A DNA stretch of 64,000 bases from Botryllus schlosseri (lineage: Eukaryota). The stretch covers positions 6,820,001 to 6,884,000 of the forward strand of contig CM119383.1 of assembly GCA_051294905.1 (NCBI GenBank), written 5' to 3'. Both the position numbers and the translations under genes were made by a program. The first letter of the stretch is position 1. Every line of letters begins with the position of its first letter. This document shows, one piece after another, positions 1 through 64,000 of this stretch. The notes beneath the pieces are model-generated. The model had not been told where the DNA came from. It saw nothing but the letters and a program-made list of their open reading frames with translations, and searched no databases.

Positions 1-330
1 TTCCCACTTTGTGATTGGTTGACTAAAAAAAAAAGGTCAACTTTCCGCTACCGTTTTTCTCTCCACATTGCTAGGTGGTTGACTAAAAAAAAGGTCAATT
101 TTTCGCTCAGAGCTCAAGTCACCGTTTTTCACTCCGAAATACCCGCCGGAGCGTCACTTCTGTGCTAATTTACGGCATATCACTCGCATTTTGCTCTAAA
201 TGTGACCTAAATTTTCAAAAAAGAGGACAAAATCTCAAAAAAGAGGACGAAAGGGCGTCCTCCGAGGACACTTTCAAAAAAGTCAAAAAAGAGGACAAAT
301 CCTCTTAAAAGAGGACGTATGGTAACCCTA
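1..330 (-). mobile_element. hAT-type MITE of the TAGG(G/C)TTACCATA family, truncated by the window edge
   Basis: Reverse-complement match to the TSD-bounded copy at 16468-16917; ends in the terminal repeat TATGGTAACCCTA at ~318-330. Confidence 0.85.
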
Positions 331-837
331 ACCATAAATTAACTAAGCGAAGAATTTGATAACATAATAAGATAACTCATTTCGAAAATATGCGTGCGGG
401 TCACTCAAAACCGTCTCGCGGGTTGGCCACCCCTGATCTGAATGATTGTTAGGTAGGCCTATCACTAAATACGCAATGCATGTCCATTGACCAATATTCG
501 TCGTCCATTGTTGCGAAATTTCTCATCCATCAATTCTCGACGGCATTCAGTTATATATTATTATTATTCTTCATTCACAGTAAGAAACTGGTCAATACAC
601 ACATAATCCGGGGAGCAACCTGCACCCAAAGGAAAATGGCGAGATTGGAGTAATTTTTTTAAAATTTCAGTAATGCAGTCAAATTGTTATTACTATATTA
701 TTATTAATATTGACATTTTTAAAGTGGTGCTTCTCGTTTTTTACAGGCTATGTGCACCACGACACTAATTTTTGTAATGTTCATATTTCTTTGTCTGTGG
801 TGATCTTGGGGACGAATTCTTCAACCTTTCTCTCAGT

Positions 838-1079
838 CAATCATCAATTCATCATGCTCTCTCGCACCCATACGTCCCCGTCGTGGTCTTTGCTGCAGAC
901 TTGTAGCACAGCTCACTTTCAATCTGGGCTTTTCAATGCACTGCAACTGCAGTGAGGTCGGCGATGAGGAGCCCAGAGAAACCTCCGACACATAGAAGTC
1001 GGTCCGAATCGGGATTCGAACCACTGCCATTGGTGTCGTGACGCTGGTGCTTAACCAACTGCGCCACTCGCTTCCCCAG
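838..1079 (-). mobile_element. tRNA-derived SINE
   Basis: Minus strand has Pol III A box TGGCGCAGTTGG (1055-1066) and B box GGTTCGAATCCC (1011-1022), then a non-tRNA body and a short TGA-rich tail. CTCAGT flanks both sides (832-837, 1080-1085), a possible TSD. Confidence 0.75.
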
Positions 1080-1154
1080 CTCAGTTATACAAGAACCTTA
1101 TAGAAATCTCCTATGTTTATAGAGCTTCTTGGAGGTACAGAACTTCAATATACA

Positions 1155-1668
1155 ATTAAATAGTATATTCATATTGAAATGAACCCGAATATTTTCGGCT
1201 GACACTCGTCAGGGGTAATCGTCAGCAACTAGTAGAGAATTGGAAAGAACATTGTATATCAACAATCGTATCACAAAATATGACGTCACCAGCATGAAAG
1301 AGAGAGCGTTCAATGTACTATTTTTAGGTGGTACACGAACTCCTTTTGTTGACAGAGTTTTGGTTGGTGTATTTTGATAAAAGTTGATTCTAAGGCACAC
1401 AAGGCCGCTCACAATTCCATTTGTGTGCCTTGGAATCAACTTTTATCAAAATACACCAACCAAAACTCTGTCAACAAAAGGAGTTCGTGTACCACCTAAA
1501 AATAGTACATTGAACGCTCTCTCTTTCATGCTGGTGACGTCATATTTTGTGATACGATTGTTGATATACAATGTTCTTTCCAATTCTCTACTAGTTGCTG
1601 ACGATTACCCCTGACGAGTGTCAGCCGAAAATATTCGGGTTCATTTCAATATGAATATACTATTTAAT
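1155..1668. repeat. Near-perfect long inverted repeat (foldback/MITE-like), 248-bp arms, 18-nt loop
   Basis: Arm 1155-1402 is the reverse complement of 1421-1668 with one mismatch seen (ctaagg vs ccttgg). TTAA lies just inside each end. The ORF track shows the same peptide on both strands (1209..1439- and 1384..1614+). Confidence 0.95.
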
Positions 1669-1912
1669 CCTATGTTTATGTGTATTTGTGTAACCTACAT
1701 TTACTTTCTGAACTTCCCAAATCAATGTACAGAAATATCTTGATCACACTTTTGTATATGCGACACTAAAATTCGCATCGTGAACTGACATACGATCAAT
1801 GTGATTTGTGTCGCGACAATGCTCAACGTACAAATGTCGTAGATCTAGGGTAATTCTCCATACTGATGCCTCGATATGCCTTTCTTGCGCATACAATTAT
1901 ACATACACTTAC

Positions 1913-4900
1913 CCCAACGTGCAAATCCTAGCCCGCACACGAAAACCACCTCCACAGTCCTTAGAGCACGTCGTCCAAGCCGCCCAAGGTTGCCAGGATG
2001 GTGTTAGGTCGTTAACGGCATTACTATCACCAGGATCAGTCGATATTGGAGTGATAGTGACTCCGGACACAGCAGTAGCCCCAAAAGCCGGCGTGGTCGT
2101 TTTGAATTCGTCCAAATCCACCGTCGTCGCTACCGATGATGCGGAAGTTACCTCGCTACCGCCTCTACCGCTCCCTCGTACTGTCGATGTAGAAGTTCGC
2201 GATACCGGAGTATTCGTAACCGTAGGATTCGGTGATAAATTCGCCGAGGAAGTGAGTTGCGAACCGCCTGCTGTAGGCCTACGCGACTGCGGTGTCCAGC
2301 TGATCGAAAATATAGAACCTTCCGTGCTAGAGGGTGTTTGAAACGGTGCCGCGGTAGGGTTTGGTATCGACACAGTGAATATCCAGGTAGGGCCTGTCGT
2401 GGTTACCGTTTGCCTTTCGCGAGGGGGACGGACAGTCGTTCTAAAATTAGCCTTGTCTGTGACCGGGCAAGGTGATAGCACACACGGTTCGCGGCGACGG
2501 CTACAACTTCTGATTATAGTAGCGTCCGCGCCTCTTTTAAGCGAGTCTTTGCACTCTCTAGTTGCGAGGCGAGTGGCGAAAGAGCCGCAAGTCACTGGGC
2601 AGCCCGTCGGAGAGATCCACCTCGTCCACGACGAGCAAAGATTTACGTTACATGGCTCGGTTTCGAAGGAAGACACGCCGTTGACTATACTGCATCGGTC
2701 GACAGCGACTGTAGTCCCGCCCAGCTTGCATTGACGAGTTCTGGCGCGTCTCCCTGGTCCGCACGCGTTGCTGCAAATTTGCCACGGCTCCCATTGAGAC
2801 CACGCTACAGAAGGTGGGCGGAAGACCGGGCGAACGGGGGCGGGACACGGGGAAAAAGTGCACTGGGCTGTGACTGAGTGACAGCTGCTTGGCCCAAGAC
2901 TGCCAAATCCCAGACATCTCCTAAATGGAAATAGACGGCGTTAAATGTGTGGCGTTGCACTCGTTTATCTAAATAGATGAGTGAGTTGCTTACACGTAGG
3001 CTAGTTATGTTTAAACAACACGAGCATTATATTTATATTAGAGGTATCATTTTATTCAGTCCGTTTCGCTGATAGTTTATGCCTACGAGAGTTATTGCTG
3101 TGAAGTATAGAGTATACTTGTTTGGAATTATACCAAAGTGAAAGCGTAGCATTGCTTTGGCGTTCTAAATCATGACTTCGGCCGTGCCAGTGACGAAGAT
3201 GGATTATAATTATGGCGGTCGATCTTTGCATGTCATGCAATGGAAAAACAATACAAAGAGCTTTCGAGAATGACGCGGCATAGGACAGTGACATGAATTT
3301 GGACAGTTTCAATATTTAACACTATCGGGCCTTGTTTTTATGGTAACTGTAACGGTTACTGCCTGATTTTTGCTCAGGACTCGAACCCTATACCAAAAAG
3401 TGTGGCATCAAGTATAAATCTTTAAAAGCTGATGGAACTGTGATACAAACACACTTCAATCAATCTGTAACTGACTTTGAGAACTTCTGCTTCCTTCCTT
3501 CGCCAAAGCCTGGATATACATTATTGTTCTCTTCACTTCTACTTTTATTGTGTGTAAGGATTGCGAACCAAGTAATTGGGATTCAAATTGGCCGGTCTAG
3601 GGAACTTCAAACTATTGCCAGGACCAGACCAGCGTATTGGTATTACGTATACGTAATACGGTCGCCATACGTAATAGTTTTACGATATTTTGTATCCGGA
3701 ATGGAGGGCACTTTTTACAAATCCTAAAAGTCAGATTACCGGAAAAACTGCTGGTTTCAAAATTAGTAGTAAAAATCTTGTGATGACTGAAAAAGTAATT
3801 TTTCCGGCTCGACTCCCGAATTACCCACTGATGTGGTATACGTGTTGACTAAAACAAAAAGGCAATTTTCCAGTCTTGTAATTCCGAATGACCCGCTCGA
3901 ACGTCCGCATTACAGATTTCACGTCATTTATAGCGTCTTTTAGTTCAGCCTGTCAAAGCTGGGTGTCAAAGCTATACGGATTTCAAAAAAGTGAGACATT
4001 TCGGCGACCTTGGAGGACATTTCCGATTTCCTGAAAAAGGATGACATATGTAACCCTATTATGGAAATTTCTCGTTAATGTTTCTATGGTCAGTTAATAA
4101 AAAACATACGGGAAATGATATTTACGGGAATGGCGTTTTCAAATTTACTGGTCTCCGCAACGAAATATACTGCTGCGAGGACCAGTCCAGTAATTTGGCG
4201 GATTTTTTTTAACAGTGTGGTCTTCATTGATGGTAAAGTAGCATCCTTCATGATAAATGGCTTTTGCGTATATACTGCATGCATGATGTCACCGAAAAGC
4301 GTCTGCCTAAATGTTCGTCTTTCGGAACTTGAAAGTAATAAATAATTCATGCATGACTGGCCATTAGGAGTTTTTGGCAACATCTTACAGCCGCATGTTG
4401 AACAGAAGACACCAATGAGGCAACAATCTTTTCTGACACATATGTAGCCTACCTGGTGGAGGTGTAAGTTCCTGATCCGCAAGTTACGGAGCATTGTGAA
4501 TTCGTCCATAACGCCCACTGGGAGCAAAGTTCCACGTTGCATATGCTAGTTTCCGTCAGATCAATTCCTCGCAGATTGCACGCCGAACTATCTGATAAAC
4601 GGAGGATTTTTTTTGCCGAAGTATGTATTTTACCTGTATCCGAACTACGTAGGAACTCACCAGGAAGCAAACACGATCTCGTTCTTGTCATAGTTCCGGT
4701 AGAGCACAGCGATGAGCAACCCGACCATTGTCCCCACTCTGTCGTAACTGGCTGTTGTCCGCCTCCCAATGATATAGCTGCAGAGCGTGTTGGACGAAAT
4801 GCAAATTTTTATTTACTCTATATTCGAATTAAGTTACGACCGTCGCATTTTTGTCAGTCACGCGATTAGAATCCAAAGGTGTTCAGTAAGGACGGCCAAA

Positions 4901-7900
4901 TAGTAGTATCAACGTTAGTTTTTCCTATTTTAGACTACCTATAGGAAGTGCACTCCAGAGTTTTTAGACTATACTGCTAGTTCTACAGTACATCTTATCA
5001 AAACTACATACTTTTTACAATTTGGATTTTGAAAATAAGACAGCAGCTTAGGATATACGTCTCCACCACTTCACTATCGCCTTACTACCGCAAGCATCGA
5101 ATTTTGCGAGTTGACGAACTATATCGCTTCGAAGTATCAAAAGTTATACACAAATATTTCTCCAATAGTTTGCCTCATGTGTTTGATGACTTTTTCGTAC
5201 CTGCTAAAAATGTCCACTCCCAATACACGAGATCCTCATCTAAGGGAAATATCTACTTGCCCCCACCCAATAATAATAAACCCAATAGTAAATCTGCTTG
5301 AATAGCAACCTAGCTAAGAGATCTATCGACTACTCACGACCTATCATCTGGAATGCATTACCACAAGATATCCGCGAATTGCCTTACAATAGATTCAAAA
5401 AAGACCTACTTAATCACCTCTTGTTGTTATACTAACACTGTTGCCCCACCTCGCCCAGACATTGCTTCATTGATCATTTGCTACCATCGTTTACTTTTTC
5501 TTTAATTTCCCTTTCAACCCAACATTTTTACAGCCAGGCTGTATAGAGCAGTGGTTCTCAACCTGGGGGGCACGCCCCCCTTGGGGGCGTGAAAGCATCT
5601 GAAGGGGGCGCGAAGAAGCGGTCAACTGAACAATATTTTCGCGTTCATCGCGATTTACCTCCAATTCACGCGTGTTTCTCTATATATAGACCGATTTTCA
5701 TATTTTTGAATTCTCTCATCAACATTGATAACCTTCGATGTCATCAAACAATCTGTTGGGGTTGCTAGCATCCCGGTTGGATTTTGTGATATGACGATAA
5801 GGGGGGCGCGAAAATTTCCACTATCATAAAGGGGGACGTGTCTAAAAGAAGGTTGAGAACCATTGGTATAGAGTCAAGTGTACCTGTTTGATGCTGGTGT
5901 GATCAGACTAGTTGACCTTCACGGTCATATCGATCATTCCTATCTGATACCAAATACTGTGCATGCATATTTTCTGTACCACCATCATTGCCGTCTGTTT
6001 TTTTTTATGTATTTTGATTGGATGAAAATAAAGACTCTATCTCTCTCTCTCACTTCTATGAGAGACATTGTCATAAGAGCCGCTTGAAATATAACTCCTT
6101 GTATCAGGGTAACTGAATCTATTTCTAAATATTCTACCTATGTACGTACGTACATACTACAGAGTGTCAATAGTCATTTTGCGTTGGTCGCGAGATAAAT
6201 CTTGCAACTTTGAAAACAGCCACCTCTGATCGCAAAATTTATACTTTTTAATACTCGAGTACTTTTGAAATCTTTCACTTGCTACCTCCAATTGAAGTAC
6301 ATGTCTTGAAAATTTCTACGTTTGTAATTGTGCAGAAATTTATGGCGTTACTTCTGTTTCTACTTGAGTAGCTACGCTGACTACTCACCTATGCGCATAA
6401 TGAATAGAGACTACATTACTTTGCATTAAGATGCACTTCCACAATTTCTAAATTTTCAGATTTGACATAACAGTCACTCATCACAACCTATAATCACCTC
6501 GGAAACAGTAAGGAGACATCTGCGGATTATAACAGCATCCATTTCGCACACAGTTCTGCCTGTCCGCCCCATATATGCATGACTGAAGGGGCGTGGCAGC
6601 GACGCAAGTGTCCGGAACGCCTCCTATCGGAGCAGAGGGTGGGTTTTGATTTTGACATTGGCTCACTATGTATGGAAAAAAGGTAATGAAATGATGGATG
6701 GAATTCCGACTCCGGAAGCGGCATTATATACTCACAGTCTTTGCTGTAGCATCGAGGACCTATGGATAATATCGAAGGGTTGTAGCAGCACCCAGCTCTT
6801 TCGCATGCGACTTGGCCCCTTGCGAATGGCGACGCCCTGCAAAATTGTCGATTCCACACATTCGTCTGACAACCACATCCTGGAATATTATATTGAGATG
6901 TTAAGCGACGTTCGGCTCATCTTGTAAGTGTGTGCGGCACCACATTTTTACACTTTCGAAATTTGTAACGCAAAAACTCCTATAAAAGGCCGAGGCATCA
7001 TAAAATATTCCCTTACAGGTTTGTCACATTAACATGGGGTGGGGTGGGTACCGTACACAGGGGTCAATCATCAAATCTCTGCAAATGTTGGAGGTGGTCC
7101 CCATTACTTCGTTTTCATGTATCTTATTCATTATGCGATTAGCTGAAAATAATCTTTACAGATAGGCGTACTTTGATGTCTATACCTAATCTACAGTGAA
7201 TAAAGTTTATAGCGCCAAATGACGTGACCTTTATATAGATAAGGGCCTCCTGGAAGGGTCGACCGCCCTCCCCAATGATAGGGTCACCACTGATCACCTA
7301 TATACCTAACGCATGGCATTTTTATACGATAATAATCAGTTACCACGCTAGAACTTGACCGTGACTTCTCGAATCCGAATATAGAGTTCAGGCTGAAACG
7401 ATTAGAGTTGGATGACAGCGCGAACACAACCCCATTCGTGAGTTGACCAGCACGTGTGGTTCAAATGACATAAATTTTTCGATGATATCGATACTATTAC
7501 AGTTGATGTTTTATGATATCTTAAATTGTGCGTAATTGTAATGACGACTTACAATTTACCACATTCCGTCACTAATCGTCAAGATTTGACGCTCGTTAAA
7601 TGCCAATTGTGTTGTATGCGGCAGTCTTATTTATAGATGTCTGATTCAAGGATCAAACATTGCCCGCTAAAGATTTCCAGACATATGCATGTGCAATATA
7701 TGGGGATCAGCATGTTAAAGGCGTATTAAAGACACGCTGCTGAGTGAGTAAGCATTTATACTTGAGTCATATCAGTGACTATAGTGCGACCACTAGAGAT
7801 CAGTGATACACCAAAGATTTTCATAAATAACACATCATCCATAATTCGATCAGTTTTTGCGGTGGTTCACGTCACAAAAACTATTTAGGTAACAACAGCG

Positions 7901-8138
7901 ACAAAAATTTGCGTCTTGGAATTAAAATGTCCGTTTCCAAATTAGCGACCTGAGATCAGACGTTATTGGTCGCGTTATTCATCCACTTGAACCGCCTTTT
8001 CGCGATTAGAGTTATTACACGAATTTAATCGCTAATTAAGGACGTAACCAATCATTCCTATTATCACCTCTTACCTGATTGTGATCTGATGCTCGGTACG
8101 AATGCTAAAAGACCGACGAAGAAAACAAAGTATGACAT
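1913..8138 (-). CDS. Secreted trefoil (P-type) + thrombospondin type-1 repeat + mucin-like protein (3' end unresolved)
   Basis: Phase-consistent GT-AG exons: 8075-8138 (signal peptide MSYFVFFVGLLAFVPSIRSQS); 6736-6879 (trefoil CQTNVWNRQFCRASPFARGQVACERAGCCYNPSILSIGPRCY); 6498-6665 (trefoil CVAATPLQSCIYGADRQNCVRNGCCYNPQMSPYCF); 4661-4777; 4453-4591; 1913-2920. TSR motifs: WGQWSGCSSLCSTGTMTRTRSC, WALWTNSQCSVTCGSG, WSQWEPWQICSNACGPGRRARTRQC, WTRWISPTGCPVTCG, WQPWAAWTTCSKDCGGGFRVRARIC. A Thr/Ser/Pro-rich stretch of roughly 150 aa precedes the last TSR. 546 codons to the last confident donor. Confidence 0.85.
3657..4058. mobile_element. Diverged copy of the TAGGGTTACCATA hAT MITE family
   Basis: Degenerate ends TACGGTCGCCATACG ... 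TATGTAACCCTA; internal GGAGGACATTT and GACTAAAACAAAAAGG motifs shared with the copies at 1-330 and 16468-16917; TSD poorly preserved. Confidence 0.55.
5060..5435 (+). mobile_element. 5'-truncated, decayed CR1/L2-type LINE (3' end of ORF2)
   Basis: Translates to SPYYRKHRILRVDELYRFEVSKVIHKYFSNSLPHVFDDFF...HSQYTRSSSKGNIYLP, then after disruption RSIDYSRPIIWNALPQDIRELPYNRFKKDLLNHLLLLY*, the typical CR1/L2 ORF2 C-terminus. Lies in an intron of the trefoil-TSR gene. Confidence 0.8.
5549..5865. mobile_element. hAT (Buster/Charlie-type) MITE
   Basis: TIRs CAGTGGTTCTCAACC ... GGTTGAGAACCATTG; perfect 8-bp TSD GTATAGAG (5541-5548, 5866-5873). Confidence 0.92.
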
Positions 8139-10943
8139 CGTAGTACTGGAACTATATAGTTACATCTATCTGTGCAGAGAATGCGTTTTACAAGCATTGT
8201 TGAGGTGAACTAGGTTGTCAACTTCAAATAGTGAGGAAGGCGAGGAGTGACATTCACTCACTGTTCTGACTCTGACATGATACTACGCCGGTACATTGCC
8301 TCGTCAAAGCTCGGTCCGCGATAAAACAAAAAAGCATGTTCAAGATACCAACGGCCTCAATCTTTGAAAAATTTGACTTAAACATTCAACTTCTCGCCCA
8401 TGATCAGATACGATGCGACCAATACAATTGGGATCAATCGAGTATTAATTATTATTATTATTATTAGATAGAAAGTATTGCCACTGAGAGTCATATTGTC
8501 AACGAGAATCATAGCTTTGATACTTCGTTCCCGCCGTCGTAGCATTGAAACATCTGATTGTCGCGTCACAGCATCCCAAACACTTACCACAAAGCTACAC
8601 ACATTAGTAGTCACAGCATTCCTGTGAATTAGTGATCGACTCGTAGTATTTTGACAGAGGGCAATGAAATCTAGGTACGGTCCAAAAACATGAAATTTCT
8701 TTAACGTGGAACGCAACTGGCGTCATTTTCTTTGCGGTCGCATAAACGTGCATGTCGTACGCATTTGAACTCCCATATAATCCACAGTTATGACGTGCTG
8801 ATAACTAACACGCGAATCACAATCGAATCACGCAGGTACTCAATGCTGCCCGGCCCTAGTTGACAATTAAATTTCGACGTCACCGCAAAGCTACATATAG
8901 GACTACAGTCAAATTTCTGCACGTATAGTCGAATTGGAGTAGGCCTACATCGAATTGCGTATGTTGTGACAGGACCTCGGGTCTCGCAAATCATAGGTCT
9001 CTGATTCGGTCCCCGCTGACTCTCTCTTTCCAAAACCCAAACGGTGGCGAGCAAAACGCGTGGGAGGTCCCAAGACCAGTTAAATTGTGGCGGCGTAACA
9101 CTTCGTTGTCTGAATCGCAGTACTAAGTACCGATCCGCTGGGACAATCGCACACACGAAAAACGCTCTTTCTTTAAATACATGTTTTTGAATGTAACATA
9201 CTTCTGAATATCTGCTGAAGTATCAATTGGTAAACTGCAGACTACCTCCGCTAAGTAGTAGGATTGCTCGCGCTTCGAAACGCCGATAAAGACTAGCTAC
9301 GAACAGTTAAAGTTTCGGCAGATATAATGGGACACAATCCGCGTTTACAACGCCTTCACTCGTGAAATTGTCCTGATTAAAGGAACCATTTCGAAACTTA
9401 TTCGTGTACCAGTATATTCCTGGTAATCGAGTCATATGCCTCGGGGTTTGAAAGTGATTTCTCTCGATTGTTTACCATGATACAACTTGATTATTGATAG
9501 AAATCACAGGCTGTGAATGCGAGTTTCATGGTCCGTAATACTGATTGTCATATTGGTTTCACTTTTGAATCTGATTGAAACCTAATGTGTGCTGATAACT
9601 CTTGATAGGAAACACCCAAAAACCATTCGAGTTATAGTAAACGTACTCCTGCAATACCAATGCATGTCGTGATGAAAGCAATCTTCAAGTTTTGTACCAC
9701 GCACTGGCAGGCTTTTGGTAAACAGTCACTTAAACCTGACCGCTAATCCATTTGTATGATATGCCTCAGAAAGGTTTAAACTCGTGCCAACAAGAGAAAG
9801 GAGGGAGACCGAAGCGTTCTCTTGGTCGGATAATCGAAGAAGTCCTCAAGGAATGCGTTCGGGGTTTCCAACGCTTAGCATGACGTAAATGAGGTATCGA
9901 TCAAAATGTCGTCTATTTCAGTTGAATGCAAGTTTCAATCATGGCAGGTTTCAATCAAACCATTCAGAAGAGTCGACTAATTTTGCGTATATAGACTATC
10001 TACGTTATCTGGACGGAGACTGAACCTTCGAAAATTTGCACACAGATGGTGATACTAATATGAAATTAGCACAATTTCTGCTCGGTCTTGTGACAGAGAA
10101 ATGGGTGTTTCCGACTCGAGTGTCATACTCAGTATGACGCCATATACACCAGTGAGAGACTCGAAAGATTCAAATATGAAGTTGAAGATATTATCGGTCG
10201 TGGTTAGTGCCAAAGTACTTTTACTTTTTAGATTACTCAAATATGGTTTATCTACTCGAACTACATGATTGTTGTTTCGATTCTCGACTCTACCAAGTTT
10301 CTATGTTTCGGAGGTTTATCCGGGCACCTCATCGCTAACCTCACTGCCATATAGCAGTGTTTCAAAAAGCCCAGAGTGGTGGTGAGCCGAGCCAAAAAAG
10401 TCGGCAGCAAAGATAAAGTTCTGGGCGCACGCAAAATGAGAGAGAGTGATGTTGAAAGCGCGGGAGTGTGGATTACGGAGGCAAAGATCCTGACCGTTAC
10501 CAATTCATTGTCGTGGAGAACATGACGTTAACAGGCGATAGCCCCCACTGCTGTATGCATGAAATAGATAAATAAAAATATTTTCATATGATCAAGACGC
10601 ACACAATGTACAATGCGATAAAACACAATGCGATGTAATGAACAGATAGGACAGTGGTTCTCAACCTTTTTGTCTTCGAGGACCCCTTCCCCCCCCCCGA
10701 AGTTATAGGTCAAATTTAGCTAAATTATCGTACAATCTCCATCTGTCTTTTGCAAATGATAACTGTAGGCTAGTGATAAACAGCAACAAAATGACTTTTC
10801 TTGAAAATAACATCATACTATATATATGCAGAAATTGAGTTGTCTTTTATTATTTCAAAGCGAATTCTGCAACTGCATTTCTTTAGAATCCGCGCCTTCG
10901 ATTTCATATGAACGAGTGCTGAAAATCCATTTAGACAAAGAAA

Positions 10944-11766
10944 TAGGGTTCTGGTTTAAATCATTTTGCCCTTGATTAAAATCGATTTTAATCAATTAAA
11001 TAATTCAAATCATGATTATTTTGATTTTTTTGTTTTTTTTTACTCATATTAACAACAGCACGAACAAAAGAAAATGGGATGAATGACTACCATGTCAATC
11101 AAGGTGATGAAGGATGACGCTTAAACCTTGATAATATGGGATTGTGAATCATCATCCAGATATCTGAAAACGTTATGGTAATCTATGGCAACCTATGTGG
11201 TAATGATAGCTGAAAACGTTTAACCTGTTCGTTAATGATAGGTCGCCCGAATCATTACTGATCTGTTCTAGAAGCGAGGAAACATGTTGAGTCAGATCTG
11301 GACCATCCGTAATAGTTGCATCTTCATATTGACCGATGGAGTGATTTCTGCCAGCAAGCTGGATCAGAGATGAGGGAATCTTTCGAATTCGATAGAGACT
11401 CCGGATTGCGCTGCTTTTGCGGTATCCCACCAGTGCCTCGGAAATAGCAGCAGCATGTCACATACAACTAATTAGTATCCACAGCAAAACGCTAGCATAT
11501 TGATTGGCCGTCGGTCTTTGCTCTTTTCCCGTCCGTCTGCCAAATATCTGAACTATACCGGTGCCGGTGACGAGATGCTATCTCCGGTTTGTATAAAATG
11601 CACATGATTGTCAGATAATAAACCGCATTCACGCATCACGTCCGAAAATTTGAAAAACCAAAATAATCAATAAAATCAAAATGGTAAAATTAAAATAAAA
11701 AATCAACGAAAAAACCTGATTTAAATCACAATGCTTTAAATCAGCCTGATTTAAACCAGAACCCTA
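10944..11766. mobile_element. Non-autonomous hAT element
   Basis: 20-bp TIRs TAGGGTTCTGGTTTAAATCA ... TGATTTAAACCAGAACCCTA; perfect TSD CAAAGAAA (10936-10943, 11767-11774); subterminal TTTAAATCA repeats; no recognisable coding content. Confidence 0.92.
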
Positions 11767-12485
11767 CAAAGAAAGGTGGTGGAGAATGTAATAATAACGT
11801 GTAACGATTCCGACGACACATTTGGGTATGATCACAACAATTATGGGGCCCAAAATTGACAAACAATTTTTTTAATGAAAATATAACGACACGTTTGTTC
11901 CTTTCTATCTAGAAGCTCATCTTGAAGTTATTATGGAAAAATGATTAAATAGGCCTAAATCACAGTTGAAGAAGGATTTTTGTGAAAATTTCGAAGTCAC
12001 TGTGATTGACTTTACTAGTCCAACTATTTATTTGCACACAATACCCAACATAACCTCTATAAAGCAAAATATTTGTATCAGTTGGCTATTGGCAATTTAG
12101 TAACTAAAATGAGTCTTCACGGCAAGATATTTCATCTCAGACGGCCATTCTGTTGATGTGAGTTCTACTAGTCATGAAGCAAAACTGGTTCGTGATTTTC
12201 CTAATTTAAAAAATACAAATTAGATAATCAACTATTTTGTAAATTTGCAGTTGCAATTACAGTGCATTCTCGTTATCGTGTGTTGGCCTAAACTTCATAT
12301 ATTTTGGTGAGTCGTGATGCGGAAATGGCTGACGCCGAAATGGCCAATTCAAAAACCATTGATCTCTAAATCGCGCCTATTTGAAAGAAGTTGCATAAAT
12401 TTCCAGAAAAATACTCTATAATTCGAGCTCGCCTCCCAATTGGGGGGTTTGGGGTGCGGCAGTTACGGTCCTGGGGATACTATAA

Positions 12486-12718
12486 TAGCGTTACCATACG
12501 TCCTCTTAGGATTTGTTCTCTTTTTTGACTTTTTTGAAAGTGTCCTCGGAGGACGTCCTTTTGTCCTCTTTTTTGAAAATTTAGGTCAGATTTAGAGCAA
12601 ACTCCGATCACAAAGTGGGAAAAATTCACCGGTTTTTGAGAATTCTCCTCCGGTTTTGCAAGTCTCAAATTTCTGAAAAAGTGTCCTCTTTTTAGATTTC
12701 CAAAATATGGTAAGCCTA
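12486..12718 (+). mobile_element. Internally deleted hAT MITE (TAGG..TTACCATA family)
   Basis: Ends TAGCGTTACCATA ... TATGGTAAGCCTA; TSD TACTATAA (12478-12485, 12719-12726); collinear with both ends of 16468-16917. Confidence 0.9.
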
Positions 12719-13169
12719 TACTATAAAGCTTATTGTCTTGATAGCTGGTTTCCCAGACGTGTGCAGCTTGTCGAAATGGCCTTGCTGTTGAGCTAAGCTT
12801 ACAGTTATTCCGAAATTCGACGTCTCTTGATCGAGTGTATGTCTTCGTGTTTTTGTCATAGAACCGATTTAAAATATATTCTTTAAACACGGTGACTTTC
12901 TCGGCACTAACTCATAAAAAGAAGGGTGGTAAACATTAAACAAATATTTAGTCCTCCGAACCATCTTTGAATTTAAACTTTCGAATTTATTTTTTTGACA
13001 TCCTTTATGGGTGGTGATATACTCATAAAAATCATCACGGGCACTGTTTGACTTCTTTTAAGAATTAGGGATTTGGAAACGCATCACGTAACAATTTGAA
13101 ACAAAGACCGTGTAATGCGTAATGTAACAATGGCAACAAAGAAGGTTTGGTGACTTTAATTGTAATGAC

Positions 13170-14031
13170 TAGGGCGGTTTTTTTTGACATGTCAAAATTT
13201 TGTCAAAATTGTAGCGTTAGGTCAAAGTTTGTCAAAATTTTTCATGAAGTCAAAAAATTTTTGGCGTCTGCATTTTGTTTGTATCGTAGATTTTGCACTG
13301 TCGTGGAACTTATGATTTAATATTTTACCGCTGTTAGCCTATTTTATAGGCCTACCGTTGTAAACGGCTAATCGTCTGCTCATTGTGAATCATAAACGCG
13401 GTCAAATAAAACAAATAATAGGTAGACATGGTGTTATGGTCAACGTACCGCAATATCCTAACTGAAGAAACTTCTTGTGCATTGCATCATTCTTATATTA
13501 AGAAGCGCATGATGAAAAACTGTGATGTAGACAACATTGTCAGAATGAAGCAACACGGTGTGTCACCAGCACCAGCAGTGTACGCACAACTTGAGTGTTG
13601 TCAGCCAACAACTGCTGCTGTTGAACGTCCTTGGCAAGCTTCTTAGTAAGGACGTGCACTTTCTACCCAATAATGTAGGAAAGTATCTCTCGTTGTACTA
13701 CAAAATATTTTAATTATTTCTACCATAATACATATTGTAACCACTGGAATTCTTCATAGGGTCAGATTTCGTTAAAAAATTGTTTTTTTTTTCATGTAAA
13801 AAGTTGCCTGTTTCTAAGCCAAAAACGCTTGTCCAGGCCAAACTACTTCGTTAGGACAGTCAGATCCAACCAGGAATGAAGATAAGTGGTACAATTTTAA
13901 CATTATGTGGGAAAACACCTAATTTGCATACGTTAGGTCAAAATTCAGTTTTTTTAGGTAAAAAAAAAGTCAAAATTTGGATTTTTCAGGTCAAAATTTT
14001 CTTTATTTTAGGTCAAAAAAAAAACGCCCTA
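13170..14031 (+). mobile_element. Non-autonomous hAT element retaining a transposase C-terminal remnant
   Basis: TIRs TAGGGCG(G/T)TTTTTTT; TSD GTAATGAC (13162-13169, 14032-14039); GTCAAAA subterminal repeats. Internal + strand peptide VYAQLECCQPTTAAVER / LGKLLSKDVHFLPNNVGKYLSLYY resembles the hAT dimerisation region (PxTSAxVERSFS..KxLL). Confidence 0.88.
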
Positions 14032-14388
14032 GTAATGACATAATTTCCTACATTGACTTTACTTTGAATCTGGATTAGGCATGTGGGGCACGTATGTAAG
14101 ATGCGTATTTGCGGCATGTTAATGAACAGGCTTGATGGTAAATTTTTGGTTCAGCTTATACATTCTATGGTTATAGTCCACGCAGCAACATTAAAAAGTA
14201 GGTTTTATATTTTCAATTTCAAACCTTTCGCGGGCCGCACAGAAAAGCTCCACGGACCGCACTTTGCCCAGGCCTGCCTTATAGTCATCACTGTGACCCA
14301 CACCCGTCTTACCCGATTTTTTGCGAAAGTCTTACGTTCCCAGTATCGAGGTCAAGTTTTTTATCGAATATTAATACGTTGTCTAGAA

Positions 14389-16301
14389 CAGTGGTTCTCA
14401 ACCGCCGGTCCGCGGACCGGTGCCGGTCCGCGACGACATTCCTGCCGGTCCGCCGAGTATATTACAATTTTATATCTTAAATTCAAGATGCAATGTAAAA
14501 GGCTTTTCCATTGATAAAATAACTAAAACATCAAGTTTTAAACTGATTCAGAACTTTGTGAGGTAACATTCCGGCTGGAAACATGTTCGATTTGACTTAA
14601 AGTTCCAGACGTGTCATTTGACGACATCCGAGCGACATAAGTATAGACCCAGTACGAGTTGACTCATCGCTAAACAGCGCAGTTTGCGCGAGCATTCATC
14701 TTCAATTCATTCATTTTGTGCAGGACCGTAGCCGGGGCACCCAAAACCGCCCAATCGGAGAAGGGCTGAGCTTGAAAATAGCCCGGAATTATTTTGTAAA
14801 TGAACATCAGGGTTGTAACCAAGTCACAAGGTTCCGAGTCGCAAGTCAATCTCACTTTTATAGTTTTGACTCGAGTCAAGTCGAGTCATTTTCAATTCAC
14901 CACCGAGTAGAGTCCGAGTCTAAGTCACTGAGTAGACTGCCGAGTCCGAGTCATCGTGTTTTGACTCAAGTCCGAGTCCAAGTCATTGTGTGGACTGTTC
15001 AGTTTCGAGTTAATGTCATGTGAAACCCACTTTTCACAATTCTACTCGGTGATATTGAATGCTTCTCATTCATAATGCCGTATCCTCATTTCTCTCATTT
15101 TCAACAGTTTCTGGTAGCATTTTCAAGTACCGGTACTGATAGACGAAATAATATCAGTGTGATAACTTTACTCTTCTTCGAAATTACAATGAAATGCCTG
15201 TCTTGGTAGACCCAGTCTTGAGTCATATTACTAGGTCCGAGTCGTACGCAATGACTCGAGTTCAGGTCGAGTCGAGTCGAGTTGAGTCATTTTTCATTTG
15301 AAAAAAAAAATGACTCTCGAGAGTCATTACAACCCTGATGAACATAAATCATAGCGTATTTTTTTGAAACTTTTTCCAACATTTTTCAATTTCTTTTCGT
15401 GCTTTGCACAATTTAGTGTCACTAAATGTCTTGCTTATTAGGTACCCTTCTCCGAGAAATACGCATGATTTATAGAAACAGGCATTTGGGGGTCAGCCAT
15501 TACCGCGCCACGACGTACCAACACATAATAATGAAGATTAGGCTAACATCTACGAAAGGCGTGCCAAAAATTTGGCGGCGAGAAAACCGATTGAGTCATG
15601 AATGATGGAAAATTTTCGCTATTGGTGCGACTAAGCTACTCAAACTCTTTGCATACACTGAGTACAACGAATGTCTTCACAAGTACAGGTGAAATATCCA
15701 CCCAACGGTAGGGAAGTTTGGCTTATCGCCATGAGGAGACCAAGACCAACGCTTTTTCGGCAGGTAGCCTGCGGCCGGCCTAGTTGCTGTAAGGTGTTTT
15801 CTGGCGTCACGCATTGTATTTGTAGTTGCCAGAGTAGTCTATGCGTCTGGTGGCAGTGGGCAAGGAGCAAGGTAGCACGACAAGGTGCTTGGTGCGACTC
15901 CGAAACGCTTCTTGTCTCGATATTGTCAAAGAGAAGAATATAATTCGAGTTGGCGTGGTCGGGTAAGCCCACAGACTTCGATGCGAACGACTGTAAACGA
16001 CTCTGGACGGTAGCACGTTTATCTGGACAAGGGCATTTTACATCGACTCAGCAGACTGACTACCATAAAATCACATGGATGGTATCATTATCGAATGTGA
16101 CTAGTCACATTCGATAGTATCATGAAGATAATTATTTACGATCAAAACCTTCTAAATGTCACTCTCTAGCACCATATAATTGCAAAAAACGGTTGCATGC
16201 TTTACATTTTGGCTTCATTTCAATTTTGAAAGTTCACCGGTCCGCCAGACATTTTTTGAAATTTTGCCGGTCCGCGAGGTGAAAAAGGTTGAGAACCACT
16301 G
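14389..16301. mobile_element. Non-autonomous hAT (Buster/Charlie-type) element, 1.9 kb, with a nested insertion
   Basis: TIRs CAGTGGTTCTCAACC ... GGTTGAGAACCACTG; GCCGGTCCGCG subterminal repeats at both ends; perfect TSD GTCTAGAA (14381-14388, 16302-16309). Confidence 0.9.
14808..15337. mobile_element. hAT MITE of the CAGGGTTGTAA / GACTCGAGTC family, nested in 14389-16301
   Basis: TIRs CAGGGTTGTAA ... TTACAACCCTG; TSD ATGAACAT (14800-14807, 15338-15345); dense CGAGTC repeats; related copies at ~42340-42698 and 50665-51181. Confidence 0.92.
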
Positions 16302-16467
16302 GTCTAGAACAAATTCTCAAAAAAGAGGACATTTAGAAGTCCTCCGGGGACACTTTCAATTTAGTGAAGAGGACGTATGGTAACCCTAGTAGTAATTCCT
16401 TACTTAGCCTGGTGTGAAGAATGTGTGAAGGAGTTTTAGTTATCCCTGCTGGCGCATGCTTCTACTC

Positions 16468-16917
16468 TAGGCTTACCATACGTCCTCTTTTAAGAGGATT
16501 TGTCCTCTTTTTTGACTTTTTTGAAAGTGTCCTCGGAGGACGCCCTTTTGTCCTCTTTTTTGAGATTTTGTCCTCATTTTTGAAAATTTAGGTCAGATTT
16601 AGAGTAAATTGCGAGTGATATGCCGCAAATTAGCACAGAAATGAAGCTCCGGCGGGTATTTCGGAGTGAAAAACGGTGATTTTAGCTCTGAGCGAAAAGA
16701 TGACCTTTTTTTTTTTTTTTTTTAGTCATCCACCTGGCAATGTGGAGAGAAAAACGGTATTTTGAGATCTGAGCGGGAAAGATGACCTTTTTTTTTAGTC
16801 AACCGATCACAAAGTGGGAAAAATTAACCGGTTTTTGAGAATTCTACTCCGGTTTTGCAAGTTGCAAATTTCTGAAAAAGTGTCCTCTTTTTAGATTTCC
16901 AAAATATGGTAAGCCTA
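16468..16917 (+). mobile_element. hAT MITE, full-length copy of the TAGGCTTACCATA family
   Basis: 13-bp TIRs TAGGCTTACCATA ... TATGGTAAGCCTA; perfect TSD TTCTACTC (16460-16467, 16918-16925); GTCCTCTTTTT subterminal repeats. A further fragment of the family lies at ~16310-16388. Confidence 0.93.
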
Positions 16918-18024
16918 TTCTACTCGGGCGGATCATACAGATCACCGCCCAATCACATTCCGTTGAAGTTCAGAAGTATATTTCGAGAAATCTGCAAGCA
17001 TCCCGCAAAAAGAGCATTTACAAGCAACTGCAATCCATAGATTGTTAATAAATACTCACCACAGAACAAAACCTAAACACCCACAAAACATTCGAGTCGA
17101 CCAGAGAAAACATCAATGTAGTATCCTTACCGAGAAACGAATTGGCACTTTCTACCAAAATAGGCAGGACATATTTACAATTGCGCAACCTTACGGGACT
17201 GCAGTGGACAACGTTAGAATGACAAGCAAAGCATACATATCGTGAAGGACACTCTTCAGATACCGAAGGTGCAGGCGTTCAATATCATCACTCGGATCGA
17301 ACTACGATCTATGTGGCTGTAAACATGAGCCACGCTTGCAAGCGAACAAAGCAAAACAAGCATCCCATTCCAGCAAAACTTCGCACTAAACAAAACTGAT
17401 TCTTCAATAATAACCGCATATTATTACATTAGAATATCGACAGGTCCTTCAGATCTCGCACAAATACCTACGCAAGAGGCGACAACACAAAGATATAACC
17501 TGCGGACCAGAGGGTAAAAGAATGTTAAAATTAGGAGTATGACAACAATAAAATAAGGACGATCGTCTCCCCCGTCAAAGGAGGACGGGTGTTAACATGG
17601 TTCCCGGCCAGACAGCCCAGTAAAATCGAGAGAAGAATATATAGAACATATCCCACCCGTTAATGTAACACTGAGTGGGCCACACAAAAAACTATTTTCC
17701 TGCCTGTAAACCCGGTACAACTTTCCGCCGGTCTAGCAGCTCATAAACGTCAGAGTTAGTCTAAATAAGTGTAAGAAAAGTCATGTATCAGGGTATATCA
17801 ATTGCAACGCTCGATCGCCTAGTATGCCGGATTAGGGCCTTTAAAACGGTAGGCAAAAATAGGAACGAAAGCAGACCGTGCATTCGAAAATACGTCGGAT
17901 ATACACCCGATCAAGCACAATATTATTGTAGATCTCAATTGAGTTCCGAGATTCCGTTCCGGTTAAGTGTCTCCGACTCTTCGTCGGGCGGCGGAAATTC
18001 GTGCGTCGCACCCTGGGCTCGCCC

Positions 18025-21000
18025 CTAGTCGATCAGCTTGAGAACTTTGCCGATGGCGATGGTCCTGCCCTCGTCGCGGAGCGTGAATCGGCCCATTTGC
18101 GGAAATTTCTTGAAAGTCTCCACGCAAATCGAGCCCGTCGTCTGCAGGCGCGCGATCACCGTTTGATCCTGAAACAGAGAATCATTTCGTGGACCGATGA
18201 GATGGAAATACGTGTAAATGTGCGGTACAAAATAATGCTTGATCGACATATAGATAATTCCAGCTTTCTAATCAAGACTTAATGGTCTGAAATGCCCTCT
18301 GTAGTCCAATGTCCGGTGTTCCTGAAAATGCTACAGGAGAATTGGACAGTGCAAAACGTGCCAAGTTCGGGGTACATACGATTTCTATTCTCATGCTTAT
18401 CAGGGTCACCTCGGATTTGATATGTACCGAACTTGATTTTTCTTTGTATGTCTTTCCTACACAGAATTTAATTCCTATCTTTCCAAATTCAATAATACTA
18501 ATTCATTATTATAGTTTCAGTTTAGTCCACTGGTTCTTAAACTGGGGGAAAGAAACATCTGAAGGGGGGCGCGAAACTGCGGTTAACTGAAAAAATATTT
18601 CATTCATCATTTGCATCCAATTCATGCTTGTTACTATGTGTATAGTCAGAATTTCATATTTAAGAATTCTCTCATCCATCAAACTATCCGTTGGGATTGC
18701 CAGCGTTCTGGTTGCATTTTGTCATATGGCGATAGGGTGGGGCTGGGGGTGCGACATTTTTCACTATCATCAAGGGGGGCATGTCGAAAAAAGTTTGAGA
18801 ACCACTGCTTTAGTTCAACTCCCGTATCAACGATAACCAGAGTACTTGATTGTTCAAACATCATAAAGCCATAGAGTGAGATATGATCTTCATATAATTT
18901 GATGAATATATACGTACAGTACCGTAATACAGTATTTTGGAAGTGATTTTTTTTCAATACAGTACAGAAAGCTACTACATGTTTCGCATCTAAAGTGGAG
19001 AGCGTAACGGTAGCGGAAGCACCGACAACTAGCACCCTAAACAAACCTGCTTAACAAATTTCGGTTTCCCTTTCACTCTCTCTCCAGTCTTTCGGTCGAG
19101 TAAACAAATCAAAGCCTTGATTTCGACTTCTTCTATGCACCTGGATCGAAAGCAGTAATTACAAAAACATCGGTCATCCGTAGCTAGGACACCGGTTTAT
19201 TAGATTTGACATCAAAGGGATATCTGTCAGACAGTACACGAAGACTTACGTATGAATATGAAGTATCGCCGAATACCCAGCGCAAATGATCGACTTGTAT
19301 TCAATGATTGCGATTTGTGCGTCAAAGACGCTGCTGGTCGAGCAGAGACTGTCTGCAGTGCAAAGCACAAAACCCTGAAATTCAACAAGCTCGTAATCGA
19401 ATGCTATTTCCTGTGCGAAAATGTGATGGGAATTCGATATTTGTCGTTATTCCCGGTAAGAGCGATACACTGAAAGTGGCGGGAGATACTGATTATACAT
19501 AACGAAATCAATAGTATAACATGAGGAACTTACAACGAACACCTTTAAACCGATAGGATAGTCAGACCGTGTAAAGTGAAACCAAAAAGATTACTGAGGA
19601 CCAGATAAATACATAGTGTGCACTGCGTAGTGACCTACAAAAACGACCAAACGTCATTCAAAAGTAAAACTTTGCTGCATCAGCAGCAGGCACTGTTAAA
19701 TGCCTGACCGACTACCTGACCATTAACTAAAATCACAGTTTCATTACAAATGAATCTGACGAGTGCAAGCGAGTATCGAGCTTAGGATTTTCTTGGGCTG
19801 TACAGTCAAGGCAAAGGCTGACATGTACAAAAAACCAATACACCGATTCACACATACATGTCATATCGTGTCGACTTATGCTTCATTTAATGATCAATAT
19901 TTGCTGGTATACACCACACTGTCCATTGTCTACACACACTTTCGCATCTATATTATATCACAACGAAGAGAAACTGGATCAATTACCTTTGACACTTCCT
20001 CTTCTTCGACATTATCGAGCCTTAGTTTTACATTCTCTCCTGCGATTGCACGGTCCGTGTCCACATCATCCGACCAGATGCTCAACACTGAAAGCACAGC
20101 ATATTGCAGTCGAGAAGGTAACGAGAACAGTTAACATGCGATACCTTTCACTTTGCGTTTGTTCGGCTGCATGATCAAATGCATCGCCTTCGATATGGAG
20201 CCCGATTCCAATTTTCCTAACACAATGGTGCCCATGTCCTTATACTTGTCCACGATCGGTAGCCTGACCGGTCCGTCCCCTGTCCGCTTCATAGAAGGCA
20301 GTTGGTCGAGATACGGGATGAGCGGCAGACCCTCGTACCAGCCCTTGTGGTGGTCGTCGGACTTCATCAGGTTGGCGCCTAGAAAACCAAAGCGCCGACG
20401 TTACAAACCTTCAAAAAAGTTCTACAACAATACCGTCTGAATATAATCATATAAAACAAGTCCAAAACTACCAAGACCGCCATATAACGAGAATTTCAAT
20501 CATGAAGTGTCAATAATTATAAGCTATCTACTTATTATCAACATCTTATAAGTCGGATAAATCGATATGCTTTGGTAACCACAGCGCCTTGAAAATGACA
20601 GAACAAAATTGTTGACATGCACTGTCACCTGACCATCGGTTAGTTGACTAGGTCTACAGAAAATAACGAAAGCCGTGTATACGATTTCTCGACGCCCATG
20701 CTTCAGTGAACGAAACATCGACCGTCCCAGAAAAATACTCTTCAACCGTTCTTGCTATTCAGTGAACAGTGTTCATAGGAATAGAATGTTACATATTTTA
20801 GCTCTTGATGTTTTTGTATTATATCCTAACTAGTGCTAACAGCAACAAATTGGCACCCATTAGGAGGTGGGTACTCAAAGTAGAATTATAAGTGACATCG
20901 TAAATGTTTACTCAAGTACAAGTAAAAAAAATCACATATTCTAGGCCTAGTTCAACTGAAAACTTTTGAGCAGAAGTAGTAGCCTGAAATTATAACCATC

Positions 21001-22097
21001 AGTGAAAAGTGCAACTAGGCAAAACCTACTTGAGTACTCCGGAAGATAGGAGTTCTTAGCAATTGATCACCTCAACCAATTATTGAAATTACACATTGCT
21101 TACCAGTCAGTCCAGAACAAGGCATGTAATGAATATCGGTCTTTGGATTGAATCCAATCTTCTTCAAAAACGGCGTAAGCTTCTCCTTACACTCCTCGTA
21201 CCTTTTCAAGCTCCAGCCCACAGTGGAATCGTCCATTTTATTAATCAAAACCACTAAATGCTTGACGCCGGCCGTTTTCGCCAACATCGCGTGCTCCCGC
21301 GTCTGCCCGCCACGCTCAAAACCAGTTTCGAACTCGCCCCGCCGAGCGCTAATCACCAACACCGCTACATCCGCTTGCGAAGCTCCGCCGATCATGTTGG
21401 GCACAAAGCTACGATGCCCGGGCGCGTCCAGTATGGTGAAATGTTTGTTTTCCGTTTCAAAATATGCACGGCCGACTTCCACCGTTTTTCCCTTGTCTCG
21501 TTCTTCTTGGTTGGTATCGACGACCCAAGATAGGTACCATGTTTCGCGGTTCTTTTCTTTGGCTTCACGTTCGTACTTCTCAAGGGTTCGCTTGTCCACC
21601 ATCCCTGTAAGATACATTATCTGACCGCCGATCGTAGATTTCCCGGCGTCTACATGACCGATGAACACTACGTTCAAATGATCTTTTTTCTTCTCGTCTT
21701 CTTCCTCTGGTTCACTCTGCTTGACAGGAGCTCGGACCGGTTGTGGTTTTGTTTCCTTGACAGGCTGTGTAACTACAGGCGCTGCCGTTTCTTCCGAATC
21801 TTTTTCCCAATCATCCTGCTGGCTTGGTTCTTCAACTTCACCGACCTCATCAGGTTGGTCTGATTCTGTTTCCGTGTTATTAACGGGCGTGGCTTCGTTT
21901 TCAACCTCTATCTTTTCAGGGGTTTCCATCGGCATCGCAGTTACTGTTTTTTCAGTTGGCTGGGGGGGTGATGCGGGTTTCTGGAGGAAAGAGGGGACGA
22001 ACTCGGCCGCCTGTACGTTGGGTACGAACGGTTTGGCGTTTATGTTCAGCGTATCTATGTTAGTTTCCCAGGACTCGGGTACACTTGCACCATTCAT
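18025..22097 (-). CDS. GSPT1: Eukaryotic peptide chain release factor GTP-binding subunit eRF3 (563 aa, 6 coding exons)
   Basis: Exons 21104-22097, 20145-20378, 19987-20087, 19250-19374, 19047-19140, 18025-18168; all GT-AG, phases consistent, total 1692 nt. Motifs: PAM2 LNINAKPFVPNVQAAEFVPSF, G1 GHVDAGKST, G3 DAPGH, G4 NKMD, SARRGEFETGFERGGQTREH, C-terminal GRFTLRDEGRTIAIGKV. Confidence 0.97.
18528..18807. mobile_element. hAT MITE, second copy of the 5549-5865 family, in the last eRF3 intron
   Basis: Ends CACTGGTTCTTAAAC ... TTTGAGAACCACTG; internal CATCTGAAGGGGGGCGCGAA and TATCATCAAGGGGGGC shared with 5549-5865; imperfect TSD GTTTAGTC/CTTTAGTT. Confidence 0.8.
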
Positions 22098-22674
22098 ATT
22101 GCGGATTTTGTTGGAGTATTTGTTTATGGCAATAAACTGAGGTAGTAAGTACCAACTATATATTCTGCATCAAAGAATAATAGTATTGTAATATTTCAAA
22201 AGACTTGAGCATGGCTCAAATACTGCTATTTTTGCCTTATTAAAAATTTCAAACTCACATGAACATACATGGACAAAAGGACCTATAACTACATGTTTAT
22301 TGACACATCGCCAAATTACTAGGTACCGGTAACCATACTGGAATCTCAGTACGTTTAGCCTAATATTACATGTGAGCCAGAGTGGAATTGGTGGCAATTG
22401 TCACGCGCAACTTTCCGTTTAATTCCTTAATTATTCTATGGCAGATACCCTTCTGTCACGCGCAACTTATTGCCGAAAACAACCAGTGATTCCAGTCTGG
22501 CATGTGAGCAGCGATGATTCTCCAAATTAAGAAATATAATTTTAAAAAAATAGAAATATAAACATGGTAGTGCGAGGTGTGAGCACAGGTCACCGACTCC
22601 ATACAGGCTCGGTAACAGAGCCATGGTGATTATTGATAGCCGTGAAAGTTCATTGAACGTATTTGCTGCGAAAA

Positions 22675-22860
22675 CCAAGATAGCGTAATGGTGAAGCGTC
22701 CGGCTTCTTGATCGGTAGGTCGTGGGTTCGATCCCCGGCCGGGTCAGACTAAAGACCTGATTAGTAACCCTGGTATCCATGACTTCCCTGCTTGGCGCTC
22801 ATGCATTACTGGGATAGCATGGAGGGGTGGTGCATGACTTCGAAAGCCGTAAACGCTATA
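22675..22860 (+). mobile_element. tRNA-derived SINE (possibly Lys-like head)
   Basis: A box TAGCGTAATGG (22681-22691) and B box GGTTCGATCCC (~22725-22735). The acceptor stem does not pair, and a non-tRNA body follows (GGGTCAGACTAAAGAC...TTCCCTGCTTGGCGCTCA). Confidence 0.75.
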
Positions 22861-23004
22861 TCTGTAAACTTCCTTGTCCAGCGGCATATGCACAATTGCA
22901 CATCATGCACTCATGGTATGCATATGCACAGATAGTGGGTATCAGGGTATGTGTATCATGAGCCGGTGTATATGCCACAAGAAACAGCAAGGAAAAAAAT
23001 ACTA

Positions 23005-24291
23005 CCGTAAACCGGGGTAACTTTGGACAATTTTCAACAATTCTGCTTTGTATCTCGGAAATGCTGGGGTGTAGGGGGGGCAAGTTTTGTGTTTTTTAGG
23101 GGTCATGGAGCATAGATTAGAATTACCCAATCCAAAATCTTCATGGTCATAAATAAGTAGGGCCTACCATATTTTTGTAAATTATCCGTGTCCAAAGTTA
23201 TCCCTGCATGTGGGGTAACTTTGGACAATGTAGTTTTTTGTATGCCAATACACTCAATTGTTTATGAAACCTCGTAAATGAGGCTTATTTGGTAAGAGTT
23301 GATGAGAGCAGTGGCAAAAACTGAAACAAAATAGTATATGTCTGGCCTATTGCATGATATTTACCTAATCCCCCCCCCCAAAAAAAAAGTATATAGGCCT
23401 GGTAGTTTATGAATGCTAATGGACTCTTATCTCAATTTTCCCTCATGCCTTCGCCAATTGGAACTTATAAATAACGTATGGTGATAAGGGGTATCCCACT
23501 GGCAGTGTCAGCAATCGACAGTGAACGTTAATGTGATTTATTGCCGATTTCAAATATATTACTGTTCTTTAAAAGATACACTTTCCCTTTCCTATCTCCT
23601 CTGATGGATATATTTGTCGTAATTTACGATATCCCATATTTAGCAGGCGCATCTTTAGGAGTATGTGATAAGTTTTTGAAGTAGCTTACACCGGATTACA
23701 ATCTCTCAGCTCATTGCCGACCAATTTTTTAATATTTTGGGAAACTCTTATTTATTAACCTTCTCATTCCATTTTAAAAAGCCATCAGACCGGTAATAAG
23801 GAATATAGTTGACCATACACTTTGACACAGATGAAGCAGCCACTTTCCAGAGCTCTAAATATCACATTTTCCATTGTCCAAAGTTACCCCGTTCTGATAA
23901 AATTTGACGGGGTAACTTTGGACATCACATTTTCTTGTATTGATCTGAGGATGAGCCCACTGAGATTTTTGCCATGGATTAAGACTGCTTAGAGGTATCT
24001 GCTACCAAGTTTTCAATCGATGAATCACATGCTATCTATGTTTGGTTGTAAGAAGTTTAATGGTCATTAATTTTGATGAAATTGACCCCCGCCATTAATT
24101 TATCAATGTTGGGTCAAGTTTATCTGGTAGTGAAATGAATTCACCTTCTATTGAGACTACTTGTGGTACTGTTGCCACATGAAAAAGAATTGGACATCCA
24201 ACGGCAACCCTTTTCCATCAATAACCATTTAAATCTTTCACTGCTTAGTGTCCAAAGTTACCCTCAAGTCCAAAGTTACCCCGGTTTACGG
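23005..24291 (-). mobile_element. Decayed Tc1/mariner-superfamily (pogo-like) DNA transposon
   Basis: 24-bp TIRs CCGTAAACCGGGGTAACTTTGGAC ... GTCCAAAGTTACCCCGGTTTACGG, flanked by TA on both sides (23003-04, 24292-93); internal CCAAAGTTACCC repeats. Frameshifted minus-strand remnant HINVHC / IADTASG / YPLSPYVIYK resembles the pogo DDE motif (HVTV..CxSAxG..LPPxxIYK). Confidence 0.85.
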
Positions 24292-25960
24292 TACGTCCTT
24301 TCCTTTCCTTTATTTGGCGAATAGGCCATAGTATGGTAATTTACCATTCATTTATCGGAAATAAAAGTGGCTCAGATGATAAATGACAAGACCATTCACA
24401 ACAGGTGATGTGACAATGGTCAATGACATTAGCGACGCCATGCCGTTGCAGATAAACATACCAGCGGTACCATATACGGCATACAGCAGATTTCCAAGGT
24501 TGTGATGTAGGCCTAGTATCACCTCAATGGGATAATTATTCAATAATAAGAAATTAAGAATGATGTCCTACTATATAAATCTACAATAAATTTCCCTGAC
24601 AACGACATTCATTCATGAATCACATAAGCAGCCTTGCTCTTGATAACATTCTCAAAATATGCGATATGTGGTACCGTATATATTGCGATCCTTATTATGC
24701 TCAAATTTTCATGAAAGTTTGATATCAAAGTAAATTGAAAGCTGCATGTTTGGTTTTGTTTGAAGAAAACGTACGGTAACATACGGTAATAATATATATA
24801 CATATGCTCACTCGAAGTCTCAACATCCATATTAATGGAAAAAAGTCGCGTATAGTGTAGTTCATAATCAAGTAATTGGACACGTAATATGCAATTATAA
24901 ATACTCAACTATTCGACAACACGATAGCTGCGCAGCTTTGCCTGGTAACAAAACGGATTTTGTGAAGCTACATGACTTCTACATCACCCACCATAACCAA
25001 CTTGCCAAGTCAACAACTCGAGCATGCATTGAAGTGACGTAGAAACTTAAGTATTAACTCACTAGAACTCCCTAAATATGGGTGGAATATACATTATTAC
25101 CGTAACCGTCACATGGCCCTTCGCCACACGACATGTATGTGTATCCATATTGACGTAACGTAATAATCAGACCGTATCCAAAGGCGTTCTCAACTCCGGG
25201 TAACTGAGAAATAAATACCATTCTTTTCGGCCCATTTACATTGGTTTAATCAACCCCTCTCTCTCTATACAGGTTAAAAAGCTCGACAGGAGCCGAGATA
25301 TTTAAATGATCAAGCTATAGCGATATAATGACATCAAAATATCGACTGCTCGACAAGTTCTTAGCATGGAGGTCTTGCTAACGTGAATCACGATTCTCGT
25401 CACATAATTTTTTTTTAAATCCATGCTGGCGTTTCAATTTACCCAATGATTTCACACGCCGCCTCATTTATTTCGTAATTTCACATATTTGAAGTCGCTC
25501 ATCTTTTCATCCAGATGTTCATCCTCTATATTCCAACCTATCTAGATCCCTGGCACTTATTTGTACACACCTTGGTCAAGTAATCATTGATGACTGTCAA
25601 GTACAAGTAGCTTTCTTGAAGACATATCAAAACTATTTGAAGCATAAGACCCGTGGTATAAAAGTAGAGGTAGATTTGTTTCAATGCGTAATAGACTTTG
25701 TTAGTCAGCAGCCAGTGACAGCATACGCAAGAATCATCTTAGCAATTAGCACTGACAGAATAATGGCGTCACAAGTAGGTGCAATTCTCCAAATAATATT
25801 TTGTGACACAGGAGCTTCATCGCAAGATTTTAATACGAGCTTCACTCCAAAAGTAAACAAAACGACACTTTCTACTTGAAACTATGCAGCGTAAATTGGT
25901 GAAAGTTGTTTGGCATCAAAAACCGCCTAAGTAGGCCTAGATGTAGAAAGAGCTAGGCCC

Positions 25961-26250
25961 GGGCGAGCTAGAAATTGCCAAGTTTATGTATCAGTTCCAT
26001 TGCGGTCAATGTCCCTCAAATTTCAACGACTACTTCACCTCGGAGACAAAAGCGCACAAGTACAGCACACGCGCGTCATCGAGGAACAACTACCATATGA
26101 TCAGGACTGAATACAAGAAAACGCATTGCTCTATCAAGTATCTCGGACCCCAATTAATTGTGGAACAGCATCTCGCCGGCTATCCGACAGTCGTCGAGCA
26201 TGTCCGCATTGAAGTCGAAATACAAGCAATTTCTTCTAAATCAGTACTAG
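25961..26250 (+). mobile_element. 5'-truncated CR1/L2-type LINE 3' fragment
   Basis: ELEIAKFMYQFHCGQCPSNFNDYFTSETKAHKYSTRASSRNNY...SIKYLGPQ, frameshift, LWNSISPAIRQSSSMSALKSKYKQFLLNQY*. Confidence 0.8.
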
Positions 26251-29200
26251 CCAGTATCCAGGATTACCGGACCACGACCTAACATCGACCTCGCCCTCCG
26301 CCACCTCATTTTGTCGCTGGCGTCTTATATTCTCTGCATTACTTTTCATTCAGTGTGCATGTGCATCTGCCTCATATTTACTTCGCCTAGGCTAAGGTGG
26401 GTGTCTGATCTCTATGGCTACTCAAAATTGTTTCGACACCTTCCTATCTTCTCATTGTATTGCAGTCTTGTGATGTTTTGAAACATGAAAATATTAATAA
26501 ACCTGATTGATGTAAGCGTAATCTGAAATCTTCACCACTTGAGTAAGAAGTGCAGAACCTACCTGATTAATAACAAGGTGTAGTTCATTACTGAACTCCT
26601 GTCTAGGTTGAACAAGTAGCATGCTTCGAATTTTTCGCCCTGAATTGGTGAGAAACTTGAACGAATGTCCGCAGTCAACGATTTCGGTATTCCTAGAGTA
26701 AATTGATGACTGCTGAATGCTAATATTGCAGCATGCGTACATGATTCCCGTTTCCGCGAACTTGCCGAACTGTCCCGTTACCATTAGACTGGAAGATAAT
26801 CCGTTTCTAGAGACGTTGAAAAACTCAACACCGTCCGAAATAATTTCATCATGTCTGATTTATTGCATATACATAAGTTAAATAAAATGATCAGCTAGCT
26901 ATAATACTCCGAAACCAACACAACCCATCACAATGCCCAACCGCATGATGTCACTAGAATATCACGAATCAAGGCACATTCATCCAAATATCACAATGGA
27001 TACATATTAATGTACATCGCCGGCATAAGGAGCTGCCGTTAATCTCATCAAACACAAATTCAACATTAGAACGAAAAGAGAAAATAATATTACCGCATCA
27101 GGTAACGACAACGAGCTAAAGGCAGTCTGCGTTCTGTTATCTACACTCTCGAAAAATGTTTCATATCAAAAGACGTCCACGGCAGGGGAGGGTGAACTTC
27201 TAAAAATTCCATTCAAAAAGTAGGTAACACCATACAGACACAATGTAAAGCGTATGATAAGCAATAACCCTACGTAGGGCGCCGAGAAACGGCCAACAGG
27301 ATGTTATATCAAAATAGAATCGGACTGTCAGAAAAATAGCGGGCATCTACTGTTAGATATATGTTACAGTGTAAAAGAAGTTTGAACACAGAATGCATCA
27401 ACTGCGCCGCATTGCGTCATATTCCTCTTGTGTTTTGGTGTTAGCGTCGTGTAACTGTGGATTAAAAAATACAGCGGCCCCATGATAGCAAAACATTACC
27501 CAACGCAAGAAAATATGAATAATAATGAGAGAACACGATCTTTGTGGTACACGCATGAAGTTATGTCTAGTGTTTGCGACCTGATATGCAATAAGTTCAA
27601 CATCAAAGGCAATGGCATAGACATCGCAATTCATCAATTCAGAAATAAAAAGTGAAACTAGGCCTATCGACGATCATGAACTGTTACTGAGGAATCAATG
27701 TGACTACGTAAAAATAAATCGCGACGCGCCCGCGTTTAGGCAGATGCACTTTGCACTTATAGTCCTGGGATCGTAGAAATAATTTGGGCGGAAGCGAACG
27801 CGAGTTCCCGTTTGGAGCAACGCCGGAAAGTGCTGAAGTCAGAGCGGTGCGTCCAAAGTATGACCGGCCCCCTCAACTTTGAAGATGGTCTTCAAGCTTT
27901 GTCCTCGGGGCCAGAATCATTGGTTGTTATCGATTCTGCGATGCAAGAAGATGTAAACTGCACTGAACAATATTGACACACCGGCTAGCAGTGCGAGAAT
28001 AAAACAACGTAAGATGCAGAAGTAAACGGAAAATGAGTTTGAAAACGTAAAAATGCTACAAATTAAACTACAGAAATATATTGTGGATGGTAAAATTAAC
28101 TACGATCTACCGAAACTGAAGATCATACCCATGCAAACATTGATTTGTGTGCTCAATGAAATTCAGTAAGAGAAAGTACGAATTTATGGTTCGGAAACCA
28201 ACGTAGTTCACATCATCATTGCAGTCATGCTTTACAAATGTGTCTCATATCATCCCATCTACACTAATCTTCAAGTCATTAATCTACCATAATCACTCAG
28301 CGATTGGCTGGGACAGCGTGATTTTGTTTTGCTACATAACTTACATGGTGGAAGTATCTTGTACGATTTCTACCTAAAGTGATTGTTGTTGAACATGAGT
28401 TATTCATATAGGGAAGACCACGAAAGCGTGCAATTATGAAATCGGTAAGCCACAGCCCACTACGAGTAGAGCAATGTGGGGTTTCAAACAGATACGGCAC
28501 TTAACGTTATACAAATTATACTATTTAGTATACGTACATCGTGATATGTATCGTATCAGAAGTTCCAGTTAAATTTTAGAAAATGTGAAAGCAGGTAACA
28601 AACAAGTCCACAGATCAAACGGATAAATGCAATAAATCAACAACAGTGAGACAAGATTGGGTGCATTGGCGATGTAATTTAGAAAATGACAATATCATAC
28701 CTGACTTTGTACAAGGATGGGCTAGGACAATCCTTCTATGGCGGTTAAGTGGGACGCTTATAAAGATACCCACCAATTTTCAAACGCTAAATCTAACAAT
28801 GTACAGAGACCCCATAGAGACAACTTGAAACAGCAGCAAGGCACCATGTGAAATGGTATTGGTATTGTCTCATAAATACAAGTGAAAAATCAAATAAGTT
28901 CATAGCCAGCGAGTTGTTACCTCAAAAAATACCAGTTACTGGCAGACATTGGAAGAGATGATTGCAAAATATAATATGTGACAATATAAGCAACATTGCA
29001 CGTGAATAACCATACAAAACATGGTGAACCAATCGATTATTAAAAATATCCAATCGATAAAACGGTGTTAATTATCGCAAGCTTGGCATTAAATCAAATT
29101 CTTGATAAAATATACAAAATACGTTGCTAGCAACGCGATCATCATCATAACATATCTTGTTAGTCACACAGCAGAAGAACGAGGAATAGTGACGAATTGT

Positions 29201-29352
29201 TATTGCAGACCGACAGATCTAATCCTTAGAATCCGTCAGTAATCGACAATACGGAAGTCAATGATGTTAGTACAAAACAAAATTACAAACTGCGATCGTT
29301 TTTCACGCGAACACGTCAATTTCCAGACTCGTTCAGAAATACCTTTCGTGTT

Positions 29353-63363
<34,011 letters not shown>

Positions 63364-64000
63364 CTGAAAAAATAAAATATTCATTTTAAAAGTTGCTGAT
63401 TATCAACAACATCAAACATTGTTGCTATATAGCTAGATGCTTCATATTCATTTATCTTCGGTTTCGGATACAATAGGCCTACATCGTCGCTGTAAAATTG
63501 GAGTAGGCCTTTCGATTTTTCACACATTAAAAAAATCTGGTTATTGTAATTATTTTTTTTTTGTCATATCTTGGCAATGGTCATCTTTGTTACATTGTTT
63601 CAAACATAGCATCTGATTTCACAGCGACGATATAATAGAGGGTATTTGAACATATATACTCAAACAAGTAATGCCAAATGAATATTATCATTGCAATTTT
63701 TTTCAACAGGCAGAGGCTGCCTATCAAAATAAAGACAACAAGATGTATTCAAATAAGTTCCATTCCCGATGATCAACTACTGCAAACTACACGGTATCAG
63801 CCTTCAATGCATGTTTTTTTATGGATAAAATATTATACCAATCATGTCGGCCCAAGGATCAGTTAAAAAATTATTACATGTTTTATGTGTGACCCTGTAT
63901 GCGTTTGATAACTTATCATTATACAGTACGAGATGTTCAAGAAAATGAACATTTTTAGGGTAGTTTAGAGCAGTTCATCAATTGACACAACACTTTTGCC

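What the first reader, a model, noticed from the sequence alone, without database searches (positions are those of the whole stretch)
1913..8138. Secreted protein joining two trefoil domains, five TSP1 repeats and a mucin-like spacer
Seen: a signal-peptide exon splices in phase to two complete six-cysteine trefoil domains, then TSR1-4, a T/S/P-rich stretch and TSR5. Established: trefoil domains occur in TFF peptides, frog integumentary mucins, ZP proteins and glucosidases, where they bind glycans or mucus; TSRs are adhesion/ECM modules that are C-mannosylated at WxxW and O-fucosylated. I do not recall a characterised protein with this TFF-TFF-(TSR)n-mucin-TSR order. Inference: a lineage-specific mucus, adhesive or tunic/ECM cross-linker assembled by phase-1 exon shuffling. 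The signal and both trefoil exons all end in phase 1.
Basis: partly seen in the sequence, partly recalled or inferred. Interest (0 to 1): 0.72.

Follow-up and report, generated by a model that had tools for sequence, protein, structure and literature searches.

The report
Trefoil-headed thrombospondin-repeat matrix protein gene
This is the front part of a real, expressed sea-squirt gene for a large secreted sugar-coated protein with two trefoil domains at the head, nine thrombospondin repeats in the stalk and a von Willebrand A-type domain at the tail; unnamed counterparts already sit in databases, so it is an unstudied lineage-specific matrix or mucus protein, not a new kind of molecule.

Summary
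On the minus strand, six GT-AG exons (8138-1913) encode a signal peptide, two trefoil domains, TSR1-4, a Ser/Thr/Pro spacer and the first half of TSR5. Spliced RNA contigs from two studies show all five junctions at the predicted bases, and one contig links the signal exon to exon 6.

Exon 6 ends at a donor site, not a stop. Eight more exons lie up to 13 kb beyond the window start. The full product has 14 exons and 1,121 aa: signal peptide, 2 trefoils, 9 TSRs in blocks of 4-1-2-2 separated by three mucin-like spacers, and a C-terminal VWA-like domain, which is the best conserved part.

Collinear counterparts exist in Styela clava ('uncharacterized LOC120339426') and in one transcriptome. Other trefoil+TSR mosaics occur in Ciona and Styela. 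The scan had already noted different TSR-trefoil genes elsewhere in this genome.

Both trefoils lack the Asn/Asp and Trp that contact sugar in vertebrate TFFs, so mucin-lectin activity is not implied.

The best reading is a secreted, glycosylated extracellular linker of the tunic, matrix or mucus. Where it acts is untested. It is a new variant of a known kind, of modest interest.

The parts
8075..8138 (-). Exon 1: start codon at 8138 and a 21-residue signal peptide; ends in phase 1. RNA contigs extend to 8171, giving a 5' UTR of at least 33 nt.
   Evidence: sequence and GT donor; joint 6878/9|8074/5 in X1 and X2; the only strongly hydrophobic 19-mer in the protein.
6736..6879 (-). Exon 2: trefoil domain a (aa 22-69; 7 Cys; phase 1 in and out).
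   Evidence: Pfam PF00088 24.5 bits against cut-off 21; joints on both sides in RNA contigs; also found by the whole-genome trefoil scan.
6498..6665 (-). Exon 3: trefoil domain b (aa 70-125; 7 Cys; phase 1 in and out).
   Evidence: Pfam PF00088 23.1 bits. The trefoil-to-TSR joint 4777|6498 is seen in X1 and X2 contigs and in 2 raw reads of X23. Profile and fold matches go only to trefoil proteins.
4778..6497 (-). Intron 3, filled with interspersed repeats that are very abundant in RNA contigs.
   Evidence: depth in the hundreds to thousands between about 5000 and 6150, with many loose ends.
4661..4777 (-). Exon 4: linker and first half of TSR1 (WGQW, CSSLC).
   Evidence: Pfam TSP_1 28.2 bits; joints.
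4453..4591 (-). Exon 5: second half of TSR1 and first half of TSR2; ends in phase 2.
1913..2920 (-). Exon 6 (1,008 nt, aa 211-546): second half of TSR2, TSR3, TSR4, spacer 1 and first half of TSR5. It ends at the donor GG|GTAAGT in phase 2, with no stop codon.
   Evidence: joint 2919/20|4452/3 and full contig coverage.
2632..2799 (-). TSR3 (aa 251-306).
   Evidence: WSQWEPW motif and six Cys. TSP1_CFP_C and TSP_1 hits.
2464..2631 (-). TSR4 (aa 307-362).
   Evidence: WTRW motif and six Cys.
1996..2463 (-). Mucin-like spacer 1 (aa 363-518): 156 residues, no Cys, 46% Ser+Thr+Pro.
   Evidence: It is poorly conserved (28% and 17% identity to the orthologues).
1913..1995 (-). First half of TSR5 (WQPWAAW, CSKDC). 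The second half lies on exon 7, outside the window.
   Evidence: TSP_1 26.3 bits on exon 6, best stretch at residues 310-333 of the exon.
1..1912 (-). First 1.9 kb of intron 6 (repeat-rich). The gene continues beyond the window start with exons 7-14: e7 L003:8060-8368 (C13:6818060-6818368; TSR5b, spacer 2, TSR6a); e8 L003:7151-7359 (TSR6b, TSR7a); e9 L003:2795-3132 (TSR7b, spacer 3, TSR8); e10 L003:535-694 (TSR9); e11 L004:8740-8917; e12 L004:7921-8065; e13 L004:7370-7529; e14 L004:7082-7308 (VWA-like domain, stop TAA; C13:6807082).
   Evidence: No coding continuation within 1-1912. The exons were found in the flanking DNA and join with GT-AG borders and matching phases into one 1,121-codon frame. 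That frame is collinear with a full-length transcript-derived orthologue.

Best explanation
The finding is the 5' part (6 of 14 exons) of a single-copy, transcribed ascidian gene spanning about 21 kb (C13:6807082-6828138, minus strand). It encodes a 1,121-aa secreted protein with no membrane anchor.

Domain order: signal peptide; two divergent trefoil (P-type) domains carrying 14 Cys in all; TSR1-4; a 156-aa Ser/Thr/Pro spacer; TSR5; a Thr-run spacer; TSR6-7; a Thr-run spacer; TSR8-9; and a roughly 235-aa VWA-like domain with an incomplete MIDAS motif.

Inferred mechanism: an extended, heavily O-glycosylated and probably C-mannosylated and O-fucosylated stalk holds two different binding ends apart. 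One end is a tandem-trefoil head whose ligand is not the vertebrate TFF sugar. The other is a strongly conserved VWA tail, which most likely makes a metal-independent protein-protein contact or self-association. The molecule would thus link or organise components of an extracellular material. The most likely site is the epidermis-derived tunic/cuticle or its underlying matrix, by analogy with the tunicate trefoil protein Epi-1.

Shown: gene structure, splicing of exons 1-6, domain content, conservation. Inferred: secretion, glycosylation, linker role, site of action.
For: Gene model: GT-AG borders, matching phases and one open frame.

Splicing: all five junctions of e1-e6 appear in spliced contigs from two studies and in raw reads.

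Exons 7-14: supported by full-length collinearity with P0003, a 3,558-nt transcript contig (47% identity over residues 10-898 of my 10-exon model; VWA exons 62-88% identical by tblastn), and with Styela clava XP_039263485 (33% identity). 66 of 74 Cys are conserved in all three proteins.

Domains:
- Trefoil over the Pfam cut-off twice. The only PDB sequence hits are TFF1, TFF3 and the glucosidase trefoils. All 19 Foldseek hits are trefoil proteins, the best being the two-trefoil spasmolytic polypeptide 1POS.
- Nine repeats, each with WxxW and six Cys; four carry CxxS/TCxxG.
- VWA: Pfam 32.9 bits (cut-off 23.8) in the Styela orthologue; language-model neighbours are all VWA at 0.93; Foldseek top hits are integrin I / VWA domains.

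Other points:
- No hydrophobic segment apart from the signal peptide.
- The VWA tail is the most conserved part (73% and 53%), while the spacers drift (17-51%).
- Single copy in the genome.
- Precedent: Ciona Epi-1, a tunicate-specific trefoil protein of the embryonic epidermis, is needed for a non-sticky, intact larval tunic cuticle (bioRxiv 10.1101/2024.09.30.615758).
Against: No tissue or stage of expression is known for this gene, because run metadata were coded, so the site of action is a guess.

The junctions e6-e7 through e13-e14 rest on homology and splice signals, not on reads laid here.

The VWA assignment is weak for this family. P0003 scores 21.1 bits, below the cut-off. The AlphaFold model has pLDDT 42. 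A PDB sequence profile found nothing.

The trefoil model is only moderately confident (pLDDT 65), and its fold matches have E >= 0.009.

Both trefoils lack the known sugar-contact residues, so the head may not be a lectin at all.

Epi-1 was reported to stay inside epidermal cells despite its signal peptide, and its homology to this gene was not tested.
Confidence: 0.5

Rival explanations
1. It is a component or cross-linker of feeding or gut mucus (endostyle/pharyngeal net, stomach) rather than of the tunic. The trefoil head would bind mucin-type glycans and the VWA tail would bind the net's protein scaffold.
For: The combination of trefoils with Thr-rich spacers recalls frog integumentary mucins and TFF/mucin partnerships (own knowledge). 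The genome has at least 63 trefoil exons.
Against: The Asn/Asp and Trp that bind GlcNAc-alpha1,4-Gal in TFF1-3 are missing in both domains and in both orthologues. The spacers are short (45-156 aa) compared with true mucins. There are no vWD/C8/TIL or cystine-knot polymerisation modules. No expression data.
Confidence: 0.25
2. It is a bioadhesive protein secreted by larval papillae or adult stolon/ampullae for attachment to the substrate.
For: TSP1 and VWA domains recur in marine adhesive secretions of mussels, scallops, flatworms and others (papers listed). A mussel byssal VWA protein, PTMP1, appears among the fold matches.
Against: There are no DOPA-type, Tyr/Lys-rich or other adhesive low-complexity signatures. 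The domain argument is generic. No expression data.
Confidence: 0.1
3. It is a soluble humoral recognition molecule of the blood (properdin-like TSR array with a lectin-like head) that acts in innate immunity.
For: A properdin-type TSR model (TSP1_CFP_C) scores on exon 6 and on the relatives. TSR and VWA modules occur in complement components (own knowledge).
Against: Those hits are generic to TSRs. There is no MACPF, protease, CCP or other effector domain. The mucin spacers and strict single-copy conservation fit a structural protein better.
Confidence: 0.08
4. The trefoil exons and the TSR exons belong to separate transcripts, or the pattern is a chance or pseudogene artefact.
For: None found.
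Against: Single spliced contigs in two independent studies join exons 1-6 at the predicted bases, and raw reads cross the trefoil-TSR junction. The frame is open, and the orthologues have the same order.
Confidence: 0.02

Closest known systems
Styela clava XP_039263485 ('uncharacterized protein LOC120339426', earlier auto-named 'ADAMTS adt-1-like'), and the transcript-derived protein P0003 (Logan SRR32906212 contig)
   Same: Same order throughout: signal peptide, two trefoils with 7+7 Cys, TSR blocks separated by Thr-rich spacers, C-terminal VWA-like domain. Full-length collinear alignment, with 66 of 74 Cys conserved.
   Different: Only 33% (Styela) and 47% (P0003) identical overall. Styela lacks TSR5. 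Spacer lengths differ. Neither relative has been studied.
Other ascidian trefoil+TSR mosaics: Ciona XP_018672591 (4 N-terminal trefoils + TSRs), Styela XP_039265876 (N-terminal trefoils + TSRs), Styela XP_039251978 (21 TSRs + one C-terminal trefoil); the HrEpiC-type genes noted earlier in this genome
   Same: Secreted ascidian proteins combining trefoil and TSP1 modules. The trefoil-headed ones start with the same CxC motif and also lack the TFF sugar-contact residues.
   Different: None of them has the VWA tail. The C-terminal-trefoil type keeps the canonical Asp and Trp. Repeat numbers differ widely.
Ciona Epi-1 (tunicate-specific trefoil protein of the embryonic epidermis)
   Same: Signal peptide plus P-type trefoil domains; restricted to tunicates. 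Knockout gives a sticky, fragile tunic cuticle, which is the only functional data for an ascidian trefoil protein that I found (bioRxiv 10.1101/2024.09.30.615758).
   Different: Homology was not tested here because no sequence was in hand. Its trefoil is encoded by exon 12, not at the head. It was reported to be cytosolic. No TSR or VWA domains are mentioned in the paper.
Vertebrate TFF2 (spasmolytic polypeptide) and TFF1/TFF3
   Same: Tandem trefoil pair with 14 Cys; best fold match is 1POS. The six-Cys pattern aligns with TFF1.
   Different: TFFs are small peptides made of trefoils only. The positions of the extra Cys pair differ. The lectin residues Asn/Asp and Trp are replaced by F/R (domain a) and S/Y (domain b).
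Frog integumentary mucins (FIM-A.1 / FIM-C.1)
   Same: Secreted mosaics of trefoil domains and Thr-rich O-glycosylation stretches (own knowledge).
   Different: FIMs have no TSRs and no VWA tail. No sequence relationship was tested.
VWA+TSR adhesins and matrix proteins (apicomplexan TRAP/MIC2, hemicentin, coral coadhesin)
   Same: A VWA domain combined with TSRs in an extracellular adhesive or matrix role. The TRAP VWA appears among the fold matches.
   Different: Those proteins carry the VWA at the N-terminus, often with a complete MIDAS, and have no trefoils. TRAP and MIC2 are membrane-anchored. The resemblance is convergent module use, not orthology.

Membership tests
Trefoil / P-type domain (PF00088) | Score at or above Pfam's gathering threshold | tested here: met
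   24.5 bits (exon 2) and 23.1 bits (exon 3) against a cut-off of 21.
Trefoil / P-type domain (PF00088) | Six Cys spaced C-x9/10-C-x9-C-x4-CC-x9/10-C | tested here: met
   Domain a has spacings x9, x11, x4, x11; domain b has x8, x8, x4, x8. Loop lengths deviate slightly, and each domain has one extra Cys. The pattern is conserved in both orthologues.
Trefoil / P-type domain (PF00088) | Trefoil fold | tested here: inconclusive
   The model has pLDDT 65 (78-83 over domain b). All 19 Foldseek PDB matches are trefoil proteins, but with E >= 0.009.
TFF lectins (TFF1-3) | Asn/Asp before Cys2 and Trp before Cys6, which contact GlcNAc-alpha1,4-Gal | tested here: not met
   The residues are F and R (domain a) and S and Y (domain b). 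The orthologues have F/Q and Q/F (P0003) and Q/F (P0039 domain b). Contact residues taken from PMC7221086.
TFF lectins (TFF1-3) | Small secreted peptide made only of one or two trefoil domains | tested here: not met
   1,121-aa mosaic protein.
Thrombospondin type 1 repeat (PF00090) | Pfam threshold; WxxW motif; six Cys per repeat | tested here: met
   TSP_1 exceeds 21.6 bits on exons 4, 6, 7, 9 and 10, even though introns split the repeats. All nine repeats have WxxW and six Cys; four have the CxxS/TCxxG O-fucosylation motif.
von Willebrand factor A domain (PF00092) | Score at or above Pfam's gathering threshold | tested here: inconclusive
   32.9 bits (cut-off 23.8) in the Styela orthologue but 21.1 bits in P0003. 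This gene's own domain is split over four exons and was not scanned as one piece; it is 73% identical to P0003. Language-model neighbours are all VWA, at 0.93.
von Willebrand factor A domain (PF00092) | Complete MIDAS motif (DxSxS ...) | tested here: not met
   The motif reads D-S-S-T-H here and in P0003, and D-S-S-N-Y in Styela. The last Ser is missing.
von Willebrand factor A domain (PF00092) | Alternating beta/alpha Rossmann-like fold | tested here: inconclusive
   The model has pLDDT 42. Its secondary structure alternates E/H, and the top 20 Foldseek matches, and most of the rest, are integrin I / VWA domains (E about 1e-4, TM 0.35-0.53, rmsd about 10 A). A PDB sequence profile found nothing.
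ADAMTS (name given automatically to the relatives) | Reprolysin metalloprotease and disintegrin-like domains | tested here: not met
   No such Pfam match in any exon or in P0003 / P0039.
SCO-spondin / gel-forming mucins | vWD-C8-TIL assemblies, LDLa/EMI domains, C-terminal cystine knot | tested here: not met
   None were detected. Only short PTS spacers of 45-156 aa are present.
Ascidian trefoil2-TSR-VWA family (Styela LOC120339426 type) | Full-length collinearity, same domain order, shared unique C-terminal domain | tested here: met
   The C-terminal domain was found only in these proteins and is single-copy in this genome.
Ciona Epi-1 / Halocynthia HrEpiC | Sequence homology to Epi-1 or HrEpiC | not tested
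The link is by domain type and lineage only.

The most novel reading that the evidence does not exclude
The divergent tandem-trefoil head has a new ligand specific to tunicates (for example tunic cellulose or sulfated tunic/test-cell glycans), and the conserved MIDAS-less VWA tail docks to a protein scaffold. That would make this family a dedicated organiser of the tunicate-specific tunic, a second trefoil-based tunic factor beside Epi-1.
Probability: 0.15. Interest if true: 0.55.

Novelty: new variant of a known kind. Interest (0 to 1): 0.3.

Why it matters
Tunicates built their hallmark tunic and mucus filters largely from lineage-specific secreted proteins, and few of these have been studied. 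This gene defines a small, conserved ascidian family that joins a trefoil pair to a thrombospondin-repeat and mucin stalk and a VWA tail, an arrangement I did not find among characterised proteins. Public annotation mislabels its relatives as ADAMTS or SCO-spondin-like. A corrected 14-exon model and the observation that the trefoils lack the vertebrate sugar-binding residues give concrete constructs and hypotheses for glycan arrays and knockouts. The practical value is better annotation and a candidate for tunic and matrix biology. It does not change what is known about these domains.

Tried and rejected
- Looked for the rest of TSR5 within window 1-1912. None is there, only repeats.
- First closed the model at an in-frame stop after TSR9 (898 aa). 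I rejected that once the orthologues showed a VWA tail and tblastn found its four exons. A short intron-retaining isoform cannot be excluded.
- The search for homologous proteins with the full P0003 was swamped by TSR and low-complexity words (8,000 candidates). Region searches with the VWA tail of P0003 and of P0039 returned only those two proteins, so no Ciona or non-ascidian orthologue was found. Word-index sensitivity and the length window limit what that negative result means.
- The look-up of encoding contigs found no record for P0039.
- The AlphaFold model of the VWA tail was poor (pLDDT 42), and a PDB profile search was empty.
- Paper searches for trefoil with thrombospondin and amphioxus, 'TFF domain' with ascidian, LOC120339426, and HrEpiC with Halocynthia found nothing relevant. 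What I say about HrEpiC therefore rests on an earlier AI note and my own memory.
- From genome size I first guessed amphioxus. I dropped that when the best relatives proved to be Ciona, Styela and Phallusia proteins.
- ARAGORN found no tRNA gene in 1-9000.
- A Cys-pattern regex gave false 'trefoils' at TSR junctions in five non-ascidian proteins. They were not confirmed by my HMM.
Full report
**Observation.** The feature lies on the minus strand. Translating all frames and inspecting splice signals gave six exons inside the reported span:
- e1, 8138-8075: ATG and a 21-residue signal peptide.
- e2, 6879-6736.
- e3, 6665-6498.
- e4, 4777-4661.
- e5, 4591-4453.
- e6, 2920-1913.

All are bounded by AG/GT. 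Pfam places Trefoil (PF00088) on e2 (24.5 bits) and e3 (23.1 bits), both above the curated cut-off of 21. It places TSP_1 on e4 and e6.

**RNA evidence.** I laid contigs of three older runs and raw reads of one 2026 RNA-seq run on window 2500-8250. Contigs of X1 and X2, from different studies, skip exactly 8074/5-6878/9, 6736-6665, 6498-4777, 4661-4591 and 4452/3-2919/20. Each skipped stretch reads CT..AC on the + strand, which is GT..AG on the gene strand. One 1,767-nt contig runs from 8171 through all six exons and continues 672 nt past position 2500. That is about 85 nt more than exon 6 holds. Two raw reads of X23 cross the trefoil-to-TSR junction.

**The gene is longer than reported.**
- Position 1913 is a GG|GTAAGT donor in phase 2, not a stop. 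The TSR that starts at 1995 has only its first half in the window. Nothing coding follows in 1-1912.
- The window is G000:C13:6820001-6884000. In the 20 kb before it (L003 and L004) I found exons carrying the rest of TSR5, two Thr-run spacers and TSR6-9.
- A HMMER search of 1.8 billion representatives with exon 6 gave two collinear proteins, P0003 (1,110 aa) and P0039 (1,080 aa). Both end in a VWA-like domain.
- tblastn with their tails found four more exons in L004 at 62-88% identity. The alternative donor AAGC|GTAAGG after TSR9 joins them in frame.
- The final model has 14 exons and 1,121 codons, ends with stop TAA at C13:6807082, and spans about 21 kb of CDS.
- Junctions e6-e14 rest on splice signals, phase continuity and gap-free alignment across every junction with P0003, which is itself translated from a 3,558-nt transcript contig. 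I could not lay reads there.

**Anatomy.**
- Signal peptide, aa 1-21. This is the only strongly hydrophobic segment, so there is no membrane anchor.
- Trefoil a (aa 23-67) and trefoil b (aa 73-125), each with the six canonical Cys plus one extra, 14 in all.
- Nine TSRs, each with WxxW and six Cys. Four carry the CxxS/TCxxG O-fucosylation motif.
- Three Cys-free spacers of 156, 47 and about 45 residues, with 46-62% Ser+Thr+Pro and runs of up to eight Thr.
- A C-terminal domain of about 235 aa.
- Introns split most TSRs in mid-domain. The intron phases run 1, 1, 1, 1, 2, 2, 2, 1, 0, 1, 2, 0, 1, so only the head looks like symmetrical phase-1 modules.

**Domain checks.**
- A profile of the trefoil pair hits only TFF1, TFF3 and the trefoil modules of acid alpha-glucosidase and maltase-glucoamylase in the PDB (E 0.03-0.75).
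- An AlphaFold model of the pair (pLDDT 65, and 78-83 over domain b) matches only trefoil proteins. The best match is the two-trefoil spasmolytic polypeptide 1POS (E 0.009).
- In TFF3, the only side chains touching GlcNAc-alpha1,4-Gal are the Asp before Cys2 (Asn in TFF1 and TFF2) and the Trp before Cys6 (PMC7221086). Here those positions are F/R in domain a and S/Y in domain b. They are likewise replaced in both orthologues and in the other trefoil-headed ascidian proteins. The C-terminal trefoil of a Styela 21-TSR protein keeps D and W.
- The tail is VWA-like by three lines of evidence: Pfam (32.9 bits in Styela, 21.1 in P0003); language-model neighbours; and Foldseek, whose top 20 matches are integrin I / VWA domains. 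The model is poor (pLDDT 42), and the MIDAS motif is incomplete (D-S-S-T-H).

**Relatives.**
- P0039 is Styela clava XP_039263485, now 'uncharacterized protein LOC120339426'. P0003 comes from a Logan transcriptome assembly.
- Both are collinear with this gene, at 33% and 47% identity, and 66 of 74 Cys are conserved. The VWA tail (53% and 73%) and TSR8 are the best conserved parts, and the spacers the worst. Styela lacks TSR5.
- Searches of 5.8 billion proteins with either VWA tail found only these two. The tail is single-copy in this genome, and the neighbourhood holds no paralogous exons.
- Other trefoil+TSR mosaics without a VWA tail exist in Ciona (four N-terminal trefoils) and Styela.
- This genome has at least 63 trefoil exons over the cut-off.
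- Earlier notes of this scan describe further TSR-trefoil genes elsewhere in the same sea-squirt genome. I took these as leads only.

**Mechanism.**
- Shown: a secretory-type N-terminus, modular extracellular domains, mucin-like spacers, two different terminal domains, purifying selection strongest on the tail, and transcription.
- Inferred: the protein is secreted, and its spacers are densely O-glycosylated and extended. The TSRs form short rods stabilised by C-mannose and O-fucose. The molecule bridges whatever the trefoil head binds to whatever the VWA tail binds, or to itself.
- The only functional data I found for an ascidian trefoil protein concern Ciona Epi-1. It is epidermal and tunicate-specific, and its loss makes the larval tunic cuticle sticky and fragile and removes its GAG coat (bioRxiv 10.1101/2024.09.30.615758). 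That tilts me toward a role in the tunic or epidermal matrix. Feeding or gut mucus, adhesive secretion and humoral recognition remain open, because no tissue information could be obtained.

**Comparison and novelty.**
- It is not an ADAMTS, a SCO-spondin or a gel-forming mucin. No protease, vWD/C8/TIL, LDLa or cystine-knot domains were detected.
- It is not a TFF peptide either.
- It is a member of a small, unstudied ascidian family whose Styela member is already in RefSeq without a name. The modules are all well known, and mixing trefoils with TSRs is common in ascidians. The specific order trefoil2-TSR9/PTS3-VWA is a new variant, not a new kind. Interest is modest (0.3).

**Limits.**
- The identity of the organism was not established beyond 'ascidian-like by best hits'.
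- Expression site, glycosylation and ligands are untested.
- The 3' exons lack direct read support.
- Homology to Epi-1 and HrEpiC is untested.

Noticed in passing
window 1121-1676: A roughly 550-bp element that matches dozens of places in the genome at 88-100% identity, and matches them on both strands over the same span. That makes it an internally palindromic, foldback or MITE-like repeat. It lies inside intron 6.
   Followed up: no
window 1-332 and 696-1077: Two more interspersed repeat families with many copies at 86-95% identity across chromosomes. The 696-1077 element, read on the minus strand, begins with a tRNA-like stretch (GTGGCGCAGTTGGTTAAGCAC ... GGTTCGAATCC), as in tRNA-derived SINEs. 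ARAGORN calls no tRNA gene there.
   Followed up: partly
window 5000-6150 (intron 3): Repeats with very high depth in RNA contigs of all four runs (hundreds to thousands, against about 10 for the gene's exons) and many loose ends. They include G/C-palindromic stretches around 5570-5600 and 5800-5830. These are probably transcribed transposable elements.
   Followed up: no
G000:C5:1173063-1196656; C13:8915125-8945454; C9:23509267-23510034: Dense clusters of trefoil exons elsewhere in the genome. At least 63 trefoil hits lie over the Pfam cut-off genome-wide, so the trefoil module is strongly expanded in this animal.
   Followed up: no
P0002 (Styela XP_039251978) residue 1708, compared with the trefoil-headed proteins: Two classes of ascidian trefoils. 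C-terminal trefoils on long TSR rods keep the canonical sugar-contact Asp and Trp. N-terminal 'head' trefoils (this gene, P0003, P0039, Ciona P0011, Styela P0007) have lost both.
   Followed up: partly
L003:494-535 (just past the exon 10 donor): If intron 10 were retained, the frame would run on for 14 codons to a stop. That would give an 898-aa isoform without the VWA tail. I have no evidence for or against such an isoform.
   Followed up: no
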